Below are positions 1-64,000 of a DNA stretch of 64,000 bases, piece after piece. The position numbers and the translations under genes are program-made. This DNA is from Bacillus subtilis subsp. subtilis str. 168 (lineage in GTDB: Bacteria > Bacillota > Bacilli > Bacillales > Bacillaceae), in NCBI RefSeq assembly GCF_000009045.1, contig NC_000964.3:3100001-3164000 (forward strand). Direction: 5' to 3'. The notes below the pieces were generated by a model that was not told the origin of the DNA, made no database searches, and worked only from the letters and a program-made list of their open reading frames with translations. How positions within the stretch are numbered: the first letter of the stretch is position 1; the number at the start of each line of letters is the position of its first letter.

Positions 1-34
1 GTACTTTAAAAGAAAGGAGACGGAAATGTCATGA
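1..34 (+). CDS. melD: 3' end of the upstream sugar ABC permease (partial)
   Basis: Frame from nt 2 reads YFKRKETEMS* (TGA 32-34) with an ATGA overlap onto the next permease; identity inferred from mel operon order. Confidence 0.65.
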   Translation, partial: YFKRKETEMS

Positions 35-861
35 GAGCCGCCCGTACAAAAAGCATGCGGATCATTACGCTTCTTGCAGCCATTGTGGCCTGTGCGCATT
101 TTATTCCTTTTTATATCCTGCTGACCACTTCATTGAAAGCAAAAGGAGACTACAGTTCGAAATGGATATTTCCAGCCGACATCTCCTTTCATAATTTTTC
201 AGAGGCGTGGGAGCGCGCTTCGCTAGGAAACTCTTTTATAAACACCATGATCATCACAGGTTTTTCTGCCTTGTTATTAATTATATTCGGCTCACTTGCC
301 GCCTACCCGCTTGCCCGGCGGGAAACGAAACTGAATAAAGCCGTTTTTGCCTTGCTGATTTCCATTATGATCATCCCTCCGTTAACGTCCATGGTTCCTT
401 TGTACCGAATGGTCGTGGACGCCGGAATGGTCAATACACACGCAATCGCCATTTTCATCAATACAGCGGCTTACATGCCGTTAACCGTATTCTTATATTC
501 AGGCTTTATCCGATCGACCATTCCAAAAGAGCTTGTAGAAGCCGCAAGAATTGACGGTGCAGGCATGCTGAAAATCTTTTTTACGATTGTGTTTCCTCTG
601 CTGAAGCCGATCACTGCGACCATCTGTATCATTTCTTGTGTCTTTATTTGGAACGACTATCAATTTGCCATTTTCTTTTTACAAGATCAAAAGGTTCAGA
701 CATTAACAGTAGCCATGGCAGGTTTTTTCGGAGAAAACGCAAACAACCTTCATTTAGTTGCCGCAGCGGCACTTATGGCAATGCTGCCGATGGTTGTTCT
801 GTTTTTGGCGCTGCAAAAATACTTTATTGCCGGCCTGTCTTCCGGAGCGGTAAAGGGTTAA
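31..861 (+). CDS. melC: Carbohydrate ABC transporter permease (MalG type; amyC/msmG)
   Basis: 276 aa, multiple TM helices, EAA motif (ELVEAARIDGA), SD AAAGGAG; directly upstream of an alpha-galactosidase. Confidence 0.9.
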   Translation: MRAARTKSMRIITLLAAIVACAHFIPFYILLTTSLKAKGDYSSKWIFPADISFHNFSEAWERASLGNSFINTMIITGFSALLLIIFGSLAAYPLARRETKLNKAVFALLISIMIIPPLTSMVPLYRMVVDAGMVNTHAIAIFINTAAYMPLTVFLYSGFIRSTIPKELVEAARIDGAGMLKIFFTIVFPLLKPITATICIISCVFIWNDYQFAIFFLQDQKVQTLTVAMAGFFGENANNLHLVAAAALMAMLPMVVLFLALQKYFIAGLSSGAVKG

Positions 862-880
862 CATTAAAGGGGGAAGCAAT

Positions 881-2179
881 ATGAAAAAGATTACATTTAT
901 CGGTGCAGGGAGCACGATTTTCGCCAAAAATGTTTTGGGAGACTGCCTGTTAACAGAGGCACTGAATGGATTTGAGTTCGCTCTTTACGACATTGATCCC
1001 AAACGCCTGCAGGAATCCCAGCTCATGCTCGAAAATCTAAGAGACCGTTATAACCCAAGTGTGGCCATCAACAGCTATGATGACAGAAAACTCGCCTTGC
1101 AAAACGCAGGCTATGTCATCAATGCGATTCAGGTTGGAGGATACAAACCGAGCACAGTCATCGATTTCGAGATTCCTAAACGGTATGGGCTGCGCCAGAC
1201 GATCGCCGATACAGTAGGCATCGGCGGGATATTCAGATCTCTCAGAACAATCCCGGTCTTATTTGATATCGCAAAAGATATGGAGGAAATGTGCCCTGAC
1301 GCATGGTTCTTAAACTATACAAATCCAATGGCCACTCTTACAGGCGCCATGCTCCGCTATACCAATATCAAAACAATCGGGCTCTGCCACAGTGTTCAAG
1401 TGTGCACGAAGGATTTATTTAAAGCTCTCGGAATGGAGCATGACGGAATTGAGGAACGCATTGCGGGCATTAATCATATGGCTTGGCTTTTGGAAGTCAA
1501 AAAAGACGGCACAGATTTATATCCAGAAATCAAAAGGAGAGCGAAAGAAAAACAAAAAACAAAGCATCATGATATGGTGCGGTTTGAATTAATGGATAAG
1601 TTCGGCTATTATGTCACGGAATCGTCCGAACATAACGCAGAGTATCACCCGTACTTTATTAAACGGAATTACCCTGAACTGATCAGCGAGCTGCAAATCC
1701 CGCTCGACGAATATCCGAGAAGGTGCGTCAAGCAGATTGAAAATTGGGAGAAAATGCGGGATGATATCGTCAATAATAAAAACCTTACGCACGAACGCTC
1801 AAAGGAATATGGTTCAAGAATTATAGAAGCAATGGAAACAAACGAACCATTCACCTTCGGAGGAAACGTCTTGAATACAGGGCTGATCACCAACCTTCCT
1901 TCAAAAGCGGTTGTGGAAGTGACATGCGTCGCCGACAGAAAAAAAATTACACCGTGCTTCGCCGGAGAACTGCCTGAGCAGCTTGCAGCCTTAAACCGGA
2001 CGAATATTAATACACAGCTGATGACAATCGAAGCGGCTGTCACACGAAAAAAAGAAGCGGTTTACCAAGCTGCAATGCTTGATCCGCATACAAGCGCGGA
2101 GCTTTCCATGAAGGACATCATCTCCATGTGCGACGATTTATTTGCAGCACACGGCGATTGGCTTCCGGAATACAAATAA
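881..2179 (+). CDS. melA: NAD+-dependent alpha-galactosidase (GH4)
   Basis: 432 aa; N-terminal IGAGS Rossmann motif, GH4 motifs NYTNP, GLCHS and GINH. Confidence 0.95.
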   Translation: MKKITFIGAGSTIFAKNVLGDCLLTEALNGFEFALYDIDPKRLQESQLMLENLRDRYNPSVAINSYDDRKLALQNAGYVINAIQVGGYKPSTVIDFEIPKRYGLRQTIADTVGIGGIFRSLRTIPVLFDIAKDMEEMCPDAWFLNYTNPMATLTGAMLRYTNIKTIGLCHSVQVCTKDLFKALGMEHDGIEERIAGINHMAWLLEVKKDGTDLYPEIKRRAKEKQKTKHHDMVRFELMDKFGYYVTESSEHNAEYHPYFIKRNYPELISELQIPLDEYPRRCVKQIENWEKMRDDIVNNKNLTHERSKEYGSRIIEAMETNEPFTFGGNVLNTGLITNLPSKAVVEVTCVADRKKITPCFAGELPEQLAALNRTNINTQLMTIEAAVTRKKEAVYQAAMLDPHTSAELSMKDIISMCDDLFAAHGDWLPEYK

Positions 2180-2209
2180 AAACTAGGGGACCGCTCTCCC
2201 CTAGTTTTT
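2178..2209. terminator. Bidirectional intrinsic terminator melA/ytwF
   Basis: AAAAACTAGGGGA-ccgctc-TCCCCTAGTTTTT, perfect 13-bp inverted repeat overlapping both stop codons. Confidence 0.9.
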
Positions 2210-2512
2210 TGGTTTTGTTTCGCCTTCCCAGGCCATCATGCCGCCTTCAACATTGACTGTTTTAAAGCCTTGCTCATCCAGGTACTTGCAGACGTTCATG
2301 CTGCGCATTCCTGAGCGGCAGATAAATACGTACTCTTTGTCTTTATCAAGGGTTTCCATTTTTTCAGGAATATCCCCCATGCGAATATGAACGGCTTGCG
2401 GGATCATGCCTTCCGCTACCTCTTCATCTTCTCTGACATCAATTAAATATAATTCTTCGTCCGCCTCAATTTTTTCTTTCAAAGCGGCTGTGCTGATTTC
2501 TTTTATTTCCAA
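2201..2512 (-). CDS. ytwF: Single-domain rhodanese/sulfurtransferase
   Basis: IDVRE and CRSGMRS active-site loop; TTG start at 2512 chosen because SD AGGAG (2521-2525) overlaps the ORF-track start; 103 aa. Confidence 0.85.
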   Translation of the reverse strand: MEIKEISTAALKEKIEADEELYLIDVREDEEVAEGMIPQAVHIRMGDIPEKMETLDKDKEYVFICRSGMRSMNVCKYLDEQGFKTVNVEGGMMAWEGETKPKN

Positions 2513-2590
2513 AGAAAACACTCCTATTCACAGTGATCATGTTCAGTATATCAAAGTCAGCCGAACGATTGCTATTCTGAGACTGATGAA

Positions 2591-2622
2591 AAAAAATCCC
2601 CTTTTGGCAAAGGGGATTTTTT
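2591..2622 (-). terminator. leuS intrinsic terminator
   Basis: AAAAAATCCCCTTT-tggc-AAAGGGGATTTTTT, 14-bp inverted repeat just after the leuS stop. Confidence 0.9.
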
Positions 2623-2628
2623 CTAGGC

Positions 2629-5043
2629 TTAGTTTGCCACAATATTGACAAGCTTCCCAGGCACCGCGATGATTTTCCGAATCGTTTTGCCTTCAAGCTG
2701 CTCTTTGACCTTTTCATCTGCTTGAGCAAGCTGTTCCAGCTGTTCTTTCGTTGCATCGGCAGGAACCTGTAATTTCGCTTTTACTTTTCCGTTCAGCTGA
2801 ACAACGATTTCAACTTCATCATCCACAAGTTTTGTTTCATCATATACAGGCCAAGCTTCGTAGGCAATTGTGCCGGAATGGCCAAGCTTCTCCCATAGCT
2901 CTTCCGCTAAGTGTGGCGCGACAGGAGAAAGAAGCTTCACGAAGCCTTCCATATATTCTTTCGGCAGTTCTGTTGCTTTATAAGCTTCATTAATAAAGAC
3001 CATCAGCTGGGAAATACCCGTGTTGAAACGAAGGCCTTCATAATGGTCTGTGACTTTCATGACCGTTTCATGATAGACGCGCTCCAATGTTTCACCCGCG
3101 CCTTCAACGATTTTTCCATTAAGCTCACCGCTGTCTTCAATAAATAGGCGCCATACACGGTCAAGGAAACGGCGCGCACCGTCTAATCCTGATTCAGACC
3201 AGGCGATTGAAGCATCAAGAGGTCCCATGAACATTTCGTACAATCTCAGCGTATCAGCACCGTGAGAGGCCACGATTTCGTCAGGATTGACAACGTTCCC
3301 TTTAGATTTACTCATTTTTTCGTTGTTTTCGCCGAGAATCATTCCTTGGTTGTACAGCTTTTGGAACGGTTCTTTCGTCGGCACTACGCCGATATCATAA
3401 AGGAACTTATGCCAGAAGCGGGCATACAGAAGGTGAAGCACGGCATGTTCTGCACCGCCGATATACATATCGACCGGAAGCCATTTTTCCAATTTTTCTG
3501 GTGATGCCAGCTGATCCGGATTGTGCGGATCAATATAGCGCAAGAAATACCAGCAGCTTCCCGCCCATTGCGGCATTGTATTCGTTTCTCTTCTTCCTTT
3601 TTTCCCTGTCTCAGGGTCTGTGACTTCCACCCACTCTTTAATGTTCGCAAGCGGTGATTCGCCCGTTCCGCTCGGTTTGATTTCATCCGTTTTTGGCAAA
3701 ATCAGCGGCAGCTCCTCTTCCGGGACAGCTGTTGACGTTCCGTCTTCCCAATGAATGACCGGAATCGGCTCGCCCCAATAACGCTGGCGGCTGAAGAGCC
3801 AGTCACGAAGACGGTACGTCACTTTCTTCTCACCGTTTTTCGTTTCTTCCAGCCAAGCGATCACTTTTTCAATCGCTTCCTGTTTGTGAAGGCCGTTCAG
3901 GAAATCAGAGTTCACGTGCTCGCCGTCGCCAGTATAGGCTGCTTCCTCAACGTTCCCGCCTTTTACGACTTCCTTCACCGGAAGGCCGAATGTTTTGGCG
4001 AATTCAAAATCACGCTCATCGTGTCCTGGAACTGCCATGACAGCACCTGTTCCGTATGATGCAAGAACATAATCCGCAATCCAAATCGGCAGTTTTTCTC
4101 CGTTTACAGGATTGATCGCATACGCTCCTGTAAATACGCCTGTCTTTGTTTTCGCAAGATCTGTGCGTTCTAGGTCACTCTTTGATTGAATTTCTTTGAT
4201 ATAAGCTTCAACAGCTTCTTTTTGCTCTGCCGTTGTGATGTTTTCCACCAATGCGTGTTCCGGGGCAAGGACAGTGTATGTAGCGCCAAACAGCGTATCT
4301 GGTCTTGTTGTAAACACTGTAAAGGAATCATCATGTCCATCTATAGCAAAATGAACGTGAGCGCCTTCCGAACGGCCGATCCAGTTGCGCTGCATATCTT
4401 TAATGCTTTCCGGCCAATCAAGCTCTTCCAAGTCCTCAAGGAGCCTGTCCGCATAAGCGGTGATTTTCAGCATCCACTGCTTCATTGGGCGTCTCTCTAC
4501 CGGATGGCCGCCGCGTTCGCTCTTGCCGTCAATGACTTCTTCGTTGGCAAGAACAGTACCGAGCGCAGGGCACCAGTTTACAGGCACTTCGTCAACGTAA
4601 GCAAGGCCTTTTTCGTATAGCTTTAAGAAAATCCATTGCGTCCATTTATAGTATTCAGGGTCAGTCGTATTGATTTCGCGATCCCAGTCATATGAGAAGC
4701 CAAGCGCTTGAATTTGGCGGCGGAAGTTATCAATATTCTGCTTCGTAAACACAGCGGGGTCGTTCCCTGTGTCAAGCGCGTACTGTTCAGCTGGCAGGCC
4801 GAATGCGTCCCAGCCCATTGGATGAAGGACATCATAGCCCTGCATGCGCTTCATGCGGGACAGAATATCCGTAGCTGTGTATCCTTCAGGATGGCCGACG
4901 TGCAACCCAGCTCCAGACGGATAAGGAAACATGTCCAGCGCGTAAAATTTTTGTTTTTCATTATTATCAAGAGTGGCAAATGTTTTGTTTTCAAGCCAAT
5001 ATGTCTGCCATTTCTTTTCTATCTCTTTGTGCTGAAAACTCAA
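2629..5043 (-). CDS. leuS: Leucyl-tRNA synthetase
   Basis: 804 aa; class I HIGH ([12 protein letters not shown]) and KMSKS motifs; TTG start with SD AGAAGGAGG. Confidence 0.98.
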
Positions 5044-5131
5044 AGTAAAAACCTCCTTCTGATTGAATACGGCGTGTATGGTTCAAGTATTGACGGGAAG
5101 GAGAGGATTATATTCAGAATATTCCCAAACT

Positions 5132-5380
5132 AAAAAAAACTCCCTCATCCCAAAAAGGGACGAGAGACTTTCGTTTTCCCGCGGTACCACCCTCGTTAGC
5201 GCGGCATACGCCGCACTCACTTGATACTTTTAACGCAGTTATGCGTCAGCGGCTTTTCACCGCTGCAACTCTGAGGTGAGTTCGGAAACAAACTTGATTG
5301 ACTTTCACCAGCCGTCAACTCTCTGCAACAATATCTGTTTCTTACTGCTCCTCTTCATTGTTCTTATCGCAACCGTAATC
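5132..5380 (-). ncRNA. Leu T-box riboswitch leader (cis-regulatory)
   Basis: T-box AACGAGGGTGGTACCGCG (5180-5197); AG box GCAGAGAG and GGCTGGTGAAAG in stem I; specifier GAA-CUC-A (CUC = Leu, 5278-5280); terminator hairpin with U-tract at 5132-5168. Confidence 0.95.
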
Positions 5381-5387
5381 TAACTGT

Positions 5388-5416
5388 ATTTTATAGAATT
5401 CTGTTCATAAGTGCAA
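5388..5416 (-). promoter_or_regulatory. sigA promoter of the leuS leader
   Basis: TTGCAC-17-TAAAAT. Confidence 0.8.
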
Positions 5417-5469
5417 GCAGGTTTGTATACAATGGGAATGTACCCTGAACGGGCGGAGATTGAGGACAA

Positions 5470-5805
5470 TTATTCGGGTGGAGTTTTGGTTTGACGTTTG
5501 GACTCGGCCGGTTCGCCGCCGCTGTTCAGTTCTCTCACAAAGTCAAAACTTCTGAGAACAGCTTCACCGCCGTAGCCTGAGATAATGGATAAGATGACAA
5601 GTTGAATTCCTGAATCGGGGTCAGCGGATAATACAAGTAAAATGGAAGCCGTCATGCCGATAAACCAATCTTCCAAAAATCCAAGGTAGATAAACCGCTT
5701 CGTCATTCTGGGCTTCTCCAGCCTGCCTCTCTTTTTCACATGACCGAGAATCCCCATGATTCCTCCAATTACACAAGCAATGAGTACCTGATGCAGCATC
5801 TTCAT
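5470..5805 (-). CDS. ytvB: Small membrane protein of unknown function
   Basis: Hydrophobic segments; SD AGGAAGGTG precedes the MKMLHQ starts, so the 45-aa N-terminal extension in the ORF track is unlikely. Confidence 0.8.
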   Translation of the reverse strand: MKMLHQVLIACVIGGIMGILGHVKKRGRLEKPRMTKRFIYLGFLEDWFIGMTASILLVLSADPDSGIQLVILSIISGYGGEAVLRSFDFVRELNSGGEPAESKRQTKTPPE

Positions 5806-6105
5806 CATCACCTTCCTAAAGCCCTTATTTCGTAAAGCGACTTCAGGCCATCCAGCCCCCTTAAACGATTCCGATGATTTTCGATATCTACATACCGGCA
5901 AATCTGTAAAAAGCTTGTTTCTTCCATTATATGTGAACACATGATCGGTAAGCTTGATGCATTGGATTCATTTTTCACCCAGTGACATTGACCTAGTCAC
6001 CTATTTAGCATGTAGAAAACCTTTCCGTTCATATGTTCAAATTCTGTTCTTATTTTTAGTGTATACGAGGACAAGCCCTAATGACAAACAACAAACTGCA
6101 CTTGC

Positions 6106-6134
6106 TTGAATCAGAACATGTGTTGTGCTACGGT
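6106..6134 (+). promoter_or_regulatory. Candidate sigA promoter of ytvA
   Basis: TTGAAT-17-TACGGT with TGTG upstream of the -10. Confidence 0.4.
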
Positions 6135-6209
6135 TACTGTAGAATTCATTTTTAAAAAGGGGAATATCAGGCTTTCGCATAGCAAGCTGACGGCCTAAGG
6201 GGGATTTAT

Positions 6210-6995
6210 ATGGCTAGTTTTCAATCATTTGGGATACCAGGACAGCTGGAAGTCATCAAAAAAGCACTTGATCACGTGCGAGTCGGTGTGGTAATTACAG
6301 ATCCCGCACTTGAAGATAATCCTATTGTCTACGTAAATCAAGGCTTTGTTCAAATGACCGGCTACGAGACCGAGGAAATTTTAGGAAAGAACTGTCGCTT
6401 CTTACAGGGGAAACACACAGATCCTGCAGAAGTGGACAACATCAGAACCGCTTTACAAAATAAAGAACCGGTCACCGTTCAGATCCAAAACTACAAAAAA
6501 GACGGAACGATGTTCTGGAATGAATTAAATATTGATCCAATGGAAATAGAGGATAAAACGTATTTTGTCGGAATTCAGAATGATATCACCAAGCAAAAAG
6601 AATATGAAAAGCTTCTCGAGGATTCCCTCACGGAAATTACTGCACTTTCAACTCCTATTGTCCCGATTCGCAATGGCATTTCGGCTCTTCCGCTAGTCGG
6701 AAACCTGACAGAGGAGCGATTTAATTCCATCGTTTGCACATTGACGAATATCTTATCAACATCCAAAGATGATTATTTGATCATTGATTTATCCGGATTG
6801 GCCCAAGTGAACGAACAAACGGCCGACCAAATTTTCAAGCTGAGCCATTTGCTGAAATTGACCGGAACTGAGTTAATCATTACTGGCATTAAGCCTGAAT
6901 TGGCTATGAAAATGAATAAACTGGATGCCAATTTTTCGTCGCTGAAAACATATTCAAATGTAAAGGATGCCGTTAAAGTGCTTCCGATTATGTAA
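6210..6995 (+). CDS. ytvA: Blue-light photoreceptor, LOV-STAS stressosome protein
   Basis: LOV signature GKNCRFLQG; C-terminal STAS (IIDLSGL); 261 aa. Confidence 0.97.
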
Positions 6996-7024
6996 AAAGA
7001 TCCCGCTCACCCAGCTGGATCTTT
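6996..7024. repeat. Left copy of a 29-bp direct repeat (decayed terminator)
   Basis: AAAGATCCCGCTCACCCAGCTGGATCTTT, 25/29 identical to 7201-7229. Confidence 0.9.
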
Positions 7025-7200
7025 CAGATTGTTGACAAAATCCTAAAATGGTTTTCATTTTAGGATTTTGTCATCTTTTCAGCGTGATTGAAAACCCTTG
7101 AAGTCTAGGAAGGACGAGCATAGGAGCGGAGCGAATGTTCTAATTCGTGAGCACCGAAGCGCAGGCCTGACAACGAATGCGAGGGTTTGTCGACACGCTG
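7025..7200. mobile_element. 176-bp non-coding MITE-like/interspersed repeat element
   Basis: Imperfect terminal inverted repeats (CAGATTGTTGACAAA vs reverse complement of right end CAGCGTGTCGACAAA, 12/15); perfect internal 18-bp IR (7033-7050/7056-7073); ~120-nt rod-like IR module (7080-7200); flanked by 29-bp direct repeats. Confidence 0.75.
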
Positions 7201-7230
7201 AAAGATCCCGCTCATTCGGCGGGATCTTTT
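7201..7230. terminator. Bidirectional terminator ytvA/yttB (right copy of the 29-bp repeat)
   Basis: AAAGATCCCGC-tcattcg-GCGGGATCTTT(T), perfect 11-bp stem. Confidence 0.9.
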
Positions 7231-7231
7231 A

Positions 7232-8425
7232 TTATGAAGAGATTGATGCCTGCTTATTTGTTTCTTTAGCTGATTTTATCCGTTTGTCATATAGAAGCGT
7301 TGTGGCAATACTGATCAGCAGCAATACCAACAGAGATAAAACAAGAGCCCTAATGCCGTAATGATCGACAAGCACTCCTCCGAACAGGGGACCAATCATT
7401 CTGCCGCCTGTCGCCGCACTGTTGACAAAGCCTTGATAAAAGCCTTCTTTCCCTTTAGGGGCAAGCTGATTGGCAATAGTCGGCACAGCAGGCCAAACAA
7501 GCATTTCTCCGATAGTCAGGATCACCATCGCAGCGAGAAACATCGGAAATTGCTTTGCAGTCAGCAGCATGCTGAAAGACACAATAAAAATGATAAAGCC
7601 GATGACCATTTGCGCTTTTAGCGACTCGGCCCATTTTTTCACCACAAAACTGACGAGCGGCTGGCCGAGCACAATGAGAATTCCGTTAACCGTCCACAGC
7701 ACGCTGTATAAGGAAAGAGATATTCCAATGCTTTGTGTGTACGAAGCAATTGTGGTTGACCACTGAGAATAAGCCAGCCATCCGAGTACATAGCCTCCGC
7801 TTAAAATGATCAGTGCGGCAAATTTTGCTTTGCTGTTCACAGCATCATAATCAAGCACGGATGTTTGGGATGCATCGCCCGTTTGAATATTTCGAAATCC
7901 GAAATATACAATAAAGAAAAAGATCAGATACAATACGGCATTTGCCAAAAATACATATGAAAACGAGAAAGATGCCACGACACCGCCAAGCGCTGAACCA
8001 ACGGCCACGCCCGCGTTTTGCGCGACATATATCGCATTAAATGCCTTCCTTCCCCCTTCAGGCCATACCGATCCCGCCATTGCGTAGCTTGCCGGAAAAA
8101 CAACACCGGAGCCAAAGCCCACAATCGTCAGCAGCACAATATAGGCTGGCCAATCATGAAAAAAGACAAGACCCATCAGGCTTGCTAACGTAATGGCTAT
8201 CCCAAGCATAATCGATTTAAAACCGCCGATTTTATCAAACAAAAAACCTCCGCATAAATTGCCAGCCACACTGGCGCCGGAATTCAGCATCAGGACAAGT
8301 CCGGCTACTGTTAACGACTTTCCTAAATGATTATGGATATAAATCGTATTCAGCGGCCATAAAAAAGAAGCACCCGTCACATTGATAAACATTCCAATGA
8401 CTAAAATTTTAAGAGCACGCGGCAT
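7232..8425 (-). CDS. yttB: MFS transporter
   Basis: About 12 TM helices, MFS motif-A-like GGFLFDKIG; start at second ATG (8425) based on spacing from SD GGGGGA. Confidence 0.85.
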   Translation of the reverse strand: MPRALKILVIGMFINVTGASFLWPLNTIYIHNHLGKSLTVAGLVLMLNSGASVAGNLCGGFLFDKIGGFKSIMLGIAITLASLMGLVFFHDWPAYIVLLTIVGFGSGVVFPASYAMAGSVWPEGGRKAFNAIYVAQNAGVAVGSALGGVVASFSFSYVFLANAVLYLIFFFIVYFGFRNIQTGDASQTSVLDYDAVNSKAKFAALIILSGGYVLGWLAYSQWSTTIASYTQSIGISLSLYSVLWTVNGILIVLGQPLVSFVVKKWAESLKAQMVIGFIIFIVSFSMLLTAKQFPMFLAAMVILTIGEMLVWPAVPTIANQLAPKGKEGFYQGFVNSAATGGRMIGPLFGGVLVDHYGIRALVLSLLVLLLISIATTLLYDKRIKSAKETNKQASISS

Positions 8426-8550
8426 ACTCATCCCCCTTTCTTACCTAAAAAAGCTCATGAAAAAAACGAAACCTAAAACGGCTCCGTACGAATCCAGTTA
8501 TCATAGCACATTCATTCTATCTGTCTCTCTCACATTTTTCAACTGATGAG

Positions 8551-8567
8551 CGTGAAAAAATCTAACA
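8551..8567. promoter_or_regulatory. Candidate TnrA box upstream of yttA
   Basis: CGTGA-N7-TAACA, one mismatch to TGTNA-N7-TNACA. Confidence 0.45.
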
Positions 8568-8613
8568 AATATTGTTTGAAAAATGTAAAATAAATAGAAA
8601 AAGGGGTCATATT

Positions 8614-9360
8614 ATGGAAATGGTATTAGCATTCTTAGGTTTTCTGGCATGTCTCATTGCACTGGGCTATGGATTATATCACCTTGTCAGATATGTACTG
8701 AAAAAGGAAAAACGTTTCTCAAAGAGACTTTTTTGGCCGCTTTTCATTGGAGGCCTTGTGCTGCTCTTTACCGGGGCAGCATTGGCAGAACCTGACACTG
8801 CCGCAGCAAATGCCGAGAAAAAATATTCAGCGCTAAACGCCGAATATAAAAACCTCACAAAAGAGCACGAAGAACTTGAGAAAGAATATAAATCTGTCAG
8901 CTCTGAAGCAAAGAAATTAAAAGACAACAAAGAAGATCAAGACAAGCTTGAGAAGCTTAAAAACGAAAATAGCGATCTAAAAAAGACTCAGAAATCATTA
9001 AAAGCTGAGATTAAAGAGCTTCAAGAAAATCAAAAGCAGCTCAAAGAAGATGCAAAAACGGCAAAGGCTGAAAATGAAACACTTCGACAAGATAAAACAA
9101 AGCTTGAAAATCAATTAAAAGAGACGGAAAGCCAAACCGCCAGCTCTCATGAAGACACTGGAAGTTCTTCAAACAATACGAGTAAAAGTGATGAAACCAA
9201 AACAGCTGACAAAGCAGAAGGCTGTAATATCAAAGGAAGCAGAAACGGCATCTACCACACGCCAGGCAGTACATACTACGACCGGACAACCGATCCGGCT
9301 GAAATGTTTTGCTCAGTTGAAGAAGCTGAAGCCGCCGGTTATCGGGCGCCAAAACGATAA
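8614..9360 (+). CDS. yttA: Membrane-anchored coiled-coil protein with C-terminal Ada-like metal-binding domain
   Basis: Two N-terminal hydrophobic segments, long K/E coiled coil, S/T linker, C-terminal CNIKG..IYH..YY...FCS.EEA..AGYR; SD AAAGGGG before ATG 8614. Confidence 0.8.
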
Positions 9361-9362
9361 AC

Positions 9363-9391
9363 AAAAAGCTCCAGAATGTCTGGAGCTTTTT
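9363..9391. terminator. Bidirectional terminator yttA/bceB
   Basis: AAAAAGCTCCAGA-atg-TCTGGAGCTTTTT. Confidence 0.9.
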
Positions 9392-9396
9392 CTGTT

Positions 9397-11337
9397 TCAC
9401 AACGACGATTTAATGACCTTCTTATAATAAAGAACTGACAGAAAACCAAAAATGGAGTAGAGCGCAGTATATAACACCATCACCATAATCATAGGCGCCC
9501 ATACCTCTGATCCGAATAAGAACCAGCCGGATTGGACGGCAAAGTAACTGTGGAAGAGGCCGACAACGAGCGGAATGCCGAAGTTGTACATTTGTTTGAT
9601 GCGTATCCCCTTTATCAGGTCGCCCTGCGTAAAGCCGAGTTTTCTTAAAATTGTATAGCTCGGTTTTTCATCTTCACTTTCACCCATTTGTTTAAAATAA
9701 AGGATACAACCTGATGTAATCAGGAACGTTAACCCTAAGAAGCCGACGATGAACATCACCATACCAAACAGTGATTTTTGCGCAGCGCTTGTATCTAGTC
9801 TTGATAAATGCTCGTTTTTCTTGTTCACCTGTTGAAAAAGCTCATTTGCTTTTTCCATTTGATCGTCATGTTTCACATTGACGCCGATAAATGTAGATTG
9901 CGCCAGCTGAATGCGGGGGTCTTTATCCTTGTCCAGCTGTTTAAACAGGCTGTCATCCACAATGACAGCGGGCATGCCCCCGCTTGTAAACGTGTAGGAC
10001 ACAAGAAACTCTTCTCTTAATCCTTTATATTTTAATGGCTGCGTCTCGTGCTTGCTTTTTACTTTAATAACACCAGAGTCCTTGAAAACCATTATTTTTT
10101 GCAGCAAGTCGGTGTATCCTGAGAAAACGGCTTCTCCAGCCGCCACATCGACTCCTTTTACATCTTTGTCGCTAACAACAGCAAGCTGCATATTGCCGGG
10201 ATCGCCCTGCATCTCTTTCGGAGTTCCATCCATAATATTTGCAATGTCAACATTTGCTTGCAGGACAGGTGTTGCCTTTTTTACAAACGAGATGTTGCTT
10301 TCCCTCAATTTGTTTTCAAATAACTTGGCATCTTTCTCATTCATGAATGAAAAATCAGCCGCTACATTTTGTTCAGCGGTCTTTTCCGACGAGTAATACG
10401 AGATGTAAGCAAGAGATAACAGCCCGATGGCGAGCGCTGAAACGGTTGTAATAATCGTCAGCAGCAGCGCATTCGATTTCATTCTGAACATGATCGAAGA
10501 CAGTGACAGAACCTCAGAAATATTTAAGTAGCCGCCCTTGCTTTTTCGAATGATATTCGAGATAAACGTAACTGATCCTTTATAAAACAAAAACGTCCCG
10601 ATAATGACGCTCCCCAGAATGAAGCTCATCGCAACAAACAGTTCATTAATGGTCTTAAATTTTCCGCCAAACAGCTCAGAAGACACATAGTATCCTGTCA
10701 AAATCAACACGATGCCTAAAGCGCCGATCAGCATTTGGAAAAATGATATTTTCTTCACTTTGTCTTCAGTGGAGGACGTTACTTTAAACAAAGATAAAAT
10801 ACTCTGTTTTTTGATAAACGTATAATTCATGATCATGATCAAAAGGTAAATGCCGCAGAACACAATGACCGTTTGGACCAAGGCCTGCTCAGAAAAATGC
10901 AGTTTCGCATCCGCTTTGACATCGACAATTTTGAACAGAATCATCAAGACAAGCTTCGATATCGAAAACCCGGCCGCTACCCCGATCGCTAATGAACCGA
11001 AATACAGCATGACATTTTCTGCACTTAAGATGCGAAAAATTTTATGCTTCGTCATTCCAATTAATTGAAACAGCCCGATTTCTTTACTCCGTCTCTTAAT
11101 AAAAATCGTATTGGCATATAAAATGAAGATCGCCACTACAGCCACAAGCAAAATCGAAGCGGTTTTAATAGCCGCGGCTCCCTTGATTGAAGCCTTCACT
11201 TCGTTAATTGCTGGATCATACTGCAGCGTGACAAAGGCGAAATAAAGCGCCACGCTAAAGATGAGCGCAAACACATACAAATAGTAATTCCGGAGATTCT
11301 TTTTCAAATTTCGCAGGATGAGCTGATTAATGTTCAT
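9397..11337 (-). CDS. bceB: Bacitracin resistance ABC transporter permease
   Basis: 646 aa FtsX-type permease with 10 TM and a large extracellular domain; downstream of ATPase and two-component system. Confidence 0.95.
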
Positions 11338-12088
11338 GCTGCACCCCGCCTAACACGCCTTGCGTTTTCATAATATCCTGGAAAAACGTTTGCCTGTCCT
11401 GGCCCCCTTTATTCAGCTGTGTATACATTTGCCCGTCCTTAATAAAAATGACTCTGCCGCAGTAGCTGGCAGCGACGGGATCATGGGTAACCATAATAAT
11501 CGTCGCGTTGCGTTTTTGATTGAGCTGGCTCAGCTTATTTAATAGATCGGAGGCCGATTTCGAATCGAGCGCGCCGGTCGGTTCATCAGCGAAAATAATG
11601 CTCGGGTCATGAATAAACGCTCTTCCAGCGGATGTTCTCTGCTTCTGGCCGCCGGAAATTTCATTCGGGTATTTATCCCGCAATTCATATATTCCCAGTT
11701 CCTTGGCAACTTCCTCAAACTTGCGATTGGCTTCCTTTTTTGATAGTTTCGTGATCGATAAAGGCAGAAGGATATTCTCTTTCACTGTCAATGTGTCTAA
11801 CAAATTGTAATCCTGAAAGATAAAGCCTAAATGCTGTTTTCTAAATTCAGCCAGCTGCTTTTCCTTCATAGCCGTCATGTCATTTCCATTAATATGAATG
11901 GTTCCGTGACTGACCTGATCGATTGAGGACAGAACGTTGAGCAAAGTGGTTTTTCCCGACCCGGAAGCACCCATAATACTGACGAATTCGCCCTTTTCAA
12001 TGTGAATATCGATGCCCTTCAGCACTTCCTGTTTATTCAGCTTGTTTCCATAACTTTTTCGAATTTTATTCGCTTCTAAAATCACCAT
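11327..12088 (-). CDS. bceA: Bacitracin resistance ABC transporter ATPase
   Basis: Walker A GASGSGKT, signature ISGGQ, Walker B IIFADE. Confidence 0.95.
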
Positions 12089-12119
12089 TTACGCAGTCTC
12101 CTTTATATTGGATAATCTC

Positions 12120-12125
12120 ATTATA
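12120..12125 (-). promoter_or_regulatory. -10 element of the bceAB promoter (weak -35, activator-dependent)
   Basis: TATAAT on the minus strand downstream of the BceR box. Confidence 0.65.
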
Positions 12126-12171
12126 AAAAGGAATGCCGGGCTTTTCCTTCGATACGGCGAACAAAAAAGAA

Positions 12172-12199
12172 AAGCATGTGACATTTTCGTCACACGCTT
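12172..12199. promoter_or_regulatory. BceR binding site
   Basis: AAGCATGTGAC-attttc-GTCACACGCTT inverted repeat, matching the BceR-family operator as I know it. Confidence 0.85.
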
Positions 12200-13194
12200 A
12201 TGACATGTTCAAATTGATTCCGTATTGGAAAGGTTAATGTAAAAACTGTTCCCGCACCAAACTCCGACTCAACATCAATATGGATCAATAACGGCGCCGC
12301 TGCTTTTTTTGCCAAGTACAGCCCCATGCCAGTTGACGCTTGATCATGGTGATCCGTTGTGGATGTAAACCCTTTATCAAAAATACGCGGTACATCTTTT
12401 GGATCAATGCCCCTGCCACAATCTTTCACTTGGAGCTGCGTCTGTTCCCCTTTTTGAAAGCTTTTGATCTCGATTTCAGAGGCTTCGCTGTATTTCACCG
12501 CGTTTGTCAGCAGCTGCCTGATGATAAACGCCAGCCATTTTGCATCGCTCAGCACTTCTTTGGCCTCGAGCTGTATGTCAAAACCGATCCCTTTTTGGAT
12601 ACACCACGATTGTAAATCTTTGATTTCTTTAAAGATCAAAGGCTGAAGCTGAATGAATTCTACTGACAGGTCGTTTTCAATAAATGAAATGCGTTTTTGA
12701 TGAAGCTGCTGATCAAGAAGCAGGTGAATACGCAGCCATTCATATGACAGCTGGGATTTCAGTGCTTTTTCTTCCATTCTATCAATGATTAAATGCATCG
12801 CTGTTAATGGAGTTTTGACCTCATGGATCCATGCCATCAGCTCATCTTTTTCATTTTCCAATGCTAAGCGATGCCGTGCTGCGGTCTGCTTCAAGTGTTC
12901 TGTTTGCCCGGCAATGCTTCTTTCAACCATTGCTTCAAACGGCGTTTCCGGTTCATTTATGGCTGTCACATCGAGATTGTTCTCCCATGTTTTCAAGCTT
13001 TTATAAAACGCTGTTTCTTTCCGATAGCGGAACCAAAGGAATATGATAAAAAACAAGATGCACAAATACACCATATAAAGTACATTCCCAAATGATATGG
13101 AAGGATCGACAAAAGCAATGAACAGCATCAAAGCCTGCTGAAACAAAAACGCGGCAATCCAGCTCCGCCTTTCGATAAGGAATGCTTTAATCAT
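12190..13194 (-). CDS. bceS: Intramembrane-sensing histidine kinase
   Basis: Two adjacent TMs, H-box WIHEVKTP, N-box QLLTNAVKYS, DCGRGI and GMGL G-boxes; start MIKAFL coupled to the bceR stop (334 aa). Confidence 0.93.
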   Translation of the reverse strand: MIKAFLIERRSWIAAFLFQQALMLFIAFVDPSISFGNVLYMVYLCILFFIIFLWFRYRKETAFYKSLKTWENNLDVTAINEPETPFEAMVERSIAGQTEHLKQTAARHRLALENEKDELMAWIHEVKTPLTAMHLIIDRMEEKALKSQLSYEWLRIHLLLDQQLHQKRISFIENDLSVEFIQLQPLIFKEIKDLQSWCIQKGIGFDIQLEAKEVLSDAKWLAFIIRQLLTNAVKYSEASEIEIKSFQKGEQTQLQVKDCGRGIDPKDVPRIFDKGFTSTTDHHDQASTGMGLYLAKKAAAPLLIHIDVESEFGAGTVFTLTFPIRNQFEHVISV

Positions 13195-13882
13195 AGAACT
13201 TGTCCTCTTCCTTCGCGATGTAGCCCTGGCCCACCTTTGTCTCGATATATGCACCAAGCTGCAGGGCGTCCAGTTTTTTTCGCAGGCGATTGACATTGAC
13301 GGTCAGCGTATTATCACTAACAAAACGCTCATCGTTCCACAAGCTTCTGATCAGCTCTTCCCGGCTGACGATCTTGTTTTTTTGCTCTATTAATTGTTTT
13401 AGAATGAACATTTCATTTTTGGTCAGTTCAACAGATCCTTTGTCATTGCTGACGAGGTTCTGCTCCGCGTCTACAGCAGCGCCGCACCACGTTTTAATCG
13501 TACTCGGCTCCGTATTATAATGGTGCACACGCCGGAACATCGCTTGGATTTTCGCGATCAGCACATCAAAATGAAATGGCTTTTGAATAAAGTCATCTGC
13601 CCCGAGCTGCATGGACATCACCATATCAGCAGGATGATCCCGGGAGGATAAAAAGAGAATCGGAACATTTGACCGGGAGCGGATCAGACGGCACCAATGA
13701 AAGCCGTCAAATTTAGGCAGCTGCACATCAATAATGACACAATCAGGATTAACCGCCGCAAATTCCTGCAGCACCTGACTGAAATCCTGAATGCCGTATA
13801 CATCATAGGACCATCCCGTTAAACGATCCTTGATTTCATGAAACAGCGATTCATCATCTTCAATCAGCAAAAGTTTAAACAA
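13187..13882 (-). CDS. bceR: OmpR-family response regulator
   Basis: LLIEDD, IIDVQLP, DFIQKPF, C-terminal wHTH (ETKVGQGY); TTG start, 231 aa. Confidence 0.93.
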   Translation of the reverse strand: MFKLLLIEDDESLFHEIKDRLTGWSYDVYGIQDFSQVLQEFAAVNPDCVIIDVQLPKFDGFHWCRLIRSRSNVPILFLSSRDHPADMVMSMQLGADDFIQKPFHFDVLIAKIQAMFRRVHHYNTEPSTIKTWCGAAVDAEQNLVSNDKGSVELTKNEMFILKQLIEQKNKIVSREELIRSLWNDERFVSDNTLTVNVNRLRKKLDALQLGAYIETKVGQGYIAKEEDKFYD

Positions 13883-13945
13883 TCGACTCACCGCACTTTT
13901 TCCTTTTTTATCAAGTGTATAGCAAAACGCCAGCATGCGCTATAG

Positions 13946-13970
13946 AAAAAGCCGGCTGTCTCAGCCGGCT
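13946..13970 (-). terminator. ytr operon terminator
   Basis: AGCCGGCTG-aga-CAGCCGGCT followed by a U-tract on the minus strand. Confidence 0.85.
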
Positions 13971-13978
13971 CGTTCGCA

Positions 13979-15289
13979 TTATAATTCTCTTCTCAACGCT
14001 GTCAGCACGTTGGTTTTGGTAGCTTTTCTCGCCGGGTTCATTCCGGAAATGACTGCGACCCCTCCGCAAATCACAACGGCAATGATCACAAGGCTCGCCG
14101 GGATGTAGGAGAATGTGTAATTCAAATCGCCCGCATCGCCACCGCTTGTGGCCGCAAGAATCATCGGAACGGCCAGGTTGACAAGGTAGCTCACGCCGTA
14201 AGAAATGATAATCCCAATCACACAGCCTAAAATTCCGATATACGCGCTTTCCATCAAGAACATTCGGCGAATGATTGACGGGCTCGCCCCAATCGCTTTC
14301 ATAATGCCGATCTCTTGCGTTCTCTCTGTCACCGCCATCGTCATCGTGTTAAAAATGCCGATCGCTGAAATGATAACTGCGATACATCCGACAAAGATCA
14401 GTCCGATTTTGAAGACCATGAAGAAGGTATTGGCTCCCTCAAGTTCAGTAGTCACTGATGTGACATAGTACCCGTCATCTGTTAGATCATTTGTCAGCTG
14501 TTCCACATTCTCAAACTTATCAGCAAAAACACCAATGTTCGTTTCAACATTTCCGCCTTTGAAATCTAAGAATTCCGAAAAATCTTTTTTGAATTGATCA
14601 CTGATAAAAATATTTGAGTCCTCCATCCAGTCTTGAGATGGTTTTTTTGTAATACCGACAATTTTAAAGTCATATGTTTTTGTTTTTGTAACATCCCCTG
14701 TTTTAGAATCTGTCTTCGATACACTTAGTTCAATTGTTTTATTTAGAATATCTTTCGTATAGCCCTTTGGTTCTTTTATATCTTCTGGATTTCCTTTTGC
14801 TTCCTCGATTTTTTTGTTATATTCTTCCGATTCTTTTTTCGTTAATAATCTCTTTGCGAAGTCGTATCCTACTACGATTTCATTTTCCGACTTTGCGACT
14901 CTTCCCTTTTCCAATTCCATATTGGCCTTTAATTCATCATTCATATTAGTAAAAATGAGATTTGAGCTTTCATTTGTACGATTGCCTAAAGTAGCTTTGT
15001 TTGGTTCATACACTTGCGTTCTTTCTACAACTGACCTTACGTGATCATACTTCTCTAAATCAGCTTTTTTAATCGGCTTGTCTCCTTCCTTGCCCATTAC
15101 GCTGACTTTCGTTACAATCTGCTGGCTCATTGTCATATCTGTAATCGTCTTTTGAATCCCAAATCCAACGGACGACAACACAACCAAAAACGCACACGCC
15201 ATTGTTGTCGCCAGAATCGTCATAAAGACGCGAAGCCTGTTTTTCTTCATATTTCTTCTGATAAAATGAACCTGATCCTTAAACCTCAA
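13979..15289 (-). CDS. ytrF: MacB/FtsX-type ABC permease
   Basis: 436 aa; N-terminal TM, large extracellular domain, C-terminal FtsX motif ERTQEIGIMKAIGA. Confidence 0.9.
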   Translation of the reverse strand: MRFKDQVHFIRRNMKKNRLRVFMTILATTMACAFLVVLSSVGFGIQKTITDMTMSQQIVTKVSVMGKEGDKPIKKADLEKYDHVRSVVERTQVYEPNKATLGNRTNESSNLIFTNMNDELKANMELEKGRVAKSENEIVVGYDFAKRLLTKKESEEYNKKIEEAKGNPEDIKEPKGYTKDILNKTIELSVSKTDSKTGDVTKTKTYDFKIVGITKKPSQDWMEDSNIFISDQFKKDFSEFLDFKGGNVETNIGVFADKFENVEQLTNDLTDDGYYVTSVTTELEGANTFFMVFKIGLIFVGCIAVIISAIGIFNTMTMAVTERTQEIGIMKAIGASPSIIRRMFLMESAYIGILGCVIGIIISYGVSYLVNLAVPMILAATSGGDAGDLNYTFSYIPASLVIIAVVICGGVAVISGMNPARKATKTNVLTALRREL

Positions 15290-15974
15290 CGGTAATTCCT
15301 CCTTTTAGCACACCATCATGAAGCTGAAATTTTGAATGTCCGATAGAAGCGACTTCATCATCGTGAGTAATGATCACAAATGTAATGCCACGCTCACGAT
15401 TCAGCTGCTGGATCAATTCCAGCACTTCATGTTCCGTTTCTGAATCAAGGCTTCCCGTCGGCTCATCCGCTAAGATAATCGAAGGATTTAAAATCAATGC
15501 TCGAGCAATACTGACACGCTGCTGCTGGCCGCCTGACAGTTCATTCGGATAATGAGCGGCGTGGTTTTCCAGACCGACGCGTTTCAGCATGTCCTGCACC
15601 TTTTGCTTCCGCTCAGATGGCTTGATTCCTTTTAACGCCAGCGGCATTTCCACATTCTCATACGTCGTTAAACCCGGGATGAGCTGAAAGCTCTGAAAAA
15701 TAAACCCGAAATGGTCAAGCCGAAATTGCGCCCATTCCTTTTCATTAAACCCCGTAACATCAGTGCCATTAATGACAATCCGCCCTTTTGTCGGCGATAT
15801 GTAGCCGGAAATTAAATTCAAAAGCGTTGATTTCCCTGAGCCGCTTCGTCCGACAATGCAGGCGATTTCCCCTTTCGCCACGCTCAATGAAACATCCTTC
15901 AATACTGGAACTTCATTCTCACGGCCCTTTTTTCCGATCGTGAAAGAATGGTCGATATGCTGAACATCAATCAT
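15279..15974 (-). CDS. ytrE: ABC ATPase (LolD/MacB-like)
   Basis: GRSGSGKS, LSGGQ, ILADEPTG. Confidence 0.92.
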   Translation of the reverse strand: MIDVQHIDHSFTIGKKGRENEVPVLKDVSLSVAKGEIACIVGRSGSGKSTLLNLISGYISPTKGRIVINGTDVTGFNEKEWAQFRLDHFGFIFQSFQLIPGLTTYENVEMPLALKGIKPSERKQKVQDMLKRVGLENHAAHYPNELSGGQQQRVSIARALILNPSIILADEPTGSLDSETEHEVLELIQQLNRERGITFVIITHDDEVASIGHSKFQLHDGVLKGGITVEV

Positions 15975-15988
15975 ATGTTCTCTCTCCC

Positions 15989-16966
15989 TTACAAAAGTTT
16001 CATTTTTTTATAAATCGCAAAATAACTAATCAAGAAACCGATTACCGCACCTGTACCCATGCCAATGAGATAACCGGCAAAGCTCTCGCTTGCAGTAAAT
16101 CCAAAATAGCCGAAGCCCATGATTCCTATGATAATAACGATGATCTGCACCGGGCGGTTAAGCGGCTTCCATAAGAAGAAATATCCGTTTCTTTCATTAG
16201 ACATTTTAACAAAGCTAATATAGCCGATGATGTAAAAAATGATAGTCATGATAGCCGGAATGACTAAATAATATGGTGAATTCTCAGCCCATTTCGAGTC
16301 TACATAAATTATCGGAATGAAATACTGCACCCATTTAGGTACTGGACCATGGATAAAATCTATTGATCCGCCAAAAAGGATCTCGAGGTTGATCACAGGC
16401 AGGCTGATGAGTAAAAACGGCGAAATGGCCACGGTAAATGAGACTAGAAGCTGTGCGAAACTATTGCCTGTCAAAGCTCCTCCGGCCATAACCAAAGAAT
16501 AAGCCAGCATGCTAACAATAATCATTCCCAAGCTGTAATTGTGAAAATAAACGGCCTGATCTGGCTTCAAAAGCATGATCAGCAAAACAGACAAAACATA
16601 ACCTATGAGCTGCGGCACCACAATCACCATTCCGCCGGTAAGGAACTTCGCATGAAATATCTGCCCTCGTGTATATGGAAGGCTTAATGTAAAATCAAAG
16701 AAGCTCTTGCTACGTTCAATCCCAAGCTGGCTGACCGCCAAAACGACTCCCCAAATCCAAAACAATGAGATAAATGAGCTATTTAAATAATCAACGCTGA
16801 ATACGCAGGGGCCGACCCAATTTTCTTTTCCAGTGACACAGCCTTGATAGATGAGATACATATTTAAAATTGATAATGGATTACCTAATATAAAAACCAA
16901 AATGGTGATAACTAAGGCGACTTTATTCTGCCGCCACTCTTTGTAAAGCAGTCCGGAATCCGGCAA
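15989..16966 (-). CDS. ytrD: ABC-2 type permease
   Basis: Multi-TM paralog of ytrC; TTG start after SD GGAGG. Confidence 0.88.
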   Translation of the reverse strand: MPDSGLLYKEWRQNKVALVITILVFILGNPLSILNMYLIYQGCVTGKENWVGPCVFSVDYLNSSFISLFWIWGVVLAVSQLGIERSKSFFDFTLSLPYTRGQIFHAKFLTGGMVIVVPQLIGYVLSVLLIMLLKPDQAVYFHNYSLGMIIVSMLAYSLVMAGGALTGNSFAQLLVSFTVAISPFLLISLPVINLEILFGGSIDFIHGPVPKWVQYFIPIIYVDSKWAENSPYYLVIPAIMTIIFYIIGYISFVKMSNERNGYFFLWKPLNRPVQIIVIIIGIMGFGYFGFTASESFAGYLIGMGTGAVIGFLISYFAIYKKMKLL

Positions 16967-16995
16967 CTCACTTCCCTCCAAACCTAAGGCATTTC

Positions 16996-17982
16996 TTACA
17001 CTTTTGTTTTCTTATAAATAGAGAAGTAGCTCACAAAGAATCCAGCCACTGCTCCAATGATCATACCCAAAATATAACCAATAATGGAATGTCCGGTATA
17101 GTATCCAAATAAACCAAATCCAAGGATGCCGAAAGCCATAACCAGAATTTGCACCGGGCGATCTAATCTGTTCCATAAGAAAAAGTGTCCGTTCCGTTCA
17201 CTTGGAAGCTTCTTGAAGCTTATAAAGCCAATCAAGTAAAATAGCATGCTCATTACGGCTGGAATCAATAAAAGATATTTACTGTTAATCAGCCATTCAT
17301 TTACAACGTAACTAATCGGTACTAGGTTCGATAAATTGCTTGCCAGAGAGAAATAACTCTCAGGGGAAGGGAATATTTCCCATATATTCGCACCAAAAAC
17401 AACTTCTAGGTTTCCAACCGGCAATGCAATAATTAAATACGGCAATATAGCTGCTGAAAACGCCGTTAACAGTTGGGCAAAAGCATTTCCAGTTAACGCT
17501 CCGGCGGCCATCACCAGTGAAAAAGCCATAAAACTTATCACGATTACTCCAATGCTGCTGTGCTCAAAAAAGTAGACGTGTTCAGGGTTATAGACAAGAA
17601 TCAGCAGCCATGCAAGTAAAAAGCCAATCAATTGTGACAGCACAATCACAAAACCGCCTAACCAAAATTTTGTCTGAAAAATTTGGCTTCTGTTATACGG
17701 GAGGCTTAATATAAAATCCATCGTGCCTTTCGAACGCTCCATTCCGAGGAAGCAGACCGCCAAAATGACACCCGGCACCCAGTTGATATCTATCAGATTG
17801 CTTATGGAATAATTCACAATAAAATCACAATATTGCGGGTCTTGGCGATCAAGACACCCTTGATAAGACAAATACGTATTAACGATAGAAAGCGGATTTG
17901 CCAATACTAAAAACGCGATACTTAACAAAATCACCACTTGATTCTGCTTCCACTCTCGATAGAGGAGACCTCGGTCTACCAT
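16996..17982 (-). CDS. ytrC: ABC-2 type permease
   Basis: 328 aa multi-TM protein between ytrB and ytrD. Confidence 0.88.
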   Translation of the reverse strand: MVDRGLLYREWKQNQVVILLSIAFLVLANPLSIVNTYLSYQGCLDRQDPQYCDFIVNYSISNLIDINWVPGVILAVCFLGMERSKGTMDFILSLPYNRSQIFQTKFWLGGFVIVLSQLIGFLLAWLLILVYNPEHVYFFEHSSIGVIVISFMAFSLVMAAGALTGNAFAQLLTAFSAAILPYLIIALPVGNLEVVFGANIWEIFPSPESYFSLASNLSNLVPISYVVNEWLINSKYLLLIPAVMSMLFYLIGFISFKKLPSERNGHFFLWNRLDRPVQILVMAFGILGFGLFGYYTGHSIIGYILGMIIGAVAGFFVSYFSIYKKTKV

Positions 17983-18854
17983 CTCCGCTTCCCTCCAAAC
18001 TTCGCAATGAACACTTCTTCCAGGTTGACAGGAAGCTCATTCCACACTTTTGGCTTCAGCTCTCTCAAAAAGCTCTTTTTCTCCTCATCGCTTTTCGGAA
18101 TCAGCACTGTGTAAAACACGCCGGCCTGATCGAGCATCGGAATGTTTTGCTCTCTGATGGCCAAATTGACATCTGTATCGAAGGCCATTTGAATTTTAAT
18201 GTATTCTTCTTTTAACTCATCAAGATCCATGACGTTGGTCAGGCTGTTATCTTCAAGAAAACCAATTCGGTTGCACATCCGCTCTATGTCTTCAAGCCGG
18301 TGGGACGTAATCAGGATGCTCGTATCACGCTCTGCCACTTCATCGACCATCAGCTGCAGCACATCATGCCTTGTCACCGCATCAATACCATCCGTCGGCT
18401 CATCAAGGAGGATCAGCGCCGGTCTCGCCGCAAACGACAGAACGAGCGATAGCTGCTTTTTTAAGCCTGTCGACAGCTCACGGTATTTTTTCGTTTCCGG
18501 AATTTCGTATCTGTTCATCAGCTCATTCGCGTACGTGACATCAAATTTCGGATATATTCTTCTCAAAATATCGACTAACTGCTTGTATGTATACTTATCG
18601 TAAAACGGATTTTGAACAGGCATGTAGATGATATTTTGTTTGACTTTCGGGTGCTTTTTGATTTCTACGCCGTCAAATAAAATCGTTCCGCTGTCAGCGA
18701 AAATGATTTGCTGGATTAAGCGAAGCATCGTCGTTTTGCCCGATCCATTGCGTCCAAGCAATCCAAAGATTTCTCCTTTTTCGATTGTTAATGAAACATC
18801 TTTTAATACTTGATTGCCGTCAATCGCTTTTGACAGCTGCCGCAGTTCAATCAT
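17976..18854 (-). CDS. ytrB: ABC ATPase
   Basis: GRNGSGKT, LSTG signature variant, LILLDEP. Confidence 0.92.
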   Translation of the reverse strand: MIELRQLSKAIDGNQVLKDVSLTIEKGEIFGLLGRNGSGKTTMLRLIQQIIFADSGTILFDGVEIKKHPKVKQNIIYMPVQNPFYDKYTYKQLVDILRRIYPKFDVTYANELMNRYEIPETKKYRELSTGLKKQLSLVLSFAARPALILLDEPTDGIDAVTRHDVLQLMVDEVAERDTSILITSHRLEDIERMCNRIGFLEDNSLTNVMDLDELKEEYIKIQMAFDTDVNLAIREQNIPMLDQAGVFYTVLIPKSDEEKKSFLRELKPKVWNELPVNLEEVFIAKFGGKRRW

Positions 18855-19239
18855 TTTTTTTGCCTCCCTTCACATCAGCGCTGATTTCCTTTATCCATTC
18901 GTGCAGTTTTTCCAGCTCAACCCCTGCATAGTGTGCATCGATGATGAGCTGTTTGAGTTGCTCTTTAATCATCGTCATCTTCCCTTCAACCAGTGTCGTT
19001 TTTGCATTCTCCGATATATAGGTCCCTCTGCCCCGCAGCGTTTCAATAATCCCCTCTCGCTCAAGTTCTTTATACGCTTTGCTGACAGTGTTCGGATTCG
19101 CAATAATGATCGTTGCCAATTCTCTGACAGAAGGAAGCTTATCACCAGGCTTCATGATCCCTTTCAAACAAAGCTCTTTCATTTGCTGAATAATTTGTTC
19201 GTAAATGGGTGTTGAGCTTCTTGGATCGATTTGAATCAT
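18847..19239 (-). CDS. ytrA: GntR-family (YtrA subfamily) repressor
   Basis: PIYEQI..LPSVRELA..NPNTVSKAY wHTH with a short C-terminus, 130 aa. Confidence 0.95.
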   Translation of the reverse strand: MIQIDPRSSTPIYEQIIQQMKELCLKGIMKPGDKLPSVRELATIIIANPNTVSKAYKELEREGIIETLRGRGTYISENAKTTLVEGKMTMIKEQLKQLIIDAHYAGVELEKLHEWIKEISADVKGGKKND

Positions 19240-19272
19240 TTACTTCCCTACTTTCTATACGATCTGAACCTT

Positions 19273-19410
19273 TTATAGATAAAAATGATCAATTATACTT
19301 TTTTGCCATTCAAAACCGATCATCACAAGAACAAGAAAAAAAGAACAAGCGATCACAGATGCCGCAATCAGCATTGGCACGTTACGTTTGTTTCGTTTTT
19401 TATGTTTCAT
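19273..19410 (-). CDS. ytrG: 45-aa single-pass membrane peptide (not in the ORF track)
   Basis: MKHKKRNKRNVPMLIAASVIACSFFLVLVMIGFEWQKSIIDHFYL; SD AAGGGAGG; lies between the YtrA operator and ytrA. Confidence 0.85.
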   Translation of the reverse strand: MKHKKRNKRNVPMLIAASVIACSFFLVLVMIGFEWQKSIIDHFYL

Positions 19411-19460
19411 AACTGCCTCCCTTAATGTCAATATATAAATGATTTTATATTAGTGTCTAT

Positions 19461-19485
19461 AGTGTATTACTTCAATTAGTACACT
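19461..19485. promoter_or_regulatory. YtrA operator
   Basis: AGTGTA-N13-TACACT immediately downstream of the -10. Confidence 0.85.
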
Positions 19486-19489
19486 TAAT

Positions 19490-19518
19490 ACAATAAATAC
19501 TTTGACTCACAAAGTCAA
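19490..19518 (-). promoter_or_regulatory. sigA promoter of ytrGABCDEF
   Basis: TTGACT-17-TATTGT. Confidence 0.7.
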
Positions 19519-19530
19519 TCCTTTTTTTAC

Positions 19531-19563
19531 AAAAAAACGGACCCTTTTAAAAGGGTCCGTTTT
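19531..19563 (-). terminator. ytzC terminator
   Basis: Perfect 30-bp palindrome AAAACGGACCCTTTTAAAAGGGTCCGTTTT (19534-19563) with a U-tract on the minus strand. Confidence 0.85.
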
Positions 19564-19564
19564 C

Positions 19565-19837
19565 CTACACATCAAGAGGGTGCTGCAGGATCATATTATT
19601 TTGCAAAGATTGAAGCTGAAGTCTCATTCTGTACAGCTGTTCTCTCTGCTGATCATTTGACGACAGCCATAGTTTATTCAAGGCATTTACCGCATCTTCT
19701 AGCTGCATTTGTGCATCACTATATTCTTGATCGTTATAATGCTCTTGTTTAGAAGCGATTTTCAGCTGTTCTTCAGCATAATCATAGGCCTGCATACATT
19801 GCTGGAGATGTTCATCTACTGATTGTCTTGTTGCCAC
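19565..19837 (-). CDS. ytzC: Small helical Gln-rich protein of unknown function
   Basis: 90 aa, GTG start with SD AGGAGGGG. Confidence 0.8.
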   Translation of the reverse strand: MATRQSVDEHLQQCMQAYDYAEEQLKIASKQEHYNDQEYSDAQMQLEDAVNALNKLWLSSNDQQREQLYRMRLQLQSLQNNMILQHPLDV

Positions 19838-19998
19838 AGTAACCCCTCCTCTTGGTAATGGAAATCATCCATCATTCATATTGTAGCCTCATCTGACTTT
19901 ATTCAATAAAGTAATTTATGGTCGATATTCATTTGTTCTCTTGTGAAATGCGTGCTACAATTTTAGGATGCAATCGTACGCAAGGAGGCACATGAATT

Positions 19999-22641
<2,643 letters not shown>

Positions 22642-22661
22642 CACATGCACCCCCTACTAGT

Positions 22662-23441
22662 TCAAATATATTGATCAGTAAACGCTCTTGCTGCTTTAAA
22701 AACATCTTCTCTCTCGGGTTCATTGAAGATCTCATGGTAAAGCCCTTCCCACTCTCTGTATGCTTTATTATGAGAAGCAACACCATTAAACCACTTGATG
22801 ACCATCGTTTTGTCAACAAGCTTGTCATCACCGGCTTGCATCACAAGAAGCGGAACTTTCAAAAATGCCTCTGTCGGCACCATTGCCGATTCAATTGTCT
22901 TTAAAAGCTCTCTGTACCATCTGACAGAAACTTTCCTGACGTATAACGAATCATTTTGGTCAGCTTCGATGACGTCCTCATTGCGCGTCGCCATATCAAT
23001 TGATAATCCCGAATCAACCTTAAGTGACGGAGCGATGACATTCAGGCCTTTTGATGCAAGATCAAGCGCTTTATTCACTTTAATTTGCAGTCCGAGACAC
23101 GGTGATGATAAAATAATTCCCGTAATCCGGGGATTTCTTTGCTGTTTAACCCATTCAATCGCGACCAGACCGCCCATGCTGTGACCTAGAAGAAAAACCG
23201 GAAGATCAAAGGTTCGCGCTTTATCTATCCAAGCATCTACTTCATCAATGTATTCTTGAAACGAGCGAATATGCCCTCTCGCTCTTGTCGTTGTTCCCTG
23301 TCCAGGCAAATCGCCCATGACAACGTGATAACCCGAAGACCGCCACATTTCAATCAGCCATTTATATCGTCCGTGATATTCACTTGCCCCGTGAATGATT
23401 ACAATCACGGCAACAGGTCTGTCTGCTTTCCAGGTCCACAT
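22662..23441 (-). CDS. ytpA: Lysophospholipase-type alpha/beta hydrolase
   Basis: HGASE, GHSMGG nucleophile elbow, YHEIFNE; SD GAGGTG. Confidence 0.88.
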   Translation of the reverse strand: MWTWKADRPVAVIVIIHGASEYHGRYKWLIEMWRSSGYHVVMGDLPGQGTTTRARGHIRSFQEYIDEVDAWIDKARTFDLPVFLLGHSMGGLVAIEWVKQQRNPRITGIILSSPCLGLQIKVNKALDLASKGLNVIAPSLKVDSGLSIDMATRNEDVIEADQNDSLYVRKVSVRWYRELLKTIESAMVPTEAFLKVPLLVMQAGDDKLVDKTMVIKWFNGVASHNKAYREWEGLYHEIFNEPEREDVFKAARAFTDQYI

Positions 23442-23489
23442 GATCTTCACCTCATACGAAATTTAAATAGAGAAAGAAGGATGAATCTT

Positions 23490-24005
23490 ATGATCTACCC
23501 TTATAAGGAACACAAGCCAGATATCCACCCAACAGCCTTTATAGCTGATAATGCAACAATTACCGGTGATGTCGTGATCGGAGAACAGTCCAGCATTTGG
23601 TTTTCTGTTGTCATAAGGGGAGATGTTGCGCCGACCAGAATCGGAAACAGAGTCAATATCCAAGATTTAAGCTGCCTCCATCAAAGCCCGAACAAGACGC
23701 TACTCATTGAAGATGACGCCACGATAGGCCATCAGGTTACACTTCATAGCGCTGTTATCCGCAAGAACGCCTTAATCGGGATGGGCTCAATCATTTTAGA
23801 CGGAGCCGAAATTGGCGAAGGCGCTTTTATTGGTGCCGGCAGTCTTGTCCCGCCCGGAAAAATCATTCCGCCTGGCCATCTCGCCTTTGGCCGCCCTGCA
23901 AAAGTCATCCGCCCTTTGACGGAAGAAGACCGAAAAGATATGCAAAGAATACGGTCAGAATATGTAGAAAAGGGCCAATATTATAAATTTCTTCAACAAA
24001 CATAA
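23490..24005 (+). CDS. ytoA: Gamma-carbonic-anhydrase-like hexapeptide-repeat protein
   Basis: Left-handed beta-helix repeats (IGHQVTLH, IGMGSIIL); 171 aa from MIYPY; the 78-aa extension in the track overlaps ytpA. Confidence 0.85.
   Translation: MIYPYKEHKPDIHPTAFIADNATITGDVVIGEQSSIWFSVVIRGDVAPTRIGNRVNIQDLSCLHQSPNKTLLIEDDATIGHQVTLHSAVIRKNALIGMGSIILDGAEIGEGAFIGAGSLVPPGKIIPPGHLAFGRPAKVIRPLTEEDRKDMQRIRSEYVEKGQYYKFLQQT
23715..23741 (-). promoter_or_regulatory. Candidate ECF (sigM/sigX-type) promoter inside ytoA, facing ytpAB
   Basis: TGTAAC-N17-CGTC on the minus strand. Confidence 0.45.
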
Positions 24006-24221
24006 GACCTGCTTCGTCTTACTTTACCATTTTTCAAATTATATTTGAAAGCAATAACCATCGTTAACCCGGACGTCATACAGTTCGGGTTTCGATTTTT
24101 CCATAAAACGTTCACATATAGCATGAAACGTATGACTTTTATCTTATCACAAAACTATAAACAGCCTCTGCAAAAACACATACCTATTCTTTCCTGTTCT
24201 CTATTTTCTATGAGCACACAC

Positions 24222-24248
24222 AAAAAGAGCCCACTGGGAGCTCTTTTT
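24222..24248. terminator. Bidirectional terminator ytoA/ytnA
   Basis: AAAAAGAGCCC-act-GG(A)GCTCTTTTT with one bulge. Confidence 0.75.
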
Positions 24249-24249
24249 G

Positions 24250-25641
24250 TCAGCTGATATTTCGTTCGCTGGCAGCAGCCGCATTTTTTTTATGAAACCC
24301 TTTTCCATAGTACACAGCCAGCAAGATGAGAAACCATATCGGCCCGATAATCACGGCTACTCTTGTATCAGGGCTGTAAGCCATAAGAATGACGACGAAT
24401 GCTAGAAATGCCAATGACACATAAGACGTAAACGGAAATAAAGGCATTTTGTACTTTAATTGTTTCTTTTCTTCCGGCTTCAAACTTTTCCTGTATTTTA
24501 TTTGAGAAAGCAAAATGATTGCCCACGTCCAAATCGCTCCGAACGTCGCAATACTTGTAACCCAAGTAAATACCTTCGCAGGGACAACATAGTTTAACAG
24601 CACTCCGACTAATAAAGCGCCCGCTGAAGCCAGAACAGCTTTACCCGGGATGCCGCCTTTCGTCAGCTGACCATATGCTTGTGGCGCCTCTTTCTGTTCC
24701 GCCAAGTTAAACAGCATCCGCCCTGTGCTGAAAATACCACTGTTGCATGAAGACAGCGCGGCTGTCAACACGACAAAGTTAATGATACCTGCGGCCGATG
24801 GAATGCCCACTTTTTGAAATGTGAGAACAAATGGACTTCCTTGAGAGCCAATTTCCTGCCACGGATAAATAGACATAATGACAAATAAAGCGCCTACATA
24901 AAAAATCAAAATCCGCCAAAATACTGTATCGATTGCTTTGGCTAACGATTTTTGCGGGTTTTTTACTTCGCCAGCCGTCACCCCGATCATTTCAATCCCT
25001 AAATAGGCGAACATGACCATTTGAAGAGACAATAAAACCCCTTTTAATCCATGAGGGAAAAATCCTCCGTTGTTCCACAAATTGCTGATTCCGGTTGCAA
25101 TGCCCCCATTGCCGACTCCTGCAATAATCATCAATAAACCGACAGCAATCATGGATAAGATTGCAACAATTTTAATCAATGCGAACCAAAATTCCAGCTC
25201 GCCGTAAGCTTTGACAGCCAGGAAATTAACACCCGTCATAATGACCAGTGCCGATAACGCCCAAATCCAGTTTGGCACGTCCGGAAACCAGAACCCCATA
25301 TAGATGCCGACAGCAGTGATTTCGGCCATACAGGTGACAACCCATAAAAACCAGTAGTTCCAACCTGTTAAATAGCCTGCAAGCGGTCCCAAATAATCAC
25401 GCGCATACCTGCTGAAGGAGCCTGCGACCGGTTTTTGAATGGCCATTTCCCCAAGCGCTCTCATAATAAAAAACATGACCAGGCCGCTTGCGGCATACGC
25501 TACCAAAATACCAGGCCCTGCTAATTGAATAGCTGATGCGGAGCCGAGGAACAACCCTACTCCTATAGCAGCTCCTAAAGACATTAAAGAAATATGCCTT
25601 TCTTCGAGTCCGCGGTGCAGCTCTTGTTTTTGTTTTTGCAT
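24250..25641 (-). CDS. ytnA: APC-family amino acid permease (alanine permease AlaP)
   Basis: 463 aa, 12 TM, AAT-family motifs GAAIGVGLFLG and GELEFWF. Confidence 0.88.
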   Translation of the reverse strand: MQKQKQELHRGLEERHISLMSLGAAIGVGLFLGSASAIQLAGPGILVAYAASGLVMFFIMRALGEMAIQKPVAGSFSRYARDYLGPLAGYLTGWNYWFLWVVTCMAEITAVGIYMGFWFPDVPNWIWALSALVIMTGVNFLAVKAYGELEFWFALIKIVAILSMIAVGLLMIIAGVGNGGIATGISNLWNNGGFFPHGLKGVLLSLQMVMFAYLGIEMIGVTAGEVKNPQKSLAKAIDTVFWRILIFYVGALFVIMSIYPWQEIGSQGSPFVLTFQKVGIPSAAGIINFVVLTAALSSCNSGIFSTGRMLFNLAEQKEAPQAYGQLTKGGIPGKAVLASAGALLVGVLLNYVVPAKVFTWVTSIATFGAIWTWAIILLSQIKYRKSLKPEEKKQLKYKMPLFPFTSYVSLAFLAFVVILMAYSPDTRVAVIIGPIWFLILLAVYYGKGFHKKNAAAASERNIS

Positions 25642-25668
25642 GCTTCTTCTCCCCTAGAAAAAAATATC

Positions 25669-25677
25669 ATTATATCA
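25669..25677 (-). promoter_or_regulatory. Extended -10 promoter element upstream of ytnA
   Basis: TG-A-TATAAT; poor -35. Confidence 0.55.
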
Positions 25678-25737
25678 TTTTTCTGAATATTCCGTACGGA
25701 TTGGGTAAATCAATGATGATGGAGAAATAAAAGGATA

Positions 25738-25773
25738 ACAACAAGGCTTTCGACTACTCGAAAGCCTTGTTGT
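25738..25773 (-). terminator. Strong hairpin after asnB (weak U-tract)
   Basis: ACAACAAGGCTTTCGA-4nt-TCGAAAGCCTTGTTGT, perfect 16-bp IR. Confidence 0.7.
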
Positions 25774-25776
25774 CTG

Positions 25777-27675
25777 TTACACAAAGATGACTTCTTTAGG
25801 CTGATGGCTCAGCTCTTCAGGCATATACCGTTTTTCAATATTGATGCTGTGCCAGATCATAAAGATTAGCACAGTCCAAATTTTACGGCTGTTATCAGCC
25901 TTGTCCGCACAATGGTCTTCAAGAAGCTGAAGGACATAATCCTTATGGATATAAGCATCCGTTTGGCTTTCTTGAATAATATTCCGCACCCATTCGTTCA
26001 TTTCGTTTTTCAGCCAATGACGGATCGGTACAGGGAAACCAAGCTTTTTGCGGTTTAATACGTGCTCAGGCACAATTCCTTCAGCGGCTTTGCGAAGAAG
26101 ATACTTCGTCGTGCCGTTCTTCGTTTTCAGCTCATCAGGAATTTTTGAAGCGACGTCGAATACGACTTTATCCAAGAACGGCACACGCAGTTCCAAAGAA
26201 TTCGCCATCGTCATTTTATCCGCCTTTAACAAAATGTCGCCGCGCATCCAAGTGTGGATATCGACATACTGCATTTTGTTGATATCGCTGTACGAGCTGC
26301 TTTCTGTAAAGTAAGTCTTCGTCACATCGCGATATGAAAGGTTCGGATTATAATGCTTCAACAGCTGCTTTTTGACAGACTCTTCAAAGATTTTCGCGTT
26401 ACCGATATAACGATCCTGAAGCGGAGTGCAGCCGCGCTCAAGCAGGCTCTTCCCTCTCATACCTTCAGGCATAACGGCAGCAACGTGCAGAAGCATCTTT
26501 TTCAAGCCGGACGGAATCCGTTCAAACGGTTTAAGCGAAAGCGGTTCACGGTAAATGTTATATCCGCCGAAGAGCTCATCCGCTCCTTCACCTGATAAAG
26601 CAACCGTAACATGTTTTTTTGCTTCTTTTGCAACAAAGTACAACGGAATCGCTGCCGGATCAGCAAGCGGGTCATCAAAATGCCATACGATCTTCGGAAG
26701 CTCATTCATGTATTCCTCAGGCGAAATGACTTTGCTGATATTTTCAATGCCCAGCGCCGCTGCCGTTTCTTTCGCTACATCAACCTCACTGAAGCCCTGC
26801 TGTTCAAAGCCGACAGAGAATGTTTTTAAGCTTGGATGAAATTCCTTCGCAACAGACACAATAAAGGAAGAATCAATCCCGCCAGACAGGAACGAACCGA
26901 CAGGAACGTCACTTCTCATATGAACGTTTACAGAGTCATAGATCGCGTCTCGGACTTCTTTCACAAGCTTGTCTTCTTCAGTCTGAACCGGCTTGAAGTT
27001 CGCTTTGAAATACGTTTTGAATGTGATATCGCCGTCCGGGCGGATTGTGAATTGTGAACCCGGCTCTACTTTTTTCACATGGGCATCAAGCGTGCTTGGT
27101 TCAGGAACAAATTGGAAAGACATGTACTGCTGCAATGCCTCTTTATCTATTTCAATATCATTCTGAGCAACCATTAAACTTTTTCTCTCTGAGGCAAAAT
27201 AAACCTGATCATTGATCGTTGTGTAGTACAACGGTTTAATGCCGAATGGATCTCTTGCCCCATAAAGCACATGATCGTTTTTATTCCAAATCAGAAAGGC
27301 AAACATACCGCGCAGTTTGGACGCCGCTTCTTCTTTATAGTGACGGTAAGTCGCAAGAAGAACCTCTGTGTCCGAATCCGTGTTGAATGTGTACCCCTTT
27401 GCTTCAAGTTCTTCTCTCAGTTCGATATAGTTATAGATTTCTCCGTTAAAGATAATCCAATATGTTTCATCTTCATATGATAAAGGCTGTCCACCATTTT
27501 CTACATCAATAATGCTGAGCCGTCTGAATCCGAAGCCGACGTGCTCATCATGGAAATATCCATCACTGTCAGGACCGCGGTGAACGATCATTTGGTTCAT
27601 TTGTTTGATTAGTTCTTCTTGATCAGCGGTTTGAGCTAACGGATGCTTGTTAAAAACCCCGACAAATCCACACAT
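25777..27675 (-). CDS. asnB: Glutamine-dependent asparagine synthetase / peptidoglycan mDAP amidotransferase
   Basis: N-terminal Cys (MCGF, Ntn fold), HRGPD, FNGEIYNY, SGGIDSS, SGEGADE. Confidence 0.95.
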   Translation of the reverse strand: MCGFVGVFNKHPLAQTADQEELIKQMNQMIVHRGPDSDGYFHDEHVGFGFRRLSIIDVENGGQPLSYEDETYWIIFNGEIYNYIELREELEAKGYTFNTDSDTEVLLATYRHYKEEAASKLRGMFAFLIWNKNDHVLYGARDPFGIKPLYYTTINDQVYFASERKSLMVAQNDIEIDKEALQQYMSFQFVPEPSTLDAHVKKVEPGSQFTIRPDGDITFKTYFKANFKPVQTEEDKLVKEVRDAIYDSVNVHMRSDVPVGSFLSGGIDSSFIVSVAKEFHPSLKTFSVGFEQQGFSEVDVAKETAAALGIENISKVISPEEYMNELPKIVWHFDDPLADPAAIPLYFVAKEAKKHVTVALSGEGADELFGGYNIYREPLSLKPFERIPSGLKKMLLHVAAVMPEGMRGKSLLERGCTPLQDRYIGNAKIFEESVKKQLLKHYNPNLSYRDVTKTYFTESSSYSDINKMQYVDIHTWMRGDILLKADKMTMANSLELRVPFLDKVVFDVASKIPDELKTKNGTTKYLLRKAAEGIVPEHVLNRKKLGFPVPIRHWLKNEMNEWVRNIIQESQTDAYIHKDYVLQLLEDHCADKADNSRKIWTVLIFMIWHSINIEKRYMPEELSHQPKEVIFV

Positions 27676-27723
27676 AGTATTGCCTCCATAATTAAAATTG
27701 TCATCATTGAACCCCTATTTATA

Positions 27724-27749
27724 GACGCTGTGAATAGTATTTGGTTTCA
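27724..27749 (-). promoter_or_regulatory. ECF (sigM-type) promoter upstream of asnB
   Basis: TGAAAC-N16-CGTC(TA), exact consensus, about 50 nt before the asnB start. Confidence 0.75.
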
Positions 27750-27784
27750 CAGTTATGTAAAAAAATAAACATGAATACAACGAT

Positions 27785-27818
27785 AAAAAAGGGAAAGCCG
27801 CTTAACCAGTAAGCGGCT
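27785..27818 (-). terminator. metK terminator
   Basis: AGCCGCTTA-5nt-TAAGCGGCT followed by TTCCCTTTTTT on the minus strand. Confidence 0.75.
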
Positions 27819-27824
27819 ATAAAA

Positions 27825-29027
27825 TTATTCTCCTAACGCTTCTTTACGCAGCTGCTCCGCTTTGTCTGTGCGCTCCCATGGAAGGTCAACATCGTGACGT
27901 CCAAAGTGGCCGTACGCAGCAGTTTGTTTATAGATCGGACGGCGCAAATCAAGCATTTTGATAATGCCGGCAGGTCGTAAATCAAAGTTATTGCGAACAA
28001 CTTCAATCAGTTTTTCCTCAGAAGCTTTTCCTGAACCGAATGTGTTGATTGAGATTGACACAGGCTGTGCAACACCGATCGCGTAAGCAAGCTGTACTTC
28101 GCAAGAATCAGCAAGCTCAGCCGCAACGATGTTTTTCGCAACGTATCTTGCCGCATAAGCTGCAGAACGGTCTACCTTCGTCGCGTCCTTACCTGAGAAC
28201 GCGCCTCCGCCGTGGCGTGCATAGCCGCCGTACGTATCAACGATGATTTTGCGTCCTGTAAGTCCCGCATCCCCTTGAGGGCCTCCGATTACGAAACGTC
28301 CTGTAGGGTTGATGAAATATTTTGTTTCTTCATCAATCAGCTCTTCAGGAACAACCGGATTGATTACATGTTCTTTAATGTTGCGCTGAATTTGCTCAAG
28401 TGTAATTTCAGGGTGATGCTGAGTTGAAATAACAATCGCGTCAATGCGGACTGGTTTGTTATTTTCATCGTACTCAACCGTTACCTGTGTTTTGCCGTCA
28501 GGGCGAAGGTACGGAAGAATATCTTCTTTACGGACTTCACTTAGGCGGCGGGCTAATTTATGGGCAAGTGAAATTGGAAGAGGCATAAGCTCTTTCGTTT
28601 CGTTGCACGCATAACCGAACATTAATCCTTGGTCACCCGCACCAATCGCTTCAATTTCTTCGTCGCTCATTGTGCCTTCACGGGCTTCAAGCGCTTGGTC
28701 TACGCCCATCGCGATATCAGCAGACTGCTCATCAATTGATGTTAAAACCGCACAAGTTTCCGCATCAAATCCGTATTTTGCACGTGTGTATCCGATTTCT
28801 TTAATGGTTTGGCGAACCGTTTTCGGAATGTCAACATACGTAGAAGTTGTGATCTCTCCGCTTACAAGAACCAAACCTGTTGTCACAGATGTTTCACAAG
28901 CAACACGCGCGTTAGGGTCTTTCTTTAAAATTTCATCTAAAATGCTGTCAGAAATCTGGTCACAGATTTTATCCGGATGCCCCTCCGTAACAGATTCTGA
29001 TGTAAATAAACGACGATTTTTACTCAT
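27825..29027 (-). CDS. metK: S-adenosylmethionine synthetase
   Basis: [28 protein letters not shown]; 400 aa from MSKNRR with SD AGGAGG. Confidence 0.98.
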
Positions 29028-29146
29028 GATTTGCTTCCTCCTGCACAAGGCCTCCCGAAAGACCTTGTATATATGATACGGAACTCGCTCCCTCTTATAC
29101 AATGTACAGTTATATTAGAGAATGTTAATTGGCATATTTATGAAAT

Positions 29147-29334
29147 AAAAAAACCTTTTCCATCGAGGAAAGGGTTTGGTCTTTGTGCCTTTCACTCTTA
29201 TCGCTCAAGGAATCATACAACCTTGCAACAGGTTAGCACCTTGGTTGTCTCACTCAGTTGAACATAATAAATAACAGAGAAACCGGTTGCTGGGCTTCAT
29301 AGGGCCTGTCCCTCCGCCAGCTCGGGATAAGAGT
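29147..29334 (-). ncRNA. SAM-I (S-box) riboswitch with terminator
   Basis: P1 ACTCTTATC...GATAAGAGT (29326-29334/29194-29202), GGCGGAGGGA, GGCCC..TGAAGCCCAGCAACC, GGTGCTAA; terminator at 29147-29177. Confidence 0.97.
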
Positions 29335-29350
29335 ATCCGCTCAATGAAAT

Positions 29351-29380
29351 ATCTTATCGTAAAAGGGTTTGCAATGTCAA
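29351..29380 (-). promoter_or_regulatory. sigA promoter of metK
   Basis: TTGACA-18-TAAGAT, just upstream of P1. Confidence 0.75.
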
Positions 29381-29450
29381 TATGATTCAGAAGAAATAGG
29401 CACCTATATTGAGGGAAAACAATGGAAATGCACACACAAAAAACAATAAA

Positions 29451-29487
29451 TAGTATAGACTATTTGAAAATATATGTTATACTAATT
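29451..29487 (+). promoter_or_regulatory. pckA promoter with two inverted CcpN-type sites
   Basis: TAGACT-16-TATACT with TG extension; TAGTATA (29451-57) and TATACTA (29478-84) form inverted TATACT cores. Confidence 0.65.
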
Positions 29488-29529
29488 CACAATTAGCAAA
29501 ACACAAAAAACGATAAAGGAAGGTTTCAT

Positions 29530-31113
29530 ATGAACTCAGTTGATTTGACCGCTGATTTACAAGCCTTATTAACATGTCCAAATGTGCGTCATAATTTATC
29601 AGCAGCACAGCTAACAGAAAAAGTCCTCTCCCGAAACGAAGGCATTTTAACATCCACAGGTGCTGTTCGCGCGACAACAGGCGCTTACACAGGACGCTCA
29701 CCTAAAGATAAATTCATCGTGGAGGAAGAAAGCACGAAAAATAAGATCGATTGGGGCCCGGTGAATCAGCCGATTTCAGAAGAAGCGTTTGAGCGGCTGT
29801 ACACGAAAGTTGTCAGCTATTTAAAGGAGCGAGATGAACTGTTTGTTTTCGAAGGATTTGCCGGAGCAGACGAGAAATACAGGCTGCCGATCACTGTCGT
29901 AAATGAGTTCGCATGGCACAATTTATTTGCGCGGCAGCTGTTTATCCGTCCGGAAGGAAATGATAAGAAAACAGTTGAGCAGCCGTTCACCATTCTTTCT
30001 GCTCCGCATTTCAAAGCGGATCCAAAAACAGACGGCACTCATTCCGAAACGTTTATTATTGTCTCTTTCGAAAAGCGGACAATTTTAATCGGCGGAACTG
30101 AGTATGCCGGTGAAATGAAGAAGTCCATTTTCTCCATTATGAATTTCCTGCTGCCTGAAAGAGATATTTTATCTATGCACTGCTCCGCCAATGTCGGTGA
30201 AAAAGGCGATGTCGCCCTTTTCTTCGGACTGTCAGGAACAGGAAAGACCACCCTGTCGGCAGATGCTGACCGCAAGCTGATCGGTGACGATGAACATGGC
30301 TGGTCTGATACAGGCGTCTTTAATATTGAAGGCGGATGCTACGCTAAGTGTATTCATTTAAGCGAGGAAAAGGAGCCGCAAATCTTTAACGCGATCCGCT
30401 TCGGGTCTGTTCTCGAAAATGTCGTTGTGGATGAAGATACACGCGAAGCCAATTATGATGATTCCTTCTATACTGAAAACACGCGGGCAGCTTACCCGAT
30501 TCATATGATTAATAACATCGTGACTCCAAGCATGGCCGGCCATCCGTCAGCCATTGTATTTTTGACGGCTGATGCCTTCGGAGTCCTGCCGCCGATCAGC
30601 AAACTAACGAAGGAGCAGGCGATGTACCATTTTTTGAGCGGTTACACGAGTAAGCTTGCCGGAACCGAACGTGGTGTCACGTCTCCTGAAACGACGTTTT
30701 CTACATGCTTCGGCTCACCGTTCCTGCCGCTTCCTGCTCACGTCTATGCTGAAATGCTCGGCAAAAAGATCGATGAACACGGCGCAGACGTTTTCTTAGT
30801 CAATACCGGATGGACCGGGGGCGGCTACGGCACAGGCGAACGAATGAAGCTTTCTTACACTAGAGCAATGGTCAAAGCAGCGATTGAAGGCAAATTAGAG
30901 GATGCTGAAATGATAACTGACGATATTTTCGGCCTGCACATTCCGGCCCATGTTCCTGGCGTTCCTGATCATATCCTTCAGCCTGAAAACACGTGGACCA
31001 ACAAGGAAGAATACAAAGAAAAAGCAGTCTACCTTGCAAATGAATTCAAAGAGAACTTTAAAAAGTTCGCACATACCGATGCCATCGCCCAGGCAGGCGG
31101 CCCTCTCGTATAA
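29530..31113 (+). CDS. pckA: Phosphoenolpyruvate carboxykinase (ATP)
   Basis: GRSPKDK, kinase-1a [25 protein letters not shown]. Confidence 0.98.
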
Positions 31114-31114
31114 A

Positions 31115-31153
31115 AAACAAAAGCCAAGAGCAATTATGCTCTTGGCTTGTTTT
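31115..31153. terminator. Bidirectional terminator pckA/ytmB
   Basis: AAGCCAAGAGCA-atta-TGCTCTTGGCTT. Confidence 0.85.
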
Positions 31154-31394
31154 AATTGACGGAATGCAAAGAAGTCAGCTTGTATGTAATGATGGTCCGG
31201 CCTTCTTCCCATTGAAGCTTCTGCACTTCAGCTGTGCCTGACTTTTCGCCAAACTTTGTTTTGCGTACATCCATTGGAATCTCCATCGGATATACTCGGT
31301 ATCCGTCCTTCTCTAACGTGAATATATTTTCATCTATGCGAACTTCTTTTCCTTTTGTCACAATCAGTGTATTAAATTCAACAGGCATTCCCAA
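31152..31394 (-). CDS. ytmB: Small protein of unknown function
   Basis: 80 aa, TTG start, SD AAAGGGGA, extended -10 TGnTATGAT upstream. Confidence 0.8.
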   Translation of the reverse strand: MGMPVEFNTLIVTKGKEVRIDENIFTLEKDGYRVYPMEIPMDVRKTKFGEKSGTAEVQKLQWEEGRTIITYKLTSLHSVN

Positions 31395-31445
31395 AGTGAA
31401 ATCCCCTTTCGTTCTCTTTTTTCTTTATCATAACATATTTCACTG

Positions 31446-32219
31446 TCAGCGGTTTTTCATCCATTGTGTGAGCTGCCGCACGATACGCCGGTTTTCTTTT
31501 GGCGGGAAATAATGTGTGAATGTACTGTAGTACCATGTTTCCACCGGCTTATGCAGTTGTTTTAGCTTCTCTTCTAATAAATAGGAATGCTGAATCGAAA
31601 CATTTTGGTCTTTTTCTCCATGGATTAACAGCACGGGAGCCTGAATTTTGTTTACTTGGTCAAACGGTGTCCTCCATTGATATTCCTCAGGCACCTTTTT
31701 CGGTGTTCCGCCGATGACTCTTTTCATCATTCGCCGCAAATCCTGCCGCTCCTCGTATGTAAGAATCATATCACTGACGCCTCCCCAGGAAACAAATGAA
31801 GCTGCCTGCCCGCCCATTTCGATCGCAGTGAGCATTCCCATAATTCCGCCGCGGGAAAAACCGAAGATATGGATTCTATCCTTCTTGACATTTGGGTGCT
31901 GCTGAAGCAGGCGAAAAGCAGAAAATGCATCCTCCCTGTCTTCTCCGGCAAAATCCTCATTGCCTTCTCCTCCTTGATTGCCTCTGTAAAAAGGAGCAAA
32001 CACCACAAACCCTTGGGATGCAAACTGGATAATCCGGCCCGGCCGAACCATGCCCACGCTTTTAATCCCGCCGCGCAAATATAAAAATCCGTCATATTGT
32101 CCCGGTTCCGCCGGCTCAGCCAGAAGCCCCTTAACCCGTAATCCATTTGACAGATAGCAGATCGTATACAAACGCACATGCTGGCTTGGCGACGGAAATC
32201 TTCTTTTCTCTACAATCAA
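31446..32219 (-). CDS. ytmA: S9-family peptidase / alpha-beta hydrolase
   Basis: GFSRGG nucleophile, LIHGEKD, C-terminal His; TTG start after SD GGAGG (257 aa). Confidence 0.85.
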   Translation of the reverse strand: MIVEKRRFPSPSQHVRLYTICYLSNGLRVKGLLAEPAEPGQYDGFLYLRGGIKSVGMVRPGRIIQFASQGFVVFAPFYRGNQGGEGNEDFAGEDREDAFSAFRLLQQHPNVKKDRIHIFGFSRGGIMGMLTAIEMGGQAASFVSWGGVSDMILTYEERQDLRRMMKRVIGGTPKKVPEEYQWRTPFDQVNKIQAPVLLIHGEKDQNVSIQHSYLLEEKLKQLHKPVETWYYSTFTHYFPPKENRRIVRQLTQWMKNR

Positions 32220-32290
32220 AACAGCCGCCTCCTTTTTTCTATATGCTTTCCTTACTCCAAAATTACATCCGGAGAACCTGGTTAGGCATT

Positions 32291-32318
32291 CACACATTTT
32301 TATACCCATCATACGATA
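32291..32318 (+). promoter_or_regulatory. Candidate mother-cell (sigK/sigE) promoter of ytlACD
   Basis: CACA-15-CATACGATA. Confidence 0.5.
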
Positions 32319-32369
32319 TGTAAAGCAAAAAAGGATATTAACTTGATGCGAAATAAGGAGGTTGTCTAT

Positions 32370-33374
32370 GTGAACAGATGGTTAAGGCTGGGCTTCGCCT
32401 GTGTCGGCAGTATCTTTCTGATGTTCGCCCTGGCGGCTTGCAAGCAGGAAGAAACGCTCACCAAAGTCAAAGTAGCTGAAGTGACCCATTCAATTTTTTA
32501 CGCACCTTTATATGTTGCTGAGTCTAAAGGTTTTTTTAAGGAAGAAGGGCTTGATGTCGATGTGAATACGACCTGGGGCGGAGATAAAACGATGACATCG
32601 CTTCTTTCCAACGGCTCCGACATCGCGCTTGTCGGGTCAGAAACATCTATTTATGTCGAAGCGCAAGGGGCTAAAGATCCCGTCATTAATTTCGCCCAGC
32701 TGACTCAGACAGACGGAACGTTTCTTGTCGCGAGAGAAGATGTTGAACACTTCGACTGGGATCAGCTGAAAGGAAAAACGTTTCTCGGTCAGCGAAAAGG
32801 CGGCATGCCGCAAATGGTCGGCGAGTATGTACTGAACAAACATAAGATTGACCCGCATAAGGATATAGACCTCATCCAGAACATAGACTTCGCCAATATT
32901 GCCAATGCGTTTGCTTCTGGAACCGGTGAGTATGTACAGCTCTTTGAACCGCAGGCTTCTCTCTTTGAGAAAAAAGGCATCGGCCATATCGTGGCTTCAT
33001 TCGGAGAAGAATCAGGAGAGGTTCCTTATACGACTTTTATGGCGAAACAAAGCTATTTGAAGAAAAATGAAGACACAGCCGTCAAGTTTACAAAAGCCAT
33101 TTATAAGGCGCAGCAGTGGGTTGAAAATCATTCTGCGAAGGACATCACAGATGCCATTAAAGATGAATTTGATGATACCGACCCAGACGTCATCGAAACA
33201 TCCATTGAACGCTATAAAAAACAGCATTCATATTCACCAGACCCTCTGCTTAACGAAAAAGAATGGGAGCTTCTCCAAACCATTATGGATAAATCGGGAG
33301 AACTGCCGAAGCACATTCCATACAATCAGCTTGTAAATAAAGAAATTGCTGAAAAAGTCACCTCGGAGAAATAG
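32370..33374 (+). CDS. ytlA: ABC substrate-binding lipoprotein (SsuA/THI5-like)
   Basis: Lipobox LAAC, THSIFYAPLYVA; GTG start with SD AAGGAGG; reading frame intact. Confidence 0.85.
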   Translation: MNRWLRLGFACVGSIFLMFALAACKQEETLTKVKVAEVTHSIFYAPLYVAESKGFFKEEGLDVDVNTTWGGDKTMTSLLSNGSDIALVGSETSIYVEAQGAKDPVINFAQLTQTDGTFLVAREDVEHFDWDQLKGKTFLGQRKGGMPQMVGEYVLNKHKIDPHKDIDLIQNIDFANIANAFASGTGEYVQLFEPQASLFEKKGIGHIVASFGEESGEVPYTTFMAKQSYLKKNEDTAVKFTKAIYKAQQWVENHSAKDITDAIKDEFDDTDPDVIETSIERYKKQHSYSPDPLLNEKEWELLQTIMDKSGELPKHIPYNQLVNKEIAEKVTSEK

Positions 33375-33386
33375 GAGGCGCCATCT

Positions 33387-34169
33387 ATGTCTTTCTTACA
33401 TGTCGACCATGTAACCCATACTTATTTTTCTATTAAAGAAAAAACAACGGCTGTGCGGGATATTCATTTCGATGCCGAAAAAGGCGATTTCATCTCATTT
33501 CTCGGCCCAAGCGGCTGCGGAAAAACAACATTGCTTTCCATTATTGCCGGTTTGATTGAGCCATCAGAAGGCAGAGTTCTGATTGAAGGCCGTGAGCCGA
33601 ATCAAAAAGAACATAATATTGGCTATATGCTTCAGCAGGATTACTTATTTCCCTGGAAATCTATCGAGGAAAATGTGCTTCTCGGTTTAAAAATCGCCGA
33701 CACGCTGACAGAAGAAAGCAAAGCCGCTGCACTCGGTCTATTGCCGGAGTTCGGCCTCATAGATGTGGAGAAAAAATATCCGAAAGAACTGTCAGGCGGG
33801 ATGCGCCAGCGGGCTGCGCTTGCAAGAACACTTGCGCCTAACCCTAGTCTGCTTTTGCTGGATGAGCCATTTTCCGCGCTTGATTTTCAGACAAAGCTGT
33901 CTTTGGAAAACCTGGTATTCCGCACATTAAAGGAATATCAAAAAACAGCAGTGCTTGTCACTCATGATATAGGGGAAGCGATAGCGATGAGCGATACGAT
34001 CTTTTTATTTTCAAATCAGCCGGGCACCATCCATCAGATTTTTACCATTCCTAAGGAATTGGCCGCGATGTTGCCTTTTGACGCCCGTCAGGAACCTTCC
34101 TTCCAGACACTGTTTCAAACGATATGGAAGGAGCTGAATTCTCTTGAGAAACAGCAAAGAAACCATTGA
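33387..34169 (+). CDS. ytlC: ABC ATPase (TauB/SsuB-like)
   Basis: [23 protein letters not shown]. Confidence 0.9.
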
Positions 34170-34956
34170 TCTGCTTCACGAGCAGTATCAATTCAAACAG
34201 AAAAAGGAAAAGTGGAAGGTCCATTCCTTTCAGCTTGCCATATTTATTCTCTTTTTCTCGGGCTGGGAAATCTCCAGCAGGCAGGGCTGGATCGATCCGC
34301 TGATCTTCAGCTCTCCATCAGCTGTGTGGCGATTATTGCTGGAGAAACTTGGTGACGGTTCTTTACTGTCACACATCGGCGTCACTTTATTTGAAACGGT
34401 GCTTGGCTTTTTGCTCGGGACGTTTATGGGCACGTGCCTAGCCGCTTTGTTATGGTGGTCTAACCGACTTGCCAGAATTTTAGATCCGTATCTTGTGATT
34501 TTGAACGCAATGCCGAAAGTGGCCCTGGGCCCGATCCTGATTGTCGCGCTCGGTCCCAGTTTTATCAGCATCATTGCGATGGGAGCCATCATCAGCGTCA
34601 TTATCACAACCATCGTTGTCTACACCGCCTTCCAAGAGGTCGACGAAAACTATACGAAAGTCATGAAAACATTCGGCGCAAAAAAGTGGGTTATTTTTAA
34701 AGAAGTCATACTGCCTGCATCCTCCCCCGCGATTATTTCAACACTAAAAGTGAACGTCGGTTTATCATGGGTTGGCGTTATTGTAGGGGAATTCCTCGTT
34801 TCGAAGGTCGGATTAGGATATATGATTATTTACGGATTCCAAGTCTTCAATTTTACACTCGTCTTCTTAAGCCTGCTGATCATCGCCATCTTCGCCACTC
34901 TGATGTATCAGGGCGTCGAGCTGCTGGAAAAGAAATGGACGAAGGGGAGGACATAA
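34144..34956 (+). CDS. ytlD: ABC permease (TauC/SsuC-like)
   Basis: Multi-TM, EAA-like KTFGAK, VIVGEFL; TTG start with SD GGAAGGAG. Confidence 0.88.
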
Positions 34957-34984
34957 AAAACCCGGCACATGTGCCGGGTTTTTT
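34955..34984. terminator. Bidirectional terminator ytlD/ytkD
   Basis: Perfect 30-bp palindrome AAAAAACCCGGCACATGTGCCGGGTTTTTT touching both stop codons. Confidence 0.92.
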
Positions 34985-35459
34985 ATTCAATCCATCCAGA
35001 TTCTTTCAGTTTTTTCAAGCTGATCGGAAGAACGGAATCCTTCATAATAAAGCTGAATTTTTTATTGCGGGAAAGGTTCTCCGGCAGCTCGTGAAACAAA
35101 ACCGGGCCTTTCGTTTCAAAGTAATCAGCCTGCTTTTCAAGCTTTTCTATATCTGCAAAATATATATTTTTTACAATCACTTTTTCTTTTCCGAGAACTT
35201 TATACTGTCCGAGATACTTGAGGCTTTTGACTCTCGCGCCCGTCTCTTCCTTTACTTCCCGGAGCGCAGCCTCTTCTGCGCACTCCATCGGCTCTACTTT
35301 CCCGCCTGGAAACTCATAGCCTCTGTCCTCATGTTCTGTTAAAAGCCATTTGCCGCCAAAACGGCAAATCACCCAGACATGCTTCGGGCTGTCCGAGAAA
35401 GGCTGATCGTCAAAGGAAAGCTGAACAGTATTCTGATAATAATCTTTAAACTCGTACAT
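34983..35459 (-). CDS. rppH: Nudix hydrolase, RNA 5'-pyrophosphohydrolase (YtkD/MutTA)
   Basis: Nudix box GGKVEPMECAEEAALREVKEETG; 158 aa. Confidence 0.88.
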   Translation of the reverse strand: MYEFKDYYQNTVQLSFDDQPFSDSPKHVWVICRFGGKWLLTEHEDRGYEFPGGKVEPMECAEEAALREVKEETGARVKSLKYLGQYKVLGKEKVIVKNIYFADIEKLEKQADYFETKGPVLFHELPENLSRNKKFSFIMKDSVLPISLKKLKESGWIE

Positions 35460-35667
35460 GTTTATCCCTCAAATCCGTTCCTAGCTATCTTCCATACATC
35501 ATACCACAGTTACGTTTCTTCGGAAGCCTTTTATCAAAAAATAAGGGAAACCCAGCACGCCGTCAGGTTCTGCATGCAGACTAGCTCGTACAGTTTTTTT
35601 GCGATACTTTTGCCGGAAAGTGCGACCGACGCTCTGGGCTTTATTATGACCCGCGAACAGGGAAAAG

Positions 35668-36072
35668 TTACGGTTTGCGCTTAAATTTATTTTTTAACGT
35701 TTCTAAAAGATCGACAAGCATCTGAGGAACCGGTATGCCAAGAGAGCTGGCTGTCACAACAATTTGCACAGATTCATAAAGAATATAAAACATAATAGCC
35801 AAGTCACGAATTGATCCCTGTGTATTCAGCAGCTGATCAAAAAAGTGGCATACAGAGATCAGAGCCAGCGTGACTAATTTTTTGACAAGCCGGGCAAATA
35901 CCTTTTTAAATGACAGTTTGTGAATAATGGTTTCCTTCAAAGTCGTACTGATAAATTCAATTGCCATAAGAGAGAGCAAAATCAGAAATGAATACTGAAA
36001 ACCTCCAAAGAAAAAACCCGCTGCTGAAACGCTGACTGCTAAAAACGAAAAGATGCCAAAGTCTCTATCCAT
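35668..36072 (-). CDS. ytkC: Holin-like membrane protein (phage holin 4-1 type)
   Basis: 134 aa, 3 TM, family-like motifs KKLVTL..HFFDQ and FYILYESVQI..LGIPVP. Confidence 0.75.
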   Translation of the reverse strand: MDRDFGIFSFLAVSVSAAGFFFGGFQYSFLILLSLMAIEFISTTLKETIIHKLSFKKVFARLVKKLVTLALISVCHFFDQLLNTQGSIRDLAIMFYILYESVQIVVTASSLGIPVPQMLVDLLETLKNKFKRKP

Positions 36073-36184
36073 TTATCCCAACATCCTTTCACAGAAACGG
36101 CCTTACGATATTCTATGGTAAACAAGCCGAACGGATTGGATTTTTCAGAAAAATGGACTGGTTGTCGCCTATTTTTCAGATACA

Positions 36185-36221
36185 AAAAGAAAAGCCGGAC
36201 GTCTTTTTTAAGACATCCGGC
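36185..36221 (-). terminator. dps terminator
   Basis: GCCGGATGTCTT-aaaa-AAGACGTCCGGC then TTTTCTTTT on the minus strand. Confidence 0.8.
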
Positions 36222-36237
36222 CGTTCTATTTTTGAAC

Positions 36238-36675
36238 TTAACCTAGGTAAGCTTTTAGCATCCAGTTATGTTTTTCAATATTTTGATGGATCGCAAGAAG
36301 CATGTCCCCTGTTGTTTCGTCACCGACTTCATCAGCTAAATCCATGCCGTTTTTCAGCTCTTCCGCGATGACTGTGAAATCATCATATACGCTTTGAACC
36401 ATTTGTTCAGCTGTTTCATTTCCAGCAGCTTCTTTGACAGAAGCCGTTTCTAAGGATTCCTTCATTGTTGCAATCGGTTTTCCGTTCAGCGCCAAAAGAC
36501 GTTCTGCTAAGTCATCAATATAAGTTGCTGTTTCGTTGTACAGCTCCTCAAACTTTTCATGAAGAGTGAAGAAATCTTTCCCTTTCACATACCAGTGATA
36601 ATTATGTAGTTTCACATACATGACCGTCCAGTTGGCTACTTGTTTGTTCACTGCTTGAATCAATTGTTCTGACAT
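36238..36675 (-). CDS. dps: Dps mini-ferritin, general stress protein
   Basis: [28 protein letters not shown] ferroxidase motifs. Confidence 0.95.
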
Positions 36676-36704
36676 GGTATCTCCTCCTTGTTATATGACT
36701 ATGT

Positions 36705-36730
36705 ATACCCTTAATATCGTACGCTAAAAC
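36705..36730 (-). promoter_or_regulatory. sigB promoter of dps
   Basis: GTTTTA-14-GGGTAT. Confidence 0.85.
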
Positions 36731-36747
36731 CTCTTTTTTACCCTTAT

Positions 36748-36777
36748 CTGTCACGATTTCTTCTATTATGCTACAAT
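36748..36777 (+). promoter_or_regulatory. Candidate sigA promoter of ytzI
   Basis: CTGTCA-18-TACAAT with TG extension. Confidence 0.55.
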
Positions 36778-36803
36778 TGTTAAAAAACGGGAGGTGGAAT
36801 GTC

Positions 36804-36944
36804 ATGACGCTTCTCATTACGATAAGTATTTTGATTGTGCTGGCTGTTTTGCTTGTAACCATTTGGACGACTGTAAAAGCCTATAATGTAAAGCATACCA
36901 TTGATCCACCACAAGAAAATCACTCTGATTCACACAATCAATGA
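36804..36944 (+). CDS. ytzI: 46-aa single-pass membrane peptide (not in the ORF track)
   Basis: [46 protein letters not shown]; SD GGGAGG. Confidence 0.8.
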
Positions 36945-37375
36945 TGATGTGAATGCTCCTCTTCTGACTGATTGCTGGCAGCATCGGCGTCTCCGACTTG
37001 GACTTTTAAGGTCGGCATGCTATGCTGTTTTTTTGCTGTGACATGAGATTGGACAGTGTATACACCATCTTCCTTAAACGTCGTTTCCAATCGGTATACG
37101 CCTTTTTCTTGTTTCACCTTAAACATTTGGCTTGCGTCTTTTTCCCCTTCTTTCCATACTTCAAACTCTACTTCATCGGCATCCGTCACAGCTTCATCAC
37201 CATATGATACAGCTGCTTCATAAGCAGCGCTTTCTCCGGGATTTACTTTTTCAGGCCCGGTCAGCTTGACATCCAAAACCTCGGGCGTCTCAGCTGTATT
37301 TGCTTTACTTTCACCAGATCCGCATCCATTAAGCAATAAAGCAGAAAAAAGCAGAACAACCAACATCTTTTTCAT
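36938..37375 (-). CDS. ytkA: Lipoprotein with YtkA/FixH-like domain (CtaK, cytochrome caa3 assembly)
   Basis: Lipobox LLNGC, VQSHV...HSM, C-terminal EHSHHH. Confidence 0.82.
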
Positions 37376-37407
37376 GCCATCACCCTTTCATCGTTTACCT
37401 AAATAGT

Positions 37408-37421
37408 AGCAAACGCTTACA
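37408..37421 (-). promoter_or_regulatory. CcpA cre site over the ytkA promoter
   Basis: TGTAAGCGTTTGCT matches TGWAARCGYTWNCW and abuts TGnTACTAT. Confidence 0.75.
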
Positions 37422-37451
37422 GCAAATGGTACACAAAATATGAGACGTCAC

Positions 37452-37485
37452 AAAAAAGACCTTTTTGCTTAAGCGCAAAAAGGTC
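37452..37485 (-). terminator. luxS terminator
   Basis: GACCTTTTTGC-6nt-GCAAAAAGGTC plus a U-tract on the minus strand. Confidence 0.8.
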
Positions 37486-37494
37486 CTTTCTATT

Positions 37495-37968
37495 TTAGCC
37501 AAATACTTTTAGCAATTCTTCTTTATCCTGTGAAAGCCAGAAACGCATTAAACGTTTAGCGCCTTCCAGATCATGAAGCTTCGCTTGGCCGCACTGCTTT
37601 TCATTCGCAGCAGGTATTTCTGTAATCTCTACCGCTTCCTTCATTGTGTCTTCAAGCAGATCAACGATTTCCGCTGATGTCGGCTCTCCGCTCACAACTA
37701 GATAATAGCCTGTCTGGCAGCCCATTGGAGAAATATCAATGATATCAAAATGATCGTATTTCTCAGCGTGAGAACGAATCGTAAACGCGAGCAAATGCTC
37801 GAGTGTGTGAATGGTGTCAGGCTTCATCGCCTGTTTATTTGGCTGGCAAAAACGAATGTCAAATTTATTTACAACGCCGTCTGTTCCCACTTTATGCACG
37901 CCGCAATGTCTTACATATGGAGCAACAACCGCATTATGATCAAGCTCAAAACTTTCTACTGAAGGCAT
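37495..37968 (-). CDS. luxS: S-ribosylhomocysteine lyase (AI-2 synthase)
   Basis: [15 protein letters not shown] motif; 157 aa. Confidence 0.97.
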
Positions 37969-38096
37969 AATGGCACTCTCCCCTTTTTTAAAAATGTAAT
38001 TTCATTATAACATACTTTTCCGATAAGAATTATTGATTAACTTTTCAATCTGTGTTTTTTTTCTTATACTTGCATCAGAAAGGTTGCTGAAGAAAC

Positions 38097-38324
38097 ATGA
38101 AAACCCTATTCATCGCTCTGATCAGAGGATATCAAAAATTCATCTCGCCCCTGACACCGCCAACGTGCCGCTTTTATCCGACCTGTTCCCAATATGGAAT
38201 CGAAGCGATTAAAACACATGGCGCTTTAAAAGGCGGATGGCTGACAATCAAACGGATTTTGAAATGCCACCCGTTCCATCCGGGAGGAGTCGATCCCGTT
38301 CCTGAAAAGAAACAAAAACATTAA
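38097..38324 (+). CDS. ytjA: Membrane protein insertion efficiency factor YidD
   Basis: [30 protein letters not shown] family signature. Confidence 0.9.
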
Positions 38325-38884
38325 TTGTTATAACCGTTTACGATAAGATCCAGTTTTCCGGTTTTAGGATCAATGACTAAGCCATGGACCGGAACGTTTT
38401 CAGGGAACAGCGGGTGATGTTTAATAACATCTACGCTGTCTTTCACACTCGCTTCCACTGAATCAAAGCTTTTAAACCATTGATCAAAGTCTACACCGGA
38501 GTACTTTATTGTTTCGATGCGTTCTTCCGGAATCCCTCTTGCTTTGATTTTTTCAAGCATGCTTTTGCTGCTGATTTTGCTCATGCCGCAATCGTGATGC
38601 CCGATCACACACACCTCATCTGCATTCAGCTCGTACACTGCGACGAGTATACTTCTCATGATGCTTCCGAATGGGTGTGTCACAAGCGCACCGGCACTTT
38701 TAATGATTTTCACATCACCGTTTCGCAAATTCATCGCATGCGGCAGCAGTTCAACCAGACGAGTATCCATGCAAGAAAGAATCGCCATTTTTTTATCTGG
38801 AAATTTTGATGTTTGATACTTTTCATACTCTCTTTGTTCAGTAAATGTCTTGTTAAATTCGAGAATATCATTTAGAAGACTCAT
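38321..38884 (-). CDS. ytiB: Beta-class carbonic anhydrase
   Basis: Zn ligands SCMDTR and GHHDCG. Confidence 0.88.
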
Positions 38885-38950
38885 GTTCGTTGTCCCTTTC
38901 TATTCTTTTTACTCTTCAATATATCACAACCCTTGTTTATTCGTCATAAT

Positions 38951-38977
38951 AAAAAAAGACAAACCCTCAGGCCTGCC
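38951..38977 (-). terminator. rpmE2 terminator (G-U rich, strand-specific)
   Basis: GGCAGGCC-tgag-GGTTTGTC plus U7; three G-U pairs form only on the minus strand. Confidence 0.7.
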
Positions 38978-39226
38978 TTATTTCCCCATGTTATAGCGTT
39001 TTTTGAACTGCTCAACTCGTCCGCCTTTTTCATTGAATTTCTGGCGGCCTGTATAAAACGGATGCGTGTCAGAGCTTACCTCTACTTTAATGACAGGATA
39101 TGTGTTTCCGTCCTCCCACTCTGCTGTTTCATTAGATGTTTTCGTAGAGGTGCTTAGAAAACGGTAGCCGCTGTTGACATCCTGAAATATCACTTTGTGG
39201 TTCTTTGGATGAATTCCTTCTTTCAT
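38978..39226 (-). CDS. rpmE2: 50S ribosomal protein L31 type B (zinc-free paralog)
   Basis: MKEGIHP...[10 protein letters not shown]; no Cys residues. Confidence 0.95.
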
Positions 39227-39243
39227 GGGTATCTCCTTTCAAT

Positions 39244-39264
39244 AAATCGTAATAATTACGTTTT
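39244..39264. promoter_or_regulatory. Zur box
   Basis: AAATCGTAAT-A-ATTACGTTTT, just downstream of the -10. Confidence 0.9.
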
Positions 39265-39293
39265 ATTTTATAACCTTACAAACGTTTTGTCAA
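39265..39293 (-). promoter_or_regulatory. sigA promoter of rpmE2
   Basis: TTGACA-17-TAAAAT. Confidence 0.85.
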
Positions 39294-39430
39294 TCTTCTT
39301 ATATCCTTCCCTCTGTTTCACATCGTAAACCTCATGGCATTTAAGAATAGGAAGAATAATCTAACCGAGGAAGCAAATAATAAACCCAAAATACATACAG
39401 AACGTCTTTTTGGAAAGGTGGTTTACGATT

Positions 39431-40762
39431 GTGGATGATTTAGTTTTGGCCAGAAGCCTTTTTGGCACGACGATGGGCTTTCATATCATTTTCGCAACAC
39501 TTGGAGTCGGTCTGCCGCTCATGATTTTAGTGGCGGAATTGATCTATCAAAAAACGAAAGATGACCATTATGCGATCATGGCGAAAAGATGGACGAAAGC
39601 ACAAGCCGTTTTGCTGGGGGTCGCCATACCGACCGGAACGATCGCGGGCACTCAGCTCGCGCTTTTATGGCCGGGATTTATGGAAGTCATCGGCCGGGTG
39701 ATGTCCCTGCCATTTCAAATTGAAATCTATGCTTTTTTTGTTGAAGCCCTATTCATGTCGATTTATGTATACGCTGCAGACCGTTTGTCACCTGCAATGA
39801 GGATTGTTGCTGTTTTCTTTGTGTTAGTCGGGGCAGCAGCATCCGCTGTTCTGATCACGAATGTTCACGCTTTTGAAGGTACGCCCGCCGGTTTTAAAAT
39901 TTTAAACGGAAAAATTACAGATGTTGACCCGTGGGCTGCGTTTTTTAATCCTAGCTTTTTTATCACTGCCGGCCATGTCGTGCTGTCCGCGTTTATGACT
40001 GGTGCGTTTATCGTGGCTTCTGTTGCGGCGTATAAAATGATCCGAACGAGGAAAAAGGAAAGGGTCTATCGCTTTCACCGGAAAGCCCTTTTGCTCGCAC
40101 TGACGATCGGCGGTATTTTTTCATTGCTGACCGCTTTGAACGGACACGAATCTGCACAGATGCTGTACGAATACCAGCCCGAAAAATTAGCCGGTGCGGA
40201 AGGCCTATTTGAAACAAGATCCCACGCCCCGCTCGCTATCGGCGGTTTTACCGACCCGAATGAAGAAAAAGTAAAATGGGCAATCGAGATTCCATGGGCT
40301 TTAAGCTTTTTGGCAGCGAACCGTTTTGACACTGTTGTAAAAGGATTAAATGCATTTCCGAGAGATGAATGGCCGCCGCTTTTCATTCACACGCTGTTTA
40401 ATGCGATGGTTGGTGTAGGCATGCTGCTAATTCTTTATTCCATTATCGGTGTGGTCTGGAGAAAGGTGCTCAAGAAAGACCGTTTCCCAACGTGGCTTTT
40501 GATCATTTTCATGACAGCAGGCCCTTTTAGTCTCATCGGCATTGAATTCGGCTGGATTTTCGCATGTACGGGGAGGCAGCCTTGGGTCATCTATCATCTG
40601 CTGAAAACGTCAGATGTCGTAACAACGACTGGCTCGATCGGGGTGCTGTTCTTATTTTTCACATTTGTTTATGCCGTGTTAGGCGCAGCTGTCGTCTACG
40701 TGCTGCTGTATTATTTCCGCAAGCACCCGGTTGACGAAGATTTAAATACAGCGGAGTCGTAA
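39431..40762 (+). CDS. ythA: Cytochrome bd-type quinol oxidase subunit I
   Basis: GFHIIFA (heme His), GHVVLSA, YQPEKLAGAEG, GRQPW; GTG start after SD GGAAAGGTGG. Confidence 0.9.
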   Translation: MDDLVLARSLFGTTMGFHIIFATLGVGLPLMILVAELIYQKTKDDHYAIMAKRWTKAQAVLLGVAIPTGTIAGTQLALLWPGFMEVIGRVMSLPFQIEIYAFFVEALFMSIYVYAADRLSPAMRIVAVFFVLVGAAASAVLITNVHAFEGTPAGFKILNGKITDVDPWAAFFNPSFFITAGHVVLSAFMTGAFIVASVAAYKMIRTRKKERVYRFHRKALLLALTIGGIFSLLTALNGHESAQMLYEYQPEKLAGAEGLFETRSHAPLAIGGFTDPNEEKVKWAIEIPWALSFLAANRFDTVVKGLNAFPRDEWPPLFIHTLFNAMVGVGMLLILYSIIGVVWRKVLKKDRFPTWLLIIFMTAGPFSLIGIEFGWIFACTGRQPWVIYHLLKTSDVVTTTGSIGVLFLFFTFVYAVLGAAVVYVLLYYFRKHPVDEDLNTAES

Positions 40763-40805
40763 TGGCTCCGCAAACAGGAAACCAAATGGAAGGAAGATCG
40801 TACAA

Positions 40806-41846
40806 ATGGAGATTTCAACTGACGCTCTGATCGCCATCTCAATTATCTGGGGCTTTGTGTTTATTTACGCCGTCATGGCGACAATGGATTTTGGAGCGGG
40901 ATTTTGGTCTATGATCTATTTAAACAAGGAGCATATGAAGGCCACCGATATTGCGAATCGCTTTTTGTCCCCGACTTGGGAGGTCACAAACGTCTTTATT
41001 GTGGCCATCGTCGTGGCGCTTTTCAGTTTTTTCCCCGGCGCGACATTTGTGCTCGGCACCGTTTTATTAATTCCCGGAAGCATGATTTTGCTGCTTTTAG
41101 CAATTCGAAGCGGATTTCTCGTGTTTTCAAATACAGCAAAGGAGCGGAAAACGCTAAGATATATTTCCGGCATCTCCGGCTTTATCATTCCTGCTATTTT
41201 AATTTTGGTGCTTCCTGTGACACACGGAGGGTTTATAGAAAAAACGGATGGAATCTATAACTTAAATATGTCTAAAATCTTTTCAAGCCCCAACGCCTAT
41301 TCATTTATCGGGTTTGCGATTTTAAGCACCTTATTTTTGTCCTCGCTGTTGCTTGCAGATTTTTCAAATGTGGCAGAGGAACAGGATGCGTACCGAGCCT
41401 ACAGAAAAAGCGCCCTGATTACCGGCCCGATTTCACTGTTGTTTGCTGTATGCATTATGGTAACTATGCGGAATGAAGCAAACTGGCTGTACAGCGGAAT
41501 GATGAATGATTTTTCTTGGATTATTGCATCGTTCATTACATTTGTCATTGCTGGAATCGCTCTTTTTCTGCCTAACAAAAGCTTTGGTCAAAACATCGGA
41601 AAACCGCGTCTCGCACTTGTTGCGATTGGGATACAGTATTTTCTCGCAAGCTACGCGTACGGGCGGGCGCATCTTCCGTATATGATTTATCCCGATGTGA
41701 CAGTCATGTCAGGCTTCACAGAGCCAGCAACGTTCAGAGCGCTGTTTGCAACGTATATCGTTGCATTTATCATTCTATTTCCGGGCTTCTTTTTCTTCTG
41801 GAAAATGTTTATGCGAGATAAACGCTATATCCGCCAGGAGGAATAG
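40806..41846 (+). CDS. ythB: Cytochrome bd-type quinol oxidase subunit II
   Basis: MDFGAG, SPTWEVTNVF (CydB W-x-x-N-x-x-W-like motif), multi-TM. Confidence 0.88.
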   Translation: MEISTDALIAISIIWGFVFIYAVMATMDFGAGFWSMIYLNKEHMKATDIANRFLSPTWEVTNVFIVAIVVALFSFFPGATFVLGTVLLIPGSMILLLLAIRSGFLVFSNTAKERKTLRYISGISGFIIPAILILVLPVTHGGFIEKTDGIYNLNMSKIFSSPNAYSFIGFAILSTLFLSSLLLADFSNVAEEQDAYRAYRKSALITGPISLLFAVCIMVTMRNEANWLYSGMMNDFSWIIASFITFVIAGIALFLPNKSFGQNIGKPRLALVAIGIQYFLASYAYGRAHLPYMIYPDVTVMSGFTEPATFRALFATYIVAFIILFPGFFFFWKMFMRDKRYIRQEE

Positions 41847-41870
41847 AGGGCAAGCCAGCCGGCTATACTA
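41841..41870 (+). promoter_or_regulatory. Candidate forespore (sigF/sigG) promoter of ytzL
   Basis: GAATA-15-GGCTATACTA fits G(H)ATA-N15-GGNNANAHTR. Confidence 0.6.
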
Positions 41871-41899
41871 ATCCAGAACCTTTATAAGGAGGGGATGGC

Positions 41900-42058
41900 A
41901 TGGAGCAGAAAATTCTATGTGAGGTCAACAACTGTTCTTATTGGGGCAAAGGTAACAAATGCACCGCTGATGCCATTTATGTTGTCAGCCATACTGGTGA
42001 AACGGCTGAAAACAGCCGGGAAACAGACTGCAAAACGTTTAAGCCGCATGATTTATAA
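41900..42058 (+). CDS. ytzL: 52-aa four-Cys protein, DUF1540-like (not in the ORF track)
   Basis: MEQKILCEVNNCSYWGKGNKCTADAIYVVSHTGETAENSRETDCKTFKPHDL; SD AAGGAGG. Confidence 0.85.
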   Translation: MEQKILCEVNNCSYWGKGNKCTADAIYVVSHTGETAENSRETDCKTFKPHDL

Positions 42059-42060
42059 TT

Positions 42061-42095
42061 AAAAGAAAGAGCTGCATCAGCCAGCTCTTTCTTTT
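42061..42095. terminator. Bidirectional terminator ytzL/mntD
   Basis: AAAAGAAAGAGCTG-catcagc-CAGCTCTTTCTTTT overlapping the last mntD codons. Confidence 0.85.
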
Positions 42096-42964
42096 TGCAT
42101 GTTGAGTGTTCTCAGCTTTTTAGTTATGACCCCGTTTGCAGGTGAAAACAAAAAGGCGCTTGCATAACATACACCTGTCATGGCCGCCATCGCTCCTGAA
42201 ATCGAAACATTAAGCCACGTTGCGAAGAAATAGCCCATGACCGCCGACAGCCCGCCAATCAACGCGCTGAGAATCAGCATATAAAGAAGCCGGTCTGTCA
42301 GCAAATGTGCCGCAGCCGGCGGAACAATCAGCATGGCCACAACCAATACGGCACCCACCGAATCAAAGGAAGCAACAGTCGTCAAGGACAGCATGCCCAT
42401 TTGCACGTAATGAATGAGCAAAACCGGTATTCCCAAGGCTAAAGCCATTTGAGGATCAAACGAAGCGATTTTAAACTCCTTATAGCACACACTGATCAAC
42501 ACTACGTTTAAAACCAGAACAGATGCCAGCATCCAAAACGCTTTCGGCCCAATATCAACCCCGAATACCGTCACCGTATTCCACGGCACAAAAGCGATTT
42601 CTCCCATTAACGAGTGCTCAATATCGAGATGGACATTCGCTCCATACACAGAAAGCAAAATAACCCCGATTGCAAATAAGGATGTAAACACAACTCCTAT
42701 GGCAGCATCTGATTGAACCCCCTTGCTATGAAGAAGCTGAACCAAGAAAGCCGTTAACAGACCGGTTGCGGCTGCGCCAATAAACATATAAATCCCATCG
42801 AGACTTCCCGTCACTAGAAAAGCGCCGACAATGCCAAGCAACACTGTGTGACTGATTGCGTCGGCCAGCATCGCCATGCTTCTCAGCACAAGAAATGTGC
42901 CGATCAATCCGCAGCTTACACCGACTAATACACCGGTAGCTATAATCCATGCTTCAAAACTCAT
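42077..42964 (-). CDS. mntD: Mn ABC transporter permease
   Basis: ABC-3 permease motifs MLADAISHTVLLG and ASFDSVG; 295 aa from MSFEAW. Confidence 0.92.
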   Translation of the reverse strand: MSFEAWIIATGVLVGVSCGLIGTFLVLRSMAMLADAISHTVLLGIVGAFLVTGSLDGIYMFIGAAATGLLTAFLVQLLHSKGVQSDAAIGVVFTSLFAIGVILLSVYGANVHLDIEHSLMGEIAFVPWNTVTVFGVDIGPKAFWMLASVLVLNVVLISVCYKEFKIASFDPQMALALGIPVLLIHYVQMGMLSLTTVASFDSVGAVLVVAMLIVPPAAAHLLTDRLLYMLILSALIGGLSAVMGYFFATWLNVSISGAMAAMTGVCYASAFLFSPANGVITKKLRTLNMQKERAG

Positions 42965-44261
42965 TTGCGATCTGTCCCTTCTCGGCATCATGAGACGCTT
43001 TTCGACGCTCAGGCATCCGTCCATACAGCTTTAAGAGTGAATAAAGCCGCTCTCTCGTTTCTCTCGGTAAACGGTCCGGGTCAAAGTAGTCCTGATCGGA
43101 TTCTATATTGGCAAGTTCCATTTCATGCATGAGATACACTTCATACATCCGCTGCTTCAAAGCTGTGTGATAGCCTTTTTCTATCCCTTTGCTTGTGATT
43201 TGCCAAATCCCATTTTCGATACGCTCAATGCACCTCTCTTGTTCCAAGTCATTTAATGCCTTAAGGCATAATGAAGGGGATAGGCGTCTTTTCTTTCTTA
43301 CACTTTCAACAGTTACACAAAGATTATTCTTTTCATACTGTTCATAAATCGCCAAAAGCACTTGCTCCCTGCTTGTTCTGCGCCGCAGCCTCATCAGCCT
43401 TATGGCTTTAGCAGCCAATCCCCGCTTAGGCGCGCAAATCATTGAAAAAAGAAAGAGCAGCGTTGCAGATAAGATCATTAATGGCCCTGTCGCCATTCCC
43501 TTCATCGTGGTGCTAAGCAGGGTTCCGGCCACTCCGCTGACCCCGCCTGTAATCCCGGCAATGATGATCATCCCGGTTAATCGTTCGGTCCAATATCTCG
43601 CGGTTATGGCAGGTGTAATCAGCATAGCCGCCATTAATATCACACCAACAGTCTGAAGCCCAATGACGACAGCACAGACAATCAGACAAGCCAAAAGCCC
43701 GTTTAAAAAACGCACCGGGATTCCTAATCCCTTTGCAAACGCGAGATCAAAAGTAATCAATGTAAATTCCTTAAAGAAAACAATACATAGGAGCAGTAGA
43801 ACAGCGGATATCCCTGCAATAAGGATGATATCCTGCCTGACCAATGAAGCAGCCTGGCCGAATAAAAAAGAATCAAGCCCGCTTTGGCTTCCCGCCCCCT
43901 GTTGCTGAATATATGTCAGCAGAATGATCCCGACGCCAAAAAACACAGAAAGAACAATCCCGATCGCCGAGTCCTCCTTTGTTTTTGAAAGCCGAGGAAT
44001 CAGCTGAATACAAAACGTTCCGAGCAGTCCGGCGAGCGCTGCCCCCAGCAAAAAGAAAGGCAGTGATTTTTGCCCGGTGAACAGAAAAGCGAGACACACT
44101 CCCGGCAGAGCTGAATGGGCCATCGCATCGCCGATTAAACTTTGCTTTCTCAGCAGCACAAAGCTGCCCAAAACACCGCTTGCCGTCCCGAGCAAAAGCG
44201 TACCGGCCAGCACCCACTGTGTATTCGGATGCTGAAGCTGCAGCCACAAACTTTCAAACAT
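42954..44261 (-). CDS. mntC: Mn ABC transporter permease with C-terminal DtxR-like domain
   Basis: IGDAMAHSALPG, LFGQ, LQTVG permease motifs followed by a ~155-aa soluble wHTH tail; SD AAGGAG. Confidence 0.92.
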   Translation of the reverse strand: MFESLWLQLQHPNTQWVLAGTLLLGTASGVLGSFVLLRKQSLIGDAMAHSALPGVCLAFLFTGQKSLPFFLLGAALAGLLGTFCIQLIPRLSKTKEDSAIGIVLSVFFGVGIILLTYIQQQGAGSQSGLDSFLFGQAASLVRQDIILIAGISAVLLLLCIVFFKEFTLITFDLAFAKGLGIPVRFLNGLLACLIVCAVVIGLQTVGVILMAAMLITPAITARYWTERLTGMIIIAGITGGVSGVAGTLLSTTMKGMATGPLMILSATLLFLFSMICAPKRGLAAKAIRLMRLRRRTSREQVLLAIYEQYEKNNLCVTVESVRKKRRLSPSLCLKALNDLEQERCIERIENGIWQITSKGIEKGYHTALKQRMYEVYLMHEMELANIESDQDYFDPDRLPRETRERLYSLLKLYGRMPERRKASHDAEKGQIANEF

Positions 44262-44266
44262 TGCGC

Positions 44267-45019
44267 TCACTCCTTATGTCCTTCTGCCAGCACTTTATCT
44301 TTTAAAAACGTAAGCCTTCCTCCATATGTTTTTTGCAGGTTTTCGATCGTAAAAACGTTTTCCGTCGGTCCGAAAGCGATTTTCCTTAAATGAAGCAGTA
44401 AGATCCAATCGAAATAATCCTCGGCGGTCTGCAGATCATGATGGACGACAAGCACGGTTTTTCCTTTTTCTTTGAGTTCTGCCAACAGCGTCATAATCGC
44501 GCGCTCCGTCGCTGCATCAACACCTGCAAACGGTTCATCCATAAAATAAATGTCAGCGTTCTGGCAGAGTGCCCGGGCAAGAAACACCCGCTGCTGCTGT
44601 CCGCCTGACAGCTGGCTGATTTGCCTTTTCGCATAATCATGCATCCCGACTTTTGTTAATGCGGCCTTCGCCATCTCCACATCCGCTTTCTTTGGCCTCT
44701 TTAATAAACCGATTCTCCCGTATCTTCCCATTAGGACGACATCGAGCGGGCTTGTGGGGAAATCCCAGTCAACCGAGCCGCGCTGCGGAACATATCCGAT
44801 TCTGGTCCGCTGATCCTTATAGTCTTTGCCGTAAATAGAGATGTCTCCGGAAGCTCTGGGCACAAGACCGAGAATCGTTTTGATCAAGGTTGATTTTCCC
44901 GCGCCGTTTGGGCCGATAATGCCAATAAGTTTTCCTTCAGGCACCTGCAGCGAAATGTCCTGCAGTACAGGCTTTTTATGATAAGCAACCGTCACATTAT
45001 CAAGCTCAACAGGGAACAT
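44267..45019 (-). CDS. mntB: Mn ABC transporter ATPase
   Basis: GPNGAGKS, LSGGQ, YFMDEP. Confidence 0.93.
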   Translation of the reverse strand: MFPVELDNVTVAYHKKPVLQDISLQVPEGKLIGIIGPNGAGKSTLIKTILGLVPRASGDISIYGKDYKDQRTRIGYVPQRGSVDWDFPTSPLDVVLMGRYGRIGLLKRPKKADVEMAKAALTKVGMHDYAKRQISQLSGGQQQRVFLARALCQNADIYFMDEPFAGVDAATERAIMTLLAELKEKGKTVLVVHHDLQTAEDYFDWILLLHLRKIAFGPTENVFTIENLQKTYGGRLTFLKDKVLAEGHKE

Positions 45020-45037
45020 ATCCTCCACCTCTTTTCT

Positions 45038-45958
45038 TTATTTAAGCGCTTTAGTAATCGTGTTGATATTGTGGCGGAACATTCCTTCGTATGTGCCTTC
45101 TTTTGTGCCCTTTTCACCCATGGCATCCGAATAAAGCTGACCGCCGATTGTGACTGTATGGCCTTTTTCTTTAGCGCCTTCCACCACTGCATTGATTGAT
45201 TTTTCAGATACACTGCTTTCTACGAACACAGCTTTTATTTGTTTTTCTGTCAGAAGATCAACCAGCTCCTGAACATCCCTTAATCCATAGTCCGAATCTG
45301 TGCTGAGTCCCTGCAGGCCTTTTACCTTAAATCCATACTCATTCCCAAAGTACGCAAACGCATCATGAGCAGTCACAAGCACACGGCTTTTCTCCGGAAT
45401 ATGTGCGATCTCCTTACGCGACCACTTATCTAAATATTGCAAATCTTCTTTGTACTCTTTGGCATTTTTCCGAAAGGCATCTGCGTGCTGAGGCATTGCT
45501 TTGCTGAATTGCGCTTCAATTTCATCCACCGCATAGATCCATAACGGAATGCTGAACCAGACGTGGGGATCAAACGTCTTGCCTTCCCCCGCGGGAATAA
45601 GCTTATTTTTCGGAATGGCCTCAGCTACTGCCGCCGATTGTTTTTGTTCGCCGATTTTTTGGAGGACATCCTCCATTTTCCCTTCCAAATGCAACCCGCT
45701 GTACAGAACAACATCGGCAGACATTAATTTTTTCGTGTCACCTTGGGAAGCTTTGTAAAGGTGCGGATCAACCCCCGGTCCCATTAAAGAGGTGACTTTT
45801 ACGTGCTTACCTCCGATGTTTTCTGCTGCATCGGCAATTTGAGATGTTGTCGCTGTCACTTGTAATTGCTGATCAGCGCTTTTTCCGGCTGAATCCGTTC
45901 CGCATCCCGTTAAAGCAAAGGTCGCAAAAAGTACTGCTGCCATCAGCCCTTGTCTCAT
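45038..45958 (-). CDS. mntA: Mn-binding lipoprotein (TroA family)
   Basis: Lipobox LTGC; metal ligands DPHLY, DPHVW, HDAF, SD; SD GAGGAGG. Confidence 0.95.
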   Translation of the reverse strand: MRQGLMAAVLFATFALTGCGTDSAGKSADQQLQVTATTSQIADAAENIGGKHVKVTSLMGPGVDPHLYKASQGDTKKLMSADVVLYSGLHLEGKMEDVLQKIGEQKQSAAVAEAIPKNKLIPAGEGKTFDPHVWFSIPLWIYAVDEIEAQFSKAMPQHADAFRKNAKEYKEDLQYLDKWSRKEIAHIPEKSRVLVTAHDAFAYFGNEYGFKVKGLQGLSTDSDYGLRDVQELVDLLTEKQIKAVFVESSVSEKSINAVVEGAKEKGHTVTIGGQLYSDAMGEKGTKEGTYEGMFRHNINTITKALK

Positions 45959-46068
45959 ATTTCTCCTCCTCTTTGCCATCAATGTCCGATTGTTTTATCT
46001 TATGTTGTCAGTTCTTAGACATGTGACATTAAATTAGCCAAAAGCATGTTTTATTTACACAGGACAAA

Positions 46069-46090
46069 AAGTTTCCCTCATGCAAAATTA
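46069..46090. promoter_or_regulatory. MntR operator overlapping the -10 / transcription start
   Basis: TAATTTTGCATGAGGGAAACTT on the minus strand. Confidence 0.7.
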
Positions 46091-46113
46091 TCGCGTTTGG
46101 CCATTTTTGTCAA
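46085..46113 (-). promoter_or_regulatory. sigA promoter of mntABCD
   Basis: TTGACA-17-TAATTT. Confidence 0.75.
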
Positions 46114-46125
46114 GCTGATTTACAT

Positions 46126-46153
46126 AAAAAAACCGGCTGGGTCAGCAGCCGGT
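46126..46153 (-). terminator. men operon terminator
   Basis: ACCGGCTG-6nt-CAGCCGGT plus a U-tract on the minus strand. Confidence 0.8.
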
Positions 46154-46237
46154 CCAAACGAGAAGGGATGTATTCAACGAACACTTTTACTGTAACAGCA
46201 CAGTGTCATTTATTCAAAATAGCAAAATGCTTTTTTC

Positions 46238-47353
46238 TTAACCATGCTGTGTGAAAACATCCATTTTGGTCACATATTTTCGCATAATATCTTGGTTTAC
46301 CTCAACCCCTAAACCAGGCTGTTTTGACACAGAAATAAATCCATTATCAATACGAATATCAGGAGTTACAATATCTTCATCCCAATAGCGTGAGGATGAA
46401 GATATATCGCCAGGTATTGTGAATTGAGGCAGTGAAGCAAGCGCCACGTTCTGCGCTCTTGATATGCCTGTTTCCAGCATTCCTCCGCACCAAACCTGCA
46501 TATGATGCTCTTTGCATAAATCATGAATTTTTAAGGCTTCTGTTAAGCCGCCGACACGAGAAGGTTTTATATTAATAATTTTGCAGCTTCCTAGCTCAAT
46601 CGCCCGTCTCGCATCATCAACTGAACAAATGCTCTCATCAAGGCAAATGGCCGTTTTCAAATGTTTCTGCAAGTGGCGGTGGTCAACGATATCGTCAGCT
46701 TGGAGCGGCTGCTCAATCATCATTAAATGATAGTCATCAAGCTCCTTTAAACGGCTGATATCCTTCAGTTCGTAAGAGGAATTGGCATCGGCCATAAGCG
46801 GGATGGTTGGGAATCGGCTGCGGATGGCCTTGACCAATTCCACATCCTGCCCAGGCTGAATTTTAATTTTTATTCTTTGATAACCTTCTTTTTGATAGCT
46901 CTCAATTTCCTTCAGCATATCGTCAAGAGGCGCCAGGCCGACTACCACCCCGGCAGGGACTTTATCTCTTGTTCCGCCCAATGCCTCAGCAAGGGATACG
47001 CCCTTCTTTTTGGCATAAATATCCCATACAGCCGATTCAAGTCCCGCTTTTGCCATCCGGTTTCCTTTATACCGCGCCAGGCTGTCCGGCACTTCTGAAG
47101 GGTGATTGAATTCACGGCCGACGACATTTGGGATAAAAAAATCTTTTAGCATATGCAAACATGTTCCAATGGTTTCCTCGGTGTACCAAGGCGAAGAGAA
47201 AGCGGAAACTTCTCCCCAGCCTGTGACACCTGATGTATCAATGGCTTCCACGATCAGAAATTTACGCTCTTGAAGCGTTTCGATACTGTTTTTAAACGGT
47301 TTCTTTAAGTTCATGCTCAAATGGTAAAGCGTGATTTTTTCTATTTCGATCAT
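46238..47353 (-). CDS. menC: o-Succinylbenzoate synthase
   Basis: Enolase superfamily KIKI, DAN, EQP, DES, GGMLETG. Confidence 0.95.
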   Translation of the reverse strand: MIEIEKITLYHLSMNLKKPFKNSIETLQERKFLIVEAIDTSGVTGWGEVSAFSSPWYTEETIGTCLHMLKDFFIPNVVGREFNHPSEVPDSLARYKGNRMAKAGLESAVWDIYAKKKGVSLAEALGGTRDKVPAGVVVGLAPLDDMLKEIESYQKEGYQRIKIKIQPGQDVELVKAIRSRFPTIPLMADANSSYELKDISRLKELDDYHLMMIEQPLQADDIVDHRHLQKHLKTAICLDESICSVDDARRAIELGSCKIINIKPSRVGGLTEALKIHDLCKEHHMQVWCGGMLETGISRAQNVALASLPQFTIPGDISSSSRYWDEDIVTPDIRIDNGFISVSKQPGLGVEVNQDIMRKYVTKMDVFTQHG

Positions 47354-48810
47354 AGCAGTTCTCCTTTACGCGCATCCTTCAGCTGATTTCGCAAGAGCTT
47401 ATTAGACGCATTGCGCGGCAGGCGGTCAAGCACAAAGAATTTTGCCGGAATTTTATACTTCGCCAAGCGTTCTTTGCAGTAGTCAGTCAATTCTCCTGCG
47501 CTCACAGGCTTGTGAAGGACAAGATAGGCGTGAGGCACTTTCCCCCATTTTTTGTCCTCAGCCCCTGAAACCCCGGCTTCGGCCACAGCGGGGTGTGAAA
47601 GCAGCACTGACTCCACTTCGGCCGGATAAATGTTTTCTCCGCCGGATATGATCAGATCTGAACGTCTGTCTAATACATATAAAAAGCCTTCATTGTCCAA
47701 ATAACCAAGATCACCTGTTTTCAGCCAGCCATTTTGAAAGGAGGCTTCGTTTGCGCTCTCCCGGTTAAAATAGCTTTTCATGACATTCGGGCCTTTGACC
47801 ATGATTTCACCGTGTTCATACGGTTCACATACCTGTCCGTCCCGCTCTATTTTGATTTCACACGAAAACAGCGGTTTCCCCGCAGATCCGAGCTTTTCCA
47901 TGCTGAATTCCGGCGACAGGGTAACAATTTGCGAGCATGTTTCTGTCATTCCATATGACTGAAAGACAGGGAATCCTTTCTCACGGCATTCCTCAAGCAA
48001 TGGCAGCGGTGCAGGACCGCCGCCGAGAAGAATGCATCTGATGGATTCAGGGCAGCGGTTTGTTTCTTCCAAAAGACTGGCCAGCATAGTCTGCACCGCA
48101 GATATCATTGTCACTTCATGCCTGTTGATAGAATGCAGCACATCGCTTACGGAAAAACGCTGGTGAAGCACGACAGTCATTCCATAGATCACAGATTTAA
48201 ATAATGCGGACAATCCGCTGATATGAAAGAGCGGCAATGCGATAAGCCAGCGGTCTTGTTCTGTTATACCCAAATTAAGAGCGGACGACACCGCACTGAA
48301 ATAATGGTTTCCGAACGTTTGCTGAACTCCCTTGGGCTTTCCTGTCGTACCCGACGTATACATCAGCGTTGCCGTTGCATCCATTTGCATATAAGCCTCG
48401 ATCTCAATTTCCTCTGCTGCTTCTTTCATCAGTTCATCCACATCAATCGTTTGAACGATGTGTTCATATTCTTTCTTCTCAAAGCTTGAATCTGTCAATA
48501 AAAAGCCGGATCCCGAATCCTCCAGCTGAAACAGCCTTTCATGTGTTGACAGCTTCGTATTCAAAAGCACCGCCTTAACACCAAGCAAAAAACAAGCGTG
48601 AACAGCGTATACCATTTCTGCACGGTTTTGGAGCAAAATAGCTGCAGTATCCCCTTTCCGAACCGAATGAGCGGCAAGCTGTTCCGCCATTCGTTTAGAC
48701 GCGGCAAACAATTCTGCAAATGTCACGGTTTGGTCTTCATAGATGAGAGCGATTCTCTCAGGTGTCAGCTGTGCCCGCTGCATGAGCCAGTTGGGCTGTT
48801 CTGTCAGCAT
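47350..48810 (-). CDS. menE: o-Succinylbenzoate-CoA ligase
   Basis: AMP-binding YTSGTTGKPKG, YGMTET, TGDLG, SGGENIYP. Confidence 0.95.
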   Translation of the reverse strand: MLTEQPNWLMQRAQLTPERIALIYEDQTVTFAELFAASKRMAEQLAAHSVRKGDTAAILLQNRAEMVYAVHACFLLGVKAVLLNTKLSTHERLFQLEDSGSGFLLTDSSFEKKEYEHIVQTIDVDELMKEAAEEIEIEAYMQMDATATLMYTSGTTGKPKGVQQTFGNHYFSAVSSALNLGITEQDRWLIALPLFHISGLSALFKSVIYGMTVVLHQRFSVSDVLHSINRHEVTMISAVQTMLASLLEETNRCPESIRCILLGGGPAPLPLLEECREKGFPVFQSYGMTETCSQIVTLSPEFSMEKLGSAGKPLFSCEIKIERDGQVCEPYEHGEIMVKGPNVMKSYFNRESANEASFQNGWLKTGDLGYLDNEGFLYVLDRRSDLIISGGENIYPAEVESVLLSHPAVAEAGVSGAEDKKWGKVPHAYLVLHKPVSAGELTDYCKERLAKYKIPAKFFVLDRLPRNASNKLLRNQLKDARKGELL

Positions 48811-48841
48811 GTCATCATCTCCGAGGTAAAATGTCTGTATT

Positions 48842-48880
48842 GAAAAGAAAACAGCTTGGACCGCAAAGTCTCAAGCTGTT
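48842..48880 (-). terminator. Internal hairpin/terminator between menB and menE
   Basis: AACAGCTTG(A)GAC-6nt-GTCCAAGCTGTT then TTCTTTT on the minus strand. Confidence 0.7.
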
Positions 48881-48900
48881 GGTTTACTAGATATTGCTGA

Positions 48901-49716
48901 TCACGGAAAACGAGGGAACTGTCCGAAATCAGGTTTGCGTTTTTCCTTAAAGGAATCACGGCCTTCTTTTGCTTCATCTGTTGTGTAGTAAAGAAGGGTA
49001 GCATCCCCTGCAAACTGCTGAATTCCAGCAAGTCCGTCTGTGTCCGCGTTAAACGCAGCTTTAAGAAAGCGCAGTGCGGTCGGGCTTTTTTCAAGCATTT
49101 CTTCACACCATTTAATCGTTTCTTCTTCAAGCTGTTCCAAAGGAACGACTGTGTTGACAAGACCCATGTCCAGTGCTTCCTGTGCGTTGTACTGACGGCA
49201 TAGGTACCAGATTTCACGTGCTTTTTTATGTCCTACAATTCGAGCCAGGTAGCCAGAACCGTAACCTGCATCGAAGCTTCCCACTTTAGGGCCTGTTTGT
49301 CCAAAAATTGCGTTGTCCGCAGCAATTGTCAAGTCACATACGATGTGAAGCACATGGCCTCCGCCGATCGCATATCCGGACACCATCGCAACAACCGGTT
49401 TCGGGATGACGCGGATTAAACGCTGAAGATCCAATACGTTAAGACGAGGGATCTGGTCGTCTCCTACATATCCACCGTGGCCGCGCACTTTTTGGTCTCC
49501 GCCAGAACAAAATGCTTTGTCCCCTGCACCGGCAAGCACGATAACCCCAACGTTTTGGTCGTCTCTTGCGTCAGCAAACGCATCAATCATTTCAGCAACC
49601 GTTTTAGGGGTAAACGCATTATGTACCTCAGGTCGGTTGATTGTTATTTTTGCAATGCCATTATACGTTTCATACAATATCTCATCGTATGTCCGTTTTG
49701 TTTTCCATTCAGCCAT
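48901..49716 (-). CDS. menB: 1,4-Dihydroxy-2-naphthoyl-CoA synthase
   Basis: Crotonase fold FCSGGDQ, GGGHVL, GSFDAG. Confidence 0.96.
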
Positions 49717-49750
49717 ATGATGACCTCCTTTTATTCTCTATGTGAATGAG

Positions 49751-50575
49751 TCAGATGCTTGTCAAAAACTCACTCACTATTTTACCAAACAATCGCGGCT
49801 GCTCCACATGGACCGTATGTCCTGCTTTTGGAACAATCTCTATTCTACTAGAAGGAAGCATCTTATGCACCTCTTGATTGATGGCGCAAAATTTTTCGTC
49901 CCACTCCCCGCAGATCAGAAGCACAGGAACATCTATTTCCTCTACACGGCTCCACAAGGAAGGCTGTGAACCGGTGCCCATGCCGGTTAAACTGTTCGCA
50001 AGCCCAATCTTATTGTTCCGCAGACGGCCCGATCGTATCCTGTACCGAATATCTTCAGCCAGCCTCTGCTGAGATGAAAACAAAGGGATATTCTCCCAAT
50101 ACGCAACAAACGCTTCGAGCCCGTCTCGTAAAATAAAATCAGCAAGCTTCCGGTCCCGCATGATTCGTTCCCGCCGTTCCCCAAGTGTTTTGAGCCCCGG
50201 CGTCGTGCTTTCAAGCACAAGTGCCGATACCCGCTCGGGATATGTCATCGCAAAAGAGTAAGCAAGCCTTCCTCCCATAGAATACCCAATCAATTTCACT
50301 TTGTGAAGTTTTAATTGATCAAAAATCTCGGCAAGGTCAGAAACTTGCCGGGTTGTGCTGTATCTTTTCCCATTCAGCGGGGCATCGGTTTCCCCATGCC
50401 CTAAACAATCAATTTTGATCAAACGGGAATCAGGCAGCATTTCATCAAGAAAAGTCCATGATTGTTTGCTGCCGGTAAACCCATGCAGACAGACGACGGC
50501 TTCGGAAGCATTCGGTCCCTCGTCTGCCACTGCATATCGGACACCATCTGATACCGTTATGTTTACAGTTCCCAT
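49751..50575 (-). CDS. menH: SHCHC synthase (ytxM)
   Basis: LHGFTG, GYSMGG, GHTVH catalytic triad motifs; position in the men operon. Confidence 0.92.
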
Positions 50576-52305
50576 TGTTTTTTCACTTCCCGCACAGCCT
50601 CATTCAGCATATCGCGATGAAGCTGGACTCTTGATTGGCGATCCGTTTTGATTTCAATCAAATGGAGTCCGGGCTTGTCTGCCTGCGGCGCGTAAGCTGT
50701 TTTGAATTCATCCCAAGAAGCCGGGCATGAATACGTTCCGCCGTAAAGTGCAGCCGCATGCTTGAAATCGAGCCCTGTCGGTGTGCCGAACAAATCTTCA
50801 AAGTGTGTCTTCTCAGAAGCCTGCGGCAAAAAGGAGAAAATCCCTCCTCCGTCATTATTGACAAGAATCACAGTAAGAGGAATACCCAGCTTTTTGGCCG
50901 CCAGCAGGCCGTTTAAATCATGATAAAAAGATAAATCTCCAATCACAAGGGTAACAGGCGCTTTTGTTCCTTCACATACCCCCATGGCAGAGGAGACGAC
51001 ACCGTCTATCCCGTTTGCTCCCCGGTTTGAATAAATCCGGAAAGGGCGGTCCTGCTTTTCAAAAAACGTATCAACATCCCTGATCGGCATGCTGTTTCCC
51101 ACAAACAGCGAGCTGTTTTCAGGCACAAGATGCTGAAGGATTCGATAGAGATTGCCTTCAAACGAAACATCTTCACTGCTGATTGTTTGCAGATGCTCGC
51201 GGAACCGCCCATTGACAAACTGCCACTTTTCCAGCCACTCTGAGGATCTGGTGGCAGCAGTAAGGCCTGCCATGATCTCCTCAGCAAAAACAGACGCATT
51301 ACAATGAATCATATGCGCGCTTGCCTGTGTCGGGTCTCTCCACCCTCCATCCTCGTCAATCACGATTTGCTGAATCGTCGGATCATCCTTAAGCCATAAG
51401 AAAACCGGTTTTGAAACAGGCATCGGTCCAAACCGAATGACAACATCAGGACGGAGTTTCCGCTTCAGCTCATCATCTTTTAAAAACGAATCATACGCAT
51501 CAATAACAGTGCTTTTATCATGAACACCATTCCGCAGATTAGACAGCGGATCTGCTAAAATTGGATACTGAAGCGCTTTTGACAGCGCAATAATGTTTTC
51601 CTTGTCCGCATCACTATGGAGCTCTCCGCAGACGATCATTCCTTTTTCAGCCTCTGCGAGCATCTCAGCCACATCAGACAGGGACTCTCGGTCAACAGAC
51701 TGCGTACCCGTTTTCACAGACACATGACGGCCTGTTCTCATTCTTCCAAACGGCTCATCTGAAAGATCCGGCATCAGCGGTTCGCGCAGCGGCACATTCA
51801 CATGGACAGGCCCCATCGGGCGCTTTTGTGCTTCTCCGGCAGCGCGGCTTGCCAGCGTTCGGATGTATCTCAGCATTTGCGGAGACTCTTCAGGAAGAGC
51901 AGAGTCTGTGAAAAACTTAACAAAGTTACCGAATAAGAAGTGCTGATTAATAGCCTGCGGTGCGCCTACTTCGCGCAGCTCATGAGGCCGATCAGCAGTT
52001 AACACAATAATAGGCACCCTTGAATAATGGGCTTCAACCACAGCCGGATAAAAGTTGGCCGCGGCTGTTCCAGATGTACAGATCAATAGTACGGGACGCT
52101 GCTTCGCTTTTGCCAAACCTAATGCAAAAAATCCGGCAGACCTTTCATCAATTTGGACATGGACGCTGATATCGGGATGCGCAGCACAAAGAACAGCCAG
52201 CGGTGTAGATCTTGAGCCCGGACAAACGACGGCGTCCGTAATTCCGGAAAGGGCGAATTCATCAATAAAACTTCCGATGTAATGAGTAATCGGGTTGACT
52301 GTCAA
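50563..52305 (-). CDS. menD: SEPHCHC synthase (ThDP-dependent)
   Basis: [29 protein letters not shown] ThDP motif. Confidence 0.96.
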
Positions 52306-53717
52306 CGCCTCTCACCTCCTAATGCAGAGATCATCGGCTTCAATTTAATCTGTGTTTCTTCATATTCCGAGATTGGTTCCGAGTCTTCCACAATACCGCA
52401 CCCGGCAAACAGCCTTGCTGTGCTTCCTTCGATGAGCCCTGAACGAATGGCGACCGCGAATTCCCCGTTATCCTGGCTGTCAATCCAGCCGATAGGGGCC
52501 GCATACCAGCCGCGGGACATCGGTTCAATCTCCCTGATCACGTCAACAGCTTTTTCCTGAGGTGATCCCCCAAGCGCGGGAGTGGGGTGCAGCTTCTCAA
52601 TTAAGTCAAAAATCGAAGCAGACTCGCGCAGCTGTCCGACAATCGGCGTAAACAGGTGCTGAACGCTTTTTGTTTTGTACAAAACAGGTCCATCAGGCTT
52701 TTCAACCTCTGAACAGCTTGATACAAAAGCATTATGAATCATACCTACCACAATATCATGCTCAAGCAGGTTTTTCTCATCGTTTAATAATTCAAGGCCT
52801 ATCCGGCGGTCGTCTTCTTCATTCACGCCTCGTTTAATGGAGCCTGCCAGACAGGAAGACATGACAGTGCCGCCGTCTCTTTTGATCAGTCTTTCCGGAG
52901 ACGCGCCGACAAAGGTTTTGCCTTCTTGTTCAATTGCAAAAACATAGCTTGTCTGCTGATCGTCCAGAAGCGTTTTAAGCACCGGTTCAATTTGGATTGG
53001 ACCGTCAAACGTGAGCAGCAGCTCTCGGGCAAGAACAACCTTATCATATTGTTTCTCTTTAATTTGGCTTGTGGCCGTTTCGATTGCTTTCAGCCAATCA
53101 TCCTTATCCAGCTCTTCGGCTGCTGCAATCACAGCCTGATCTTCTTGCTTGAAATCGGGAACCATAAATTCCGCCGCAAAAGCTTTTAAGCCTTCTAAAA
53201 CAGCTTCTGCGTCTTCTCCTCCGCTTACCCATCTGTTAACTGTTAAGAACGGGCCTTCAGCAGTCATCGTCAGCATAAGCGCAGGCACAAAGAAATCCCC
53301 TTCCGAGAAATGGTCCCATTGTGAACCTCTTTCTTCGCAAGGGTCAAAAGAAAATCCTCCGAATAACACAGGTCCCACTGCAGAATGCTGCAGCTTTTCT
53401 TCTTCATAAATATGAAAAGCCGTCTTTTTAAAGCGCTCCCATTGTTCAAAAACCTCACGATACCGCTCGCTGTTTTTTTGATTTGTCTGGAAAACCGCTT
53501 CTTTGCCAAGACCGACTATTGTCAATTCACTTTCAGGATCTGACCAAAAAAATCGATTGCCTGTATATTTTTTTGCTCCGTAATTGAAAAATGATAGAGG
53601 GTCAAGAGACTCGATTTGTCTCGAATAGCTTATTAAGACAGCATGGTTGACTTCTTTGGCTTTATGTAATGCATGTAGAACTTCCTTTCGGAACGTACGC
53701 TGCACCGTTGTCACCAT
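52302..53717 (-). CDS. menF: Menaquinone-specific isochorismate synthase
   Basis: [26 protein letters not shown]; 471 aa from MVTTVQ with SD GGAGG. Confidence 0.95.
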
Positions 53718-53818
53718 GAGACATTCCTCCATAATCCTTAAAATGCTTTTAATACCATACACCTGTGTCTCCTTTGTGTCAAACACAGATCATGCAGTCC
53801 AAATGGCCTGCCTTACCT

Positions 53819-53846
53819 ATTATAAACCTAATTTCAGAAATGAAAA
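53819..53846 (-). promoter_or_regulatory. Candidate sigA promoter of the men operon
   Basis: TATAAT with weak TTTTCA 16 nt upstream. Confidence 0.5.
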
Positions 53847-54006
53847 AGAAACAAAGCTTAAATTTCTTTCTCCACTGATAGCAAAGGTTGTATCCGCTTA
53901 CCATAAAAGGAAAACCTCCTATATTCCTCCACCCGCCATTTATGAAAGTTCTCAGGCGATCTGTTCATACTAAAGGTATGCATCACAGAGAAACGAGGCG
54001 ATCACA

Positions 54007-54726
54007 TTGCTTACGAAAGAACAGCTTCAGCATTTAAAAAATGAACTGGAACAAACGAAAAAAGATATCTTAAACCGTTTCAAAGACAATGATCATTTTC
54101 AGCTTAACTCAGCCTTTCCTTATGATTCGTGGGGTGAGCTTTCGGCATACGACAACCATCCCGGCGATCAGGCGACAGAACTTTACGAGCGTGAGAAAGA
54201 CATCGCTCTAGACTTGCATGAGAGAGAGCACCTTCGGGACATTGAGCATTCATTGAAGGCGATAGAAAACGGTACGTATGGCATTTGTGAAGTCAGCGGA
54301 AAGGAAATCCCTTTCGAACGACTTGAAGCGCTTCCGACTGCCACAACCCTCGCGGAGTATTCGTCACAGGACGTGGTTTCCAAAGACCGTCCGATTGAAG
54401 AAGAAACACCATTCGGGCAATTTGAATTTGATGATGATGAAGAAATCAGAGCGCCATATGACAGTGAGGATTCCTATCAGGATGTCGAAAAATATGGGAA
54501 CTCACAAACGCCGCAGGATATGGAAAACCCTCCGCTCAGCTATGATGATATGACGATGAATGCCGAAGAGAATATCGGCAATACGGAGTCTTACGAAAAT
54601 TTCATCGCTACAGATATCACTGGGAAAGAAATTACCGTTTATCAAAGCAGAGCCCATGAGCGCTATGAAGAAGAACTTGACGAAGAGGGAATCATGACCA
54701 CATTCGGCGATCTCCACGCTGATTGA
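54007..54726 (+). CDS. yteA: DksA/TraR-family sporulation protein with acidic tail
   Basis: GTYGICEVSGKEIPFERLEALP family motif; TTG start with SD GAGG; CATACTA -10-like element at 53966-53972. Confidence 0.85.
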   Translation: MLTKEQLQHLKNELEQTKKDILNRFKDNDHFQLNSAFPYDSWGELSAYDNHPGDQATELYEREKDIALDLHEREHLRDIEHSLKAIENGTYGICEVSGKEIPFERLEALPTATTLAEYSSQDVVSKDRPIEEETPFGQFEFDDDEEIRAPYDSEDSYQDVEKYGNSQTPQDMENPPLSYDDMTMNAEENIGNTESYENFIATDITGKEITVYQSRAHERYEEELDEEGIMTTFGDLHAD

Positions 54727-54751
54727 ACCCCCAATTATTGGGGGTTCTTTT
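54725..54751 (+). terminator. yteA terminator overlapping the ytdA 3' end
   Basis: GAACCCCCAA-tta-TTGGGGGTTC-TTTT. Confidence 0.8.
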
Positions 54752-55553
54752 CCGTTTTCAGCATATCGTAAATCAGCTTCAGATAATCCTTTTGCAGGCC
54801 GATGTCATACCGCTCGCCCTCTAGCAATTTCCCGTATACGGTACATGCCCCGAGCGAAGCTTTTATCGCATCCGTTACCTGCACTTCTCCTCCGCTATCA
54901 GCTTCTAATGCCTCCAGCTCATTAAAAATATCCGGTGTGAAAATATAACGCCCTGCTGCGGCAAAATGAGACGGAGGGTTTTGTTTAGGCTTTTCCACAA
55001 TATCCTGTATGCGATAAAGCCCTTTTTCAACAGGCTCCCCTTTTATCACCCCGTAATGATGTAAATCCTCCGTTTTTGTTTCTTTTAAGCCGATCACACT
55101 GGACTGATATTTCGTATACGCTTCAATCAGCTGCCCCAAAGCCGGCTGATTGGCGGAAAAAATCAGATCATCTGGCAAAACGACGGCAAAAGGCTCTCCT
55201 CCTGCAAATTGCTTTCCGAAAGAAATGGCGTCGCCAAGACCCTTTGCATAAGGCTGCCGCACATAGTGAATCCGTATATCCGGAATGGGATGCTCTCTAA
55301 GTAAATGCAGTTTATTCTTAGAGGCCAAAAAAGCCTCAAGTGCCAAAGAGGAATCAAAATAGTCGACAATCAGATTTTTATGGCTCGATACAACCATCAA
55401 AATGTCCTCAATGCCTGACTCCTTTAATTCTTCAACAAGATAATGAATCACAGGCTTAGATCCTACCGGAAACATTTCTTTCGGAATCACCTTCGTCACC
55501 GGCAGATTTCTCGTGCCGAATCCGCCTGCAGGAATGATCGCTTTTTTTATCAT
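54735..55553 (-). CDS. ytdA: UTP-glucose-1-phosphate uridylyltransferase paralog
   Basis: PAGGFGTR..PKEM, QPYAKGLGDAI, VEKP, RYDIG. Confidence 0.9.
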   Translation of the reverse strand: MIKKAIIPAGGFGTRNLPVTKVIPKEMFPVGSKPVIHYLVEELKESGIEDILMVVSSHKNLIVDYFDSSLALEAFLASKNKLHLLREHPIPDIRIHYVRQPYAKGLGDAISFGKQFAGGEPFAVVLPDDLIFSANQPALGQLIEAYTKYQSSVIGLKETKTEDLHHYGVIKGEPVEKGLYRIQDIVEKPKQNPPSHFAAAGRYIFTPDIFNELEALEADSGGEVQVTDAIKASLGACTVYGKLLEGERYDIGLQKDYLKLIYDMLKTEKNPQ

Positions 55554-55724
55554 GGTATTTTCCCCTCAGCTCATGTTTATTACATGATATTCCAAGAGCG
55601 CATCCCGATGTTTGTACATCTGAAATTAGGCGGAAGCAACTGGGCAGAAAGCGGAATCACGAACCAGCCCTTTTTTAATAGGATATTGATATATGACCAG
55701 TAATCTTGTAAAGGAGCTCAGGTG

Positions 55725-57011
55725 ATGAAAATTTGTGTGGTTGGCGCCGGGTATGTCGGTTTAACCCTATCAGCGGCACTGGCATCCATCGGACATGACA
55801 TGATATGCACAGACAAAGACGTCAAAAAAATCGGGCAGCTGAAAAAAGGAGTCATTCCCTTTTACGAGCCTGGGCTTTCAGATGCAATACTTCGTTGCGG
55901 CAATCTCTCGTTTTCTTCTGAAGTGAAATCGAGCATGGAGGAATGTCCCGTTATTTTTATCGCAGTCGGAACTCCGCCGCGTTCGGACGGATCAGCTGAT
56001 ACGAAAGCCCTGCAGTCCGTCATCGGTGATTTAAGCGAGGCGATCCGATCGTATAAAACCATTATTACGAAAAGCACTGTTCCGCCCGGGACAAATGAAA
56101 ACATAGCAAAACAGCTGATTGCCTCCGGAGTGTCTAAAAACCTCTTTAATATCGTATCCAATCCGGAGTTTCTGCGGGAAGGCAATGCCTTATATGACAT
56201 GCTGCATCCTGACAAAACAGTCATCGGTGTTCAGGAAGAAGATCACGTATCGGCAGCCATCGTCAAATCCATTTACAAACACATTGATACCCCTTTTATC
56301 GTTACAAGCTTAGCGGGAGCAGAGCTGATCAAATATGCCAACAATTTCTTTTTAGCGGCCAAAATTTCGTTCATTAACGAAATGGCCCGCATATGTGAAG
56401 CCTATCAATCAGATATCTCAGATATTTCCCGCGCTATCGGTCTAGACCCAAGGATCGGGAAGCACTTTTTGCAGGCAGGCATCGGATACGGAGGCTCTTG
56501 TTTTCCAAAGGATCTGCAGGCGCTGCAATTTGCTGCCCAGGAAAAAAACACGGAGACCTTCCTGCTCCGGGCCGTGCAGCACATTAATGACACCCAGCTT
56601 GGCCTGTATATCAAAAAAATACAGTCATTCTTCGAAACACTTCAAGGCAAGAAAGCGGCTGTACTCGGCATTTCCTTCAAACCGAATACTGATGACATCC
56701 GGAATTCTCAGGCTGTCAGACTGATGGAAAGGCTGGCGGAGCTGGGATGTGATGTTCATGCATATGATCCTGAAGCTGTACTTCCAGAACATTTGCGGCA
56801 ACATGTAACTCAGCATTCTCAAGCTTTTGATGCGATCGAAGAGAGTGACTTTTTATTTTTGGCGACAGAATGGTCTGAGTTTTTAGCGTTTGATTGGAAA
56901 AAGGCTGCAGATATCATGAAAGGGCGTCTTGTGATTGACGGACGCAACGTACTAAAAAAAGAACTGATCGAGGCTTGCGGCCTGATCTGTACGGGAGTTG
57001 GCCGTCCATGA
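55725..57011 (+). CDS. ytcA: UDP-glucose 6-dehydrogenase
   Basis: GAGYVG, KSTVPPG, NPEFLREG, GYGGSCFPKD. Confidence 0.92.
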   Translation: MKICVVGAGYVGLTLSAALASIGHDMICTDKDVKKIGQLKKGVIPFYEPGLSDAILRCGNLSFSSEVKSSMEECPVIFIAVGTPPRSDGSADTKALQSVIGDLSEAIRSYKTIITKSTVPPGTNENIAKQLIASGVSKNLFNIVSNPEFLREGNALYDMLHPDKTVIGVQEEDHVSAAIVKSIYKHIDTPFIVTSLAGAELIKYANNFFLAAKISFINEMARICEAYQSDISDISRAIGLDPRIGKHFLQAGIGYGGSCFPKDLQALQFAAQEKNTETFLLRAVQHINDTQLGLYIKKIQSFFETLQGKKAAVLGISFKPNTDDIRNSQAVRLMERLAELGCDVHAYDPEAVLPEHLRQHVTQHSQAFDAIEESDFLFLATEWSEFLAFDWKKAADIMKGRLVIDGRNVLKKELIEACGLICTGVGRP

Positions 57012-57958
57012 AAATACTCGTCACAGGAGCAGCGGGCTTTATCGGCTCCCACCTCTGCGAAGAATTACTAAAAGATAAGAAACATAACGTTATCGGAATC
57101 GATGACTTTATCGGTCCTACTCCATTTTCCTTGAAATTAAAAAACCTTAAAAACCTGCTGCCGGAAAAGCGATTTACGTTCATAAAGGAAAATCTGCTGA
57201 CAGCCGATCTTGCTTCCTTACTGGAAGGAGTGGACGTCATCTTTCATTTGGCGGCCATACCGGGTGTCCGCTCAAGCTGGGGCAATCATTTTCACCCATA
57301 TGCCGCACATAATATCCAAGCGCTCCAAAGGCTCCTCGAGGCGTGCCGGGAACATTCTATTCAAACGTTCGTCTTTGCATCCACCTCTTCCGTCTATGGC
57401 GAAAAACAAGGAAAAGTCAGCGAAAACACGTCGCTTTCTCCTTTATCTCCGTACGGGGTAACAAAGCTTACGGGAGAAAAGCTTTGCCATGTGTATAAAC
57501 AGAGCTTTGGCATTCCAATTGTGATTCTCCGTTTTTTTACCGTATACGGGCCAAGACAGCGGCCGGATATGGCTTTTCACCGGCTCATTAAGCAGCACCT
57601 TCAGCAAAAGCCGCTTACCATCTTCGGTGATGGGCAGCAGTCAAGAGATTTCACTTATATCAGCGACTGTGTCAAAGGCATCACCGCTGTTCTTGGGAAA
57701 CCCCACCTTATTGGTGAAACAGTAAATATCGGCGGCGCAGAGCGTGCCTCAGTCTTAAAAGTTGTCTCCCTCATTGAGGATATTTCCGGGAGAAAAGCAA
57801 CACTGCACTTTTCGGACAAAATAGCAGGGGAACCGAGCAACACGTGGGCGGATATTTCAAAAGCAAAACAGCTCTTGCATTATGATCCCGCCACATCCTT
57901 AAAGGATGGCTTGACCAACGAAATCGCCTATTTATCGTCGCTGTATCAGGGGGAATAA
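57008..57958 (+). CDS. ytcB: NAD-dependent epimerase (UDP-glucuronate 4-epimerase-like SDR)
   Basis: TGAAGFIG, YGVTK, RFFTVYGP..RPDMA; ATGA-coupled to ytcA. Confidence 0.9.
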   Translation: MKILVTGAAGFIGSHLCEELLKDKKHNVIGIDDFIGPTPFSLKLKNLKNLLPEKRFTFIKENLLTADLASLLEGVDVIFHLAAIPGVRSSWGNHFHPYAAHNIQALQRLLEACREHSIQTFVFASTSSVYGEKQGKVSENTSLSPLSPYGVTKLTGEKLCHVYKQSFGIPIVILRFFTVYGPRQRPDMAFHRLIKQHLQQKPLTIFGDGQQSRDFTYISDCVKGITAVLGKPHLIGETVNIGGAERASVLKVVSLIEDISGRKATLHFSDKIAGEPSNTWADISKAKQLLHYDPATSLKDGLTNEIAYLSSLYQGE

Positions 57959-57960
57959 AA

Positions 57961-59184
57961 ATGAAGCTTGCCTTTATCTGTACAGAAAAGCTGCCGGCGC
58001 CCGCAGTACGCGGCGGCGCTATTCAAATGATGATTGACGGTGTCACGCCCTATTTCAGCAGCAGGTACGACCTGACCATTTTTTCAATAGAAGATCCATC
58101 GCTCCCAAAAAGAGAAACAAAAGACGGCGTACATTATATCCATCTGCCAAAAGAACATTACCGCGAGGCGGTAGCCGAAGAGCTGCGAGCCTCTTCCTTT
58201 GACCTCATTCATGTGTTCAACAGGCCTTTAAATGTCTCTTTATATAAAAAAGCCTCACCAAACAGCAAGATCGTTCTGAGCCTGCATAACGAAATGTTTT
58301 CTGAAAAAAAGATGACCTTCGCGCAAGGAAAAGAAGTACTCGACAATGTCTCCATGATCACAACAGTGAGCGAATTTATTAAACAAACCGTCATTGAACG
58401 TTTCCCTGAAGCCGAGGACATCACAAAAGTTGTGTATTCCGGCGTTGATTTAAACTCTTATCCGCCCGTCTGGACGATGAAAGGCTCGGCTGTCAGAAAA
58501 ACATACCGGAAAAAATACGGTATTGAAGATAAAAAAGTTATTTTATTCGCCGGCCGCTTAAGCCCGACAAAAGGGCCTCACCTTCTCATTCACAGCATGA
58601 GACGGATTTTGCAGCAGCACCCTGATGCTGTACTGGTCATAGCAGGCGGGAAGTGGTTCAGCGATGACAGCGAAAACCAATATGTCACCTATCTGCGCAC
58701 GCTGGCGCTGCCATACAGAGACCACATAATCTTTACAAAATTCATTCCCGCAGACGATATCCCAAACCTTTTTCTGATGGCAGATGTATTTGTGTGCAGC
58801 TCTCAGTGGAACGAACCCCTCGCCCGTGTGAATTATGAAGCAATGGCGGCCGGCACGCCCTTAATTACCACAAACCGGGGCGGAAACGGTGAAGTCGTAA
58901 AACACGAAGTCACCGGCCTTGTCATCGATAGCTACAACAAACCTTCTTCATTTGCAAAAGCAATTGACAGAGCCTTTACAGATCAAGAATTAATGAACAA
59001 AATGACAAAAAACGCCCGAAAGCATGTAGAAGCTTTATTTACCTTTACCCATGCTGCCAAAAGGCTCAATACTGTTTACCAATCCGTTCTGACCCCGAAA
59101 AACAAACAATTTCCGCCGCCTTTTCTGACGCAAAATTTTGATTTATCATCTATCAATCAGCTTTTTGTGAAAGCAAAAACATAA
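57961..59184 (+). CDS. ytcC: GT4 glycosyltransferase (CotSA-like)
   Basis: FAGRLSPTKG, EPLARVNYEAMAAG (E-x7-E). Confidence 0.9.
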   Translation: MKLAFICTEKLPAPAVRGGAIQMMIDGVTPYFSSRYDLTIFSIEDPSLPKRETKDGVHYIHLPKEHYREAVAEELRASSFDLIHVFNRPLNVSLYKKASPNSKIVLSLHNEMFSEKKMTFAQGKEVLDNVSMITTVSEFIKQTVIERFPEAEDITKVVYSGVDLNSYPPVWTMKGSAVRKTYRKKYGIEDKKVILFAGRLSPTKGPHLLIHSMRRILQQHPDAVLVIAGGKWFSDDSENQYVTYLRTLALPYRDHIIFTKFIPADDIPNLFLMADVFVCSSQWNEPLARVNYEAMAAGTPLITTNRGGNGEVVKHEVTGLVIDSYNKPSSFAKAIDRAFTDQELMNKMTKNARKHVEALFTFTHAAKRLNTVYQSVLTPKNKQFPPPFLTQNFDLSSINQLFVKAKT

Positions 59185-59189
59185 AACCT

Positions 59190-59220
59190 ACAGCTCGTGT
59201 TGCAAAACGGGCTGTTTTTT
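59190..59220 (+). terminator. ytcABC terminator
   Basis: ACAGCTCGT-8nt-ACGGGCTGT plus U-tract. Confidence 0.75.
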
Positions 59221-59235
59221 CGCTACAGAGAACTT

Positions 59236-59266
59236 AAAAAAAGGCATAAATGTGACTTTATGCCTT
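59236..59266 (-). terminator. ytxO terminator overlapping its stop codon
   Basis: AAGGCATAAA-6nt-TTTATGCCTT plus a U-tract on the minus strand. Confidence 0.8.
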
Positions 59267-59689
59267 GCGCTTTACAGTTTGAGAAAACCATGGAGCTGGT
59301 TTAGATTCACTTGGAAGAATGATGATTTCCACTTTAGCTTCTTCCGCTAAGTCTGGTTCTTCATCTTCATCCTCTTCTTCATATGGGGGCGCTGAGCGTT
59401 TCGAATCACGCTCCTCCTCAGGCTCCAGAGTGGTTTCGAATTTTGTTTCTTCTTCATCATCGACGATTTTGCGATCTGTTTCCTTTTCCTTCGTTTCTTT
59501 TTGATATTCTTTCGGTGCATTGATGTGAGGGAGCTCTCGAATGCTGCCCACATCTAAATGCTTCTCCTCTTCTTCCTTCTCAGCTGAGATTGAGTCATGA
59601 GCCTGCCATCCCATCGGTCCAGGCGGTGTAAATACGAATTGGTCGAGATCCAGTTTAGAAATAGAGGCTTTTTGTCTCGATGACCTCAT
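59258..59689 (-). CDS. ytxO: Acidic low-complexity spore coat protein
   Basis: 143 aa, E/D-rich; last gene of cotSA-cotS-ytxO. Confidence 0.8.
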   Translation of the reverse strand: MRSSRQKASISKLDLDQFVFTPPGPMGWQAHDSISAEKEEEEKHLDVGSIRELPHINAPKEYQKETKEKETDRKIVDDEEETKFETTLEPEEERDSKRSAPPYEEEDEDEEPDLAEEAKVEIIILPSESKPAPWFSQTVKRKA

Positions 59690-59690
59690 G

Positions 59691-60746
59691 TCAATTCGCC
59701 TCCCGATACGCTTTTATCTTTTTATACAGTTCCGGCAGTTTATCCAAAAACGAATCTTTAGATTCTTCAACAGAAATCATGTTTTGCAGCGCCCAGTTAT
59801 ACTTCTCATCTGACCACGTTTTCTTTTGCTTCAAATAATATTTGTGCCCGATTGCACAGAACAAATGCGGAAACGCGAGATCAATCCAAAGTACCTCGTA
59901 CTGTTTTTCTGTGAGCGGATACACTGCGTCGTAGGCCGCAAGCAGTGCAACCATGAAATCAGTATCCCATACAGAAAGCTTAACCATCACTTTATTCAGC
60001 AGAATACGAAGGTCTCTTGACGGCAAATCGTAGGTAATCGAGTGAAGCTCCTTTAAAAAAGGCTCCCCTTCGATCTCAGTCAAACGTGCCAATGTAAAAT
60101 CCTGAAAACAGAATCCGCCATGCTCGAGTGTCTCTTTTGTCCAGGTTTCGTATTCTGAGTCATCAAGCGCTCTGAGAGCTTCTTTTCCTCTTGCCAGCAT
60201 TTTATCAGCATGTTTTAAGAAAGTTTGCGAAAATACGTCATCAGGATAGGATGCTGCGATCTGCATATTCCCTTCAAGTTCCTGCAGCTTCCAACGGTAC
60301 AATTTGTGCCATTTTCCCAGCCTGCTTCTCTTCTTGCTTTCATCTGTGCAAACATATCCTTTTGAGGCATGATGAAAATGGCCGGCAAATGACATGACTT
60401 TTTTCATTTGCTCTGCATCATAGTAAATCATTTCTTTTCCTGTCACTTTGTCATATAAACTGTAAGAAACCTGATCCGTGCCCAAGCAGCTACCGCCATT
60501 TTTTGTTTGATGAATCGGCGCTATCGGCAGCCCTTTCTCTTGTAAATGGGCGTGTGCCTGAGTGATAAAAAGCATCCGCTCCGGTTTCATTTGCGCTTCT
60601 TTTAGCAGCTTTGGGCCATGATCAGTTTCGACTTCCCAGATTTTGCGCCCGCTTTTGTTCGATTTCAGCGCCACATGGTCGATATGAAACGGATAATAAC
60701 TGAGAATTTCGGACACAATCTGTTCTTCATGCTCTTTTTGGTACAC
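59691..60746 (-). CDS. cotS: Spore coat protein, kinase-like fold (pseudokinase)
   Basis: Aminoglycoside/choline kinase-like layout paralogous to CotI; GTG start after SD AAGGGGTG. Confidence 0.9.
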   Translation of the reverse strand: MYQKEHEEQIVSEILSYYPFHIDHVALKSNKSGRKIWEVETDHGPKLLKEAQMKPERMLFITQAHAHLQEKGLPIAPIHQTKNGGSCLGTDQVSYSLYDKVTGKEMIYYDAEQMKKVMSFAGHFHHASKGYVCTDESKKRSRLGKWHKLYRWKLQELEGNMQIAASYPDDVFSQTFLKHADKMLARGKEALRALDDSEYETWTKETLEHGGFCFQDFTLARLTEIEGEPFLKELHSITYDLPSRDLRILLNKVMVKLSVWDTDFMVALLAAYDAVYPLTEKQYEVLWIDLAFPHLFCAIGHKYYLKQKKTWSDEKYNWALQNMISVEESKDSFLDKLPELYKKIKAYREAN

Positions 60747-60760
60747 TCTGTTCACCCCTT

Positions 60761-61894
60761 CTATCTGTTCTTTTCATAGACGCTGAGCAGATTTTCAGCC
60801 ACCCTCTGCCAGCCAAAATTGCTTTCTGCCTCACGGCGGCTGTATTTCCCAAGCCGTTCCCGCTTTTCCGAGCTGCTCAGCAAATCATTGATACGTTCGG
60901 CATATTGTTTAGGATTTTCAAAGTCATGAATGATGTAGCCGTTTTTCCCTTCCTCTATGACCTCTGGATTGCCTCCCCGATTGCTTGTAATAATAGGAAG
61001 TCCCGCAGCCATCGCTTCATAATGCACCCTTGCTAAAGGCTCCTGCCATTGCGAAGAGCATACAAATACATCTGACATGGTATAAAGGCGCGGAATGTCC
61101 TTTGGCTTCACAAATTGAATAAATGTGACATGATCCTTTTGCATCGCACCAAGGGTATGAAGATGTTTGACATAGTTATTTAATTCATTATCTCCGAACC
61201 ATTTTGACCCGATAAACACCATCATGACATCGGGGTGCTCCTCAATGATGTCCGGCAAAGCCTGCAATAATATGTGCGGGCCTTTGACTTTGCTAAGCCG
61301 GCCGACAAACAAGACGATTTTTTTGCCGTGAAGCCCCAGCTCGCTTCGCATCTCTTCGCGAGCTCGCTGCCCTTCATTCGTCCAGCGAGGGTGGTACGTT
61401 TTTAAATCCACACCAGAATACACCGTTTTTGTTTTTGATCGTGCTGACGGAAAACGGCTTGTGATCGTCTGTCCGATATAATCGCTGACCGTAACAATCT
61501 GCGCTACGGAGTCGATGCAAATCTCGCCTTCCGCCTGGCTGATTTTATCGTAAGCGAACATTTCATTGTGAACGCTTAAAATAAAAACAGCATCCGGCGC
61601 CTGTTTCTTCAATTTCGGAACCCAGCTTGGGCGATTACAAACATGCACAAGATCAAAACGGCTCTTTTTCAGCTCTGCTCCAACGGCTTCTTCATAACGG
61701 TCTTCATCCAAATGCACATAATGGACACCGTCTACCTTCTCTCTATCAGCGAGATTCGGATCTTTAATAGAAAACACAGTCACCTCATGTTTTTTTGCAA
61801 TTAAAGGGGCAACCGCTTCGAGGTAGATTTGAATGGCGCCTCCTCGAACCGATGGGACAGGAAGCTTCTCTGTGGCGATCAGTGCTATTTTCAT
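60761..61894 (-). CDS. cotSA: Spore coat GT4 glycosyltransferase
   Basis: TEKLPVPSVRGGAIQ, FVGRLSKVKG, EPLARVHYE; SD GGAGG. Confidence 0.92.
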   Translation of the reverse strand: MKIALIATEKLPVPSVRGGAIQIYLEAVAPLIAKKHEVTVFSIKDPNLADREKVDGVHYVHLDEDRYEEAVGAELKKSRFDLVHVCNRPSWVPKLKKQAPDAVFILSVHNEMFAYDKISQAEGEICIDSVAQIVTVSDYIGQTITSRFPSARSKTKTVYSGVDLKTYHPRWTNEGQRAREEMRSELGLHGKKIVLFVGRLSKVKGPHILLQALPDIIEEHPDVMMVFIGSKWFGDNELNNYVKHLHTLGAMQKDHVTFIQFVKPKDIPRLYTMSDVFVCSSQWQEPLARVHYEAMAAGLPIITSNRGGNPEVIEEGKNGYIIHDFENPKQYAERINDLLSSSEKRERLGKYSRREAESNFGWQRVAENLLSVYEKNR

Positions 61895-61936
61895 ACATAG
61901 CCTCCATTCCTGCATGATTTTTAACTAGTTAGAATC

Positions 61937-61964
61937 ATGATACGGCTGAACAACCAACTTGTGC
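61937..61964 (-). promoter_or_regulatory. Candidate sigK promoter of cotSA
   Basis: GCACA-15-CGTATCAT. Confidence 0.5.
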
Positions 61965-62032
61965 GGAATGGGACTGCCCTAAAAACAAAACGGGTAAACA
62001 ACCAGATTCATCTATTAAATATAGTCAAATAA

Positions 62033-63157
<1,125 letters not shown>

Positions 63158-63168
63158 GACCATCATTT

Positions 63169-63188
63169 CCCCCGCATATCGGGGGTTT
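63169..63188 (+). terminator. Short hairpin after cotI
   Basis: CCCCCG-catat-CGGGGG-TTT; weak tail. Confidence 0.5.
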
Positions 63189-63211
63189 GATATTTATAAG
63201 ATAAAGGGTAA
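63185..63211 (+). promoter_or_regulatory. sigB promoter of tspO/ytaB
   Basis: GTTTGA-15-GGGTAA. Confidence 0.7.
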
Positions 63212-63236
63212 TTAAATACATGCGGAGGTTGCAAAT

Positions 63237-63704
63237 ATGAAAAAGATTGTCGGCGCTTTAGCCGTTTTTGTGATTACATATGCGCTGTTTTCAGCCGCAG
63301 GCTACCTGTTTCCTGTGGACCAAGAATGGTACAATTCATTGAAAAAACCGGACTGGACGCCAAGCGGAACTGCGATCGGCATCATTTGGGCCATCCTGTT
63401 TGCCCTGATCTCCCTTTCAGCAGCCATTGTATATGCTGCGTTTTCATTTAAAGGTGCGAAAAGCTTTTGGTTTACACTTTTGATAAATTACGTGCTCAAT
63501 CAAGCCTTCAGCTATTTCCAGTTTACGCAAAAAAATCTGCTGGCTGCATCGCTTGACTGCCTGCTTGTCGCCATCACAGCAATCGTATTACTGATCATTG
63601 CCAAAAAATACAGCAGAGCCGCAAGCTATCTTCTTTTGCCTTATTTTTTATGGAGTGCATTTGCGACGTTCTTATCCTTTACAATCAATTCAATGAATCT
63701 GTGA
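63237..63704 (+). CDS. tspO: TspO/MBR-family membrane protein (ytaB)
   Basis: WYNSLKKPDWTP, LPYFLWSAFAT; 5 TM. Confidence 0.9.
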   Translation: MKKIVGALAVFVITYALFSAAGYLFPVDQEWYNSLKKPDWTPSGTAIGIIWAILFALISLSAAIVYAAFSFKGAKSFWFTLLINYVLNQAFSYFQFTQKNLLAASLDCLLVAITAIVLLIIAKKYSRAASYLLLPYFLWSAFATFLSFTINSMNL

Positions 63705-63706
63705 AC

Positions 63707-63735
63707 AAAAAAAGCCGCTTATACAGCGGCTTTTT
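63707..63735. terminator. Bidirectional terminator ytaB/glgP
   Basis: AAAAAGCCGCT-tatac-AGCGGCTTTTT. Confidence 0.88.
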
Positions 63736-64000
63736 CACATCATCGGCTTGATGCCCCAAATGTCCTTCGCATATTCCCGGATCGTGCGGTCGCTGGAGAA
63801 ATATCCAGAATGAGCAATGTTTACAATCGAATGCTCAGACCATTTCCTTCGCTCTCGATAATCAGCTTGAATTCGCTCCTGTGCATCTGCATATGAGCTG
63901 AAATCCTTCAGCACAAAATACTCATCATTATGCGGAAGCAGCGAGTCAAAGATCGATTCAAATTCATCTGCCTCTCCTTCAAAAAAACCATTGATCAACT
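63735..64000 (-). CDS. glgP: Glycogen phosphorylase, 3' end (partial)
   Basis: DEYFVLKDFSSY...SGYFSSDRTIREYAKDIW, the canonical phosphorylase C-terminus. Confidence 0.93.
   Translation of the reverse strand, partial: LINGFFEGEADEFESIFDSLLPHNDEYFVLKDFSSYADAQERIQADYRERRKWSEHSIVNIAHSGYFSSDRTIREYAKDIWGIKPMM

Follow-up and report, generated by a model that had tools for sequence, protein, structure and literature searches.

A DtxR/MntR-family domain at the C-terminus of the Bacillus subtilis manganese permease MntC, probably left over from an old transporter-sensor fusion and put to another use

Permease-repressor fusions are known from Chlamydia, for a long time hard to manipulate genetically; its ytg genes took their names from the old B. 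subtilis ytgABCD. In Chlamydia trachomatis YtgC-YtgR (CT069), as in the protein described here, an ABC-3 permease is followed within one polypeptide by a winged helix-turn-helix (wHTH) of the DtxR family and a dimerisation module, and the operon has the order A-B-C-D, with the fusion encoded by the earlier of its two permease genes and a tail-less permease by the later one. YtgR is cleaved from YtgC, binds DNA and represses the ytg promoter (PMC5599777), and permease-DtxR fusions are known in 11 phyla according to Thompson et al. 2012 as cited there (PMC5599777). The stand-alone regulators of the SloR/ScaR/TroR type and MntR/DtxR/IdeR show the same order of elements as the domain discussed below, namely α1, α2-turn-α3, wing, long α4 and α5-α6.

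The stretch of DNA that was analysed (the window; 64,000 nucleotides of the B. subtilis 168 chromosome) carries the mnt operon (Table 1). MntC combines the features expected of an ABC-3 (TroCD/MntCD/ZnuB) type II importer permease, i.e. a PF00950 domain with an adjoining ATPase and a cluster A-I binding protein (here of the ZnuA type), with the architecture of YtgCR-type fusions, an ABC-3 permease and a DtxR-family domain in one polypeptide encoded in an A-B-C-D operon. Although the open reading frame extends to a GTG (438 aa, the numbering used throughout), the true mntC start is likely the ATG at 44261, giving 435 aa; close homologs annotated 'manganese ABC transporter permease MntC [Bacillus subtilis]' are 435 aa long. 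The true start of mntA is the ATG at 45958, preceded by the Shine-Dalgarno sequence AGGAGGAG, and the element AATTTTGCATGAGGGAAACTT at the mntA -10 is, we assume, the MntR operator (Que & Helmann 2000). The A-B-C-D metal-uptake operon is kept in all 55 related loci found with an alignment of seven tails.

Table 1. Features of the mnt operon and of the MntC polypeptide, in positions of the window.
Feature	Residues	Coordinates	Strand	Details and basis
mntD CDS		42077..42964	(-)	second permease, 295 aa from ATG 42964, begins MSFEAW
mntC 3' end / mntD start overlap		42954..42964	(-)	11 nt, A-ATG-AGTTTTGA
mntC CDS		42954..44270	(-)	438 aa from GTG 44270; stop codon 42954-42956; ORF list
C-terminal end of tail	aa 416-438	42957..43025	(-)	AF2 pLDDT <50 from aa 426 (tail residues 147-159)
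DtxR dimerisation/metal-binding helix homolog	aa 359-415	43026..43196	(-)	α4 GIEKGYHTALKQRMYEVYLMHE; acidic loop NIESDQDYFDPDRLP; α6 RETRERLYSLLKLYGRMP; ligand table, conservation profile
Winged helix-turn-helix	aa 300-358	43197..43373	(-)	α1 REQVLLAIYEQYE; α2 VESVRKKR; α3 PSLCLKALNDLEQ; wing IERIENGIWQI; AF2 pLDDT 87-94, HMM/hhalign alignments, Foldseek
Basic juxtamembrane linker	aa 280-299	43374..43433	(-)	APKRGLAAKAIRLMRLRRRT; 8 K/R, zero acidic residues
ABC-3 (type II importer) transmembrane domain	aa 14-279	43434..44231	(-)	Pfam PF00950 5.6e-83
mntB CDS		44267..45028	(-)	ABC ATPase; Pfam ABC_tran 4.6e-33
mntA CDS		45038..45958	(-)	lipoprotein solute-binding protein; Pfam ZnuA 3.8e-81
mntA promoter		46069..46113	(-)	TTGACA, 17 nt, TAATTT; AATTTTGCATGAGGGAAACTT overlaps -10 element

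The original prediction, made by eye, held that MntC continues beyond its last transmembrane helix into a DtxR/MntR-like domain, and offered a tethered metal sensor, a DNA-binding module or a decoy for MntR as its function; the observation has stood, and the three functional suggestions have turned out unsupported or weakened. The tail comprises the 159 aa after the ABC-3 domain (APKRG...ANEF), encoded by 42957-43433, which is within one codon of the 42954-43430 first given, and the strings then cited (REQVLLAIY, LSPSLCLKALNDLE, ITSKG and KQRMYEVYL) all occur in it. MntD is tail-less, as had been said: its Pfam ABC-3 domain extends to the protein end, and its orthologs lack a tail in all Bacillales loci. 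The linker is well conserved across Bacillales in the conservation profile, forms in the AF2 model a single continuous helix with α1 of the wHTH (tail residues 3-34) and should lie in the cytoplasm by the positive-inside rule. At the other end of the tail, the 11-nt overlap of mntC with mntD implies that translation of the two genes would be coupled. The conserved 'EKGxxxNE(F/L)' of the tail end coincides with a Shine-Dalgarno-like AAAGGA and the ATG of mntD; its 'NE(F/L)' was considered as a docking motif and set aside, the overlapping mntD ribosome-binding site and ATG being the better explanation of its conservation.

Judged by sequence comparison and structure modelling, the tail genuinely belongs to the DtxR/MntR family and shares ancestry with the tails of permease-repressor fusions of the YtgCR type; profile searches, HMM, AF2 and Foldseek agree on a winged helix followed by α4-α6. 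Searched against the PDB, a profile of seven Bacillales tails matches SloR (3.5e-11), ScaR (8e-10), 6o5c (5e-8), DtxR (~1e-3) and MntR (0.016), as well as IdeR, and hhalign of the tail against stand-alone regulators gives 97.7 % probability at E 1.9e-12 over 136 columns. The tail scores 66 bits (E 2e-22) against an HMM of ligand-intact fused tails, which was built without any Bacillales tail; the best of 2000 shuffles reached 11.9 bits. The fusions compared directly with the tail came from outside Chlamydia, and a P0069-seeded search for chlamydial YtgC returned fusions from Verrucomicrobia and other PVC-type or environmental sources and no named Chlamydia protein. The AF2 model of the tail, computed from the seven-sequence alignment, has pLDDT 80.9, pTM 0.73 and the topology of a wHTH with a long α4 (a single-sequence run was poorer, with pLDDT 57.9), and in Foldseek it matches IdeR, DtxR, MntR and SloR at TM about 0.5, along with SSO2273. 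Also shared by the tail and the stand-alone regulators are an 'RLxE' in α4 and an 'LT..G' in the wing.

The profile check that had been proposed thus succeeded with profiles against the PDB and with hhalign, but not with single-sequence Pfam: neither PF01325 (Fe_dep_repress) nor PF02742 (Fe_dep_repr_C) matches full-length MntC or the tail alone even at E up to 10, and the tail by itself yields only sub-threshold winged-helix matches (DnaD_N 0.009, Mrr_N 0.03). NCBIfam assigns no DtxR family to the single tail sequence, and precomputed Pfam annotation of B. subtilis-group orthologs lists PF00950 and PF01032 only. A word-based homolog search with the tail stays within the B. subtilis group. Exhaustive phmmer finds as distant relatives 430-460-aa permeases with PF00950 and PF02742, the latter matched at 1e-12 to 1e-27 where the ligand motif is intact. 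More than 266 permease-DtxR fusions were found; the IMG name for such proteins is 'permease subunit/Mn-dependent DtxR family regulator'.

The domain has lost nearly all of its canonical metal ligands. The reference ligands are, as we take them, D8, H77, E99, E102 and H103 in MntR and H79, E83, H98, C102, E105 and H106 in DtxR; the published numbering of the reference proteins agrees with the PDB-profile alignments. Aligned to SloR D7, H76, E80, H95, E99, E102 and H103, the B. subtilis tail reads Q, Q, E, D, Y, P and D, so that one ligand of seven is retained, the nearly invariant Glu of "HRLxE" (E80, here E377), short of the set found in functional metalloregulators. The D7/D8 position is Q303, and the histidine equivalent to SloR H76, MntR H77 and DtxR H79 is Q373, the His-to-Gln replacement first noticed by eye. 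The second site, which had been called degenerate, is indeed so, its four positions (SloR H95, E99, E102 and H103) reading D/Y/P/D or similar, with some uncertainty in the alignment of this loop (AF2 pLDDT 64-74). Relative to stand-alone regulators the tail is therefore without the equivalents of H76/H79, H95/H98, E99/C102, E102/E105 and H103/H106, and the acidic loop NIESDQDYFDPDRLP stands where a 'DHVxRDADxIEH' metal site would be. Two Cys, in α3 and β2, were considered as a metal site and discarded, since they are Phe or Leu in other genera and thus core positions. Ligand loss is common to all Bacillales tails, which fall together on one side of a branch with 99/97 support; fusions from other phyla retain their ligands.

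With six of seven ligand positions lost in B. subtilis, and loss throughout the Bacillales, a tethered metal sensor working through the canonical sites is unlikely; canonical metal sensing appears to be absent from the MntC tail, and the ligand loss argues against metal-activated repression of its own operon. A residual or re-evolved tethered sensor, in which cytoplasmic Mn would bind the carboxylate loop together with α1/α4 and slow transport by trans-inhibition, would be compatible with the near-invariance of E377, and relatives with ligand-intact tails on both permeases beside a separate canonical regulator fit such transporter-directed sensing. In the B. subtilis group the carboxylate-rich loop DQDxFxPDR is conserved (D392, D394 and D399 are kept), and in B. 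spizizenii and B. rugosus positions 76 and 99 are His; together these make a non-canonical, low-affinity Mn site still conceivable, and B. subtilis-group tails may have one. Outside this group, however, the loop is neither acidic nor conserved (LKTRDDLNL in Metabacillus, SNWREGSMDLL in Sutcliffiella), it is of low confidence in the AF2 model, and the single tail per complex rules out clamping by a tail dimer. Overall, we regard such a sensor as unlikely.

The part of the domain that would read DNA is the least constrained. In the Bacillales conservation profile conservation is highest in α4, α1 and the linker and lowest in α2-α3-wing; B. velezensis and B. suaedaesalsae have deletions of 7 and 8 residues in α2-turn-α3. 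The canonical SPxAVTxM(V/I)K+L reading helix is found in none of the tethered tails, and is carried by the stand-alone regulators at the same loci; Pfam PF01325 is never matched among the tethered tails of fusions. The tail also lacks the SH3-like/FeoA third domain of stand-alone regulators as well as their 'SPxAVTxMVKKL' helix and, unlike them, is joined through a basic helix to a membrane protein. The reading helix is variable among ligand-intact fusions too, so that variability alone is no proof of lost DNA binding. Net charge does not discriminate, the wHTH carrying about +0.7 in degenerate and intact clades alike. Taken together, the variable α2-turn-α3, its shortening in two lineages and the missing canonical reading helix weaken the idea of a DNA-binding module, and specific DNA reading is presumably absent from the MntC tail.

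These observations bear directly on a regulator released in the manner of YtgR, whereby a protease would cut the tail, which would then dimerise and bind DNA, metal-free or through a new carboxylate site, as a second layer of mnt regulation. Architecture and operon position are those of YtgC-YtgR, in which the freed tail acts as repressor of the ytg promoter (PMC5599777); the model shows an entire wHTH fold with high confidence, the basic patch RKKRR before α3 and the acidic loop are retained in the B. subtilis group, and the best-conserved part of the tail is the 'dimerisation' helix α4. Against this, the canonical ligands that switch on DtxR-family proteins are missing, and α3 is poorly conserved and falls within the region shortened in B. 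velezensis and B. suaedaesalsae. Neither a conserved internal start codon nor a cleavage motif is seen; M293, tried as an internal start that would yield a separate tail protein, has only a weak, badly spaced AAGG on its 5' side and is Ile in relatives. To our knowledge, B. subtilis genetics places mntABCD under the control of MntR alone, which also counts against a released regulator. Unlike Chlamydia YtgCR, the MntC tail is ligand-less, is missed by PF02742 and has a variable, indel-prone reading-helix region, and unlike Chlamydia, B. subtilis has a separate and sufficient Mn regulator, MntR. A released regulator is, for these reasons, just as unlikely as a tethered sensor.

A further suggestion was that the tail uses the DtxR-type interface to form a heterodimer with soluble MntR, which would be sequestered or modulated at the membrane. 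The conserved part of the tail, α4-α6, is homologous to the dimer interface of the family. Each transporter has only one tail, which makes an external partner plausible. Yet the similarity of the tail to B. subtilis MntR itself is weak (profile E 0.25, over residues 18-81 only), and in the tree the tail groups with fused tails and SloR/ScaR-type proteins, to which it is nearer than to MntR. There is also no suggestion of co-variation with MntR, and a decoy finds no support in these comparisons; we consider it very improbable.

It is important to point out that the tail has an evolutionary rate about three times that of the permease: between B. subtilis and B. velezensis, 46 % of the tail and 79 % of the TM domain are identical. 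This rate agrees with a functionless relic that persists only because mntD has its ribosome-binding site and start codon within the 3' end of the tail and because removal is not selected; so does the overlap of the final tail codons with the mntD start, and most ABC-3 permeases, MntD included, function without a tail. However, the tail is under purifying selection. In the B. subtilis group its dN/dS is 0.17-0.26, with an upper 95 % bound of <=0.51 for the structured part (aa 300-420), which lies outside the mntD overlap, as compared with 0.06-0.10 for the TM domain. No indel occurs in the tail among eight B. subtilis-group species, and of the 55 loci, which range from Bacillus to Brevibacillus, 52 have a tail ORF without interruption. 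The other three (L008, L055 and L054) each have an indel of one base, beyond which the frame stays open and conserved; their shortened tails were rejected as a sign of dispensability, being probably assembly errors or very recent events. The fold is confidently modelled in AF2 and the α1, α4 and α6 motifs are strongly conserved, α4 (GIEKGYHTALKQRMYEVYLMHE) being the most conserved motif of the tail, all of which makes a tail without function decidedly improbable, more so than a released regulator.

Rather, the MntC tail probably goes back to an old fusion of transporter and sensor and has since been put to a different use; it is not likely to be a working metal sensor. In that fusion, which would be ancient, an ABC-3 metal permease would have been joined to a sensor of the DtxR type; the studied member of this family is chlamydial YtgC-YtgR. 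The canonical ligands would have been lost in the common ancestor of the tail-bearing Bacillales (the B. subtilis group, Metabacillus, Anoxybacillus, Sutcliffiella, Priestia endophytica and Brevibacillus), with only the tail of the first permease retained. The domain still folds and is kept by purifying selection, most likely as a metal-blind appendage of the MntB2CD importer that the rigid basic helix would hold under the membrane; the target of its conserved α1/α4/α6 surface may be the transporter, a second tail or a partner protein. An operator-reading, metal-activated repressor role is improbable, and transcriptional control by Mn would be left to the stand-alone MntR. Homology, fold, ligand loss, selection and operon context of the tail are matters of observation; its location in the cytoplasm and a role close to the transporter are what these features suggest. 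Speaking against this reading, YtgR, the one family member studied, does leave its permease and bind DNA, the B. subtilis group retains the RKKRR patch and the carboxylate-rich loop, and, with a single tail per MntB2CD, dimerisation in the manner of DtxR would take two transporters or a different partner. In the specific form of an ancient YtgCR-type fusion persisting as a metal-blind, transporter-attached cytoplasmic pseudo-sensor domain, the proposal seems to us evenly balanced between right and wrong.

In five loci of uncultured bacteria (L030, L036, L037, L044 and L054) both permeases are tailed, and four of the five have a canonical DtxR+FeoA regulator on the upstream side of the operon, which means that the tethered domains are not the sole regulator there. 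In known ABC importers the MetN C2, ModC and MalK C-terminal domains mediate trans-inhibition; they sit on the ATPase, have folds unrelated to DtxR, and their substrate binding has been demonstrated. The MntC tail resembles them as an extra cytoplasmic importer domain whose ligand-binding forms could couple internal substrate to transport, and differs in being on the permease, DtxR-like and, in B. subtilis, ligand-less; the two-tailed, ligand-intact L030, L036, L037 and L044 fit the logic of importer trans-inhibition, the analogy being conceptual only. On a broader and doubtful reading, tethered DtxR-like domains on ABC-3 permeases would be widespread sensors that give the importer fast post-translational feedback and leave transcription to stand-alone DtxR/MntR, the Bacillales version docking on MntB2CD as a brake, an assembly factor or a platform for partners. 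Such an importer-directed sensor class would explain the two-tailed loci with a separate regulator, the absent reading helix and the retention of a metal-blind version in Bacillales.

The domain has probably been overlooked in work on Mn homeostasis: it is missed by Pfam, absent from an AlphaFold-based survey of the ABC transporters of B. subtilis published in 2024 (PMC11466899) and not mentioned in the part of a 2024 metallostasis review considered here (PMC11672702). B. subtilis is a genetically easy model in which a natural ligand-less tail stands beside the well-studied stand-alone MntR, a pairing that separates a 'sensor' role from a 'structural or transport' role. For the whole class of tethered domains, a testable role in the gating of transport is suggested by those relatives that have two ligand-intact tails beside a separate regulator.

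The mntABCD operon lies on the minus strand of the window, as read from the ORF list and Pfam, and its third gene encodes a permease that continues past its ABC-3 domain into a tail beginning APKRGLAAKAIRLMRLRRRT-SREQVLLAIYE and ending KGQIANEF. All strings quoted from this tail in the original prediction are present, and the partner permease MntD indeed has no such extension. The two permease genes overlap by 11 nt (window 42954-42964, minus strand), a stretch that combines the mntC stop with the mntD start (AATGAGTTTTGA), so that the mntD ATG falls within the final mntC codons. The mechanical ORF starts of mntA, mntC and mntD all lie upstream of the likely true starts. The -10 element of the mntA promoter is overlapped by AATTTTGCATGAGGGAAACTT, which we take to be the MntR operator. 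At ~46125-46150, a GC-rich hairpin followed by a T-run has the look of a terminator belonging to the menC-like gene upstream.

Features of the mnt region in the window and of related loci with two tailed permeases
Feature	Position	Strand	Description
mntA	window 45038-45958	minus	ZnuA-family lipoprotein
mntB	window 44267-45028	minus	ABC ATPase
mntC	window 42954-44270	minus	ABC-3 at residues 14-279 (Pfam), remaining 159 residues form the tail
mntD	window 42077-42964	minus	295 aa; ABC-3 runs to the protein end
mntA promoter	window 46069-46113	minus	TTGACA, 17 nt, TAATTT
Ribosomal protein L31 paralog	window 38978-39226	minus	neighbour gene
Cytochrome bd oxidase subunits I and II	window 39410-41846	plus	neighbour genes
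Enolase-superfamily (MR_MLE, MenC-like) gene	window 46238-47353	minus	neighbour gene
Locus L030	2224-7758		C and D homologs both tailed (~130 aa); stand-alone regulator upstream
Locus L036	2669-7789		as L030
Locus L037	2689-7904		as L030
Locus L044	2706-7755		as L030

The MntC tail is confirmed as a DtxR-family homologue, a claim that profile methods settle where single-sequence Pfam failed. On its own, MntC matched neither Fe_dep_repress nor Fe_dep_repr_C in Pfam and NCBIfam, only sub-threshold winged-helix families; a phmmer search of the PDB with the tail gave one marginal match (SSO2273, E 0.0019), and an exhaustive phmmer run over 1.8 billion representatives only 29 relatives. The full-length relatives are ABC-3 permeases of 430-460 aa that end in a comparable tail. 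Non-Bacillales relatives carry textbook 'HRLWE...DHVxRDADxIEH' motifs and match Fe_dep_repr_C at 1e-14 to 1e-27. A profile built solely from seven Bacillales tails retrieved SloR (3.5e-11), ScaR (8e-10) and 6o5c (5e-8) from the PDB, together with DtxR, IdeR and MntR, in alignments covering α1 to α6. Set by hhalign against aligned stand-alone regulators, the tail reached 97.7 % probability (E 1.9e-12, 136 columns), and an HMM made exclusively from ligand-intact tails, SloR and ScaR scored it at 66 bits, against 11.9 bits for the best of 2000 shuffles. AlphaFold2, run on a 7-sequence alignment, returned a fold (pLDDT 80.9, pTM 0.73; final 13 residues below 50) of linker helix and α1, β, α2, α3, a two-stranded wing, long α4 and α6. 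Its Foldseek matches, at TM ~0.4-0.55, include T. acidophilum IdeR, SSO2273, DtxR, IdeR, MntR, SloR and ScaR, and also the MarR-type ZitR. The DtxR/MntR-like winged helix originally proposed by eye is borne out by the profile and model comparisons, although the domain search proposed with it fails on the single sequence.

The tail, a folded DtxR-family module, derives from a YtgCR-type fusion. In the established chlamydial YtgC-YtgR fusion, the tail, together with metal, binds to the ytg promoter and is released by cleavage in vivo (review PMC5599777), in agreement with the released, active repressor cited in the prediction; the same review reports permease-DtxR fusions in 11 phyla (Thompson et al. 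2012). MntC, too, carries its DtxR-family module on an ABC-3 permease, and release of the tail as a YtgR-like regulator is conceivable, if unlikely. MntB2CDA appears in a 2024 AlphaFold survey of B. subtilis ABC transporters, in which text searches found nothing on such a domain in MntC (PMC11466899), and the first 300,000 characters of a 2024 metallostasis review do not mention the tail (PMC11672702); literature searches linking MntC to DtxR or a winged helix gave nothing relevant.

The canonical metal ligands are missing from the tail. Across 70-odd tails aligned with SloR and ScaR, the seven canonical positions read N/H/D, H, E, H/D, D/E, E and H in ligand-intact fusions; B. subtilis has Q303, Q373 and E377, then D/Y/P/D within a carboxylate-rich loop (NIESDQDYFDPDR). 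Both the His-to-Gln exchange at the HRL ligand and the degenerate second site had been correctly read. All Bacillales tails are degenerate, the Glu of 'RLxE' being the sole survivor, and metal sensing through the canonical sites would be absent in B. subtilis. In B. spizizenii TU-B-10 and B. rugosus (loci L002 and L003), His occupies the equivalents of SloR H76 and E99 (LKHRMYE...DQDHFDPD), where B. subtilis has Gln and Tyr; these residues may reflect partial retention or regain of ligand-like positions. DQDxFxPDR is conserved within the B. subtilis group, and the low confidence at which the loop is modelled leaves some room for a non-canonical site. Residual metal gating by the tail is improbable, on a par with its release.

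Scanning a single genome for each species yielded 55 loci, among them those of the B. subtilis group, B. velezensis, Metabacillus, Peribacillus, Anoxybacillus, Sutcliffiella, Priestia endophytica, Siminovitchia, Brevibacillus, one Symbiobacteriaceae MAG and several non-Bacillota MAGs. Gene order mntA-B-C(tail)-D is kept in 55/55, and MntD is tail-less in every Bacillales locus. A branch with 99/97 support splits Bacillales tails from ligand-intact tails plus SloR/ScaR, which provisionally fits one ancient ligand loss, on a tree with long branches. The tail diverges faster than the permease (68 % vs 91 % identity to B. halotolerans, 46 % vs 79 % to B. velezensis) yet purifying selection acts on it: no indels occur among members of the B. 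subtilis group, and their dN/dS over residues 300-420 is 0.17-0.26 (upper 95 % bounds <=0.51), with 0.06-0.08 for the TM domain. A single-base indel splits the tail ORF in L008 (B. stercoris D7XPN1), L055 and L054 (a MAG); because the frame beyond it is open and conserved, these are probably sequencing or assembly errors or very recent mutations. In L055 (Bacillus sp. CSS-39 / B. haimaensis), NCBI annotates the ORF remainder as a 68-aa hypothetical protein. The tail is maintained by selection, and a functionless relic is distinctly unlikely.

Within the Bacillales clade, conservation is highest in the basic juxtamembrane linker and α1, the 'LT..G' of the wing, α4 ((Q/N)R(L/M)(Y/M/W)(E/D)(V/M)YLM(H/N)E) and 'LP.E....L..LL...GR.P' in α6; the former metal loop, conserved in the ligand-intact clade, has lost its conservation. 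The C-terminal EKGxxxNE(F/L) of many Bacillales coincides with the mntD AAAGGA ribosome-binding site and ATG, and constraint on the nucleotides is probably what keeps it. The linker holds eight K/R among its 20 residues and no acidic ones, which argues for a cytoplasmic tail. Least conserved is α2-turn-α3-wing, and independent deletions removed 7 residues of α2-turn-α3 in B. velezensis (L023, ~6140-6170) and 8 in B. suaedaesalsae (L032), with α4 and α6 still conserved there. The tail probably reads no conserved operator.

Five MAG loci (L054 and the four tabulated) have ligand-intact DtxR-like tails (PF02742) on both permeases, and 4/5 encode a canonical stand-alone regulator (PF01325, PF02742 and FeoA) upstream of the operon, so that there the tethered tails are not the sole regulator. 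These regulators keep the SloR/ScaR-type reading helix '(V/I)SPAAVTKM(V/I)KRL', which the tethered tails of the same loci lack; PF02742 was found in all of the ~130 ligand-intact fusions examined and PF01325 in none. As a class, tethered tails thus appear to have specialised in something other than reading operators in the canonical way. The missing helix, with a separate regulator in the same loci, supports, without proving, a transporter-directed role. Many ligand-intact fusions of PVC-type and other environmental bacteria (P0110-P0228) are 480-560 aa long, ~50-100 aa more than the type found in B. subtilis, with no Pfam annotation on the additional stretch.

That the tail serves as a decoy for MntR is the least probable alternative and very unlikely. 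Reading the MntC tail as a whole as a pseudo-sensor has about an even chance of being right; such a pseudo-sensor would act beside the transporter through its α1/α4/α6 surface. The observation holds up, is less remarkable than 'a new sensor' would be, and can be followed up at little cost because it concerns a model organism.
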